Part shown: piece by piece, positions 1-64,000 of the stretch
Layout: each line of letters starts with the position of its first letter
Numbering within the stretch: the first letter of the stretch is position 1
DNA from: Tubulanus polymorphus
Lineage: Eukaryota; Animalia; Nemertea
Direction: 5' to 3'
NCBI RefSeq assembly: GCF_964204645.1
Contig: NC_134031.1
Span: 12,340,088-12,404,087, forward strand
Length of the DNA: 64,000 nt
Program-made: the position numbers and the translations under genes
The notes under the pieces: model-generated
What the model was told of the DNA's origin: nothing
What the model saw: the letters and a program-made list of their open reading frames with translations, nothing else
Database searches by the model: none

Positions 1-1112
1 GTCCTCAAGTCCTCATCTGTAGCCTGAAAAAACTATATCTGAAATGGAAGATGTCTGCTCAGTCCTGGCGTTTGAAAAACTGGTGATGATCAGGAGGAGA
101 TTGAAGTGGTGAACCTAATCTGTGGCATGAGAGAAACAAAGGCCAATCCACAAATTGTTGCTATATGTAGAAAAGATCCTCTGGTTTGAGATTTTCCTAA
201 AGCTTTACTTGGACGTCTCGGAAATTAAGACGAATAGAGGAGAAAAGAAAGGAGAATATTCGTACTAAACTACCTCATGTGGGACGATTTATGCAGCAAT
301 TTGATTCTCGTAGCAATAAGACACATAATTTGACCACCATATAATCCCCAGGCAACTTTTAGGCGGTAGTTAACCCATAAGACGCTGGGGCTTCATATAT
401 ATGTTCCTAAATAACAAACGCTTAATTAGCCAATTATATTTGAATGCGCATATAATAAAAATTAAGTAGAGATGTAGTGTGAAAACAACTGAAAATGATG
501 CATTTCAACCATTATTTTGGAAATAATTACCCAGGCTTTCTATTGCTGTATAGATTTGGTCAATCAAAAGTTTGACCTTTGACCCCTCAAAGGTCAAGGC
601 ATATAGGTGGCGGTATAGTAATGAAGTCGTGATAATTTTAAGCCGAAAATGATTTCAAAAATCCGCCATGTTTCATTAATACACTTGTTGCGCACTGGCT
701 GTAGTTATTGTTCACAGGAAATAACAGATCCGGACTAGTTGTAAGTCCATATCCGTGACTTACGGTTGAGTTTGAAGCGCAAGGTCGTATGGTAATTTGT
801 AGGCTTTTCAGGATGTAGATTTATCAATGGATGATGATTCTTGCGACATTCTTATTACAAGAGCTAACAATCAGATTGAGCCGACACAACTAAGTGTATA
901 AAATGTCATTTCAAATAAGAACTTAATTAGTAAAAAGAGACTAAAACACTAACCTTATATTAGTGATAACTCTTGATTTCCGTAGAATCCTATATATCTG
1001 GTCTTCAATTTCATGTTGGAGATATTTGAGAGGAATCTGTTTCTGAAATGGGTAATAAAAGTTGAGCACAATACCAACTCAAATCGAAAGATCTTTCTAC
1101 GGAAATACTTAC

Positions 1113-1272
1113 TGTCTGTAGGTGAATATGATCGAGGTCAAATGAGGAACCTAAAGTCACCTTTTCAAAATAGAAAAGCACTCTTGGTGAACAAGGTCTT
1201 GCAGCCAATATCCAATCCTTTGATATGGGAAATCCTTTTAACTCGTCTGTTATGTGTGGCTGTAGTTTTATC
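1113..1272 (-). CDS. SMG8: SMG8 internal exon: (R)IKLQPHITDELKGFPISKDWILAARPCSPRVLFYFEKVTLGSSFDLDHIHLQT
   Basis: ttttttcattatag| ... |gtaagt; 160 nt, phase 2-0, compatible with the previous exon. Matches SMG8 CPVGKDWKLNCRPCPPRLLFLF. Confidence 0.9.
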
Positions 1273-1311
1273 CTATAATGAAAAAAATACAAAGATCAAG
1301 GTCAACATAAG

Positions 1312-4300
1312 TGTGATATGATTGTGTATATATACATCAATAAAAGTAGTTCCAAGTATGGCGGTCGTTCTTGTCATGTGTTGTTGTTATCTGACGCTCT
1401 GACAGTCGAATATATTTCAAGTCCTGATATCGGAGGACATCATAACATGGTGGCAGCGGGAACAATAGACGCAAGAGATCATCCGGAACGCAGTAAGTCA
1501 TCTTGCCGAGGCTTATGTACGCCATAATTGTCATAGATGTAGTTGGTTAAACTGTTAACTTCGAATATCGGTTGTCATCGATTGCTGCTTGCTATTTCGC
1601 AATCGGATGTTTTGCAACCGTGCATTCACGGTGCTTCCCATTGATTGATGGGGCAACGGAGGTTTGCTGCTTCTTCGTAGAAACGACTGTGATCGAAACG
1701 CTGTTCTGGTGAAGAGGGACATGTCTGCAGTGTGGTGATTTCTCGTCAGTGATATATCTTACGGACGTGTAACAGCGATATACGGTACATTCAACGGTGG
1801 ACATAGAGACGCATTTATGCTGATCCTGGTGGACGAACGTTCTTCAGTATTGCTGGTTATCTCTGTTACGGACAACTCGTCGCTGATTAAAAAATTAAGA
1901 TTTTGTTCAGTGTGACTTTCAATCCGGTTCATTCGTTGATCACGTATTTTAAAATAAGAACTGTGCATTATTTCTTATTCTATATTGGCTGCTGTTTAAA
2001 TAACAGACATTAATTCAACTTATATAATTTCTTTTTTTAATGATTAAGTATTTGATATTTAGCAGATAACTTCCATCGTGTATAATTCACCATAGTTTTA
2101 TTAATTTTAAGAGTAGAGGTAATATTAAATTGTTATTGTTGATATTTACATCACATGTTAAACTGTCATAATGTCCAAAATACCAGAAATGAATTGGGAC
2201 TCATCCGACCTGGCTGGGGAGTTTAGAATCTTTAAGCAAAGGGTCCAGTTGTGCGTTACCGACCAGGGTATCACGGATAGCACGAGAGTAGCTGTCAAAA
2301 TTAAAATTGCAGTCGGGGCTGAGGGCCTACGGACGATAAACGCATCCGGACTGAAGGAGGCAGAGCAAAACGACCCAGAGATTTTATGGACATTTTTCGA
2401 AGACAACTGAGAGTCAAGGTCAACTTTAGAATACATAGACTTGAACTGCTGAGATTCCGACAGTATGAGGCGGAGACCTTGGACGATTTTGTGACCAGGT
2501 GTTTGACAAAGGCCAAGGAATGTGATTTCACAGAAGAAGAGAAGGCCCAGCGTATCATAGAACTGGTCACTGCATCGACTCCTTTTGATGAATTCCAGCG
2601 CAAACTCCTGGACACGGCTAAAGGCTTCAAGATTGACGAACTTCTGAAACTCGGAAGGAAATTTGAAGATGTCGCAGAGAGTAGAAAATGTCTGCGAACT
2701 CTTAAAGGCAATAAAAAGGTTGACGCTATACATCAGACTAGTAAATGCAGGAACTGTGGTTTACAGCATCCACTGAGAAAGTGTCCAGCCTTCAAGTCCA
2801 AATGTCATGGTTGTGGTAAAATTGGCCACTGGGCCAGATTCTGCAGAACGTCGAAGATGAGGAAACGATCGTCTTCGAGACCAAAAGATAGCCGTCCAGT
2901 TAACCGCCAACAAAGACCCAACAGGAGCGCAAGTCGCAGAGGTCGACATAGATCACACAGAAACAACATCGAAACCAATGACTCAAATGAAAACACAGCG
3001 GAAAGAAAACCTAAGAGAGTCGGCACAGTGTACCAGAACTGCGATAGAGACGACGATTCAGACGATTTTGATGGTTACGTATTTGAGTCGATACACACGA
3101 GAAATAGAACTCGAGACAAACCATACGCGCTACTCGACATTGACATTAATGGCCACCGGAGGCCTAAGTGCCAACTTCGTGTAAAAATCGATATTGGGGC
3201 CCAAAGAAACACACTGCCGACCAGAATCTTCGGGCAGAGGTGGCCATACAAGGTCTCGTCAGATGGTAGAATACTGGCTAGTGAGAGTGGTGCGAAACTT
3301 TTTGCGTATAATAACACTGAGATACACCACCATGGTGTAATTAAGATACCGTGTAAATACAAAAATAGTCAACTCGTGAGCACAGAGTTTTTCATCGTAG
3401 ACGTTGACGGAACTGCTGTGGCTGGGTTGCCTACCTGTGAGGCACTAAACATCGTGTCAATGAACTGTACCATACATCACAAGAAAATCGACGGCAAACC
3501 AATCACTTCAGCCCAGCAACTCATAGATATGTACCCTGACCAGTTTGATAAAATTGGTTGTTTTCCAGGCGAAGTCAAGCTACATGTCGATCCTGACGCG
3601 ATGCCGCATATTGATGCTCTGAGGAAGACACCAATAGCTTTAAAGGAGAAGATTAAACTAGGGTTAGATAAAATGGAAAACGAAGACAAAGTTATTCGGA
3701 AGGTCTCTATCGAAGAACCAAGCGAGTGGGTCTTAAGTTTAGCTTACTCACTGAAGAAAGATAGTGATCTACGTATCTGCCTGGATCCCAGACACCTAAA
3801 TGCCGCATTGAGGAGACCACACCACAAGATTCCGACGCTTGAAGAACTTAACCATAAGTTTAGCGGAGCAAAGTATTTCAGTAAACTGGATGCCAAAGCC
3901 GGTTACTGGAGTGTCAAATTGCACCCAGATTCTCAACTTCTGACGACGTTCCAGACCGCGTATGGATGGTACTGTTTTACTAGGTTGCCATTTGGGCTCT
4001 CTGTGAGCCAAGACATATTCCAGTCAAAGATGGATACGATCCTAGAGGGGCTGGAAGGTGTTGTTAGCATCGCCGATGATGTATGCGTCGTTGGTAATAC
4101 CAGTGAAGAGCACGACACCAATATAATCAACCTGATGGAACGAGCAGAAGAGAATGGGTTAGTGTTTAATTTCACCAAATGTAATATAAGGTGTCCGGAA
4201 GTCGAGTTCTACGGTTCAGTCTACAGTGAACGTGGTATGAGTCCAGATCCAACGAAAGTGTCCGATCTCAGAAACATGTAAGCTCCGGAAAATAAGCAGG

Positions 4301-4850
4301 AACTTCAGGAATTCCTTGGACTGCTGACATACCTCAGCCCGTTCATTCCAAAACTGTCAAGCAAGGCGTATATCCTGAGAGAACTGCTGAAAAAAGATTC
4401 GGATTTCCAGTGGGAAAAACATGACAGTGATTGCTTTGACAAACTGAAACAAAGCATATCTGAGTACTCAACTCTAGCATATTTTGATACACAAAAGACA
4501 CCTATACTTATGACAGACGCAAGTATGAAGGGACTCGGAGCTAGCCTTTTACAAGAGGAAGACGGATCCAAATTACTTAAACCCGTGGCTTACGGTTTCG
4601 AAGACTTTGTCTCAGTCGGAGAAGAACTACGTGTGTATCGAGCGCGAACTCCTTGCAATTGTCTTCGGAGTGCAGAAGTTTCATACATTCCTGTACGGCA
4701 GACCATTCAGAGTCATAACAGACCATAAGCCCCTAGTAAAGATAACTCAAAAAGTCTAACGAGTGCTCCACCACGATTACAGCGAATGCTCCTCAAGCTG
4801 CAGGGATACAACATGAATTTAGAGTACAGGCCAGAAAAAGAAATGACATT
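1312..4850 (+). mobile_element. 3'-truncated Ty3/Gypsy LTR retrotransposon (putative 5' LTR about 1312-2155; no integrase, no 3' LTR)
   Basis: TGTGAT...ATCACA ends for the LTR candidate, followed by gag-pol remnants. Homology stops abruptly after RNase H. Confidence 0.85.
2171..4850 (+). pseudogene. Gypsy gag-pol pseudogene
   Basis: Gag from 2171 with a frameshift near 2400. Two CCHC knuckles (CRNCGLQH..C, CHGCGKIGHWARFC). Protease site decayed to DIGA. RT motifs LDAKAGYW, RLPFGL, IADD. Stop at 4279-4281, then RNase H TDAS with a frameshift near 4590. Confidence 0.92.
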
Positions 4851-5619
4851 TGAATATTGAAATTATATTTTACACATCTTTATATTGACCGCTTGTCGCT
4901 TGTAGCCGCCGATGAAATTCACGCCTACACAGATCGTAGATAGCTTCGTCATTCCACCAGTATCCCAATGTCAGGTTCTGACTTTTATATCAGACTTCCG
5001 CATCGTGTATACATCCGCCATTTAACCGAATAATCCGATTTACTTATAATTTCTATTTATGCCTGCCTTCGGATATAATCATATATCCTTTTCTATTACA
5101 ATAAGTCTTCTAATGATATTCAATGCAATATAACATTTCGACGTTCAAATATAGGTCATTATATAATCACAGGAAGCCATTCTACATCTTTGTCAATAAT
5201 ATTTTGCCAAATAGCTTGTATGTGTACACATAGACCTGTGACGTTTTGCACATTGATTTACGGTTGTAGTTTGTAAAATGACGCTGAATGGTTAATATTG
5301 TTTAGGTTTCATAATGGTAACAGTTAAAAGGCGTCAAAAAAGTTAGTGATATAAAAGAATTAGAGGATCTAAAGGTATAAAATCTTGACTTAAAAGTATG
5401 AAAAGTTTAAGAAATCATAAATATATTCATGAACTAGATGAATTAATGAAATAAATTAAGAAATATTTATACTTTTATAAAATATACCCCCTGTGTCTTT
5501 ATATTTCTCTCATATATAAAATATACCCCTTATTTCTTTATTTCTCCTGTGTGATTTTAGTTGTTTTAGTAAATAAGGAATATCAAAGTAATTTGAAAAA
5601 TAAAAAAATAAAAAATGAT

Positions 5620-5920
5620 AATTTTATAAATAAATATTATTATTATTGAAATAGTAATACATAGATGAATAAATATATTATATTAATTAAAACAGTAATA
5701 TATAAATAAACATATCATTATTATTGAAACAGTTGCATCAATAAATATATATATTCAGATAAAATAGTAATATATAAATAAATATATTATTATTGAAACA
5801 GTAATATATAAATCTATGAAATAAATATAATTATTATTGAAATAGTAATAAATAGATAAATAAATATATTATTATTATTGAAACAGTAATATATAAATAA
5901 ATAAACAAATTATTATTATT
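5620..5920. repeat. AT-rich degenerate minisatellite (about 35-40 bp unit)
   Basis: Recurrent attattattgaaa(c/t)agtaatatataaataaa units. Confidence 0.8.
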
Positions 5921-5974
5921 AACTGTTAGAATTTTTCAGAATTTTCAAATTATCTCCAGCACTACAGGGTATTA

Positions 5975-5998
5975 ATTAGCCAGCACTGAAAGGGTTAA
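5975..5998. mobile_element. piggyBac-like terminus of a non-autonomous element (other end not found)
   Basis: ...gcactgaaaGGG|TTAA is the classic CCC/GGG end plus a TTAA site. Confidence 0.5.
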
Positions 5999-6063
5999 AA
6001 GGTGGCGAAGAATGTAAAAAGCCCGTTACCGATAAACTCATGTACATGAATACACTTATTTAC

Positions 6064-6131
6064 CTCATAGAATCCATAATGCGGAAAAGTCGAATATATG
6101 AAACATCAAATGATGAACCTGGATGAATAAA
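6064..6131 (-). CDS. SMG8: SMG8 internal exon: FIHPGSSFDVSYIRLFRIMDSM(R)
   Basis: ctttttcag| ... |gtaaat; 68 nt, phase 0-2. Matches SMG8 VHPTCSFDITYDRVFRALDGLR. Confidence 0.88.
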
Positions 6132-6874
6132 CTGAAAAAGAAATATCAAATTATCTCTATTTAATCCATTTTAGTATAGAAGTCGAGTGATTCTAGTTGA
6201 TCAGAGTGTTCAGGGTAATCCATGAAATCATCATTTAATCATTATTAATCTTTGCAACAAAATGTATATAACAAGTTATCCCAAAAAAATTCATGAATGC
6301 AAATACAAATAAATTTGACTTCATCAGGTTGCTAATCAAGTCACATTACAGAACAAGGAGTACCAAAGATGGCATCCAAACTTTGTGAAATGCTTGACAA
6401 TGAATATCAAAACCAAAATTAAACCCCCCTGGAGCAAAAATCAATGACCTTGCAACTCACCAGAACATGTCATATGCAATAAATGTGGTTGGCTATGTCA
6501 TTAATTTAGCTACCAGGATCTCAATGCCCAAATTCAGATAGAGGTAGATTCTTGGTCTATCATAATCCAAAAAGGGATGGTAACACATTTTCTTTCTTCA
6601 ATATGACCTTCAAATGACCTTAAACTTTTTTGACTACGGTTGATATATTTCTGAGCATGTTTCCTTTACATTTTACATACTTTCATTGGTCTACATACCT
6701 GGACCTATAGGTTGGGGATTGGCAATTATTTTCGGATATGCGAGCTATATAAGAGCAGCAAAACAGTCATGCTCCCTGCAGGATATGACTGCCTAGAGTA
6801 TGACCATCAACCTCCGATGATTAATTTCTAGGTCAAAATCAAAGGATGAATGCTTCATAACCACTGGAAAAAAT

Positions 6875-7085
6875 TTGCATTTTTGTACCATGTTCATATG
6901 AAGGTAAGGAAGACCTTCACATGGTTAGGACTGATAAGAGAATTCTAACTCTGCTTAACATAAAACAGAGAACTACTGATGATCGCATCAGGACGTGTTT
7001 CTCCAGTATTCATGAACTTGAGGATGGCCACACTCAGGAAAAATGGTACCACTCAAGTTGTCTTTGAATGGCTGCACAGACAATT
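6875..7085 (+). pseudogene. DNA-transposase N-terminal remnant, probably Academ (AcademX) type
   Basis: Translates CIFVPC...EDLHMVRTD...LLNIK...EDGHTQEKWYHSSCL*, resembling the C..C/LH.V/D..A.E..YH..C N-terminal pattern. Confidence 0.4.
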
Positions 7086-7339
7086 CCAGAAGTAAGTCAA
7101 GTTGAGTCTGAACTAGAAATCAGCGCATATGGGATAAAAATCTTAAAATTCTTAAAATGGGAGCATCAGTATAACTGACGTGAATGATGAGCATGTTGGT
7201 AAACTGCGTGACAACAAAATTGGTTAAGCTGAAAATCAAAGGAAGTATTTAGAGTCTCCGATAATGCAGCATATATCAAATGCTAAGTTTGTTCAACCAC
7301 CGCATCGCAATGCAAGTGAAAATGACGAGTTGAGTGAAT

Positions 7340-8040
7340 TAGTTGGTGCGTTCATACTGTCATAAATCTTTGATTCTGTTGAAATGAAAGACAAAACAAA
7401 TTTGTCGTTGAGGGTTAATTTTTCTCCAAGGATATATGAGAGAGGAATATACAAATAAAATCATATGTTCATAAAATGAATTATGTCTTTACATCTCATT
7501 ACCTGAATGAAAGACTACAAAAAATATTCCCAATAAAATTTATCTAAAATACTTAGAATTAACCTAAAATTATTGTTAATTTCGATACAATCAATTTCTA
7601 ATAATCCATGTGATGTTCACTTTCTCATGCTGTTCTCTGCTTGTTCCTTAATGAATATTGAACCCTTTTATCGTTGTTAGAAGTGATACCTTAACCGAAG
7701 ATCGTAAGAAGCGTATGAAAGTGCATTATTTCATAATCTAAGCCATTACTCATTGAGTGATAGTGAGAGTACGGCTAACAATTATCATTATTGATGATAC
7801 TGAAATAATTGAAGAGATAGTTGTTCACATAATTTTCAATTGAGTCCATTTGATAGAAAAAACTTCTTTCTCTAAGTAAAATAAAAGCAAGGCCATAATT
7901 TTAGTTTCACATGCTTTCCTACTTTGCCGAGTTTTTTATAGGTTATCAAAAGCCCAGCAGCTATCAGTCAACAGGTGAATTACATTGGCTTAACTAGACA
8001 GTGATTGATGAATGAATAAACAAACTGCACTGACCACGAT
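7340..8040. repeat. Dispersed unclassified repeat; inverted diverged copy at about 40480-41120
   Basis: Shared blocks, e.g. cagcagctatc...actagacagtgattga and aatccatgtgatgttcacttt, are reverse complements of sequence at 40480-41120. Confidence 0.75.
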
Positions 8041-9083
8041 AAGAACAAGAACCAAAAGTAATGACCTCTTAAAAGGAAGAAACTTTCTACACTTTCATCC
8101 AATTATCTTCAACTAGACTACAGAAATTAAAAGATATTGCCGAATTGTTGGAGACACATACAATCAAATTCAAAAGGCTCTACCAAATTCGATGGCTGTC
8201 ATTCGGATAGTGTCTATTTGCAACAATCAGAAATTACATGCCTTTACTCATCATGTTGTCACAGGAGGCAGATGAAGGCGACACTGTGGCAGCTGGTTTG
8301 CATGAACAACTCTCATCCTTCAAATTCTGTGTACTATTACATTAAACAACTAACATAATCTTGGCAACGAGCCACCTGTCTAAAGTGTTCCAGTACGGAG
8401 ATGTTTGTTTCAGCGCTGTGAGAGGTGTAATTTGACAACATATTTTCATCATAACACTGCAGCACACATTAGTTTAGTTTGGCCATTACTATTTTCTATT
8501 TAAACTTAATTTTGCATCCTATTTTCCAGTTATTTTATCCAAAAGCCTATCCACATCAAGAAAGAATGTTTGAAATGGGAAATAAACAATAATCCTGCTT
8601 ACACATTTCGATTATTTCAATGCAGAGGTAGTAAAGAAAACCTTATATTTGACAGATTGTTAACTGGATTTATAAAGTCCCTCTAGTCCACACACTTCTA
8701 TTTTACAGATCTGTCACCAGGAATTCCTGCCATTCAAGAGGCTTGTCTCCATTGACAAATGTGGTTCCAGCACCAGATGACCATGAGTGGAAATGCGTAA
8801 GCATTACTTTGCGTAACCATTACGTCCAATTGAATTCTTCAACAAATTGTTTGGAGGACCTAGTGAAGACAACAGGCTTTTGTTTCCAGGTATCTATACC
8901 GTGTTTCTTTATTTGATTGACTTCACTTTAAGTACACATAATTGAAATCAGAATGCCACTCTACATACAACTAATTCTTTATTTGCTGGTAATTTGATTT
9001 CTATTCTTTTTGGAAATGTATGAACTTATGATGGGAAATGCTGAAGCGGAAAGAGCATTATGTGCGCAGAATCGCATAAAAAC

Positions 9084-11003
9084 AACTAGGGGTCCAGGGA
9101 CACCAATCCCACTTGGGAAGTGGTTTCAAATGCTCAACAATAACAACATATAGACAAGAGATCCACGGATCTTAAAATCTCGGTCGCAGAATGTTATCTT
9201 TGTAATGTATAGGCGCCATCTGATTGATGCATCTGTAAGGTTTTCCTTGAACACTTCATGGATGTGTAAAATCTGCTGATTTCGGTGAACAACATCATCG
9301 AAATCTAATCAGCAATCATCGCGGCAATACACGAGGTTTGGGCCTATTCGATTGTGCGCGCATAATCTTCCGTGAAGTAGCGTATTGATTGAATCTTCGG
9401 TTATTTGCATAATGAAATAGATATGGGGAGACGGAATTGATACTAGGGCGATCAAATTAAAAGTAAACATATAAGACTCTCCCATGACTGGGAAATGAGA
9501 AACTAGAACCGAGCAGATTTATAGATGAGAAGATTAAAAGACCGGTTTGTCTGCGTCAATCGAATATGCCCTTGCATTGATTGACAGCGGGAGCTCAGCC
9601 AACCGCAAGGAGCAGTTATTTTACTTCAATGTAACGTTGTACATCGGCCTTCTAGCCGTTTTATGAAACAAAATGCTCCTTGAAATTTCTTTAAAAATCG
9701 CAAAATTCGTCGATTTCTCTTAAATGAATCCGATATTCAAAATTTCATTTCCAACAGATTTTAGCCGCACGATTAAGCTACATCTTGCACATACACATAG
9801 TAGATTGCATGACTTCGTGTCAAAGTTATAACCTCATTTGTTAGCAAAGATTCGATTTTTGGACCCATTACAACATCTCGGGCTTTGCCCGAGATAAAAA
9901 ACCAATGACCTTGAAACTCAACACAATCATAGAACATGTCTGCAGCAACAATTTTGCAATTGATTGTGATAATAATATATGCCTCAGTACCAATATAATA
10001 TGGAAACTCTATTCAGCGCCCCCTGGTGACCATGTGCAAAACCCAATGACCCTGAAAAATTTGCAATTGATTATGGTAACAAAATATGCCTAGGTACCAA
10101 TATAATAAGGAAATACTAAGTTATTCTATTGTTCAAAGCCCCCTGGTGACCATAGAGAATATCTAATGACCTTGAAACTCCCCACAATCATAGAACATGC
10201 CATGAGCTTCAACTTTGCAATTGATTGTGGTAACAAAATATGCATAGGTACGAAAATAATATAGAAATGCTAAGTTATTGTATTATTCAACGCCCCCTGA
10301 TGGCCATATACAAAAAAATGACCTTGAAACTCGTCAAAAATCATAGAACATGCTATGAGCTACAACTTTTCAATTGATTGTGCTAACAAAATATGCTTAG
10401 GTATCAAGATAGTGTGGAAAAACTATTTTCCACCTACGAATGAGTACTGACAACACCAAGATGGCCACCATAATTGGTCAAAAACACCTGTCTAATTATT
10501 AAAGATCCCTTTCCAAAGAATACCCATCACAAATTGAAATAAAAAACTACTAGAAGCTACAGGACTCTGAATTCGGGCTCTAAATTGACATTTTTGACCA
10601 CAAAAAAGGTCGCAGGATGACCATCTTGAGTCCGATCGACCCAATTTTTCTTAGGCTGATAGGCTCTAGGGGGATACAGATACCTATGAAAGATCAAGAT
10701 AATCTAACAAAGCGTTTTCAAAAATTCCCTCGAAAACTTCAAAAATGTATATAAAGTGCTTATTTTAGCGAACAACAATGGCTGCCAGTCGGTCGATCAT
10801 CTTGAATCTGACAGGGCCAGTTTTTGGGCTGAAGATGTGTGTAGGGTAGAAACAAGTATAACCAAAATATAAAGACATTGCATTGAAGCGTCCTTAAGAC
10901 TTCCCCAAATAACTGGATTCCGTCTACGGACGGAGGAATGGATGGAAGACGGACGAAAAGTGAACGCAATAGCCCACTGGGACTAAAAAGTCCCAAGTGG
11001 GCC
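9084..11003. mobile_element. Helitron/Helentron-type non-autonomous element (HINE family A, copy 1)
   Basis: Subterminal cccacttggga is inverted to tcccaagtggg in the terminal hairpin. Internal tandem units of about 150 bp, GACG/GGAT microsatellite near the end, A-rich site, no TSD. Confidence 0.7.
9154..9895. mobile_element. Second HINE-like element (family B) nested in family A copy 1
   Basis: acaagag... start, subterminal atctcgg, terminal hairpin atctcgggc-ttt-gcccgagat. Absent from family A copy 2. Confidence 0.55.
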
Positions 11004-11889
11004 AAAAAGCGGAAACAGATTGAGCATATCGATTTTGGATAAGCTGATTCGTCTGTTGTACGCTAGTATCCCTATAGAGAATTTCGATTTTAATTAGGCT
11101 GCACTACTTTGGCTGCAACAGAGATGGAGAAGAATTTAAATACTAATAAATGACAATCAATCATCATGACAATTTGCAATCAGTTTTCAAAATAATTATT
11201 TTATTTTATTCCGTTTGTTGTAAACATGTTGTTTTCAAATTTTCTGACACAGTCCTTAATATTCTATTCATTTTTTCATCTAGTCTAGTTATGGACTCTC
11301 AGGGCAGCTAAGATGTGGCTGAAAAACCTTCTTTGTCCATTCCCAAGGTTACACCCGACGAATTACTTATGGTGACTCGCTGCAGGGCTGTACTGCAGGA
11401 AATCCTTTACTTGACAGGCATTTTCATTGCATTTATGAATATTGACAGACGTTATCATTCTCTAGCTAAGACCCTGTTTCGGAGTAACTATTTTTAAATT
11501 TATTCTACTAAAGAAGCTGATATCGCTAATTGCTCATTGTTCTCGAGTGGCTACCAAGTAAAAGTAGCACTTGGGCTCTTAAGTGCGATAGACATGCTCT
11601 TGGATTCAGCCTTTCAAATAGAAATAAAAAGGAAAGCTGAACGATATCGGATCTTCTCCAGTTTCTGCTCGAGCAGATTCTCCTTGGCCCTCATTCAAAA
11701 TATGTAGTCAGGTAGACGAAATGTTGACTGCAAGAAAACAGTTGATGTTCTATTGCAGGTCAGACTTCAGAATGTCAAGACAGACCATCAAGTGAGGTAA
11801 AAGCTAAAGGGAGATACTGGTTTATGGCAGAAGTCTGAAAAGCCAATTTCAACAGGCCTCCCGCTATCACTACATAGTACGGTTTACGA

Positions 11890-12310
11890 AGTTTGCAGAT
11901 TTGCTGTTCATATGAGAGCATATTAAATTTGCAGAAGAGAGTTGCATGTGGAGTCATAGAGAGGATGAAGGAGATGGATGGCTATGTTCTTCCAAATTTC
12001 ATGGAGAAGTATAAGTCTATGTACTTTGCTATTGATAACATTGACTTTTTGGAAGACACTGCATATGGTCAAAACACTTTGCACTTCAGTTGTGATTAAC
12101 CAAGAAGATGGTGAGCGGGATCATAACAATAAACCGCTTCCAATTACTGAGAAGCCATGGTCAGCTCAATTGAAGTGGTGTACCAAGATGAGCCAATTAT
12201 TAAAACCAGTCAAATTCGAAGCATATGACAATGAAGCAGGTACTGGTTTAATGTCCGTCTACAAACAAAAGAACTGTGTATGCAGACCTGCCAACATCGT
12301 GTCTGACTAA
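11890..12310 (+). pseudogene. Academ-like transposase fragment
   Basis: CSYESIL...GYVLPNF...YFAIDNIDFLEDTAYGQNTLH followed by a frameshift. Confidence 0.55.
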
Positions 12311-13514
12311 ATCAGAATGATATCATAATTTTTCAGTAACAAGCAAGTAATGTATAATATGACTCTGGATTGAAAAAGGAACAATAAATTTTACTTGAAT
12401 TTACGTTAATCTTGTGATTTTTCATTTCAATTGTCAATATGATATTGTACGTTTGTAATACTGGAATGAGACGTGTAGATTATAATTGTCAACTTCACAC
12501 TCCAGGCCTATACTAAATTGTCACTACTTAGACGGTCTTAGTTCGAACAAAAAAATGTGTGTGAGGCTCTACATACGTCTTAAGAAACATTCATGCAAGG
12601 AAACTTAACCGTGTAACATCTTTGAAATGGTGGGCTCCCTTCTCTTTGTTGTCGGTTTGTTATTGATTAGGTTCATCACTTACATCAGATAAAATGACGT
12701 CTAAATCCATTAAATCATCACGAAACTGGTCGCGGTAGCATTGTTTTACAACACACACACTGATTACAGCAGAGAACCGATGCGACTGGTTGGCAGTAGG
12801 AGGTCGTTGTTAATTTTTTTTTTTCAAATTCATTTTTCATTTTGAACAAATAAATAATGCAGAATTATGGATTGATATACAAATAAATTAAATTAACTGA
12901 GTCAGGTTACTTCCAAAAAATGATTCAATGCCTGCAAGCACCGTTGCTGTTATTCTTACAGCAGTATGTGATGTATCTTTATAAGGCACACGAGAGTGTA
13001 TACAATAGATCAATTGTAGTAGGTTGCCCTGTTGACAGCCAGCTGATCGATGTGCAAGAAGCCACTAAAACATTGACCTCGACTTATACAACGAGCGAAA
13101 CAATAGTTTGCTATTTAACATTTTCAGGCCAAAATGAATTATAATTTATTAAAAATTCTACCATGCTCATCTTCCGCTATAATAGTTCAAATAATTATTC
13201 ATGAGAAATGAGAAATAGTTTATCAAAAATATAACTTTTATTAGAACGACACTTGAAACAATGCACCCGAACTAGCAAGCAGCGTTACGGTATGACTGTA
13301 TAATAGTGTATTATATACTGTGGGATCGTGTGTATGTGTAACGGTCCCTATTGATTATAACTCGTGCGCCCATAGTATAAAGTGAACATTCGCTTACACT
13401 TCTATGGTCAATCAAAACAAACTACAGGTATTAAATGAAACAATAACGACGACAGATGTAAAATATATTCTCACAAGCTGAGCATTTGGAATTTTCACCT
13501 GTATGTTTGTTACC

Positions 13515-16500
13515 ATAATTACACTTATTACAGAGAACTGAGTGAGAAGAGTAATTACAAATAAATGAGTGTCATTTATTTCTTCTCACTCAGTTCTCTG
13601 TAATTAGTGTCATTCTACCTATAAATACTGTTGTTTTTCCATTGACTATACTCATTCATTCACCTGATGAAGCTTCTATTCAATAGAAGCGAAAGCTCGT
13701 GCGTCAAATAAATAGTTAACCTATACAGTATTACTCGTCTTATTACTTATTTTAAACCTGGTTAACATGGCTACTCTACGAATATTCTCATCATGTCTAG
13801 TACATCTACCAGCCGCCTGAAATGGAGAATAGTCAACACAAAGAAACAACTTGCTCAAGTTCAGAGTGACATCTACTTCCTCACAAGATGCAAGAAGTCC
13901 AACATCGTACCGCAAGGACTGAGAATCACGAATCCTTTACGCACCACCTACCATACCCAGTATTCCGAAATACTCTGCAACATACCTCGAAGAAACTACA
14001 AAACCATCTCATCAGTGTCATGTACAGCAAGCAGCGGCAGATTAAGAATCAACTCCAACTACTACTCAATGATCACCAACTTAACGACACTCAGAGAACC
14101 GCTATCGAATCCACAGCCAACCGAATCCACGATCAACACATCAAGTCAGCACTTCATACCAAAAACAGAAAATTCGACGAACAGAAACAACTCGAACCAG
14201 CCAACAATACCGCCAAGTGCACAATTTCTATGATCGTCTGGATAGCCACTTTTATTTTTCATTTACCAAAAGTCTGGGACAAACCCCACGCCTTCGGCAG
14301 CGGCCCGTGCGCGTTCGCTAAGCAACTCCAATGTCGTCAATCTGTCTACATACGAGCGAGCCATCTCAAGCCGAACTAAATATACTCTCCAAAGGTCTGA
14401 GCTTTTGTCCCGCCAACAATATCGACAAAGATCAACTCTGCAGCGACATGGGACAATTTTTCAGACGCCTCCTCCTCAAAGAATTCTTCCACAGAAAGAA
14501 TACTATCGACACAGGAACCACTACATCCGCACAGTATCGACCAGAAACAGAAACCACCGCAAGCTGATACCGAAAACAAGCCTCACACACAGATCACCAG
14601 TCCAGGCACCACAGACACCACACCAAGTGATAATAGCAGACTACCTGTACCCGCACTGAAGACTCAATCCAGTTGGTCTCCCGAAGGTCGCAACACCAAG
14701 CTCGATCTTTACATCACCAGCTTCAGAAACAGAGTCAGATCAGAAATCATCAACACCAGACCTAAAACTCAATACAATCTCACTACGGCAGAGCGAAAAG
14801 CCATACTCACACTCAGAATCAACGGAGACATCATCATCAAACCTGCCAACAAAGGAGGTGCCACTGTCATCACGAATCGAAATGACTACATCAACGAAGC
14901 ACACCGTCAACTTCAAAACACCGACTTCTACAAAAAACTCGACCAAGACCCCACCAGCCAGTTTACCAAAAAACTCAAACAACTTATCAAACCTCTACCC
15001 ACCTAATTGAAGAAATATCTACTCGCTACAATACCAGCTGATCCGACACTGTGCACCCTCTACATTCTCCCGAAGATACACAAGAAGAATAACCCCGGTC
15101 GCCCAATCATCTCCGGCATCGGGACCATCACAAAGAATATATCTGGCTACATAGATCGTCTCCTACATCCATACGCAGCAAACACACCCAGCTACGTACA
15201 AGACACCACAGATTTCATCAACAAACTCGCAAACATCAAAGACCTCCCAGCAGACACCCTACTCATCACTATGGACGTCACAGCTCCCTACACCAGCATA
15301 CCACATGAAGATGGACTCACCTCGATTTCCAGAACCTTACCTAACAACGAAAACTAACATACCATCATCGATCTCACCAAGTTCATACTTAAACACAACT
15401 ACTTCAAATTCAACAGATCGCTCTACATCCAGACCAAGGGTACAGCTATGGGCACCCGAATGGCCCCCCAATACGCCAACATTTTCATGTCTGTCCTTGA
15501 AGACTTCCTCCAAACACAGCAGGTCTCACCACTTTTATACAATCGCTTCATCGACGACGTCTTCATCATTTGGATGCACGGGCTTGAAAAACTACTTGAA
15601 TTCCACAGAAACTTCACCAACTTTCATCCAGCCACGAACTCAGCTTCGAACACTCGCCTCTTCAAATTCCTTTTTAGACACTCTTGTCAAAATCATCAAC
15701 GGCAAACTCGAAACATCGCTCTACAGAAAACCTACTGACACCTACAGCTACCTTCACGGCACCAGCTTTCACCCACCACACACCACGAGATCCATCATCT
15801 TTAGTCAGGCCATTCGCTACCACAGAATCTGCTCCAACACTCAAGACCGCGACCAACACCTACAACAACTGAAAAATGCATTCCACCAACTCCAGTACAA
15901 CCCTGAAACCATCGACCTACATATCACTCGTGTTACTCACATATTCAGAGAAAGAACACTCCAATACGACCCGCCCACGTCTAAGAAACCGAAAGAATCC
16001 ACATCGCAGTCACCTACAGTCCGCGCCTACGCAGAATCCAACGAATCAAATTAGATCTCAAACCCATACATGAAGAGGATGATCATCTACGCAACATACT
16101 ACCACCAAGACCAGTCATCGCGTACCGCCAACCAGCAAACCTAAGAAAACTCCTCATCAGCAGCAAACTATCCACCGAAGAAGACTCAGATAACAAATAC
16201 ATGCGCCCCTGCAACAAATCTAGATGTCAACTCTGCCCTCTCATCAACTCATCACCGACCGTCACCACAGCCAACAACCAACAACTCAAAGTCACTGGAC
16301 CCTACACATGCAACTCCACCAACGTTGTTTATACCATCACATGCGATATCTGCCCTGGAACCATCTACATCGGAGAAACTGGACAAACATTACGTCAACG
16401 CTTGAACGGTCACAAATTTGATATCAGACACAAGAAAATGGATAAACCTATCGGCGAACATTTCAATCTTCCGAACCAAACCATCAGTAACCTTAAAGTG

Positions 16501-16850
16501 ACCGCGTTACATAAAATGAACACTTCTAAGAAGCATTCGCGCGAAATCATGGAACAAAAACTTATTTAACCCGGTGATACTGTTAATCTTGGCCTAAAAC
16601 GCGATCTATTCATGTCCCACTACAGAACGTAATTTCGTTTGTTATTCGTTGTATCTGGACTTATCTCAGACTTCCATTTCTTGTTATTCATTGCTCTTAG
16701 ATACCATCTGTTTATTTTACTTTGATATAGTTTCATTTTGATTTATTTCTCTTTGATTTGTTTTAGTTTGTTGTTCCTTAATTGATTAATTATCTACTCA
16801 CTCACTTAGTTATTAATTATCATCCAAGTGAGCCGGCAGAATGATTGGGA
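13515..16850 (+). mobile_element. Penelope-like element, Neptune type, near full length but frameshifted
   Basis: 5' inverted repeat (13520-13610) and a hammerhead. ORF pieces: N-terminal DIYFLTRCKKSNIVPQGL, RT (LPKIHK..PGRPIISG, MDVTAPYTSIP, GTAMGTRMAPQYAN, RFIDDVF), Cys linker PCNKSRCQLC, C-terminal GIY-YIG (VVY..C..C..YIGETG). Confidence 0.92.
13661..13701 (+). ncRNA. Type I minimal hammerhead ribozyme (pLTR of the Neptune element)
   Basis: cac-CUGAUGA-a-gcuucuauu-c-aauagaagc-GAAAGCUC-gug: intact core, 9-bp stem II, palindromic AGCU stem III. Confidence 0.88.
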
Positions 16851-16852
16851 AG

Positions 16853-16854
<2 letters not shown>

Positions 16855-16902
<48 letters not shown>
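16855..16902. repeat. (TA)24 microsatellite
   Basis: Direct read. Confidence 0.97.
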
Positions 16903-16907
<5 letters not shown>

Positions 16908-16995
16908 TGTGAATCTCCTGGCAAAGTACCGAACCCTAGGACCTCAACCTTAGGCGCCAATAAAGATATGAGCTCTCTGAGTTCAAGACTGAGCC

Positions 16996-17036
16996 ACACC
17001 TGAGGAAGATCTCTAGAGTGAGATCAAACGTTGTGT
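16996..17036 (+). ncRNA. Degenerate type I hammerhead (G12 missing)
   Basis: acac-CUGAGGA-a-gaucuc-uagagu-gagauc-(G)AAACGUU-gugu. Confidence 0.7.
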
Positions 17037-17149
17037 CTTAAAATTTAATATTTTGGATTCCATAACTAAATACTTTAAATAGTGGGTTTTTATTACATAA
17101 TTGAACCTATAGCTGATAAAACACACAGCTGTCCTGAAATATTTTTCAA

Positions 17150-18010
17150 ATTAAAGAAAGCGAAGGGGTTCTGACTGCTCCAGAACGCCCCTCAAAAATT
17201 AAAAAACCGCAAAAAACCGCCCACGAAGCAGCCATAGAAAGCACTTCATGACTTACCACATGAGTAGGATCGGAACCTATCGACGATAAGGCCTCTCGAA
17301 TGAGATTGGCAAACCAACGAGTAATGCTGTCGATGAATGCTCCTTCAGAGATATGAACAACTGAAGTCTCTCCACCAAGTTGAGAATGTCCAACGAAAAT
17401 AAAATCTCAACCCTCGGAACGGACAAATAGCCCGACCAGGGAGTTGAATTGGACCCTATGGGTCAGAACCTCCTCCACCACTCTCAACCAACCGCGCCTG
17501 CCAATTTTCTACGATTAGGTTGAGGTAGGGCAGAGAGTAACAAAAGAACCGGGACCGAAAACGATATGACCAGGCCGGTTAGTCAATGCATGGATTTCCG
17601 AGCTCCTAGCTGGCATAGACAGAAGAGAAGGAAAGCTCTTGCTTAATGAGACTCTTGGAGAGAGGTCATACGGATGGGCCACGAAATACGTAAGCATCAC
17701 CACAACAAGTTCCATCGAGGGACTTCCTGAGGCACCTGCGGCCGAGCAACCGGAAAACGCCAACGGTGAGAATATGGTGCTCGGAAAACGGTCCAGAATA
17801 CCTGTCGCCCTGAAAGTATGGGCGATCGCGGCTCCTATCGCCTTGAAGTATGGGCGATCATGACTGGTAACCCTTAAGGTTAGAAGCCATCTATATAGTA
17901 CGTACACATGGTCTAGTTAGGACCTGTGAATCAGATCATATGAAACGCGTAGCAGAAAGCCATAAAATCTGTATGCCCTGAGTGGACAAAATATGCTATT
18001 TATAAGCATC
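17150..18010 (-). mobile_element. DIRS retrotransposon 3' part: decayed tyrosine recombinase
   Basis: ARSSEIHAL (catalytic Arg box) and downstream SITRWFANLIREA. Confidence 0.7.
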
Positions 18011-21000
18011 ACTCAGGTCCTGTAAGAATGATAGCAGTTCTGAATCAAATCATTGTGAAACTAAATTGACGGACACAACGCGCTACTGGAAAATTTTCTG
18101 TGTACAGTACTGGTACAAGTGTTTAAATTTTCCTACCTATGTCTCTTACACCTAATCCCTGAGAAGGCCTTTTTTTTAAATTGCTTGCAGCACGAATCCG
18201 GCGCTGTCGTTTCCGTCAATTTGGGAAAAAAAGAAACTTTTTTTTTTCCCCTTCACCCGTGCTAAAAATCCGTGAATTTTTAAAAAAGTAAAAATTTATT
18301 TTTATTTTTCCCGCCCGCCGTTCTGCAATGACCGCTAAATTAGAGAAAAAAATAAAATTTTATGTTTTTCCGTCCTCCCGTCGTGTCTTTTTTCAACGTT
18401 GACGATGTTTGTCATCGAGGTTTCTTTCGGTAAATAGTAGGATTTCGGCAAGCGAAAATGGCGGCTTTCCAACTCATTTGCCGGAAAGGGACAAAAGAGC
18501 TTGACAGGCGGTTGTCAAGGCTGTCACTTGGTCTCAGGGTGTCTGATGTGGCATCAATGGTAGATACAGATGGCGGAAAGGTGGTGAGAGTGGAGGGAGG
18601 TGCCACAGCAGAGTCCAAGTAAGTTCTTTTAATCACGAATCTGTTCCCAATCCCAATCAAATGCATTTTATTCACAGCTGCGGCATGTGGTGAATACGGT
18701 TGCAACGTGACACATGTGGAGCCTGCGAAAGTGACATTTTAAACATTCACAAGTTGTTTTTGTGACAGGAAACCTGTATTTAGGGCCCATGTAAGAGAAT
18801 AAATAGCCTATTTCATTGACATTGAAAAAGATTTTTAGAATTTTTAATAAACAACAAATTTGAATGAATTCTAATAAAAAATAAATGATTCAATTCAAAT
18901 GCAAAGTTAACACTATTTTATTGTCAGGTCCATCACTCTAGATGATTTGATCTCATTTTATACTGAAACGGCTTGACACCCTATACCTAGATATTAAATG
19001 AGGAACTGTCGAAACTGGCATTCTTGTTTCATTTTATTTACATTACAGATAATTTATACAATGATATTATCAAGCTTCTAGAATCTCAACAACTTGGCTG
19101 GTCAGCACATCAAGTAGACATCGGTGAAAAGTTTGTCGGGACACTGGCTAAAACTCTCTGGTGAGTATATTTTCAAATCATTCATGTTACAGCACTCAAT
19201 TTTAATGAATACCGGTAAAAATATTTAGTTCCCAGCTGTCAACAACATTATTGGTACAGGATTTTCGTCAGTACTCGGTTCCACGGTCAATGATTAAGTT
19301 TAAATCTGGTTTAAAAATCTCATCCAAGGAAATGAAATTTAAAAAATGTAATCGAACACTGTAGAACCGGTTCCTGGGATATATATTAATATAAAACTTG
19401 ATATATGCTTTCAATATTATGCTTTATTCTCTACATATGCACTCGCACTGCCAACAACAGGTTGTGGTTTAAATTTTATATGTACATGTATTTATGTCTT
19501 ATTAGGAATTTTTTTACCAGTATTAGGTAGTGTCCTAGAAAATGGATGACCCCTCATATATGTCTGCTGATTTTACAAAATATAACTTTGAGTATGATGG
19601 AAACAGTATAAAATGGAAAATAGTATTAAACGTTGTCTGCATTTTGGAGTTTTTATTTACAAAATTAGTTCAATGAATAGCTTGTTTTCAATATTGATTT
19701 GAATCAAGTTGATGCATATTTTGAAAATTCACGACACTCTACTTAACCTATGTATTTTTCAGAATGAGTGAGTTAGATGTAACCCTTACTCTGGCGGATG
19801 TCCAAGGCTTTGGTATAAAAGTGATTGTTGTTATTTGTGAGTCAGAGGCTGTGAAGTCAAACACTGTGAATTCTGCATTTGATACATTAATGACTGCATC
19901 TAAACAGTTGCACAGGTATGTGTAGAATTATAGTGATGGTGGTGAACCCTCAGTATATTGATGATTTAGTGTTATAGAGAATATGGTGTTATACATTTAT
20001 TATAATACAAATGTTCCATAAAATTATTGGCGGTCAATGGCTGACGTTTTACTTTATGTCGTATTATGTTTTGTATTTCAAAAAAGTAAATTCCAAACAT
20101 GATACGTTTATTCAATTAAAATTGAATTAATTCTAATCTTCTTTTTCTTAGGTCTGGTGATGCATTGACATCATTCGATAATTTATACAATGATATTATC
20201 AAGCTTCTGGAATCTCAGCAACTTGGCTGGTCAGCACATCAAGTAGACATCGGTGAAAAGTTTGTCGGGACACTGGCTAAAACTCTCTGGTGAGTACATT
20301 TTCAAATCATTCATGTTACAGCACTCAAATGGTAACAGTATGGCAGTGGTTGGTAATTTGTTTTTTGTTAAATTTTTATAGGTTTCTTGACTATCATCAT
20401 GATGCCATGGCAGAAGGAAACTGTGTAATACCAGAGATGTTCAGTCGTTTCCATGGCTACTTCGATTTAAAATGAAATCACCAAAAAGTTCCAAAGGTAA
20501 GCACAGTGTTTATTGGATTTAATTATTTGGGTCCAAAAATATGGGTTCTGATACATCTTCGAGTTGATGCGAGTTTCACACCTTCATCACTGAAGCAAAT
20601 ACTATGAGAAGTAAGTTCTAACAATACTCTCCATCCATTCACACCTCTCGAGTGTTAAACTCCAATTGTTTACAAAACAATCAACTGTATGAATTGTTCA
20701 CAAGTTATTATTTATGGCATTCATCATGACTGAATATAGCATGTTATAGGTGTTGCAGTAGTGTCGAAAATTTTTAAAAAAATCATGTTTAACAATTTTG
20801 TGCTTTCAGTTGTCTGTGGACAATCCAAACCAGGTACTGCATCACGATTTCCACTATTGCGGGATTATCCCATCTGTGACATTGGATGTTGAAATTCCAC
20901 GGGATTCGAGAGATTCTTTCTACACCGGAAATGTATACGTAAGACTAAAAGATAAGGTACGATTTGGAACACAGATAGCCATTCCCAATCTACTGTATGT

Positions 21001-21026
21001 AAATACATCGACATATCCATTGCATT

Positions 21027-21230
21027 CACTGCATGAAAATAAGGGTTTCTCGAGCGTAAACTAAAAGAAACACCTCGATAAACGCACTCGAAAAACTATT
21101 ACGTGAAACGAGGTGTTTAGAAGAAAGTGGAAACACCACCTTTCATGTCAGTAAACTTACGTGTATCGAGTGCTTTTATCGAGGTGTTTCTTTTAGTGTA
21201 CACTCAAGAAACCCTTATTTTCATGCAGTG
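21027..21230. mobile_element. Fold-back MITE with CACTG termini (EnSpm/CACTA-like)
   Basis: About 65-bp inverted arms cactgcatgaaaataagggtttct...; ATT duplicated at 21024-21026 and 21231-21233. Confidence 0.85.
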
Positions 21231-21657
21231 ATTCTTTTCAATATTTCTAATTTTTAGATTTTCCAGCCGTCATCAGCTGGTAGGCACGGGTCTGAACAGC
21301 TGGACTTAATTCGTACATTACATTCTGCTGACCAGGTTTTTTCCGACAGACCCATCCTCTTAAACTTCACTGACGGTGGCCCTGACCACAGAACAACGTT
21401 TATTTCATCAAAACTAGCAGGCATAGCCCTGTTTGTAGGTAAGATACTAAAGACAGACTAATCTGTGTATCTTTAATCTCGTGATGTTTAGATTGACTTG
21501 AATGGTTTTTTTGCCATCAGGCCACTTGTACCATTGATGCTTTATATGCTGTAGCCATGGATCCGTACACTTTCTTCGTTGACGTTCTACAGTCCACGTA
21601 GAGAGAATCCCACAATTATAACGAAAGAGTCCGAAAATGAAACTTCAAGATAGTAGT

Positions 21658-21706
21658 TTATTTCAACGTTTCGACTATATCCTAATAGTCATCTTCAGGA
21701 ATAATG
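21658..21706 (-). ncRNA. Type I hammerhead ribozyme (inverted pLTR copy)
   Basis: Reverse complement reads uuc-CUGAAGA-u-gacuau-uaggau-auaguc-GAAACGUU-gaa. Confidence 0.85.
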
Positions 21707-22397
21707 AGATACTACAAAAATTATTAGATATATATATAATCCAGAGACAAAGAGACTAATTCAAGTAATCAGAGATGATACAAATTAAAGGAAAATTAAG
21801 TATATATAGGAGAAACAGGTCGGAACCTTAATCAACGCATTAAAGAGCATAAGTTAGATGTAAAATCTTTAAACCTGAAAAAGTTGCTAGTCATGTATTT
21901 CAGACTTCACACAATTTTGATTTTGCTAATGCTGAATTAATTTACCCTTGCAGCGATAAAACTAAAAGACATTTTTTGGAATCTGCATTAATAATTGAAA
22001 ATTCTAACAACGTTGTAAACCTAAACAATGGTTTTTCACCCCATGATAAACTTATATCTAAATACCTCTGTAAAGTGGTTAAACTCAACACTTGATTCCC
22101 CTTTGATTATTTGTTATTTGTTCTCTCATCTATTTTAGTCGCTCAACTTGTATTCACCATTGTTTTAATTTAAGTGCCCCCTAGTTTGTCTTTTTACTAC
22201 TGATTTCAAGTTCTAATTTATATTTAAACTCACTATTGTTGTTTATAATTACCCCTTAGTTTGCTTCCCTTAAATCTATTTTAGCGTTTAACTGTTTCTA
22301 CGTTAATTTTCCTTTAGTTTGTATCATCTCTGATTACTTGAATTAGTCTCTTTGTCTCTGGATTGTATATATATCTCATAATTTTTGTAGTTTCTCA

Positions 22398-22445
22398 TTA
22401 TTCCTGAAGATGACTATTAGGATATAGTCGAAACGTTGAAATAAA
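22398..22445 (+). ncRNA. Type I hammerhead ribozyme (3' pLTR copy)
   Basis: Same core and stems as the 21658-21706 copy. Confidence 0.85.
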
Positions 22446-24262
22446 CTACTATCTCGAAGTTTCATTTTCGGACTTTTTCGTTATAATTGTGGGATTCTCT
22501 CTACATCGCGTCAACACGGATATAGTGTTCTATCAATCGTGATCTACAGTCCACTTTTCTTTCAGACTTCAAATTCAGATATCGACCATAAAATCTAAGA
22601 CGAGTTTGATTTTAATGAAAATCATGGAAAAAAGTGTTCATTGTGTTGGGTGTTTAATTTCTAAATGTGTTTCTTTTGGCTTTGTTGTATGATTGTTCAA
22701 AACAAACTAATCTATTTCATGCTGTTCTATTTATAGCCCTCAACCTTGATATGTTTGTACTTATAAGAACAGCTCCTAACGGCAGTTATCTCAATCCTGC
22801 AGAAAGAGTCATGAGTGTTATTAACATGAGCCTCCAGAATGCGGCATTCGCCCGAAAGAAAATGCCTGCGCAGCAGGAATCATATATCAAGAACTGCTCC
22901 ACAATGACTGAAATCCGGAGCAAGGCAGAAGGGTTGCCTTCATTAAAACGAGAACTCCATGATTCTTTATCAGAGGTAGGTCTATTTAGACAATAAGATA
23001 TCTCAATTTTAAATGACAGTCACAAGCATTGTTCAGTTCATATGGCCATTGGATAAAGAATTGTAATTAAAGTATAAAGTTATAATCCCTTGATTGAGAT
23101 GCAGGATGTCTGCTAGACGATGAAGATGCAGTAGAGGTTACATGAATTATGATCCATGTCTATGAAACTGGCCCCAGAACTTTCCTACTAGCATTCTAAG
23201 TCAAAAGAAAAACTGTATATTTAATGAAAATGCTTCTCTAATTTTTAGATCACAGATGTTCTTCATGAAAGAATGGGATGACTTTACTACAAGGATTCTC
23301 CTGTTATGACGAAGGAAGCACTTGATGATGTTGTAGAAGATATGTTGAATGCTGCACTAGCCGTTATTAGTCCCAATATACAAATCAAAGGAAAGCTGTC
23401 AGAAGTACGGAACGATCCTGCCTTCGCTTCCTTCATGCAACCCACTGCAGGGAAAGACAATATGCATTCCAGGTACACACTTTCGATATGCATGTACAGG
23501 CATCTGCAAAATTTGGGATTAAATTTATCAAACGGGCAACGTATTCGCATGAATGGATAAGGAATCAAACATAATCAACATGAGCAAATTACCAAAATTC
23601 TAACCTAAGCTAAATTAACATCCAAAATCGTGATTTTTCTGACTTTACTAGTCTACTTTCCAACATTTGACACATAGCATGTGGTAAATCATTTCACAAA
23701 ATTGTACAATGTGAATTCTCTTTAAAAAAAACTTTTATTTTAGGTCTAGAAACTTTTTCTGTAGTACAGTTTGTTAAAAAATGAATTCTCCTTTTTAGAT
23801 CAAAAAGTGTGCTACTCCCGATGATGCCAAGTGTGCATATTGCTCTGTATTCCCAGCAAGAATCCAGAATTTCGACCAGTTTCATTCATTGCGGATCCAA
23901 CACTTGATGCCTCGAAATCACATTATAAGTTGTTTGCTGATATTTATGGCTCTGAAACTACTGAACACGATATGCCATCTAAATCACAAAAATTGGTAAC
24001 CACGGAGACAGATTAGAAAAATAAATCTACTTTAGTAAGAGGTAAGTTCTTGGTATATACTTTTTTGGGAAAAATAAATATTGTTGTACAGAGCTGTTCG
24101 ACAATTTCTATACTTATAATGTGGGGATATATATCAACTGAAATCCGATCTTTTCTCAATACACAATAGTTTTTGGGAGACAAAACAGTGTACCAAGTGA
24201 CATTGATCATCCACAAAATTTTAGGGATTTTCAGACCCCTGTCCATACATAAATCAGATGTT

Positions 24263-24475
24263 ATTGGGTGAGGTCAGAATTTAATGTTAGCATAAATGTT
24301 AGTGTTGGTGTTAGTGTCAGTTGTACAATTGTTTAACTTATCAGTTAATAAACATCAAATTCTGACCTCACTTTAATATTGAATAACGTTACAATTTGAC
24401 AGTTTGATTGAGTCAACAGAGATGTAACACTGACACTAACATTTATGCTAACATTGAATTCTCACCTCACCCAAT
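24263..24475. mobile_element. MITE in a Zator intron
   Basis: attgggtgaggtcagaatttaatgttagcataaatgttagtg is inverted to cactaacatttatgctaacattgaattctcacctcacccaat. Confidence 0.75.
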
Positions 24476-26021
24476 GTCTACCTATGACAATATTTTTTCA
24501 TTGTATTTGAATTTATTTAAATTGATGTTTCAGAGAAAGCGAGGTGTTATGTAATTTGCTGTGAGTGTGGAAAACGGAGAGTGGTATCTTGTTCAAGGAA
24601 GCTAAAAGCTGACGAACAGAAGTTCGTCGAAGATGTCGAAGAGTCACTGGCATACATATGTGGTTCAGCTATCTTCCCGGAAGGTCAACCGCTTCATTCG
24701 ACAATCATAACCCGTGAAACATTGACATGAAGCCCAATATTATACCTGTATGTATTAACAGAGATACAGATGGGATAAATAATGGGGATTGGTGTAAGAA
24801 AACCCTTAAGAGTTATTCTTATAATTTCATTGCTAAATATCATAAAGAATTTTTGCACCAATATCTCCATTTCTTGTACCTAAGTGCTTTTTGCCCTGGA
24901 CTTGATATCCCTGACCATTTTCTGAAGAGATATACCTGTGAATCATCTGCAAATAAGGTTTTACGCTACAATCAATCTTTTTTAGAAATATTGGCAACAA
25001 CTCTATGAATTCTGGACTGTTTAGTATCACACTACCATGTGTGTATCGGTGTATTGCTTGATTTGTATCATTCATTCATATGGTCTCGCAACATTAGATT
25101 AATCCCAAATGGCTGAATGAAATGAAGTTTGATGTTTAAGCCTTTGAAAAGATTCTCAATACTTTCATTTCTTTGCCTCTTTTCAGCTGCAACATACTTT
25201 GACATGTTATGTGTACATTGTGGCGATGAGGACTGTGTGGAAGATGATGAAAGGTGGAAAGAGGCGGAAGCCTTATATAAGACTGTTCGTCCAATCTGCA
25301 TTACGTGCCTTGATGCTGGACTGTGCGTGGTTAGGAGGGGCAAAAAATAAGGAAATCAATAAGATTGTGTTCTGTTCTGAAATAAAGAAATATGTGATTT
25401 AACAATTTTATATTTTTTCTTTTACACCTCCAGCATATCCCATAATAGCAGGCAATAAATGGGAAAATTTATAAAAATTATTTTTATTTTTTGCTCCTTT
25501 TTCTTCCCTTCACCCTTCCAGATTATGCGATGAAACTCCTGTTTGAAATGAAAAAAATAAAATAAATTTTTTTTCCCTTCACCCTTCCACTTTTTTACAA
25601 GGTCTTTTGGAAAATGTTTTTTTATTTTTTATTTTTTTCCCTCCACCTTCCATTTTTTGAGTGATAAAATCCGTGCTGCAAGCAATTAAAAAAAATAAAC
25701 ATTGCTGAAATGTAAGTTAACGTTATGGAGTTAAATACAATATCATAAAACTGCAGTGATTCACTTAAATATGATATCGAAAGTATATACTCGAATAGTT
25801 CCTTTACTTTCACGTATGGAAGGTAAGCGTCACTCTTAACCTCGTTTTCGATCGCAACCGACATAAGCTCATCTGCGACTTGACGGAACTGAGCGCAGGG
25901 GCTCCAGCCAATAAGAGACCACATATACAAAGTACAAATTATGACCGCTAGTTAGCGTCATTCGTAATTAGTCATAAACTTTCAAATTCGAGTAGTTCAA
26001 AACGTAAACGAAACCTTCAGC

Positions 26022-26155
26022 ACGGCAGATGACTGGACCGAAGATCTAGAAACGAAATTGGTAGAATTACGGTGTGAATGGCCATCTTTATTTAATGTCG
26101 CTAGCACATTGTATTTAAAACAGAATCAGAAAGATAAAGATCTTAAAGAAATAAA
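26022..26155 (+). pseudogene. MADF/Myb-SANT DNA-binding domain remnant (Harbinger accessory protein-like)
   Basis: ADDWTEDLETKLVELRCEWPSLFNVASTLYLKQNQKDKDLKEI. Confidence 0.55.
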
Positions 26156-26165
26156 TTTTCTAATA

Positions 26166-26329
26166 GGAGTCATTTATTTATTACGTACGCATTAGGGGAG
26201 AGGGGAGGGGTCAGTGCAATTCTGTACTGTAATGGTTAATGTATATGAAAAATGGCCGATTTTGCATACGGAGGGGGAGGGGGGTTGAAAAATTTAAAAT
26301 AAATGCATACGTAATAAATGAATGATCCC
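26166..26329. mobile_element. Short MITE
   Basis: ggagtcatttatttattacgtacgca is inverted to tgcatacgtaataaatgaatgatccc; flanked by ATA on both sides. Confidence 0.65.
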
Positions 26330-26419
26330 ATAGAAATATATTTCCCAATAATTCTAAATAATTCAAATTTATTCTCAAGATGCTTATCACCTGACAATTT
26401 GAGATGTTCCTGTTGCGAG

Positions 26420-28780
26420 TAATCGTAACCGACATAAGCAGGGAAGCAACTGAGAGGATCTTGTATCCCGAGAGTCGGCCTCAGTTGCTGCGAATCGGAG
26501 TGCAGTCTAAAAATAAGCTGGGCTGCGATCGCGGTTGTTCTCAGTTGCGTCAGTAGGAGTCGGTAGGCGTCGCATTGCTTGCCGACATGAGCTAGCCTTA
26601 AGGGAGAGAACTGTGGCACACGCCGAGACAGATGCCCAGAAGGCTGAGAAAACGACCGAAACCATGCTTGAGCTGGCCACCGAGGTGTTATCAGAACTAG
26701 CAAGACGACGCTGGCCCTTGCTGGCCGAGGACTGCTGTCAGTTCTTTGGCTGGGATTACAAATACAATAGGATTCGATCCCAGAGGAATGAAAAGCGCCT
26801 ATCTTCCATGCCATCTGGCCGGAATGGGGACACAGACACCGGGAAATCATTGTTAAGCCTGGCTGCGAACAGATCTAATAATTGGTCGCCCCCGGGGAAC
26901 CCACTCAGACTGACATGTCCGGGTGAAGAGACAATTCCTTAGAGATGGTTGATGCTTGACGGGTGACCATGACATCCTACATGCCTGCAGGGTTAACTGC
27001 AGAAAGATGAATTCCTTGGCACCAGGCGAGAATATCTGCTGTGAGCTCTGAGAGAATAACCGACACAGTGCCTCCTTGACTCTGAGGATAGGACCACTGT
27101 CTGGAGGTCGGGGGCTAACCACACGTGTCTGTCTATCAGCCTCCCGTAAGGAACCCCAGGGCGTTCGGAAGGCTAACAGTTCTAAATGATTTAGAAGCCC
27201 ATCCTGGCATGACCATCACCCTTGAGGTTGCGTAAGAACGTCCACCCACCTTGATCCAGGACCGATCCAGAGAAGGGAGCAGATATAAAACATCTCAATT
27301 CCATGTTGATCAATGACAGCCGGCCTTTGGAAATCTCTAAAATGGCCTGCTGTGAAGGTGCATCAGTGGGATTATCAAGGACGGCGACTCTAGGCCAGTA
27401 CTCCGCCCAACGAGTGGTGCCCGACAGCCTGGTAGCACTTCTCGGAACTTAAATACTCTAGCTCGGGCGGGGTACCCCTGAACCTGGAAAATTCGAACAC
27501 CATGCCCAGATCATGGCAATCGATGCCACCCAAAAGGCCAAGAGTGGAGAGTCTGCACAACCTCCTAGCAAATCCTGTTGCGGGAGAGGTGTGCCTCATG
27601 ATGCTGTTGGTCCCATGCCAGGAGGTCGTCTCACAACGGAAGACTACTAGCGAACTGGAGAGGAAAGCCTTAACTCTCATGGCCACTTCTGTGGGCTTCA
27701 AGTTTGCACCATACGAAAGGGCTTGGGTGAGAGGATTTGCCTCTACCATTACAGCGCAGTCTTACGAAGTCTGCGCAAACTAGCTTTCTAGAATAGTGAA
27801 CCCTTTAATGTTCTGATATTCTGCTACCATTGGGGCGCACCGACCAGAAAAGAAGATAAAGTGAACCAGCAGGACCCTGAACAATGAATTCTGAATCACC
27901 TCCGGGAGTTTAGAGCCAAATTCATCAATCCAGACGGTCTTGCCGCCAATATCATATTAGCGTGAGCCTTGCCGAAGAGAAGAATAACATGAGGCTGACC
28001 TCTCCAGGGACTGGATTGCGACCCTTGTCCGCTGGAACATTGGAAATGTCGGACGAGTCAGACATTTCCTATGTAGGAGAGACTGAACCTCAGTTCTGCA
28101 ATGAGTGATAACAAAGTCATATCCTGGACATTATCAATCCTAGTAATGTTTCGGGAAAGAGTTACGGTTAACAGTCTTGCCCCCCAAGAAGCCCAGAACC
28201 AGGAGGCGTTCCCAGCCCCACCAGAGTTAGTCAATACGAGACCACTGGATGCCACAGGAGAAGACTCGCGAAGGGAGTGAGAGAGCTCTGCGTAGAACGC
28301 AAATGAAGCCATGTACTCCGTCCGATCCGTGAACTGAGTGTGGTGGCACTGTGCTTCTGGAAAAACCTCTGATATGAAGGAACAATTAGCCTATTCACTG
28401 GCGCAAACTGTCAAGTAAAGTGGTGACTGAACCGGAATGAATTGGCAGTCGGTCAACCACTACCAGTGTAAGGATAGTCATTACCCCTGGTGGTGGAATC
28501 CGAGGCAATGACTCCCTGGAACCGAATGAATGATGGGCCCCAACTCCAAGGAAAATTGTCTAGATCTTGGAGTCATGAACCGTGATGGCTGGTCTGGCAG
28601 AGCAACTCGAAACGACCGCACCGAAACCCCGAGGCCCAATGTGTCGGGGCTGATCACTGGGTTGCGGTGAAAAAATGGACGGGTCACTCATCTTCTGACT
28701 GAACCTGTGCTGGTCAGACTGAGACCTGGGTGGCACTTGTTCGACGCTCTTCACGACAGCTGACTCCAGCTATACCACAC
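26420..28780 (-). mobile_element. DIRS retrotransposon 5' part: decayed RNase H and methyltransferase-like domains, presumed gag/RT upstream
   Basis: QGGTVSVILSELTADILAWCQGIHLSA (DIRS RNase H); LDLFAARLN and LVLITPRWPAQAWF (DIRS MT-like domain). Collinear with the recombinase at 17-18 kb. Confidence 0.72.
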
Positions 28781-29344
28781 ACTCATTGGCAAAGTCAATC
28801 TCATATCTATGTAATGACTTGTTGACAGCATTTCCATTTGGGAGCCTAAAAGTCCAGTTCAAAGTATCATTATGCAATCTGGTGAGTGTCGGTACCCTAT
28901 TGCACAACGAAAGTTTACAGTGAAAAGGACAAGTTTGGATAAACAGCATTTTTGTGAACATATCATTTTCGGGAAGGTCTCCAAATCCATTATTAAGACT
29001 TCAGTGACATACGAAAAAGTTTTCATAATGGCTTCGGAGACCGTAATTTATACAAATGAATTGAAAAAAATGAAATGTGATTGAAAAAGTTTTGGACACA
29101 CATACCACAGATGGAGGGTATGACACTATGTACATCCGTCCAGGATGTACATAAAATTTATGAAGCAAAGGTTTAAGCCTTTTCTACCCCATACAGTTCA
29201 TCTTGGATCTGCCACTGCCAATAAATATGGGAATACCATGTTATTCGACTATTCATTCTATTCAACTTAACATTCGCTAAAAGCGATGATGTTGCTTCTT
29301 TAGAAAAACCACATACCACAAATGTTTATATAGTTATTACTTAC

Positions 29345-29428
29345 CAGAATAATATGGGATATTGAAAATAAAAACAAGAGACCTTTTGCATACTTGAAAT
29401 CCATGTCTTTTAAACCATTCTCATACTC
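29345..29428 (-). CDS. SMG8: SMG8 internal exon: EYENGLKDMDFKYAKGLLFLFSISHIIL
   Basis: tttttcag| ... |gtaagt; 84 nt, phase 0-0. Matches the SMG8 motif LLYLFSVCHILL. Confidence 0.88.
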
Positions 29429-30280
29429 CTGAAAAAGTTATCAATATAGGTAAGAGTAGGAGAGGCAGAGAGTACATGTATTCAGCCCATAAAACTACAC
29501 ATTGGTAATGTGGTATTCTAGTAAATAACAACCAAAATCACATGAATCACCTTGCTACAAGTCGTAAAAGCGTGAAGGTCACACTAATCCTAACAATATT
29601 CAGTTCAAACAACCATTAATAAAGGACCAAAGGTCCAGTGGCTCACCAAACTGGTGTGAAGTAAAAAATCTGTCACGTAGGCTACCAGTATGCAAAAATT
29701 CATTTCATTGAAAATTAAACAAGAAAGAAATATATTAAAAAGGACTCAATATTGGTCAGTGTGAACCTTTAATGATAATTGACTTTTAATGAGAGTGAAA
29801 TCTTCAAAAAAATTGTTTATGGGAATTTTTGTCTCAACGAAAGGTTCATGATTTTAATACATCCCTAGAATGACATGAATCAGGTAAAACTATGAGTGAT
29901 CCGTTAAAATATGGTACAAACTTGGTGAGGGCCTGGGATTCATCAGAGGTTTTTCATTATCATACAGACTAATCAGGACAGAAGTACCCAAGTTCTTCAA
30001 ATTTGAGGCCAGTGCCAGTTCCTGACCAAATAAAGTTCATCAACTGACATGGTCTTTAATAATTTCACGATAAGATTGCTTTAAGTGGGCATGAAAGCTT
30101 ACATCTTCATTTAGACAAATCATTTTTAAGCGCAATATACACTGTGGCGCGCATTATCTATAACTGAAACATACACGTAGTAAACACAAGAGTGTAAGGT
30201 GATACCTCCTATGTGACTGGTACAGGACTGTTTTCAACCCAAGCACTCATCACTGTGCTGCAATTAACAAACTAATACTA

Positions 30281-31506
30281 AACTAGGGGTCCAGGGACAC
30301 CATGCCCACTTGGGAAGTGGTTTCAAATGCTCAACAATCTAACAATTTCAATATTCAACGCCCTCTGGTGACCATATACAAAAACCAATGACCTTGAAAC
30401 TCAATACAAATACTCATAAAACATGTCAGCAGCTACGATTTTGTAATTGATTGTGATAACAAAAAATGCCTCGTTACTAATTTAATATGGAAATACTAAG
30501 TTAATCTACTATTCAACGCCCCCTGGTGACCATATTCAAAACCCAATAACCTTGTAACTCACCATATTCATAGAACATGTCATGAACTACAACTTTGCAA
30601 TTGATCATGGTAACAAAATATGCCTAGGTACCAATATAATAAGGAAATACCAGGTTATTCTACTATTCAACGCCCCCTGGTGACCATATAGAATAACTAA
30701 TTTCCTTAAAACTCACCACAATCATAGATGACGTCATGAGCTACAACTTTGCAATTGATTGCGGTAACAAAATATGTATTGGTAGAAATATAATATAGAA
30801 ATACTAAGATATTGTATTATTCAACGCCCCCTGGTGGCCATATACAAAAAACAATGAACTTGAAACTCGCCCCAATCATAGAACACGTTATACGCCACAA
30901 CTTTCTAATTCATTGTTGTAACAAAATATGCTTAGGTAACAATAGAATGTCGAAAAACTTTTTCCCACCTACGAATGAGTACTAATGACACCAAGATGGC
31001 CGCCAATTGCGTCATAATTGGTGGATCAACAATACCTATCTCAGGTATAAAACATCCCTTTACAAAGAATACCCATCACAAATTGCAATGAGAAATGGCA
31101 AACCAGTAGGAAGCTACAGGACCTAGAATTCTGGCCAAAATTGACATTTTTGGGCACTAAAAAGGTCATAGGACGGCCATCTTGAGTCAGATGGACCCAA
31201 TTTCTATTATGCTGATGGGCCCTTGGTAGATTCAAATATATTCGAAAGATCAAGGTAATTGATCATATCGTCTTCAAAATTTTGGCGAACAACAATGGCT
31301 GCCAGTCGGCCATCTTGATTCTGATAGGGCCAGTTTTTGGGCTGAAGATGTGTCTAGGGTAGATACATGTATAAACCAAATATCAAGACATTACCTTGAA
31401 GCGTCTTCAAAACTTCCCAAAATAACTGGATTCCGTCTACAAACGGACGGACGGACGGACGAAAAGTGAACGCAATAGGCCGCTGGGACTAAAGTCCCAA
31501 GTGGGC
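30281..31506. mobile_element. HINE family A, copy 2, with four tandem units of about 154 bp
   Basis: Same start (taggggtccagggacacc..cccacttgggaag) and terminal hairpin as copy 1. Units begin attcaacgccc at about 30352, 30511, 30664, 30819. (GACG)n near the end. Confidence 0.75.
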
Positions 31507-31532
31507 TAAAAACCAGGCTCCAAATGGATCGC

Positions 31533-31595
31533 TAAATTTTGAGTTTCATTAGCTAGGAGACTGCTATCATATGAAGACTTCATGTGCACATACAA
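31533..31595 (-). repeat. Exact 63-bp duplicate of part of the SMG8 exon (31812-31874)
   Basis: Identical sequence on either side of the (GGGA)n tract. Confidence 0.95.
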
Positions 31596-31601
31596 GGGAT
31601 A

Positions 31602-31776
31602 GAGGGAGGGAGGGAGGGAGGGAGGGAGGGAGGGAGGGAGGGAGGGAGGGAGGGAGGGAGGGAGGGAGGGAGGGAGGGAGGGAGGGAGGGAGGGAGGGAG
31701 GGAGGGAGGGAGGGAGGGAGGGAGGGAGGGAGGGAGGGAGGGAGGGAGGGAGGGAGGGAGGGAGGGAGGGAGGGAG
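31602..31776. repeat. (GGGA)n microsatellite, about 43 units, G-quadruplex-prone
   Basis: Direct read. Confidence 0.97.
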
Positions 31777-31808
31777 AGTCCACGGCCCCATGGGATAAAG
31801 TTTCTTAC

Positions 31809-31913
31809 CTGTAAATTTTGAGTTTCATTAGCTAGGAGACTGCTATCATATGAAGACTTCATGTGCACATACAATACCTTAAGGTGTTTGTCATAATAAT
31901 ATTCAAAATATAC
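31809..31913 (-). CDS. SMG8: SMG8 internal exon (most 5' one seen): VYFEYYYDKHLKVLYVHMKSSYDSSLLANETQNLQ
   Basis: tttgcag| acceptor and |gtaaga donor; 105 nt, phase 0-0. Resembles the SMG8 segment I recall as AYYSQESKVLYLLLTSICD. Splices in frame to the next exon. Confidence 0.85.
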
Positions 31914-32649
31914 CTGCAAACAGAAACAAAAAACGGTTTAAGCTCAGTTAGAACCCACAGGGCTTGTTCATTGGCTTGTAGGGTGAAGTTTACAACGTCT
32001 CAGCTGCCCCTGGGTGAACTTTCTTAGTTTTAACACTTGTAGAAGCCATGTAATATAGTGAAAATAAAGATAAACCAGTACTGCGGTACAAACCCGAGAA
32101 TCTGTTGTTCAGTCCACATTAGAAATGGCACTCCCCAGAAATAATCTTTATAATTCTAGGTGCTCAGATACATTTTTCCAGCATTTTGGGGCCATAATCA
32201 ATTAGTTTAAATTCGGTAATTGTTATGTAGCAGCGATCATTGCTAGTTTGCTTGAGGCACTTTTCTGCCACTTTATTGGCAAGCTCATATGTGCATTAAA
32301 ACCTCAAATTCCCTCTTATTCCTACTTTTTGAGATTTACCTTCCAAATGATACTTTAGCATGTAAATGGGGTCCTTGGATCAGCCTTATAGAAAAACAAG
32401 AGCCCCAAGGGGCACTATGGCCAGCCTGTAAGCTTTTCATAAAATGGCAAATGATGCAAAATATGAATTCTGTAGGTTATATTTATCAAAATACACTCCC
32501 AGCTCGAAAGTCAATACCTTTAATTTACACAATACATTTGTGTTTTCATAAGTAGCACAGGCAGCGCCTGTACCTGGCAGGAACAAATAGCCCAGATAAA
32601 TATTTTCCCTTGGTCTTATTGATAAGAATGCGGAATATAATGGAATTTT

Positions 32650-33010
32650 CTAAATGAAAGGCTGAATCCAAGAACATGTCTATCGCGCTTTTGAGCCCAA
32701 ACTTCTACTTTTACCTAGAAGCCACTTGAGAACAATAAGCAATTAACGATATCGGCTACTTTTCCAGTAGTATACATTTCAAAACAGTCACTCTGAAATA
32801 GTATTCCTTTCAATTCGGTTGGTTTTCTTTAGTGGCTGTTTCGAAGAGAAAAGTGACCATTTTGAAACGTCTGGTTTCGATAGTACACACTAGCAGTAGA
32901 GGTGACTGTAAAACCACCCGCCTTTTTGAGACCATTTTGAGATCGCTTGCCAGATTCCCTGTTATAAATAACCTGTAGCAACATATGCTTCAGATTTGCA
33001 GTGATACGTA
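32650..33010. repeat. Inverted-repeat arm pairing with about 41370-41820; partial third copy at 11505-11620
   Basis: About 300 bp of high-identity reverse-complement match. Confidence 0.85.
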
Positions 33011-33700
33011 ACAATATAAACATACGGAAAACTCTACTCACGCTATAGTTTGGGTATAGTTCTATTTAGAGTGACTCAGTTAAGATCTGAAGATATTGTA
33101 GATACTCTTTGAATGTGAAATGAAATGAGCGATTCCCAACTCTAACCAATAAAAGTTGAGATTGTAGTTAAATTTGTTTACAAATTGTCAATAGTTTTGT
33201 AGTTTTAAGATAAATCAAAATTTCCTTCTTTTCATTGCGATATAATTGAACAAAGAATTCAATTTGAACAAATGCAGCTATTTTCAAGCATAGGTCTGCA
33301 TTTATTTTGATTTGAATTCTTAGATTAAAAGCGCAATCATAAATTTAGGCTAACCTCTCATTATTTAAATGGTGGTTTATTTTCACCCGGGGCCTGGATG
33401 TCTTTGCATCTTAAATTAAGATGTGCATTTCGGAGTGTTCGAATTTCCCTGAATTCTAATTTCGCGAAATCATTGATTTTTTAAAAACAAAATATGCTAT
33501 ATCCATGTGGATTTTTAACATTCTAAAGAAATCATCTAAATTGTGCCCATATTTGATCGAACTTAATTGAAGAAACTTTGTATGGTATTCAAGATTTCAT
33601 TTGGATTACGGTAACGGCCTTTGGTGATCGTCCCTGGGGTCATGAATGAAGAAATCCCGTAATAGAATTTTAAATGAGATAAAATTTGTTAAAGGTGAAA

Positions 33701-33742
33701 CCGCAACGTTTCGACTGTTGACTAACAGCCATCATCAGGTGG
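33701..33742 (-). ncRNA. Type I hammerhead in an inverted Penelope pLTR remnant (about 33640-33850 plus 40035-40062)
   Basis: ccac-CUGAUGA-u-ggcuguu-aguc-aacaguc-GAAACGUU-gcgg. A decayed opposite-strand copy at 33789-33822 continues beyond the BEL insertion. Confidence 0.8.
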
Positions 33743-33850
33743 AATGGAGACATTCCTAGTGTCTTTTAGTCCTAAGGGCTTTTAGTCAGATGGCTGTCAG
33801 TCAACAGCTGAAACTTTGTGGTTCAACTATAATAAATTTCATGATACAAA

Positions 33851-36800
33851 TGTCGGGAATTGTATATAGGCTTATATTACAGTACTATACTATTATATTA
33901 CAGGTACCAAATCAACCAAAACTGTTCAAACTCAAAACCATTCAAATGTCAAAATAATCCTCTCTTTCATAATTGTTGTATATAAGCTCCGAATAAATGT
34001 TCCCAGTCAGTCAGTATACAGTAACCAGGTCTTGTTACGTTGTCTCTTACCAATAACCAGAGGATCACAGTACCATTACAGTCATTCACCAACATTGTGG
34101 TCCCTCTCGAGCAATTAGTGGAAACAGGGATTCAGCGATCAAGATGGGCGAAGAAGTCACCAACTCGTCCGAATACCAGGCTCTCTTCCGGAAAAGATCT
34201 GCTCAAAGAGGACAGGTTACTAAGATCTGCAAAGACGCAGACACAATCGTCAATACCCAGACAGCTCAACTTCCAGATCTGCAAAAACTTCAGCGCTTAA
34301 TCAAGAGGCTTGAAGATAAGATACATGAGCTGTCAATCATCAACGATTCCATGTTGGAAATGGTCACGTGCGACACCCTGTACGCGACAATTGCAGATGA
34401 AACGGAATCGGTAATCGGAGACGCGATAGATCGTAAGTTGTTTTACGAACAATACATTTCCTCATATAATTCCGTAGAGCCTCCACCGATGAGCAATGCC
34501 TCTAAACTTGCGTCACCCAGAACCAACTTGCCAAAATTAGTATTGGTAGAGTTTAATGGGGAGATTATGAATTGGTTACCGTTTTGGGATTCGTTCGCTG
34601 CAGCAGTCCATTCAGTTTCAAATATCGCACCGGTCCAGAAATTCCAATATCTGAAATCTCTTCTGTCCGGATCAGCGTTGAGTTCAATACAAGGACTCAC
34701 TCTCACTGAGTCAAATTATCATCACGCCATCGATATTTTAACGCAACGCTATGGCCAAGAGCACCTTATCATTGATGCTCACATGCAAGCTCTGATGTCG
34801 GAACCCGCACCGTCATATAACCTGACGTCATTACGAAATTTTCGAGATAGAATTGAGTGTCATATTAGGTCTCTTGAAACATTAGGTGATATGTCCTACA
34901 GCGATATGCTTGTTTCATTAATCTGGAATAAACTTCCGTCTAACGTTAGATGTAGTATTGTGCGCTATAACAGTAATCAAAGGTATACTCTATCGGAACT
35001 GAGACTGTTTTTATTGAAAGAAGTCGACGTGTTAGAAGCTGGATTCGATGGGGTTAAATCCCTTAGTTTAGTAGTTGCCCAAAAGGGGGCGAATGGTCAA
35101 AATTCTAGTTTAAATCGTGTTGTACCTTCCACATCACCCGGGTTTGGACCTAAATCATTCACGTGTACTTTTTGTCGTTCAAACGATCATTACACGGGGA
35201 ATTGCAGGGAGTTTGTAACGCGTGACCAACGCATTGCCTTTATACAAACCAACAATTTGTGCTATAACTGTCTAGGCCTTCATAGAATTGCTACATGTAC
35301 ATCTCGATTTAATTGCAAAACTTGCAAGCGTAAGCACCACAGTAGCATATGTCCTGATATTTTGAACAGCAACATGCAAGGTCAAACTTTTAAGTCGAAT
35401 GAACAACAGGCCTCAGGTATACAGCCAGTAAACAATACCGTGCCACGTCCTGCTCCACGCTCTATACCTCGGACTGTTTCACGTCCCGCACCGCGTCGTA
35501 ATCGCACAACTCAAATGTTTACTAGTTCTGATAATGCAATACTTCTGAAAACCGCGGTCGTCAGCGTTTTTGTCCCTAGCGTCGAGAATTCATGCGCATC
35601 AGCGAACCTAGTATTTGATGACGGCTCGCAACGGTCGTTTATTTCGCAAGATTTAGCCACTTCCTTGGATTTAAAGCCTATTAGACGCGAAATAATAGAA
35701 CTATCAGGATTCGGCGCGGAAACTTCTGAATGTCGAGTAATGGTCGTGAATTTAGCCATTCAGTGTCGGACTGAAATTGTTACAGTTGAGCTAATCGTAA
35801 CAGATACGATTGCTTCACCGCTTAGCACTTCATCGGTAAATAGAGCAAAGGATTGTCCTCATCTTATTGGCCTAGACTTAGCTCACCCTCCGACTTCCAT
35901 GTCTGGCATATTCGTCATACAAATGCTGATAGGGGCCGACCAGTATTATAAATTAGTTGAGGGTGAATTAATCAAGGGTCCATTTGAGTCTGATCCCATT
36001 GCTGTCAAAACCAAAGTAGGGTATGTTTTATCTGGACCTGTCCATAATGATTCTCGTACTTCTACTGTTTTGTCTATGCTTACAATTGTACGTAGTCATT
36101 CTTCTGATAATGCAAAGTTGCAGAAGTTTTGGGAAATTCAGATTCTTACGGACACCAATGATTCCGATACATTAGATTTCATGCATCGATATAACAGTAC
36201 AATTACGAGAAATCAAACCGGTCGTTATATTGCTCCGCTACCATGGAAGGACGATTTTGACACTCTACCTTCAAACTTCAATGTTTCTAATGCACGAACG
36301 CGATCAACGGCGCGTCGACTAGCTAAAGATCCTCCTATGTTGAAACTTTATTCTGATCTAATAAATGATCAGAAAGCGCGCGATTTTATTGAAGAAATTC
36401 CGCCCGATGAAATTGACGCGAATAATGTGCATTATATCCCGCACCACCCTGTTTTCCGCAAATCTGCAACAACGCCAGTACGCATTGTTTTTGATTGCAG
36501 TTGTAGTGAAGGTAGATATTCTCGTAGCTTAAATGATTGTTTGGAGGCCGGTCCTCCACTGCAACACGATATTACATCCATTCTTATCCGTTTTCGGCTT
36601 CACGGGTACGCTGCCATCTCCGATTTAGAAAAGGCTTTTCTACAAATATTGCTTACAGACAGCGACAGAGATTACACTCGTTTTCTCTGGTTGAGTGACC
36701 CAGCTGATCCTGAGAGTAGGTTCATTCATTATAGGTTCAAAGTTGTTTTATTTGGGGCAACTTCATCTCCCTTTATCTTAAATTCTACAGTCATCAAACA

Positions 36801-39800
36801 TTTGTCCGAATACAGCACTGCTGTTGCATCTTCAATGCTTACAAATGTATATGTTGATAACTTTGGAGTTTCATATTCATCCCCGGATCAGCTGGATCAC
36901 TATTTCCACGAAAGTCGCAAAATCATGTCAGATGCAAAATTCAATTTGCGGTCTTGGGCGACAAATTGCAAATCTACGCGTGAACTCGCGCGTTCTGAAG
37001 GGATCTTAGATGAGTCAGATATCGTTAAATTTCTAGGTCTTCATTGGAATGTTGATAATGATTTACTTAGTTTCTCGACAAAACCCAGCATTACAACTAA
37101 TTTTGCTACTAAGCGCGAGATTTTAAGTGACGCAAGTAAGGTATACGATCCACTTGGGTTCATCGCACCCATAACCGTTAGGGCCAAAACATTCATACAA
37201 AATCTATGGTCGTTAGGTACAGAGTGGGACGAACCGCTCGATGCCACCGTGTTGGATTCGTGGTTACCGATTATACGCGATCTCCAAAGAGCAGTTGAAT
37301 CCATCACAGTGCCTAGATCTCCTGTCTCGACAGTCGGTGTCGGTTCAGAACAACTACACGTGTTCGCGGAAGCATCTGCAAAAGCTTTCGGCGCTTGCGC
37401 ATATCTGTCTTTTCCGGATATTACTTCGAGTTATCTCGTTATGTCTAAAAGCCGGGTTGCTCCCGTTAAGTCGATGTCTATACCGAGACTAGAACTGTCG
37501 GCCGCTGTCGTTGCGGCGCGACTTGCCCAACATATTGTTGATAGTCTAGGGTCAGAACTAGATGTAGAAGTTTTTCTCTGGTCTGATAGTTTAGTCACAC
37601 TAGGATGGATTCATTCGTCTAAATCCTTACCAGTATTCGTAAGAAATAGGGTAAACTTGATCAGTAGTTTAACATCACAATACAACTGGCGTTATGTCCC
37701 ATCTAGCAGTAATCCTAGTGATGTTTTGAGTAGGGGCTGTGATAGTTTCACTCTCGCTAGTGATACCTTGTGGTGGACTGGCCCATCTTGGCTTTCAAGG
37801 AAAGATAACTGGCCTACTCATCCTAGCGCAAGCCATCTCCCTGAAATTTCATTGTTTGAAACAGAATGCAAATCGTTATTAATGACTAATTCTGATGTCC
37901 GACCCGTTGTTATTGAAGTATCGCAATTCACGTCATTGCGGGAAGTATTACGCATCATGGCTTACGTATTACGATTCGTTTCTTGTCTCAAATCGAGAAA
38001 TAAAAACCTGGAACCGATTACAGCGTCTGAGCTCAAGGATGCTGAATTAGCAATAGTGAAGCAGACTCAGTCGGTTCATTATCATGACATTATAGAATGT
38101 ATTGAAACTAAAACGAGTACTAGATCTAAACCTATGATTAATCAGCTCCGGTTATTCCTTGACCACAATCGTGTTTTACGGTCATCAGGGCGTATACATA
38201 ATTGTGATTTAGCTACAGAGACTCGTTTTCCCGCGTTACTACCACCACGCGATGAATTTACTACTCTTATCGTCTGGGATAGCCATGAACGTTCCAAACA
38301 TGTAGGTGTTACACAGACGGTGACTACATTGCGTCAAAAGTATTGGGTGCCCCGTGCGCGCCAAGTCGTTAAATCCATTATACAAAAATGCATCATCTGT
38401 AGAAAGGTAATTGGTAAGTCGTACATGACGCCACGCAGTCCACCTTTACCATCTCTACGCGTAAACGAAATGCGACCTTTCGCGATTTGCGGCGTCGACT
38501 TTACTGGGGAAATTCCAGTTAAAGACGAACCAGGTAAAATGTACATCTGCCTCTTTACCTGCGCAGTCACCAGAGCTGTACATTTAGAGGTTGTTCCATG
38601 TTTATCAGTGGAAATTTTCATGCATACTTTTAGAAGATTCGCGAGTCGCAGAGGCTCTCCGCAGAAAATGATGTCTGACAACGCCTCGACATTTGAATGC
38701 GCGTCTAAAGAAATAAAAACGTTACTTTCCTCTCCCTCTCTAACACATGAGCTGGCAATTGAGCACGTCGAGTGGGCATTTATTCCCAAACGTGCCCCTT
38801 GGATGGGAGGGTATTGGGAACGGCTGGTTGGCATCGTTAAGACTTGTCTGAAGAAGGTTTTAGGTCGCGCACGCGTTTCTAGCACTGAATTGATAACAAT
38901 CGTTTCAGAAATCGAGGCAGTCGTCAACGATCGACCTCTTACCTACATGTCATCAAATTTTGATGACCCCGAACCTATAACTCCTGCACATTTAATTCAC
39001 GGTCGTCGTATTAGAAACCTTCCCCATGTTAAACTTGAATCAGATAACTTATCTGATCCAGACTTTCTGACGAGTGCAAGTTTGACCTCACGCATGAAGC
39101 ACATGAGTTTTGTTTTCCAACAATTATGGGCAAGATGGCGTAAGGAATACCTTACATCACTACGTGAACGCTTTACAAACTCCTCTGGTCATTATGACAT
39201 CAAGGTTAAAAAAGGGGATTTGGTACATATTTGTGATGATTCTCCCCGGGTAAAGTGGAAGATGGGAATTATTATTGATATTAAGTATGGGAGAGACGGG
39301 TTCCCTCGATCAGCTTCTCTACGTACCGCCAACGGAATCACGAACAGGCCGCTAGCTAAATTAGTGCCGTTAGAAGTTACCTGTTCATATCCGGAGGAAC
39401 TACAACCGACTAATAGTCAATCGTGTGACTCGTCGCGCTCGGACACTCGGCCCAGAAGACAAGCTGCCGATACCGCTCGGGAACGAATACTACGAATCTA
39501 CGAACAGGAAAACTCTGTTTGTGCCCCGGAGGGCAATAGTGATAGTGAGTAGTGTATATTTATACGAGTTGTCGCCGTGTTAATTGTGATACATAAGTCG
39601 TGAAATTTCGATCTGAAATTTCGTAATGAAATCGATCATTACCCGTTGTGATATACGTTCGTCGTAAAATAATCGTGAAATCGATATGTGTACGTTTATT
39701 CAATAATTGTCATAATTGTTATGACGTAACGCTGGACTTCAATAGATCACGGATCATCATCTAAGACTCTTTGCGCCCCGGAGAATGTCGGGAATTGTAT

Positions 39801-40029
39801 ATAGGGTTATATTACAGTACTATACTATTATATTACAGGTACCAAATCAACCAAAACTGTTCAAACTCAAAACCATTCAAATGTCAAAATAATCCTCTCT
39901 TTCATAATTGTTGTATATAAGCTCCGAATAAATGTTCCCAGTCAGTCAGTATACAGTAACCAGGTCTTGTTACGTTGTCTCTTACCAATAACCAGAGGAT
40001 CACAGTACCATTACAGTCATTCACCAACA
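33851..40029 (+). mobile_element. Full-length, very young BEL/Pao LTR retrotransposon
   Basis: 244-bp TG..CA LTRs (33851-34094, 39786-40029) differing at one base. 5-bp TSD ACAAA. PBS TGGTCCCTCTCGAGC (tRNA-Tyr-like). PPT-like gccccggagaa. Confidence 0.97.
34144..39552 (+). CDS. BEL/Pao gag-pol polyprotein, 1802 aa, uninterrupted
   Basis: DUF1759-type gag, triple CCHC, protease FDDGSQRSF, RT YVDN, Pao RNase H (FAEAS, IPRLEL, WSDS), integrase H-H-C-C with GVDF/SDNA/WERL. Confidence 0.96.
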   Translation: MGEEVTNSSEYQALFRKRSAQRGQVTKICKDADTIVNTQTAQLPDLQKLQRLIKRLEDKIHELSIINDSMLEMVTCDTLYATIADETESVIGDAIDRKLFYEQYISSYNSVEPPPMSNASKLASPRTNLPKLVLVEFNGEIMNWLPFWDSFAAAVHSVSNIAPVQKFQYLKSLLSGSALSSIQGLTLTESNYHHAIDILTQRYGQEHLIIDAHMQALMSEPAPSYNLTSLRNFRDRIECHIRSLETLGDMSYSDMLVSLIWNKLPSNVRCSIVRYNSNQRYTLSELRLFLLKEVDVLEAGFDGVKSLSLVVAQKGANGQNSSLNRVVPSTSPGFGPKSFTCTFCRSNDHYTGNCREFVTRDQRIAFIQTNNLCYNCLGLHRIATCTSRFNCKTCKRKHHSSICPDILNSNMQGQTFKSNEQQASGIQPVNNTVPRPAPRSIPRTVSRPAPRRNRTTQMFTSSDNAILLKTAVVSVFVPSVENSCASANLVFDDGSQRSFISQDLATSLDLKPIRREIIELSGFGAETSECRVMVVNLAIQCRTEIVTVELIVTDTIASPLSTSSVNRAKDCPHLIGLDLAHPPTSMSGIFVIQMLIGADQYYKLVEGELIKGPFESDPIAVKTKVGYVLSGPVHNDSRTSTVLSMLTIVRSHSSDNAKLQKFWEIQILTDTNDSDTLDFMHRYNSTITRNQTGRYIAPLPWKDDFDTLPSNFNVSNARTRSTARRLAKDPPMLKLYSDLINDQKARDFIEEIPPDEIDANNVHYIPHHPVFRKSATTPVRIVFDCSCSEGRYSRSLNDCLEAGPPLQHDITSILIRFRLHGYAAISDLEKAFLQILLTDSDRDYTRFLWLSDPADPESRFIHYRFKVVLFGATSSPFILNSTVIKHLSEYSTAVASSMLTNVYVDNFGVSYSSPDQLDHYFHESRKIMSDAKFNLRSWATNCKSTRELARSEGILDESDIVKFLGLHWNVDNDLLSFSTKPSITTNFATKREILSDASKVYDPLGFIAPITVRAKTFIQNLWSLGTEWDEPLDATVLDSWLPIIRDLQRAVESITVPRSPVSTVGVGSEQLHVFAEASAKAFGACAYLSFPDITSSYLVMSKSRVAPVKSMSIPRLELSAAVVAARLAQHIVDSLGSELDVEVFLWSDSLVTLGWIHSSKSLPVFVRNRVNLISSLTSQYNWRYVPSSSNPSDVLSRGCDSFTLASDTLWWTGPSWLSRKDNWPTHPSASHLPEISLFETECKSLLMTNSDVRPVVIEVSQFTSLREVLRIMAYVLRFVSCLKSRNKNLEPITASELKDAELAIVKQTQSVHYHDIIECIETKTSTRSKPMINQLRLFLDHNRVLRSSGRIHNCDLATETRFPALLPPRDEFTTLIVWDSHERSKHVGVTQTVTTLRQKYWVPRARQVVKSIIQKCIICRKVIGKSYMTPRSPPLPSLRVNEMRPFAICGVDFTGEIPVKDEPGKMYICLFTCAVTRAVHLEVVPCLSVEIFMHTFRRFASRRGSPQKMMSDNASTFECASKEIKTLLSSPSLTHELAIEHVEWAFIPKRAPWMGGYWERLVGIVKTCLKKVLGRARVSSTELITIVSEIEAVVNDRPLTYMSSNFDDPEPITPAHLIHGRRIRNLPHVKLESDNLSDPDFLTSASLTSRMKHMSFVFQQLWARWRKEYLTSLRERFTNSSGHYDIKVKKGDLVHICDDSPRVKWKMGIIIDIKYGRDGFPRSASLRTANGITNRPLAKLVPLEVTCSYPEELQPTNSQSCDSSRSDTRPRRQAADTARERILRIYEQENSVCAPEGNSDSE

Positions 40030-43000
40030 ACAAAATTCTATTGTGGAATTTCTTCATTTATCTTCAGTTAACACGCTTTAGAGTATTTTCGACTTCTTCG
40101 GGTCCTGTAGTCCTTTAGATCAAAAAGTATTTACTAATCAGCAAAGAAGGGATATACAACCGTGTTGGTCGCTATGAGAGGGATTCCCTGTATATCTGCA
40201 CCTTAAACCGGTACCTTTGTTGGTTCTAGCCCGCATTCACTTCCAAATTCAAGTATTGGTAACGTTGGTTTACGATAATTTGAGAAAAAGAGTTTAGTTG
40301 GAGAAAACTGATAATTATCTTATAATTTAGCGATTCATTGGTTCATCGATTCAGCGAAGTTCAAACAAATAACATTTTGGCATGTTATTATATTGGCACC
40401 TTGAAATAAAGTTTCATAGAGATATTGCGGTGCTATGTTTATTAATATTAAGAGGTAATTACTTTTGGTTCGGGGTATTTTGGTGGCCAATGCAGTTTGT
40501 TCACTCGTTCGTCAATCACTGTCTAGTTAGCCAGTGTAATTGACCTGCTGACCGATAGCTGCTGCTGGGTTTTTGATAACGTATATAAACAATTTACTTA
40601 ACAAAGTAGGAAATTATGTGAAACTAGAATTATAGCCTATTGCATTTCTTTCACATCTTAAGCCAAAAGAAGTTTTCTCTATCAAATGATATTGCTGACT
40701 TCAAAATTACATGAACATCTCAACACTGCACTTTTATACGCTAATCATTTGATCTTTTATAATAAGTTGGTAATTTCATTTCAACCAAACTGTATAACTA
40801 CGAAATAAGATTTTGATTATGGTATCACTTCTAGCGAGCGATAAAACGATTCAATAGTCATTAACGAAGAAGCAGAGAACAGCGTGAAAAAGTGAACATC
40901 ACATGGATTACTTAAAAATCGTTTCTATCGAAATAAACAATAAATTCAAGGTTAATTCTAAGTATTTTAGATAAATTTTTTTCGTAATTCATTTTTTGAA
41001 AATATGATTTTATTTGTATATTCCTCTCTCATATACCCTTAAAAACAAATTAAGCCTAAAAGACAAATTTATTTTTTTGTCTTTCTTTTCTACAAAATCA
41101 AAGATTTATGAACGCACCAGAATGTTTTATAATCGCAAATGTAAAACAAAAATCTTAAAATTCTAAGAATTCTAGGACTGGCACTATATTTTAGTATTAA
41201 TGGATTTAACCCTTGATGATGTTACATGAATCAATAGTTCTCCATTTTGTCGAGCGTAATATAATTTAGGGGATTCTTAGCATCTCAAAAACTTTGATTT
41301 TCTATTTACAGAACTGTATTCAAAGCATACAGAGTTCTGTATACAAAGCATATAGGGTTTAACAGTACCTTTGAACCTGTCACGTATCACTGCAAATCTT
41401 TAACAGATGCTGCTATTTTGAACAGGAAATAACCATGCCTTCTCAAAATGGTCACTTTTCAATAGTTGACTTTTAGAAACGATGAGTTTTGAGAGCAGCT
41501 GCTATGGTAGGAGTTACTATCACAAAGTCACTGTTAACAGGCGGGTGGTTTTACAGTCACCTCTACTGCTAGTGTGCACTATCGAAACCAGATGTTTCAA
41601 AATGGTCACTTTTCAATAGTAGACTCTTCGAAACAGCCACTATAGAAAACCAACCGAATTGAAAGGAATACTATTTCAGAGTGACTGTTTTGAAATGTAT
41701 ACTACTGGAAAAGTAGCCGATATCGTTAATTGCTTATTGTTCTCAAGTGGCTACTAAGTAAAAGTAGACGTTTGGGCTCAAAAGTGCGATAGACATGTTC
41801 TTGGATTCAGCCTTTCAAATTTGCTCAATAAAACAAAATTCAATTGGATTTGATGTTTTATTTGTTCAATGAAGTAAAATTGAATTTGATTTGATATTCA
41901 TTGCAGAATCAAATTTGATTGAATTGGCAGTTTGAGCACATTTGAACATATGAAGGTCATCCATCCGATTTGAGAAAGAGCTAATTTTCCCGGACTGTGC
42001 ATAATTGTTAATGATATTTCCGTGGTGCAAATAAAAATATACCTCCCAAAAACCAAATCAACTAAAGATTTCACAGAAATCGATCTGTCAATACGATTTT
42101 AAATCTTATACCGCAGGTTCACGTGAACACCTGCTGATATCTGCGGCGAAGCCAATAATAGAGGAGTTTGTCAGTGCAGTTCAACGCACTGTAGAACTGT
42201 GTATCAACCGTGTATATACATTTATGTGAATAATATCAGTTATATTCAAGTTAGATTGTGAACCAATGTAAATGTATTGTGACTGACTTATGTATATAAT
42301 AAAGTTTGAACAGTATTCAGCACTGTGAGCAAGTCATTCCTGTAGTTTGTTTCGTACATTCTGGACAGAAGCCCTCGAGGATACAGAGGAGTCTTTGCTT
42401 TCTGATGATTGGCTTTTTAAAACGGATATCTTTGCTTTCAGATTTTCGCGAAAAATCGCATACAAATTATAAGGCCATTTTTCAAAATTCAGCTTCATAG
42501 GGTTTGGAGAATGGTTAATGCTTTAAAGAATGATTTGTATGAATATATGCTCAGTTGCAAAGTGACTTTGCTCTGGAAACCATTTCATTTAAGTTCGCTC
42601 CATTTGTATAGAATTAGGCTCAGCCTACAGCTGGCCTAAAAATCACATATTCGTCTCAAATCAGTAAAATTAAATAACTGGATCATTGACTTATACAACC
42701 TATGCCGCTGCTTGTGAGCGCCGCAATCATGAGTCATCTTTGCCAAACAAACATACATGTATGAACTCAGTACTCATAGCCTATATAAAATAACAACATC
42801 ATTCCTCCTCATTATTTACAGCTCTACTGCCGGCTATTCAATGGCTATGCTATACACCAGAAATGATTTGGGAATCTTAAACATCTTCTAAAAGGATTAC
42901 ATATGCTACGAACATTCATTATGTGGTGCTGGACTAGAGACTGGAAACTATTGGATCATTTCAGACGTACACTGCTAAAAATCTATCTAATAAAGCTAAG

Positions 43001-43761
43001 TTCATTGTTCTTAATCAAATCTGTAAGTTTGGCCATAGCTTCGCGGTTCATAAAGCGTACCAAAAGCTTGTTATTATTCAGTGGTACAGCAGGCATGGAA
43101 ATGTGTTTGACTGCAATGACGTCAGAGATCGTAAGTTTTTTATAGCAAACGCGCACCTGCTGTGTACGAAAAGCTGGTAAAAATAGCCGACTTTATATCT
43201 TATTTCTCAGTAATGGCTGTACTAAAATGAATATTAGTAACATACTTATCATTTACATGAATCACATTTGAAAAAAAAGGTTTTACACAATATTCTTTTT
43301 AGAGGGCATTTGACCTTAGTTCCCTGTTCTCATATCTATTCATATAATTTAATTTTTATCATTAAGCCTTAGCAAGCCTTTATTGATTACAATTCGCAAA
43401 TACTTTGGGGATTTTTTAATCTCAGTAGGAGACTAGAAAAATTAAGGCTGCTGGTTCTTCTATTCAGCGCACTGAGTGCAGCAGTGTGACGTTTCCTGGC
43501 ATTGATTTTTTTTTAACACAAGGGGAAATGCCTGGATATTTATACTACCGGTAGTGCAGCATGCACTTGAGCAAAACTATACAATCATTGACGTATAGTG
43601 GCTTTACTAAGTGACATGAAGTGGAGCTATGAAGACTATGTTTATACAATTATTGATATTTCGTTAATAAAATCGAGCATGTGAAACCTGACAGTCTTGG
43701 AAAATTAAAGCTAAAACCACTCAGCAAGAACACTGCTTATAAAAAACCAATAACCCTGAAA

Positions 43762-44109
43762 CTCACATCCACCCACGGCAGGGATTCGAACCTGATTGGC
43801 ATTTCTAAACTCAGCCACAGCACGAACCTCTTCCACAGTAGACCTGGTGCACAGGTACATGTGCAGCTTTGCTGCACGAAAACTTGTGGCACCAATCAGA
43901 TTGCTCATTGTATAATCGCTGAGGTATTTCACAGAAGAACTATAAATGAGAAAATCTGGGGTAAGGTAAAACGGAATATCCAATTGGCTAATAATGACAT
44001 CATCTAAGCTGAACATGTAGCTGCGCATTCAGTCTAGCGTGGCAGGGTTTCGTACCGAGACAAGTCTCAATGCCATCAGGTTTCGAATGCCTGCCGGGGG
44101 AGGATGTGA
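43762..44109. mobile_element. Two diverged head-to-head tRNA-derived SINE heads
   Basis: Minus-strand caggttcgaatccctgccgtgggtggatgtga and plus-strand caggtttcgaatgcctgccgggggaggatgtga, each with a B-box. Confidence 0.55.
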
Positions 44110-44499
44110 AACTCATCACAATTAAAGAATGTCATGAGCAACAATTTTGCAATTGATTGTGGTATGTGGCAGCCATCTTTGATGACTTAAACAATAGGGT
44201 TCATCCTCCTCAAACCTAAAATAAACAATACCAATTTACAAGAAAATCAACCAAAAATTTAAGCCTGTAGAGTGGGAAAAAGATCTGCATGCAAGCCCAA
44301 ATGGACGGACGGACACACGCGATGATACCCCTATGGCCAAGGAGTAAAAATGGCTAGGGCTCACGGCTCCTATCATTGAGAGTTCTAATGAAAGCAGAGA
44401 CCGATCTATGGAATAAAATCCCCTTGCCCAGGGGGAAGCATATCTGAAATTTCACTAGCTCCCTCGAAAATCTACTTGCCCTACACATACTGTCCGACT

Positions 44500-47400
44500 C
44501 GTGGCACAATCATCCATTATACCAATTGGGTACTGAACTTCCATACAATCTTCCTATCCGCGCAATACTGTTCGAGTTGTTCATCATTCCAACCATCTAT
44601 CATTGCCTTTAATTCCCTATTCACACCTACAAACTGTGTTCCGTTATCACTTATAATCATTGCTGGATAGCCACGTAACGAGAAAAACCTACGTAACGCT
44701 TGCATGGATTCGATCGTAGAACAGTCAACTGCCAACTCTAAGTGCACGGCTCTGGTGTTAAGACAGGTGAATATAAATCCATAATGTTTCGCCGTTTTGT
44801 TCCTTCCAACTCTCACGGAAAAGGGACAAAAGTAATCGCAAGATGTATATTAGAACGGTGGCGAGAACGGGGCTAATTTCTCCTTAGGTAACTCGGCCAT
44901 GAACTGCGTTTCTCTTCTTTGCTCCAGTATGCGACATGTAACGCATCTATACATCTCAGTTTTCGCTAGTCTATGTGCATGTAAGATCCAATATTTGCTT
45001 CGTACTTTAGCAACGGTCGTAGCTACTCCTGTATGTCCTCTTTGGTGGTAATTTCGAACCAGAAGTCGAGATATATGGTGTTCGGCAGGAAGTAGGATTG
45101 GATTTTTCACATCGTACGAAGTGGCAGCTTTATTTAATCTGCCACCAACCTTTAAGATTCCTTTTCCATCCCGAAAAGGGCTCAAGGTCTTCACACTGTC
45201 TACGTTCATGGTCTTCTGTGCTTCCAACACCCAATATTCCTCGGCCTTTATTAGTTCCTAAGGAGTTATGACGTTACTCTCATCTTCTCGAACACATTTT
45301 CCACATTTCGCTTTAAGTCGTCGAATAAATCTGAACACATTAGCCGTTACCTTGACTAATCTTTTCCAATTCGTGAAACTTGAACAATCGATAACTATTT
45401 CCATTCGCTCGATTCGTGTTGCTAAGACTGCTTGCGATCGTTTCTTCTCATTGTCAGCAAATAATTTGTCTGCGCCCGAGGAACCAACGGTAATTGGCCG
45501 GTCATGTTCCGGTAATAACAGGAAAGCTGGTCCGTTTTTCTATCTCTTATCCAGATCCTCAACGGAAATACCTCTGGACACGTCATCAGCGAGGTTCACC
45601 TCTCCGGGGATATGTTTCCAATCCGATGGATCACAATTGCTCTGAATTTCTCCAACCCTGTTAGACACAAAGGGTTTGTATGATCTGGATTCATTTCGTA
45701 TCCATTCAAGGACTATCATACTGTCGGTCATAAACACAACCTTCTGTATCTGTAAACGCGTTTCTTCGAGGATCGCTTTGTACAATCTTCTCGCCATTAC
45801 CGCTGCTTGAAGTTCCAATCGAGGAATGGTTAATCCTCTCAACGGTGCAACTCTTGATTTGGCCGCAATAAACCTCGTTCCATAAGTGTCTCCAGATTCC
45901 CATCGTATATATCCACAGGTACCGAATGCCTCTTCGGATGCGTCTGAGAATACGCATAGTACAAGATTTGATACATTCCTCGGAGTGAGACATCGGTCAA
46001 TGTATATAGTACTAAGCTCTTGCATTTCTTCAAAGAATTTTTTCCAATCACTCTTGTCCGCCTCCGTCAACTGTTCGTCCCACTCGAGACCTTTCTGCCA
46101 GAACTTTTGCATGCCAATTTTGGCGCGAATCAAAAAGGCAGCCGCCATACCGATTGGATCGAAAAAACTGGATATTTGGCTGAGTATCTCTCTTTTTGTA
46201 TTGAAATCCACTTTTCTATTCTCTACCTTGTAGCAAAGAAAATCGCTCCCTGGTCTCCAGACAATGCCTAAGACCTTCTGTTCGACGTTTCTATTCATAC
46301 AATCTGATAGCAGTTCGTTCGGTCGTAACTCAGAGTTAGATAACCATCCTTTCACTCGGACACCTCCTGTCGACAGAACGTCATCCACCTCAGCTGTTAG
46401 CGCCCTTGCCTCGATTAGGGTATCAACTGAGTCACAGATATCGTCCATGTAGGTATTACTTAAAAGCACCTCTGCGGCTTTCGGATATCGCTCTTTGGCT
46501 TCTATGGCCGTTTTACATAACGCGGTCTGGGCCATCACTGCGATGAACATGTTGATCTACCTCAGGTATCAACACTCGATTATACATCTTCGATATATCT
46601 GCCACCAGCGCAATTGACTTCTCGCGAAATCTCAGGTTGTTGAGCAAATCGGGGCCCTTCATCCAATAGTCATTCAACGAAAACAATTCTCAGCGGGGTA
46701 CTAGACTTGTCCGGTCTCATAACTTCTCGATGACATATGTAATATATTGGACCCGTGTATTCATTAACCTCCGAATCGGTCAGCTTTCTAGCCAATTTTT
46801 CTTTTACCATCATTTCAATATGGCCATTGTAGGCCCGAGCGTGTTCCGGAGTTCTTAAGAGCCTTTCTTCTGTGGACTTAAGTTTCCGTTCAACTTGTTT
46901 TCTATTATCCGGTAGGGATGACGGGTCCCTACGCCAAGGAAACGGGATCATCCACTGATTCCCGACCTTTTGACAAGACTGTTCGATCAGTTTAGCTTCT
47001 TCTCGTTCAACAGGGCTTATTTTATCAGGTTTGCATGTACAATTCTTCATGGTGACTCCCATCGATTCGGTGGTCCAGAAGTTCCGCAAATCTACTGGTC
47101 CTTCAGCGTTTAAGTCTACGTGTAGTATTCCCTTCGGGCCAGAATTCTGACAATCATTCCTAGAGAATCCAAATACTACCCAGCCTAATGGTGATCGCCG
47201 AGCTACAAGCTTTCCTATTTGGCGGGTTTCTCCGTGCATTTTGGCATGGTCGATCCCGATAAGGATGTCAACGGATCCAGTTCCATGGTATAAACAATTG
47301 GGTTTTAAATTAAAACATCTCTCTAAATCTGGGAGATTTGACCCTTGACACTTCTTCGTTAATACAAGGAATGCCAATTACTGATACAGCGTGAACATAA

Positions 47401-49260
47401 TCGCCACCTATCGGACTAACTCCGACTTTATACCGTTTGGTATATAATGTTTCTACATCACCCCCGACCTTGGTTACAGTAATCGTTACATCTTTTCCTG
47501 ATAATTTCAGTTTCTCCGCGAATGAAGACTTAATTAAGCTAACCTGGGCTCCAGAGTCTAAAAGTACATTAGCCCTTTTGACACCTGAGTTTTGAAAACC
47601 TTTGGCATTGACTAATACAATCGGTAACAGTGATTCCTGTTTGTCTGATAACGTAACCCCATTAAAGGTAATAACAGTACCATTTTGATGTAACAATGGG
47701 TTATGAAAAAGTTTACAAGGTGTGTCATTATAAATTCCAGTACATTATTTTCTGCGAGAACAGGTTGATACATTATGATTTTTTCCAGCCTTTTTAGACA
47801 ACTATAACAAACACGGTTCTCCCTAGCTAGCTTCAAACGAGCATCTGGTTCCAATGACTTGAATTTTTCACATTGGTCTACCCAATGGAAATTTGACTGG
47901 CACAACCAACATTTATAATTACATACAGTTTGTTTTGTTTTACATTCTGACAGATAATTAACTGAGCGAGCATATTGTGGTGAACATCTAATAGGAGCCG
48001 TTGCTCTTATGCGCGATTTCATTTCAACAGTCATCCAATCTATCAAGGATTCGAGGGATGCATTTTCGCTGTTTTTCTCCAGGTATCTAGACCATACTTT
48101 CCTATCGTCGATGCTCATCTTCTCTTCAATCATGGCGATAATATGGTTGTTGTCCATATCGTGCGGACGACCAACTTGTTTCAGGCTGTTGAAGCTCCGT
48201 CTTATCAAGTGCACTAAGTCACAGAATCTACCATCTTCTCTTTCTCTAAACGGTTTGAACTTGGTGATATCTTGTGTAATGACGTCGGCGACGAATCTCG
48301 GATCACTGTAAATGGAGTCAAGATACTCCCATGCGGAATCATAATCGGAGCCGACCCCCTTCACGAGCTCGAGGGGTTTCCCCATCAGACATGACGTTAG
48401 CATTGTCATACAGTCTCTTTTATCATAGCGGGATTGAACTATGTGCTTAAAATTTGATCTGAATATGTGATATTCTCTGATATCACCAGAATACTTAGGA
48501 AGACTGGGCTTTTCCATCTGGAGCGCACTCAGTGGGGTTAATTTGGATTTTGGTTCAACCTCTGCACCATCATCTGGCGACTTTGGATCAGTGTTAGGCA
48601 ACACAACAGGGTTATCTGGTGTTGGAGGCTCTACGGCAGGGTTTGTGATTTTCAAGTAATCATTGGCTTTGTTTTCGTGTTGGATAGGATAGCGATGGAT
48701 AGGGCGTAGTTCTCAAGAATGATCACTAGATTTTCAAAACTAAGTTCCAAATCTTTCAACGTCTTATTTACCTCCTCTTTGGGTCTTCCTTCCTCAATCA
48801 GCTTTGACAGCTTGTTTGACAGACGAGTGACAGCAGCGCCTCAGTTAGGCCTTCGCAGCTTCAAATCATTAACAGTTGACATGATGAGTGATTCGAATTT
48901 ATCATACAGTACAGTCACAGAGCAGCAGAACAGACATACCACACCAGACGAAATCGAATTATGGCGAGACGCAGGCTCGAAGGGAGTGAAACAGAACTGA
49001 GGATGAGACGCAGGCTCAAACGGAATGAACAGAACGGATTTCTGTCTATCGTATAACAATAGTTTATTCGATTTCTTGACAGACTTAATCTCGAATCATC
49101 GACACGTTCAGTAAACCAGGAAAATCAGTGCCACACAATAGGTGGAGACAATGTACAGTGTCTATACCAAACAAACTAATTACTAAAATAACCTAATACA
49201 AACAACTACATATAAAACTAACTACATGTAATACTACGAAATGCACGTTCAACAAAACAA
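44500..49260 (-). mobile_element. Decayed BEL/Pao retrotransposon, 3'-truncated in the integrase
   Basis: Frameshifted gag (47612-48655), protease LLDSGAQVSLI, RT YMDD, RNase H FSDAS/TIPRLEL, integrase RAVHLE/SDNGTQF. PBS-like TGGCACTG at 49133. Confidence 0.92.
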
Positions 49261-49282
49261 GGATCTATTGTAATAACTTGTG

Positions 49283-52200
49283 TCATTGTACGCCTATTCT
49301 GGGATAGTTTCTTTGGCGGGTGTTACAATTATGAGTAAATGAATTTCTATTAAATATATCTAGGACCGGTGCCGGTAGTTTGGATTTGCAGAAGTTATAT
49401 GCAGTTTTTAACATTTCAAGATTGATTAGATCATATAGCTTTAATATTTTTAATGATTTGAATGCGGGGGACGATGGTGAGCAAATTGCTGAATTTTTTA
49501 TCAAACATACTGCTCTTTTTTGAAGGATGAATATTTTGTCCAGAGTAGATTTGGTAATTAGAGGAGCCCATAAGTTTAGGCAATATGTTAGATGGCTTTG
49601 GATATAACTGAAGTATAGGATTCTTTTGGTCCAGGTTGGAACAAAATTTTTTAGTGTTTTAATCATGTATAGATTTTAATTGATTTTGTTAATTACGGTT
49701 TGGGCATGTTCTTCAAAGGACAAATTTTTACTTATATCAAGACCAAGCAGATTGAAATTTTTAACATTTTTTACGGACTGATTGCCAAATTTCAGATTGA
49801 TTTCATTATGATTAACTTTAAATGAATAAGGCTTAAATAACATATATGCTGTTTTAGTAAGGTTGAGGGTAAGCTTATTGGCTTAAAACCAATCTATAAC
49901 ATCATTTAGGTCATTTTTCATATTAAAAACTAGAACTTTAAGATTTTTATTAGTAATAAATAGTGTACTGTCGTCCGCAAAGACAAGAGCTTTACAAATT
50001 TTTAAATTTAGGGTTTTTAAAGTTGTTGGTATAAATGATAAAAAGCAGAGGCCCTAATATTGAGCCCTGTGGTATTCCATAGTCAATGCTTCTCAACTCC
50101 AAATTATGATTTTTATATTGCACAAACATATTTCGATCTGTAAGATAGCTTTTAAACCAATCTAAAGCTATTCCACGAACGCCATAATAATTTAATTTTT
50201 TGATAAGAATATTAATATCGAATGAGTGAAAGCTTTAGAAAGATCTAAATATACACTTAGCATAAAATTCTTTGCATCAATACTATTAATAGCCTGACTC
50301 AAAAATTCAGTCAAAGCATGACTGGTTGAGTGATTGGCTCTAAATCCGTATTCGCTTTTATAGAGTAATTTATTTCTATTGAGAAAGTCGTAGAGTCTTT
50401 TATGTATGATCTTTTCCAGTACTTAAGATAAAACTGGTAGGAGGGATATCGGTCTATAATTATTGATGTCTTTTTTGTCTTAAGCTTTAACAAGAGCCCC
50501 AAGGGGCACAATGGCCAGCCTGTCAGATTTGCTTTTTATAAATGATGTAATCTGTGGGTTATATTTATCAATATACACTCCCTGCTCGATATCATTTACA
50601 GAGTAAAATCGTGTGTTAACACAGACAGCAGGAACGAATGTAATATAGAAATACTAAGTTATTGTATTGTGCAACGCCCCCTGGTGGCCATAAAAAACCA
50701 ATGAGCTTGAAACTCACCTCGATCATAGAACATGTCATGTGCTACAACTTTCCAATTGATTATAGTATCAAAATATGCTTAAGTATCAATTATGATGTGG
50801 AAAAACTTTTTTTCCACCTACGAATGAGTACTGATGACCCCAAGATGGCCGCCAAGTTTGTCATAATTGCCTGGTCAAAAATACCCTCTCGGATATAAAA
50901 GATCCCTTTCCAAAGAATACCCATTACATATTGCAATGAAACATGGCGCACCATTAGAAAGCTACAGTACTCAGAATTCAGGCCAAAATTGACATTTTTG
51001 GGAACAAAAAAGGTCACAGTACGGCCATCTTGAGTCCGATCGACTCAATTTTTCTCATGCCGATGGGCCCTCGGGGGATACAAATATATACGAATGATCA
51101 AGGTTATTGATAAAAGTGTCTTCAAAATTTCCCTCGAAAACTTCAAAAATGTGTAAAAAGTGCTGATTTTGGCGAACAACAATGGCTGCCAGTCGGCCAT
51201 CTTGAATCTGACAGGGCCAGTTTTTGGCCTGAAGATGTGTCTAGGGTAGATACACGTATAAAACAAATATCAAGACATTATCTTGAAGCGTCTTCAAAAC
51301 TTTGGAACTCTCACGAACTATCTAGATGGTTATCTCTCGACCTCAATAGCTTCAAGACCCATCTCAAAACAACTTTGTTCCATGCAGCATACCATTAACT
51401 CTCGGAAAGCGAATTGTATTTAACATTTTTTGGCAGAATAAAATTTGATTGAATTTGCAATTCGGGCACATGGCTAATTAGCATATCAAGGTCATACACC
51501 CGATTTGGTAAAACCTTTTTTTCGCGAACCTTGCGCAATTGTCAAGGATGAATTTTCTGTAGAGCAAATAAAAATTCCTCCCAAACACCAAATCAACTAA
51601 AGATTTCATAGAAATCGATCTTGAAATACAATTTTAAATCTTAAAATAAAACCTGGAAGTAAAACAGTAGACGATACCGCGGATTCACGCGAACACCTGA
51701 TTTCTGTAAACGAAATGTTGGTTGTGACAAAATTGTTCAGACGGTTTTAGGTGGTAATAAGTACGGAAACGTAACGACCATGGTCGACTTATTCGATGAA
51801 ATCAGGCCTATGTGATATCCAAATTTCGACTTTTTTATTCTCCAGACCTCCCTGATATAGAAATAAAAAAATTTGGTGGTACGAAAGTGCAATCACAGCG
51901 CCGACGGGGACAGAGCCGTGTCAGAGATCGGCGGAGTGAAAATTGAGGTGGACGAACACGAAGAAGTAGGCTATTGCGCTACTTGAATCACGAAAACTCC
52001 TGGCGCGGCCCCGACGCTTTTCGTTGATTAAGTAATACAAATATCATGCAATGGGTTTTCACAATCTACCACTGGTATTTACCGGATTTCAATATCACTC
52101 CAAAATTCAAAGAAACCTCAAAATATCGAACCGGAACACTTCCGGTACTGTAGATATCCGCGGCTGCCCAACCGGGAAACTTATTTGTTTCAATAGATAT

Positions 52201-54420
52201 TGATAGGATCCATCATCTTCACCCGTCAAGGGATTCGAACCCACTAAGCTAAAGCCATGCCAGAATCGGGTCGGGCCAATCACAGCGCTTGTAACAAACC
52301 ACATTAGGCTTCTGTGGAATTTCCCAGTAAATGGGCCAATCAGCGAACACGTAGCGAACGCGGAAGTATTGTCGCGTGTTGATACATGACGTCATGCGCA
52401 AAAGCGCCAGTAATGAAATCGCGATAATTCACGTGAACAGCTGCTGATATTTTCAGATAAACCAATCACAGGGAAGACACAACTTCCTGATTGGCTGATA
52501 AAAATTGAAATTTTCCCGATTTAACTTTCGTGAAAAATGCAGAAAACATTTTTATGAGACCCTATTTCAAAATTCTGCTCGCTACGATTCCGAGAATGGA
52601 TTACGCTTAAATACGTGATTTGTTCGAATATGCCCTCACTTGGCAAGCAAAAGAGCCTTTTGTGTGGAAACCATGTCATTTAAATTCGCTCCATTTGTAT
52701 AGTAATAGGCTCAGCCTACGGCTGGCCTAAAAATAGGTACAACTTTAGCGGTTTTCATATTTGTGGGGAAGTGACCTTCGCTCATCGACTTTTTGAATAC
52801 AATTGCTAAAGGTATAGAAATCTCATGGGCAATTGATTTATTTAGTATGTTATTCAAATCATCATGACCACAGCTAGTTTTGTAAGGTAGACTATTTATG
52901 AAAGTTTGAACTTCTTTTTGGTCTGTAGGAAAAAGAAATATTGAGTTATTGTTAGATCGCTTTAAGTATACATCATAATTATTGGTAGGGTTCTGTATTT
53001 TTGAGGCAAATGATTTTCCAACTGTACTGAAAAAATCATTGAAAGAGTTACATATTTCTACAGGATCACACATTACTTTTCCTTTAATTATGAAATTACT
53101 AGAAGTTACACATGTTTTATCATTTTGCTTACCTATGACTGTTTTCAAAAAACTCCATAGCTTTCTTGCATTATTTTCAAATGATAAAATTTTGTCAGCG
53201 TAGTAGGTTTACTTAGCCCTACATTTTATATAATCTAAGTTGTTCCGATAATTTAAGTAGTTTACACATCGTGGGTGAGTTTTCTCAAGTCCTATTACTT
53301 TTTTATACATTTTATCTTTAGTGCGCGAAGCTATACAAAGGCCTTTAGTCATCCAAGGTTCATTAATGTTAGGTTTTCTAGTGGTTTTAAGTTTGCAAGG
53401 AGATACGTTTTACATTTTGGACAACAAAATCATAACCGGCTTCACAGTTTAATTCTTGCTGAGTGTTCCAATTTATGTTAGACAATTTTTGTTTTATTTT
53501 GACGACATTTGCATCAGATAAATCTCTATAATAAAACTGTTCATTGACTACTTTGGTTGTAAGCTTTTGTGTATCAATTGTAATGAGGCACGCAAAATGA
53601 TCAGATACATGATCAGTAAGAATGTAGCTTTCATAATTATTGAACTCTGAACTAATATATGTTATCTAATAAAGTTGCTGTTTTAGAAGTTACTCTAGTT
53701 GGTCTTATGATAGTTGGTAATAAGTTATGACTAAGATTTGAATTTAAAAATTCCGCAGTGTTTTTATGCTGATTAATCTTAATTAAGTCAAGATTCTGGT
53801 CCATGCCTAATATAGCGAGTTTATTTTCTCGACTTATTGCTTCAAGCAAGTTGTTATAGTCGATCAGGAATTCCATTTCACTTTGTCCTGGGATTCTATA
53901 GATCTCACCTAGTATTATATTTTTTGAATTTATTCCTTTTATTTCAAGGATACACGATTCAAACTGTCCTTCTTTAAAAATTGATAGATCACCTCGAATC
54001 TTAAAATCGATTTCATCATTTGTATAGATTGCAACTCCTCCTCGAATTAGATTGGTGCGGTGCCTTTCTACAAAATTGTATCCTGGTATATTATAGAGAT
54101 CAAAATTTACATCGTTTAGAAATGTCTCCCATAACATTATTACATCTATTTCATAATTGCATTGTCGGCAGCTTTTGATTACATTTTCTAGTTCATCTAG
54201 TTTAGACGGTAAATTATGAATATTCAAATGAAGTACATTAAGACTACCTATACAGTCATATTGCCCGAGCTCTGATGATTCAACGTAAGGACACAATTTT
54301 TCAAACATTTTAAAATCATCATCAATTAACCTTGAAAAATCAAATACTTCATCATTATAAATTTTCTCCAATCTTGTCGACATATCCATGTTACCTAGAC
54401 ACATATTTATCAAAAAGGTC
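49283..54420 (-). mobile_element. CR1/L2-group LINE ORF2 pseudogene interrupted by a HINE
   Basis: APE endonuclease (HLNI..L, ETFL, GGVAIY, PTRVT..TATLLDNIY). AKVVPIF|..NNYRPISLLP is split at 52728/50488. RT GIPQGSILGP and FADDS. Confidence 0.9.
50489..52727. mobile_element. HINE family C, copy 2, carrying an internal family A segment (50640-51300)
   Basis: Termini as in copy 1. Inserted in an A/T run of the LINE with no TSD. Confidence 0.72.
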
Positions 54421-55581
54421 TAAGCAGGCTAGTACTCCAATGAAAGGATGAGTAAATGATAACATGATGGATGGATAAACATTTAATAACATTTCTAAGT
54501 TTATGTTGGGGTACTCAACAACCTGAATGTTTTGAATCTTGAGTTGGATATCATATTGTTATGGAATGCAGGAGTTCTACAAGGGATATATTTTCTGGGA
54601 ATTCACGGCGATAAAATGTATAGAAAACTGTTCACAGATAAGATATTGTATTATACGAAAACATTTCAAGATTAAGCCCGTTTGATTTTGGCAGGATCGT
54701 CCACAATTTCTTTATCATGGAACTATGTACAAACATTATAAGTGTAGTATAGAAGCCATTTACAACATATGCAATATAGATCACACCTAAAACAAAAATA
54801 GAGCCCAAAAAAGATAACTACGGGTGATTTTTAACTTAGAACATGTAAAACTCACAGGCTTCTGCACCGCCCATTTACCCAGCATTCCCCGCCATAAAGT
54901 ACACTGGTAAGCGCTTCTCCTAAAAGGTGGCGCTACAAACAAGGAAGTGAAATTGACATGTAAACAAACCAAGAAAATGACATTTTAGTAAGATTCCGAG
55001 GATTTTTGAGTATTTGCAGCTACTGTTTTTGTGAAATGAATATTTAATGTTCGAAACTGACCACCGGTTTTGCCCAAAAATGACAAAGTAATGACATAAG
55101 TAGGCCGAAAAATGAAATTTTCATTTCATACACACTGAAGAGTCTCGTGTGTATTTCATATATTTTCTTCTGCTGGAGAGGCAAAACACTGAATGATTAG
55201 ATTATGACCAATCATCAATCAACAATCCGACATTATTAGGGTTTCTGCTGCTTTGGCAGAAACCCTCTTGTAATTCTGTTGATTATTATTATTATCATAA
55301 TTTACTTCTTTCAAGCCAAAATTTTTTCATAACATGTAACTCCTCTCAGATTCGACCACTAACAGCTTATAAACGTAATTTTCATTTCTGTCAGAAATAT
55401 AACTCAGTGCCTGACCATATCGAATTTGCGTATAGTAATTTATTATGGATTAATCCCGTATAATTACCGGGTCTAAACAGCGACAAGAATAACGCAAAGC
55501 ATTGTCACCCATTGATAAAAGTACATCCCGAAAAGCCTCGAGCGTCATTTAAGGTCTTTTCCTTGAATCAAGCCGAGGGCT

Positions 55582-57820
55582 CAGGTGGCTAAAATTCAAT
55601 TCCTTACTGTCTTCATTCCTCAATGCCGAGTACAACGGAGTTTACACACTGAAAAACGTTGCGCTGTGTAAGTGTAATTTGGATAAGTCAGCAATATAAT
55701 GATGGCCCTGCCCCACGCGCTCCATCTAAGACATAAACAAGTCGGACTGTATTGCTTCGATGCTTTGACAAATGGACTCCTAATATCCACATATGCAGCA
55801 TAATGTTGACCCAGGTTGCGCTTCTTGGCAATAGTCATATGTTATGGGCTAGAATTATTTCGATGAAATCTTCGTACGCTTCCCAGTTCGACATATGAAC
55901 CAATTGGCCAGTAAAACCGTTATCACTGCTATGCAGCTATATTTTAAAATTTTTTTTGACATTTCTTGATGGAAATACTCTTTATTTATTCATTTAATGA
56001 AGACTTGTTTTTATGTCTTTTTCTGATGCTGAATTGATACTCTCGGGTAAGATATTATTTTTGTTTTAGTTTAGTTGAACTTTAGTAGGCCCATATTTGA
56101 TTTTAAGGATAATAATTTTACCTTATTTCTCGATACTTTTTTACTGAGTGTAATTAACTTTATCTAGGGCCTAAGTGTATAAAATCTTCTTATCATCACT
56201 GATCAATCCGATTGATAGGTCAGGTTGCACTTGCACTAGCTATGCAACGAAAGAGATAGGCCAATTGAATACCAAGAAACCAAGAGTTTTATATGATTTT
56301 TTATTTTCATTTACAGGATTTGGTTGATCTGAATCCAAGTAATGCCGTGTTCACATTGACCCAGTTACCAAAGGATCATCTAGTCAAAATATGTACACCA
56401 GCTGATCCGATCGAAGAGAATCATTATCCATCATTCATCCCCCTCCTGAACTTAACGATAAGGAAAATACCACCCTTCTTTACAATTCAACGACGAAAAA
56501 GGGAAAAGAAATAATGCAGGTGGAAATAGTCGATGGCCAAAATGTTCATCTGCTAGGTATTAGATCACAGCTTGGTGGAACCGCAGATGTACATGACAAT
56601 ATCGCCACTGAAGAACTTTCAGATTACGATCCAGAAATAAGTCGCAAAATTTCAAATACCATGTCAGATAGAGTGATTGTCAACGCTGCCATCGAAAGAA
56701 AATTAGCGGAGAACTATCTGAATCGAAATAACAACAACTTTAAGTGTGCGACTCATCCAATCGATTCATTTGCCAGTGACTGTAACAGATATGGGCCAAA
56801 GCTATTTGTTAAGTCGCCAGAGAGCCGAGTAAACTGTGTTGTACGTAAGATCAGTGATTTATTTCGCAATGATAAAACCGGTTCATGCCAGCTTCTAACA
56901 CAACAACTCAAGTCAGATTTTCCGGGTAATGAAAAGATTCAACAGTTTTTGCCTCGATACGTAGGAAACCGATTCAATAGCCTTTTCTACACTGGTGGCT
57001 TAATATCCCACTATCAAGATAATTTTTCAGAACCAAATACGGAAACGCTGGAGAACTCTACAGCGCACTTCAAAACCCTGCAAAACCCTTCGATTGCCGC
57101 ATCTCTTCGATCACTAGGGATCATTTCTACTTATAAAACAGGACCATGGCAGGCAATTACTCTCACTTGATCCAACTGGCCTGATTAATGGTGCAATGCA
57201 CAATGACGTTTTTGGTCGTAGTATATCACATACTAACATTTTCTGATCCCTAGTATCAGCGTCTACGCTTGATATTGAAACTATAGCCATTCTGAAAAAC
57301 ATGATTGTTATCATCCGTTAAGTTATTTTACGACGGATGTCTGATCATTACCTGGTGGGATATTTTCAAACCCAAGTCAGAATCTTCTGGAAGAAGCTGC
57401 TTCATGTCCAGCTAATAATCTCAGCATGGAACGCCATTTTGCAGTGACAGATTCTATCATAACAAGAAATTCTAACATCACAACAGAAAAAGTCGAATCC
57501 ATGTATAAATAAGGTAATGTATAAAGCCAACAAGACTGGGCAATGGTTGAAAAATCTTCGAAAGAAGATCCGTGTCATTACATTAGGACGTCATTATCAT
57601 ATAGTGCCATCACTAAACAAAAAGAAATACTAAGAAGAAAGCTTTATGTCATTAATGTAAAAAACTAACGCAAACTTACTCCCAGAGATTTAAAGGAACG
57701 CTAAAGATGATAATGGGTGTTTGAAATCAAATTTCTCGCAGCTGTTTTAACAGGAGCCTAGCGAAATTTCGCTGATAGCATTTTATTTTAGTGCAAAGCC
57801 ATTGCAATAGACAGCCCCTG
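55582..57820 (+). mobile_element. Divergent hAT-like DNA transposon remnant with a candidate 5-bp TSD
   Basis: Transposase pieces NTMSDR, CATH (CxxH), YVGNRFNSLF, LGII..TGPW, NNLSMERHF. CAGG...CCTG ends each flanked by GGGCT; TIR match is loose. Confidence 0.55.
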
Positions 57821-58379
57821 GGGCTGGATATAACAATATCACAAATCTGCGTTGCGCACGGGATACTTGTCTAATAGCCTAAATTTCGAGAATAATTCTA
57901 AAATTATAACTTCGTCCTGAGTGTCATCTCTGTGTTCAAAATGAAACAGTACATTGTATATATGCATGCTTTTACGTTACCAGCTTTAATATAGTCACTA
58001 AAAATGAATGGCAGCTTATTGCAACACTGCCAGTTTCCTGGTAAACTTAAACTAGGCCACACGTCAAGGCATGTTTTCACACGATGCACACTTGACTTCA
58101 AACATACGCAGCTCATACAATGGCAGTGGGTCGGTCGGTCGGCCGTTTTTATCAAAAATATAATTTATTTCAATGAATCCCAGGAAAAAGTTTTCACTCG
58201 GTACCTTTGAAGTCGGGTTGGTCGGGTAACGGCAAACAGACCATCATTTTGGGATGGCCTTAATTAGTCTCTACGGATTTCGAAAATAGCATTTGATAAG
58301 GTACTACATCAGCGATTACTAAACAAGTTATTAGGAAATGGTATCAATGATCATGGGTCGCTTAAATGGCTCAGCAGTT

Positions 58380-58495
58380 TTCTCCGAACGAATAAAGGTG
58401 GCCGAAATCAACAGAACTGTCTCAGCTTGGCAAGAAGGTCTAACCAGAGGAGTAAGGCAAGGTAGTATCCTAAGTCGCCTTCCCTTCACTGACAA
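58380..58495 (+). pseudogene. LINE RT fragment
   Basis: RGVRQGSILS motif. Confidence 0.55.
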
Positions 58496-58864
58496 ATGAT
58501 ATAGAGCTCAGTTGTCAAATGATATACAGCTCTAAATGTCCTTCTTGGATCAAGGCAGAAAAAAAATTCGAAATGAATATGAAAACTTTCCAATTAGCTG
58601 CTGACAGTGATTCTGAATCGAATCCAGCAGGTTCATTGACTAGACGTTTGATATTTTCAGACACTTGTCTCGTGATTTATAGCGAAAAGGTCCATAATTT
58701 CTTGTTGACGAGAGAAGACATCCATCTCAGTCGCTAAAGTTAACTAATTTGCTATCTCAAATAGATTCTTAAGACCTGAGACTGGTTTGGAATGTTGTCC
58801 AAAATTATGAAGTTTGCATTAATTTGTTAATCAATATTGGGAGCAACATACCAGTAAGTAGTAC

Positions 58865-58912
58865 TGTAGTAAGGGTATCTGCATATGTTCTCCGATTCAT
58901 TCACAATTTACT
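58865..58912 (+). pseudogene. Tiny BEL/Pao pol fragment
   Basis: VVRVSAYVLRFIHNL, same motif as LRIMAYVLRFV in the intact BEL. Confidence 0.5.
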
Positions 58913-59052
58913 TCCAAAGAAATGAAATCATAGTTTCGATTAATTTTCAGTATCATGAGATTGAAATTTCAGGCTTATGGCTCCCATGACTCAATTGACC
59001 TTAGTAATTGGTTGATGAATTATACAAATCCGTATGCCTAAGTGAGGCAGAT

Positions 59053-60218
59053 CTACGAGCAGTCAACAGGAGGAGGCTAGGCCTATATTCCTGTACACAC
59101 GATCAGTAATGCTGTCAATAAAACTGTTGCCACATGCTATTTGATGATCAGCTATTTCTGTCTGATTTCGGAGTTTTCTCTGTGACGTATTCACGTGGGC
59201 AGACATGGATAAAATGAGCAGACCATAGAATAATATCATAACTCATATACAAATTACAAAATCAAGTATTTTCATCGTCCGAAAAGTAATTTTCATCTTT
59301 TAAAAATGTATAACGGAGGTAACTTCTCCTCCGTAAAGAGAACACTGCGGCACCCGAAATTCAGGCAAACACATATCTTTGAAAATAATCTAATATTTCA
59401 ACGTTGTGTATATGTATTCATTGAAATAATTCTTTTTTGGTTTATTTCTTTTTCAATTTTCGAGATTAGTATTTGTTTAGTTCACCAACAAAACATTCGA
59501 TGAAATCACAAAAAATTGGAAAGAATGACTGCGTTTCATGCAACTTCTTTATCGATGAAAAACTGAAGAGTTTCTAAGATTTTTTTCTGGAATTCTGTGT
59601 TTTCATATGGTAAATAAATAGTGCCCTCGTAATTTCTTATTGATTTATGTTAAAAGGAAATCAACTTTTTACCTATATGATCAGCGTTTCTACAAAAGTA
59701 AGTCAAAATGAGGAATTTGATGATCGGCCATATTATAGGGTGAATACATCGTATTTTTTAAAGTTTTTGGGGGCATTTCAGCCAATTTCCGCATAATTCA
59801 GCATTCATCAGAATGTAATCCAGGCGTTCATCAACACTCCACCTACTCAAAGCTGGACATTTTATTCACAGGAACTGTCAGAAACATACAAAATATGTGA
59901 TTTATGAAATGAATTTATTGCTGAACATACTAAAAATCTCGTGAGATGCAATGATATCGTAAAAATCTTGATTATCAACCGATTTTCAAATGTTTTTGAC
60001 CAGTTGTGGATTTCATACGCACAGTCATTGCGTCTGTTGGCTACTTCATATCAAAAACTACCTCAAAGAATGCTTTTAGAATCAATGCGCAGAGCAGCTA
60101 TCCAGCGATGGTGAATCCAACAAACGTTGACTGTATGATTGACAGCGTTACTGATCATATCAGTGCGTAACACACTGATTTAGGCCGAGCTTCCTCCTGT
60201 TGAGATGATTGCTCGTAG
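59053..60218. mobile_element. Non-coding TIR element with a 7-bp TSD
   Basis: ctacgagca..caacaggaggaggctaggccta is inverted to taggccgagcttcctcctgttg..tgctcgtag. GGCAGAT at 59046-59052 and 60219-60225. Confidence 0.75.
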
Positions 60219-61080
60219 GGCAGATGCACTCAGCGAATCTTTACGAATGTTTCTAACATCGGGCAACGCGATAATCATACAAGAGGTCGATGGACCTTGA
60301 GACTATGTCGAGATTATCGGAAGTTCCAGTTTGGGAAAAGGAACAAGTCCCGCCTCGCCGGGCAGGCTTGGTCAATGTAGCCAGGGAAGTGTGATGAGAT
60401 GGAATACGGACGCTTTTAATTGCCGGATGTAGGCTATTCAATTCAGCCCGTACATCAAAGGTTACCGCAACAGCAGTAAGCTACGCTTATCGAGTGTGTG
60501 TTACCAGCTGAACACCAGTCAACATCAACTTTGATTCGGTCGCAGAACAACCCGCAATAGTTTTAGCCCGATAAATGTTCTGCGATCGATACTACGCATG
60601 CGCACTGCAGTTCATTGAACAACGTGGAAGTGGCTGTGTATACACATATTTTTCTTTAGAAAATCGGTTGAAATTCAACAATTTCTCGTAAAATTTGTCC
60701 AAAAAGTATTTTTATTCTTCTATATCTCCGAAACCCGGTATCGGAACATTAAGTATTTATATCGTGATTAAAGTCTGTTTTTATGTGTTAAACATATGTT
60801 TTTGCCAGTTCGTTCCGATTCCGGGTTTAGCGTTATTTGGGCCTTGAAGATGTCAAATATTTCGGCCCAGACTCGCGCAGCTTTCGTTTCTGACGTCATG
60901 TTGCTATGTTACGACACAAACATATACACGAAGTATGATCTTTAAAATGTGTATTTACTACATAATAATGTTACTTAATAACGCTTACATTAGGCCTACA
61001 AATTATTGTCCCCCATATAAACCAAGTTGCCTAAATAGCATCAGCAATCTCATTTGATTAACCTTTTCTTGTTTTTAGTC

Positions 61081-61290
61081 ATGGATCTTTGTCGATTGTG
61101 TGGAAAAAATGCGAAACCTCTGGATCGTCGTCCTATCGATAAAAATAATTTCGAAAGCCATGTGAAGGAGTTGTTCAACATTGATTTTGATGATGATACT
61201 GAACAGTACCCGATATATATCTGTAATATGTGTCGTGTCAAATTACAATATGGCGTAAGAACAAAAACGTTAAAAAAACTGTCCCTGTGA
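61081..61290 (+). pseudogene. 5' stub encoding a CxxC...CxxC Zn-binding domain of Chapaev/RAG1-N-terminal/ZAD type
   Basis: MDLCRLCGK...FESHVKELFNIDFDDDTEQYPIYICNMCRVKL. Confidence 0.6.
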
Positions 61291-61622
61291 CTATCAAATT
61301 AAAACAATGGACATGTAAACCACTGGTTAATTCCAAGTCTGGACGGCGACGTATTTGTAGTCCAAATTTTATCGATCGATTTTCCATAATGTACTGCTGC
61401 CATTCCATTTGAACTGAATTTAAATACTCGATGGTCAATCACTTCAGTCATAGCCTTTTCCAAATATATAGTGTTCCTGCGAAAATAATAATAATGATTA
61501 TTATTTTAACATGTACTTATCTGGATTTTTTATATTATGTTTATATATTATTTTCTGTATTCGTTTATTATTTTATAACCTAAAAGGATTGTATTGATTA
61601 TAAAAATAAATGTAAAAAATAC

Positions 61623-61913
61623 CTGTATGTGTGTTTTCTCGTGTTCAGATCGCAGTCTCTGGTCAGCTGAGCCTGAGAAGTACCTATATGAAAAAGAAAA
61701 GGAAAGAATAAAGTGCCTGCAATTAGGTGGAAACTATTCCGATATTTCATTGATTCAAAAGGAATAACACTCACTAGAATCGGCCGAATTAGTTGATCCT
61801 GATCCAGAGGATTCCCGTAATATTTCCGTATCGATCTGAACCAATTCGTCACTATCAAAGAATAGATCGTCAAAATCGTCATCATTTATAATTTCGTTGA
61901 CAACCGTTGCCAT
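61623..61913 (-). pseudogene. 5' stub of an unknown spliced gene (exons 61775-61913 and 61623-61683) with an acidic N-terminus
   Basis: aaaATGG start, GT-AG intron of 91 nt with a polypyrimidine tract, in-frame MATVVNEIINDDDFDDLFFDSDELVQID...SSTSQAQLTRDCDLNTRKHTY. Confidence 0.5.
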
Positions 61914-61939
61914 TTTAATACAGCGGAAAGGACCGATAT

Positions 61940-62346
61940 CACGATTGATAAAACACTATATCCGTCTGAAGCGATGTAGAGAGAATCCCACAATGATAAC
62001 GAAAAAGTCCAATTAAAAATGTTAGTAGTTTATTCAACGTTTCGTCTATGTCCTAATAGTCATCTTCAGAAATAATGAATACTACAGAAATTATGAGAGA
62101 TATATACAATCCAGAGACAAAGAGACCAATTCAAGTAACCAGAGATGATACTAACTAAAGGAAAATTAACGTAGAAACAGTTACACGCTAAAACAGATTA
62201 AAGAGAAGCAGTTAAGAGACAAACTAGGGGGCACTTAAATTTAAGACAATTGTGAATACAAGTTGATCGACTAAAATTGATGAGGGGAAATCAGGTGTTG
62301 AGTTTAACCAGTTTAATTTTTATATAAGTTTATTATGGGATGAAAA
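61940..62346 (-). mobile_element. Short copy of the same Penelope-like family as 21598-22542, with a hammerhead at about 62031-62075
   Basis: Shared pLTR and 3' tail; flanked by ACCGATAT at 61932-61939 and 62347-62354. Confidence 0.85.
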
Positions 62347-63419
62347 ACCGATATTCGGAAACAACTGAATTATTACGGAGATTCCCGATCTCGCTGGTTA
62401 TCGCTTATCGGCGCGTTACGTAACAAAGCGCTCGCCGACGAACCGTTATCGGCTTTAAGGCAATTACAACGCACATTCGACAAGAGCTGCACAATAGCGT
62501 CCGTATTCCATCTCATCACACTTCCCTGATGTAGCTAACCATATAAATTACAATTATAACAAATATACATGTCAGCACTTGTGCTGAAATGTAATTTAGA
62601 ATTCAATACTGTCTTAATTTTTAAAGTTACGCTTGTTTTCTGGGCTTATTTTCTCAAAGATCTGCATGAGCTGAAACTTTCTGCTAGTAATTCCTTTGAG
62701 GTTTATGTTTGATGCTCTATCCAACCATTCTAGTTACAAACTGCACATCAGTGAATACCTCTTAAAAGCAGATAGATGAATAACAGCCACAGCTATAACT
62801 CCGAAGAAGGCAAAAAAGGTCTCTCAACAAAACTGTCTTTGCTATTAGGATTTAAAGGTTAATCGTTATCACTAGCAAAGTATGAATTAGCTTTGACATT
62901 TAAACTAAACTTGTACAAGAAATTGTCACACCAAAACAAATGTTGCACCAAGCTCTCTATGTTCTGGAGTTGAAGTGTGAAGATGGCTGAACGAAACATA
63001 TGTGATTAAATCAAAATCGATCTACTTCTCGATAATTTTGATAACAGACAAGTTGTCGACAAACAGAAGATAGTCCGCTGAGACTTGAATTGTATTAACT
63101 TCAACTTTTTTAAATGTGCAGTCTGAGGGAAATTCAATGAACATACATAAGTAACATCCGATGTATCACTACTGCATGTGCTGGTACCACAAGGTTGTTT
63201 CAGATAGGAAATGCCTTTACTCTCATCTTCCCTTGCCAGGGTTTCGGTATCGATGTCAACAATTTATTGTTGACAATCCTACCCACATTACTACATGTGA
63301 TAATATCAGCACTAATGTCATCTCAGAAAACGAAGCCCTGCAAATTCTATTATCATAAATTGTGTAGGACTTCATGATTCCAATAAATTTTACTTTTAAT
63401 TGCTACTTAAAATCCAAAA

Positions 63420-64000
63420 ATGCCACGAAAGATAAGCAATCTTAGTTCTTCTTCAAGAACAGCAAGACAGAGCAGAATCTGACGTGAATCAGCACCACAC
63501 CCTGTCAAATGGAACACAGTATGCAGACACTGTCTTGCTATGAAATAGCCTCGAGAATATCCATAAATGTGCTGTTCCTTAGGCAAAATAGCTGTTCCTC
63601 GATTACCTGAACCACCAGAAGACTTGAAGACACTTATAACAGGATCCAACCATTATCTTGAAAACATATGTCGATATAACGCCTGCTTTCAGATGACATC
63701 TTTTGTAGGCAAACGGATATTCGAGCCAGGTTATATGCCCACATTTAAAGTTCAAGGCCAAGTGTACCATTTGATTGGTTCTTTATATCCAAGACACAAT
63801 GAGCCTCCAAAATTCTGATAGATATATTTCCTTGGTGACATGCAGCAGCAGGCAATTCATCGGCTGAATTCGACATCTAACCTGAAGCGGGAAACAGTTG
63901 TCACACTGCAAAATGTCTTACATTCTGTGAACAAGTATATTCATAGTTTCAAAACAGACATGGAGAAGTTCAGTGGCCCTGACTCCCAACTTATAATACA
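63420..64000 (+). mobile_element. Helitron RepHel N-terminal pseudogene, running off the window
   Basis: CCSLGKIAVPRLPEPP...RYNACFQMTSF...TFKVQGQVYHLIGSL.P...PKF*.IYF, with in-frame stops. Confidence 0.88.

Follow-up and report, generated by a model that had tools for sequence, protein, structure and literature searches.

A 64,000-nucleotide stretch of the Tubulanus polymorphus genome (the window) was found to contain, at positions 60382-62528, a young P-element-type cut-and-paste transposon copy with an internal deletion. This 2147-bp copy is non-autonomous, and the full element, at 5.9 kb, is a member of the P superfamily with 33-bp inverted ends and two convergent genes. We put at about 0.8 the probability that the window element is the deleted form of a two-gene P-type transposon bearing a zinc module of the ZAD/NZD type. 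A search of the literature turned up no P-type transposon described as having this zinc module, or as having a separate gene for the transposase C-terminal domain (CTD).

Ends, copies and gene remnants of the element

The inverted ends (TIRs) of the window element, located at 60382-60414 on the plus strand and 62496-62528 on the minus strand, begin with CAGGG and are fully complementary over 33 nt, and at 97% over 36 nt. The sequence ATGTAGC at 60375-60381 is repeated exactly at 62529-62535, giving a 7-bp target duplication. The initial annotation had reported the perfect ends and the exact duplication, and both were confirmed. Locus L053, a paralogous and uninterrupted copy of the flanking repeat, holds the target once and is therefore an empty site. 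The 30-nt TIR end was found 58 times on each strand of the genome, and never for the reversed control; the ends are thus not a product of chance. At least 27 full-length copies, approximately 98% identical, are present in the genome, and 26 of the 27 have their own exact 7-bp duplication. Mean divergence of the copies from their consensus is 0.7%, with the window copy at 0.5%, and the target consensus of the family is palindromic (T-T-N / N-T-N-N-A-A-N / N-A-A), with 7 bp duplicated. The genome also contains copies of a second deletion class, as well as a MITE of 181 bp.

The P superfamily is characterized by CANRG-type ends and a target duplication of 7-8 bp, a range into which the CAGGG ends and 7-bp duplication fall. 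Ends of approximately 30 bp, a palindromic target and many internally deleted derivatives are likewise shared with the superfamily. It is generally known that ends of the CAGNG kind occur in hAT elements too, and we therefore considered whether the element might be a hAT or come from a different superfamily having CAG-type ends. However, the duplication is 7 bp rather than 8 bp in all but one of the copies, the transposase has matches to Pfam domains specific to P and to the P transposase structure 6p5a, and no hAT domain was found. The hAT assignment was rejected on the basis of the duplications and the P-type domains, and we regard its probability as negligible. The 7-bp duplication does differ from the 8 bp generated by P and Pdre (PMC7776569).

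Examination of the genome revealed three long copies of 5.5-5.9 kb (L031, L032, and L033), the first of which is 5910 bp. Compared to L031, the window copy is without 3671 bp (locus positions 1427-5097, or 3.7 kb), and the deletion junction lies at 61314/61315 with 1 nt of microhomology. These comparisons upheld the original proposal of a derivative that lacks the middle of a two-gene transposon, here arranged tail to tail, with longer partners in the genome. In the long copies, gene 1 has five predicted exons and encodes a P-element/THAP9-type transposase, and gene 2 has three predicted exons and is convergent with gene 1. Splice sites were predicted from the sequence together with conserved exon boundaries, and domain searches and folding were performed exon by exon rather than on joined spliced proteins. 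The two genes are never open together in any one of the three long copies; open copies of each exist in separate elements.

The left subterminal region and transposase-gene leader of the window copy (60415-61080, plus strand) is 96-97% identical to L031 positions 534-1188. A polypyrimidine tract and AG just 5' of the transposase ATG suggest a spliced leader. The plus-strand open reading frame noted originally by its CRLCG motif is present, and starts at 61081 with MDLCRLCG. The exon 1 stub (61081-61314) encodes a zinc module resembling a ZAD or the first zinc site (ZFa) of the RAG1 NZD, as indicated by its zf-AD score and by matches to ZAD structures. In the window copy the frame is shifted near codon 57, and in most short copies it stays open for 124 aa and codes for the zinc module alone. 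Beyond the junction, on the minus strand, lie approximately the first 53 codons of gene 2 exon 3 (61315-61476, AG acceptor at 61478-61477), the 61-nt exon 2 (61623-61683, with AG acceptor and GT donor, and the same frame open in L031 and L032), and exon 1 (61775-61913, with GTGAGT donor at 61774-61769), which supplies the ATG and an acidic N-terminal segment. A minus-strand gene start with two exons had been noted previously; the start was confirmed, and the exon count is revised to three. The gene 2 upstream and right subterminal region (61914-62495, minus strand) has one repeat unit of approximately 145 bp fewer than the long copies.

With both ends retained, the 2.15-kb copies would be mobilized in trans by proteins from the few long copies. 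Like the KP derivative, they retain the ends and an N-terminal DNA-binding module, and we speculate that short copies coding for the 124-aa zinc-module frame could act as KP-like repressors; such a role is putative. We rather favor the idea that the short copy is itself the functional unit, reaching its copy number in MITE-like fashion through efficient mobilization of a small element, with the gene stubs as debris. At 0.7% divergence from the consensus, open frames are expected by chance; the stub in the window is frameshifted, and both the second deletion class and the 181-bp MITE exist. This idea is compatible with descent from a two-gene P-type transposon, and disputes only the repressor proposal.

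The transposase and its N-terminal zinc module

When single exons of the L031-type transposase were searched against Pfam, TNP-like_RNaseH_N (PF21787) was matched with an E value of 2.4e-26 (93 bits) and a transposase HTH with 5.8e-4. The RNaseH_C domain (PF21789) was matched at 1.4e-4, with 22.2 bits against a cut-off of 24 bits, and the GTP-binding insertion (PF21788) was detected with exon 3 alone at 9.5e-4, with 20 bits against a cut-off of 24.8 bits. Spliced relatives at 35% identity matched the PF21788 insertion domain at 1e-15. The Drosophila P transposase structure 6p5a was matched at an E value of 1.8e-7, and the catalytic motifs FDEMKV and VSDG aligned. The P-type affinity suspected initially is thus supported by both RNase H domains and the match to 6p5a, and a Chapaev- or Transib-type transposase was rejected, the core being P-type.

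Gene 1 stops 52 residues past RNaseH_C with no fused C-terminal domain, and the transposases of relatives P0011 and P0036 likewise end soon past the RNase H fold. Pfam searches of the window stub and the long-copy transposase gave no match to THAP; more distant relatives of approximately 900 aa do have a THAP domain (PF05485). The order of gene 1 is a zinc module, an HTH, and an RNase H fold that a GTP-binding insertion probably interrupts, without a P-type CTD. The HTH, the RNase H fold with its probable insertion and the aligned catalytic D/D motifs are as found in Drosophila P, THAP9, and Pdre. Unlike those proteins, the transposase begins with a ZAD/RAG1-NZD-like module in place of THAP, and a CTD would be supplied by a separate convergent gene rather than fused.

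The N-terminal module has the pattern CxxC ... CxxC with a basic helix after it, and would bind a single zinc. Residues C4, C7, P44, C48, C51, and W58 are invariant in alignment A1. With the Pfam zf-AD profile, which has a cut-off of 28 bits, the module of L031 reached 32.4 bits and the window stub 28.9 bits. The module also matched five ZAD crystal structures (7po9, 1pzw, 6fp5, 7pok, and 7ppp) with Z scores of 6.5-7.8 and rmsd of 2.2-3.3 Å over 63-66 residues, and the next unrelated match had a Z score of 3.1. The same features, CxxC ... CxxC with HP..xC..C and a basic helix, constitute the first zinc site of the RAG1 NZD and Chapa modules.

A profile of the module retrieved 530 proteins, some of which match RAG1_imp_bd and were retrieved at E values down to 5e-17 (P0016). 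Among the 60 long retrieved proteins, RAG1_imp_bd is matched by 34 (best E value 1.3e-32), and P-type transposases account for 15. The relatives matching RAG1_imp_bd include P-type transposases of sea cucumber, crinoid, and mussel, and the match spans approximately positions 137-220 of the profile. Against a cut-off of 23.3 bits, RAG1_imp_bd scored 33.7 bits on P0011 and 29.6 on P0017, both P-type transposases, 23.3 on the Mytilus locus L047, and 17.1 on the sibling family L035. Ligands of the second zinc site (ZFb), an extra His plus His/Cys/Cys, are kept in relatives, and both parts are found in 50 of 116, including the Mytilus, Apostichopus, and Antedon transposases. The window family has no such second site: its protein begins MDLC, and the module is not followed by His ... 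CxxC. The second zinc site has been lost in the window family, and the module is reduced to its single-zinc half.

The stub and the long copies gave no Pfam match to RAG1_imp_bd and score as ZAD only, and a search of the whole genome with that profile found none on these elements, with the search controls silent as well. The original description of the Cys motif as RAG1-N/Chapaev-like thus holds for relatives that pass the RAG1_imp_bd threshold, and does not extend to the score of the window family itself. The solved NMR structure of the RAG1 NZD was absent among the Foldseek PDB matches of the module, and a word-based protein search with the zinc module alone returned nothing. A feature search of the ESM Atlas gave sub-threshold leads to a RAG1_imp_bd cluster (0.88) and a zf-AD cluster (0.83).

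An ordinary ZAD, acquired from a ZAD zinc-finger gene of the host and with no special link to RAG1, would fit three observations: zf-AD alone scores in the window family, every top match among solved structures is a ZAD, and RAG1_imp_bd has no match in this genome. However, a zf-AD search of the genome revealed no host ZAD gene; all 45 zf-AD matches and all 75 module-profile matches lie inside these transposons. P-type transposases of at least three phyla share this conserved module at their N-termini, and relatives reach the RAG1_imp_bd threshold and keep the ligands of the second zinc site. Capture from a host ZAD gene was rejected on the genomic and phyletic distribution of the module, and we consider an ordinary ZAD unlikely. 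A preprint independently ties the ZAD to the half of the RAG1 module that holds the first zinc, and the two labels are therefore not exclusive.

In place of THAP, the gene 1 product thus has at its N-terminus a zinc module with the ZAD fold, of the RAG1-NZD/Chapa kind. It is like RAG1 NZD and Chapa in having the CRxCG ... HP..xC..C motif and then a basic helix, and unlike them in residing on a P-type transposase, in having lost the second zinc site, and in having no RING finger after it. With the ZADs of arthropod C2H2 proteins it shares the fold and a zf-AD score above threshold; it differs in being followed by an HTH and RNase H rather than a C2H2 array, and in the strongly basic helix past the second CxxC. 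We infer that the module would act as the end-binding domain of the transposase.

A convergent second gene

The predicted product of gene 2 is all-helical, and its C-terminal 170 residues appear to have the fold of the P transposase CTD, with a conserved basic tail. When compared to residues 617-734 of chain B of 6p5a (DmTNP), the model aligned over 113 of 118 residues with a Z score of 10.3, an rmsd of 2.8 Å and 21% identity, although Z scores below approximately 13 may reflect a common helical arrangement; the next match had a Z score of 5.1. The match was obtained with one predicted model of pLDDT 80, based on a 12-sequence alignment. Plain Foldseek placed the P transposase CTD 21st, at a probability of 0.75, and structural re-alignment raised it.

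Among 12 gene 2 homologs, Tnp_P_element_C (PF12596) was matched weakly in three, with a best E value of 0.025, and THAP9_C (PF22824) gave one faint match. Neither profile matched any gene 2 copy genome-wide, and the search controls were silent too. Window-family gene 2 had no match among PDB chains in single-sequence or profile searches, and gene 2 has no Pfam family and no kelch domain. Its acidic start resembles that of the crinoid homolog P0001.

The modeled fold moderately favors gene 2 as a detached P transposase CTD that acts with the transposase. This CTD has been described as exclusive to the P and THAP9 proteins. Within the complex formed by P transposase, the CTD hangs on a flexible linker and packs against the other subunit (PMC7776569), and its action in trans is therefore structurally plausible. 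The gene 2 product might join the transposase in trans, fill the position that the CTD takes between the RNase H and insertion domains, and there contact transposon and target DNA, as an accessory subunit or a regulator of integration. A preprint reports that Drosophila and human proteins lacking the CTD still excise and integrate; gene 2 may therefore be dispensable or inhibitory.

DNA transposons commonly capture genes, and gene 2 might be a passenger with no role in transposition, whether it was captured from the host or arose as an insertion unrelated to the element. Its lack of a Pfam family and the reported dispensability of the CTD for P and THAP9 activity are in keeping with this. Nonetheless, gene 2 has the same position, orientation and short tail-to-tail spacing in five families as well as in crinoids and mussel, its motifs are conserved across phyla, and every match to it in the genome adjoins a P-type transposase or sits in a deletion derivative. 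Moreover, its modeled fold matches the one domain absent from the transposase. We judge a passenger very unlikely, and retain the detached CTD as the favored account of gene 2.

Distribution of the two-gene layout and its implications

The same layout was found in five diverged families of this genome, which share 25-47% protein identity, and outside it in Anneissia, in Mytilus, and at two Antedon loci with annotated genes of 869 and 445 aa. Seven of seven other elements with definable ends (five in this genome, one each in Anneissia and Mytilus) have 7-bp duplications, and the sibling, crinoid, and mussel ends begin with CAGGG, CTTGG, CATGG or CATAG. In crinoids the gene 2 partner has a PHD finger.

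The likeness to ProtoRAG proposed initially holds for the layout, with two tail-to-tail genes within one TIR pair and an NZD-type module on one of them, and the PHD finger of the crinoid partner recalls RAG2. It does not hold as homology; unlike ProtoRAG, the element has an unrelated catalytic core, different ends and a duplication of another length (7 bp here), and its partner protein, predicted to have the CTD fold, is neither RAG2-like nor a kelch propeller. PIF/Harbinger elements also encode a second conserved protein beside the transposase; the one found here is not Myb-like, and resembles a detached transposase domain.

We tentatively propose, as a possibility short of even odds, that these elements constitute an old and widespread P-type clade of several animal phyla which operates with two proteins, a catalytic subunit led by the RAG1-N zinc module and a detached CTD partner that is PHD-fingered in crinoids. 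If so, the RAG1-N/Chapa module would have moved between unrelated transposase superfamilies, and single-zinc ZAD-like forms would have arisen from it, or preceded it, inside transposons. The puzzling N-RAG-TP of Aplysia, which has been described as consisting solely of sequence like the RAG1 N-terminus, may then be a P-type deletion derivative like the window copy.

The Chapa/NZD module has been stated to be absent from transposons other than Chapaev (PMC4411706; preprint 10.64898/2026.01.24.700457), and models for the origin of the RAG1 N-terminus rest on that confinement. P-type transposases from at least three phyla begin with the module, which occurs in two-zinc and in reduced, ZAD-like single-zinc forms. 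These provide natural intermediates between ZAD and NZD, whose relationship has been proposed, and make P-type transposons a second possible donor lineage for the RAG1 N-terminal module. The family is directly testable, because it is young, with copies differing by approximately 1%, and each gene is open in some copies, though not in the same element. A clade with the CTD as a separate conserved gene would constitute a natural experiment on the role of that domain.

A recently mobile P-type element and its copies

The window element (60382-62528) is a P-type cut-and-paste transposon that has been recently mobile. Its ends are perfectly complementary over 33 bp starting with CAGGG, and 97% complementary when extended to 36 nt. 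ATGTAGC adjoins the element on either side, bearing out the perfect terminal inverted repeats and 7-bp target duplication read in the initial annotation. The terminal repeat was then sought genome-wide and the duplications tabulated, as had been proposed. The 30-nt end occurred 58 times per strand in the 268-Mb assembly, compared with zero for the reversed control, and a DNA search revealed at least 27 full-length copies of ~98% identity. Among 27 full-length copies, oriented and aligned, the mean distance to the consensus was 0.7% (0.5% for the window copy) and pairwise divergence was 1.25%. An exact 7-bp duplication of its own flanked each of 26 of the 27. The exception, L022 (G000 C2:17956419-17958568), has unrelated left and right flanks; its lack of a duplication could be due to recombination between two copies or to an adjacent deletion. 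The target site of the 26 duplicated copies is a 13-bp palindrome, with T at -3 (23/26) and at duplication position 2 (21/26), and A at duplication positions 5-6 and three bases past the duplication (23/26).

The window element was inserted into an older repeat, and the left flank (window 60082-60381) comprises two different repeat families whose copies, 80-93% identical, number in the dozens. L053, an uninterrupted paralog of the flanking repeat elsewhere in the genome, holds the target once and therefore amounts to an empty site for the insertion.

Longer copies, such as the initial annotation had thought might exist, were located as end pairs with wider spacing. Two of 5910 bp, L031 (G000 C6:18193703-18199612) and L032 (G000 C8:4047801-4053710), are 99.6% identical to each other, and a third, L033 (G000 C4:10190125-10195635), is 5511 bp. 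Positions 1427-5097 of the L031 locus are absent from the window copy, with the deletion junction at window 61314/61315 and 1 base of microhomology. In L031 the transposase is open, and gene 2, the convergent partner, is frameshifted at its start; in L032 transposase exon 1 is frameshifted and gene 2 is open; L033 has lost ~390 bp spanning exon 5 of the transposase and the 3' half of gene 2. The three long copies thus include none with the two genes open together, yet the window family could still be supplied in trans.

At least 11 copies (for example, G000 C9:9754767-9756987 and C7:16709610-16711830) form a second deletion class, ~2221 bp long, which has breakpoints other than those of the window copy and retains ~78 transposase codons and, from exon 3 of gene 2, ~80 codons. 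A 181-bp MITE (L034:201-381, equivalent to G000 C5:14489728-14489908; second copy at C5:14525260-14525440) joins the initial 148 bp of the left end to the 33-bp inverted end, and has its own 7-bp duplication, GTAATTC. By the right end of the long copies lies a tandem duplication of ~145 bp (L031:5858-6145), of which the 2.15-kb copies have one unit fewer.

The transposase and its N-terminal zinc module

The transposase and gene 2 lie tail to tail in five diverged families of this genome (gene 2 identity 25-47%) and likewise in Anneissia and Mytilus elements. Two Antedon loci, 99.5% identical, have tail-to-tail annotated genes of 869 and 445 aa, and in Holothuria the two genes are 7.5 kb apart. 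All seven outside elements with definable ends (five here, Anneissia, and Mytilus) have 7-bp duplications, and their ends start with CAGGG, CTTGG, CATGG, or CATAG.

Gene 1, on the plus strand, was searched exon by exon. Exon 1 of L031, a 614-codon open frame, matched TNP-like_RNaseH_N (E 2.4e-26), weakly the P-type HTH (E 5.8e-4), and zf-AD at the N-terminus, and the last exon contained TNP-like_RNaseH_C. The GTP-binding insertion domain matched weakly in one middle exon searched singly; annotated relatives of ~35% identity match it at 1e-15. Gene 1 matched the Drosophila P transposase (6p5a_A; E 1.8e-7), and the alignment brought the catalytic motifs FDEMKV and VSDG into register. Exon order and boundaries were identical across all relatives examined. 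Because gene 1 stops 52 residues past the RNase H C-terminal motif, with a basic, NLS-like tail, it lacks the ~185-residue C-terminal domain (CTD) of P transposase.

An alignment of the N-terminal module from the window family, two sibling families, one crinoid element, and one mussel element revealed as invariant CRxCG, a Pro, a second CxxC, and a Trp within a basic helix. The initial annotation had described a Chapaev/RAG1-N-like zinc domain, and this holds for relatives that pass RAG1_imp_bd (cut-off 23.3 bits): the P-type transposases P0011 (Apostichopus, 33.7) and P0017 (environmental contig, 29.6), and the mussel element at exactly 23.3. A sibling family in this genome stays below the cut-off, at 17.1. 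The window-family version, however, scores with zf-AD (32.4 bits, cut-off 28), and structural alignment of its model (pLDDT 73) gave Z 6.5-7.8 for five ZAD crystal structures and Z 3.1 for the next unrelated chain. In most relatives a His lies ~8 residues ahead of the first Cys, and ~30 residues beyond the module there is a His ... CxxC; together these make up the ligand set described for the second zinc site of the RAG1 N-terminal zinc module, or NZD (preprint 10.64898/2026.01.24.700457). Since both parts are lost in the window family, its module is a single-zinc form.

The module profile gave 530 matches among 1.84 billion representative proteins; the 60 long matches included RAG1_imp_bd (34, best 1.3e-32), zf-AD (23), P-type transposases (15), and RING (7). 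Host capture of the module was rejected, as every zf-AD and module-profile match in this genome falls within these transposons. Carriers that are not P-type include amphioxus P0016 (Branchiostoma lanceolatum, 1290 aa) with three NZD-like modules in tandem, P0121, a predicted IDO, NZD, and RING protein, and P0100, a 1046-aa NZD and DUF1280 protein.

The convergent partner gene

Gene 2 is on the minus strand, as the initial annotation had it, but reads as three exons rather than two. The first encodes an acidic start, the second is short, and the third has 331 codons, for ~400 residues in all. No Pfam family was found for it; homologs occur in crinoids, sea cucumber, and mussel, with motifs kept across phyla. 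The model is all-helical (pLDDT 80), and residues 136-305 superpose on 6p5a_B, the CTD of Drosophila P transposase (617-734), at Z 10.3 and rmsd 2.8 A over 113 of 118 residues with 21% identity; the next chain is at Z 5.1. Tnp_P_element_C matched weakly in 3 of 12 gene 2 homologs and THAP9_C faintly in one, and for the window-family gene 2 neither PDB-chain sequence and profile searches nor genome-wide Tnp_P_element_C and THAP9_C searches gave a match.

In both crinoids the partner gene has a 5' exon (L046:10001-10279 in Anneissia; L049:12874-13110, minus strand, in Antedon) for a PHD finger of the ING type (P0001 matches Pfam PHD at E 3.5e-4), whereas the window family has only the acidic exon at its N-terminus. 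By analogy alone, such a partner, as a PHD-finger accessory subunit, recalls RAG2.

Placement and a possible division of labor

By catalytic core and ends the window element belongs to the P superfamily, and both Chapaev and ProtoRAG identities were rejected. Two usual features of the superfamily, a THAP domain and a fused CTD, were sought in the element and neither was found; Drosophila P and THAP9 have both, whereas the window family has a ZAD/NZD-type module and a separate gene 2. The module, called Chapa in Chapaev, has been stated to be restricted to Chapaev and RAG1 (PMC4411706; preprint 10.64898/2026.01.24.700457), and the CTD is stated in the literature to occur solely inside P/THAP9 proteins. 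Our literature search returned no paper describing this two-gene P-type clade, which may be catalogued in Repbase or Dfam. Database labels on its members are 'uncharacterized', 'P transposase' or, wrongly, 'RAG1'. P0166 (Mytilus coruscus CAC5392196.1), named 'RAG1', is probably mislabeled, being an N-terminal piece of such a transposase, and the P-type transposase P0190, filed as 'uncultured Candidatus Thioglobus sp.', probably comes from host DNA that was binned with a symbiont.

The zinc module would bind the element ends, and the gene 2 product would provide the CTD in trans. Such an arrangement is plausible because in the P transposase complex a disordered linker bears the CTD, which lies against the other subunit, between its RNase H and insertion domains, and contacts transposon and target DNA through a basic tail (PMC7776569); the gene 2 product likewise ends in a conserved basic tail. 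In a preprint, P and THAP9 proteins without the CTD are reported still to transpose, and the role of gene 2 may accordingly be regulatory rather than that of an essential subunit.
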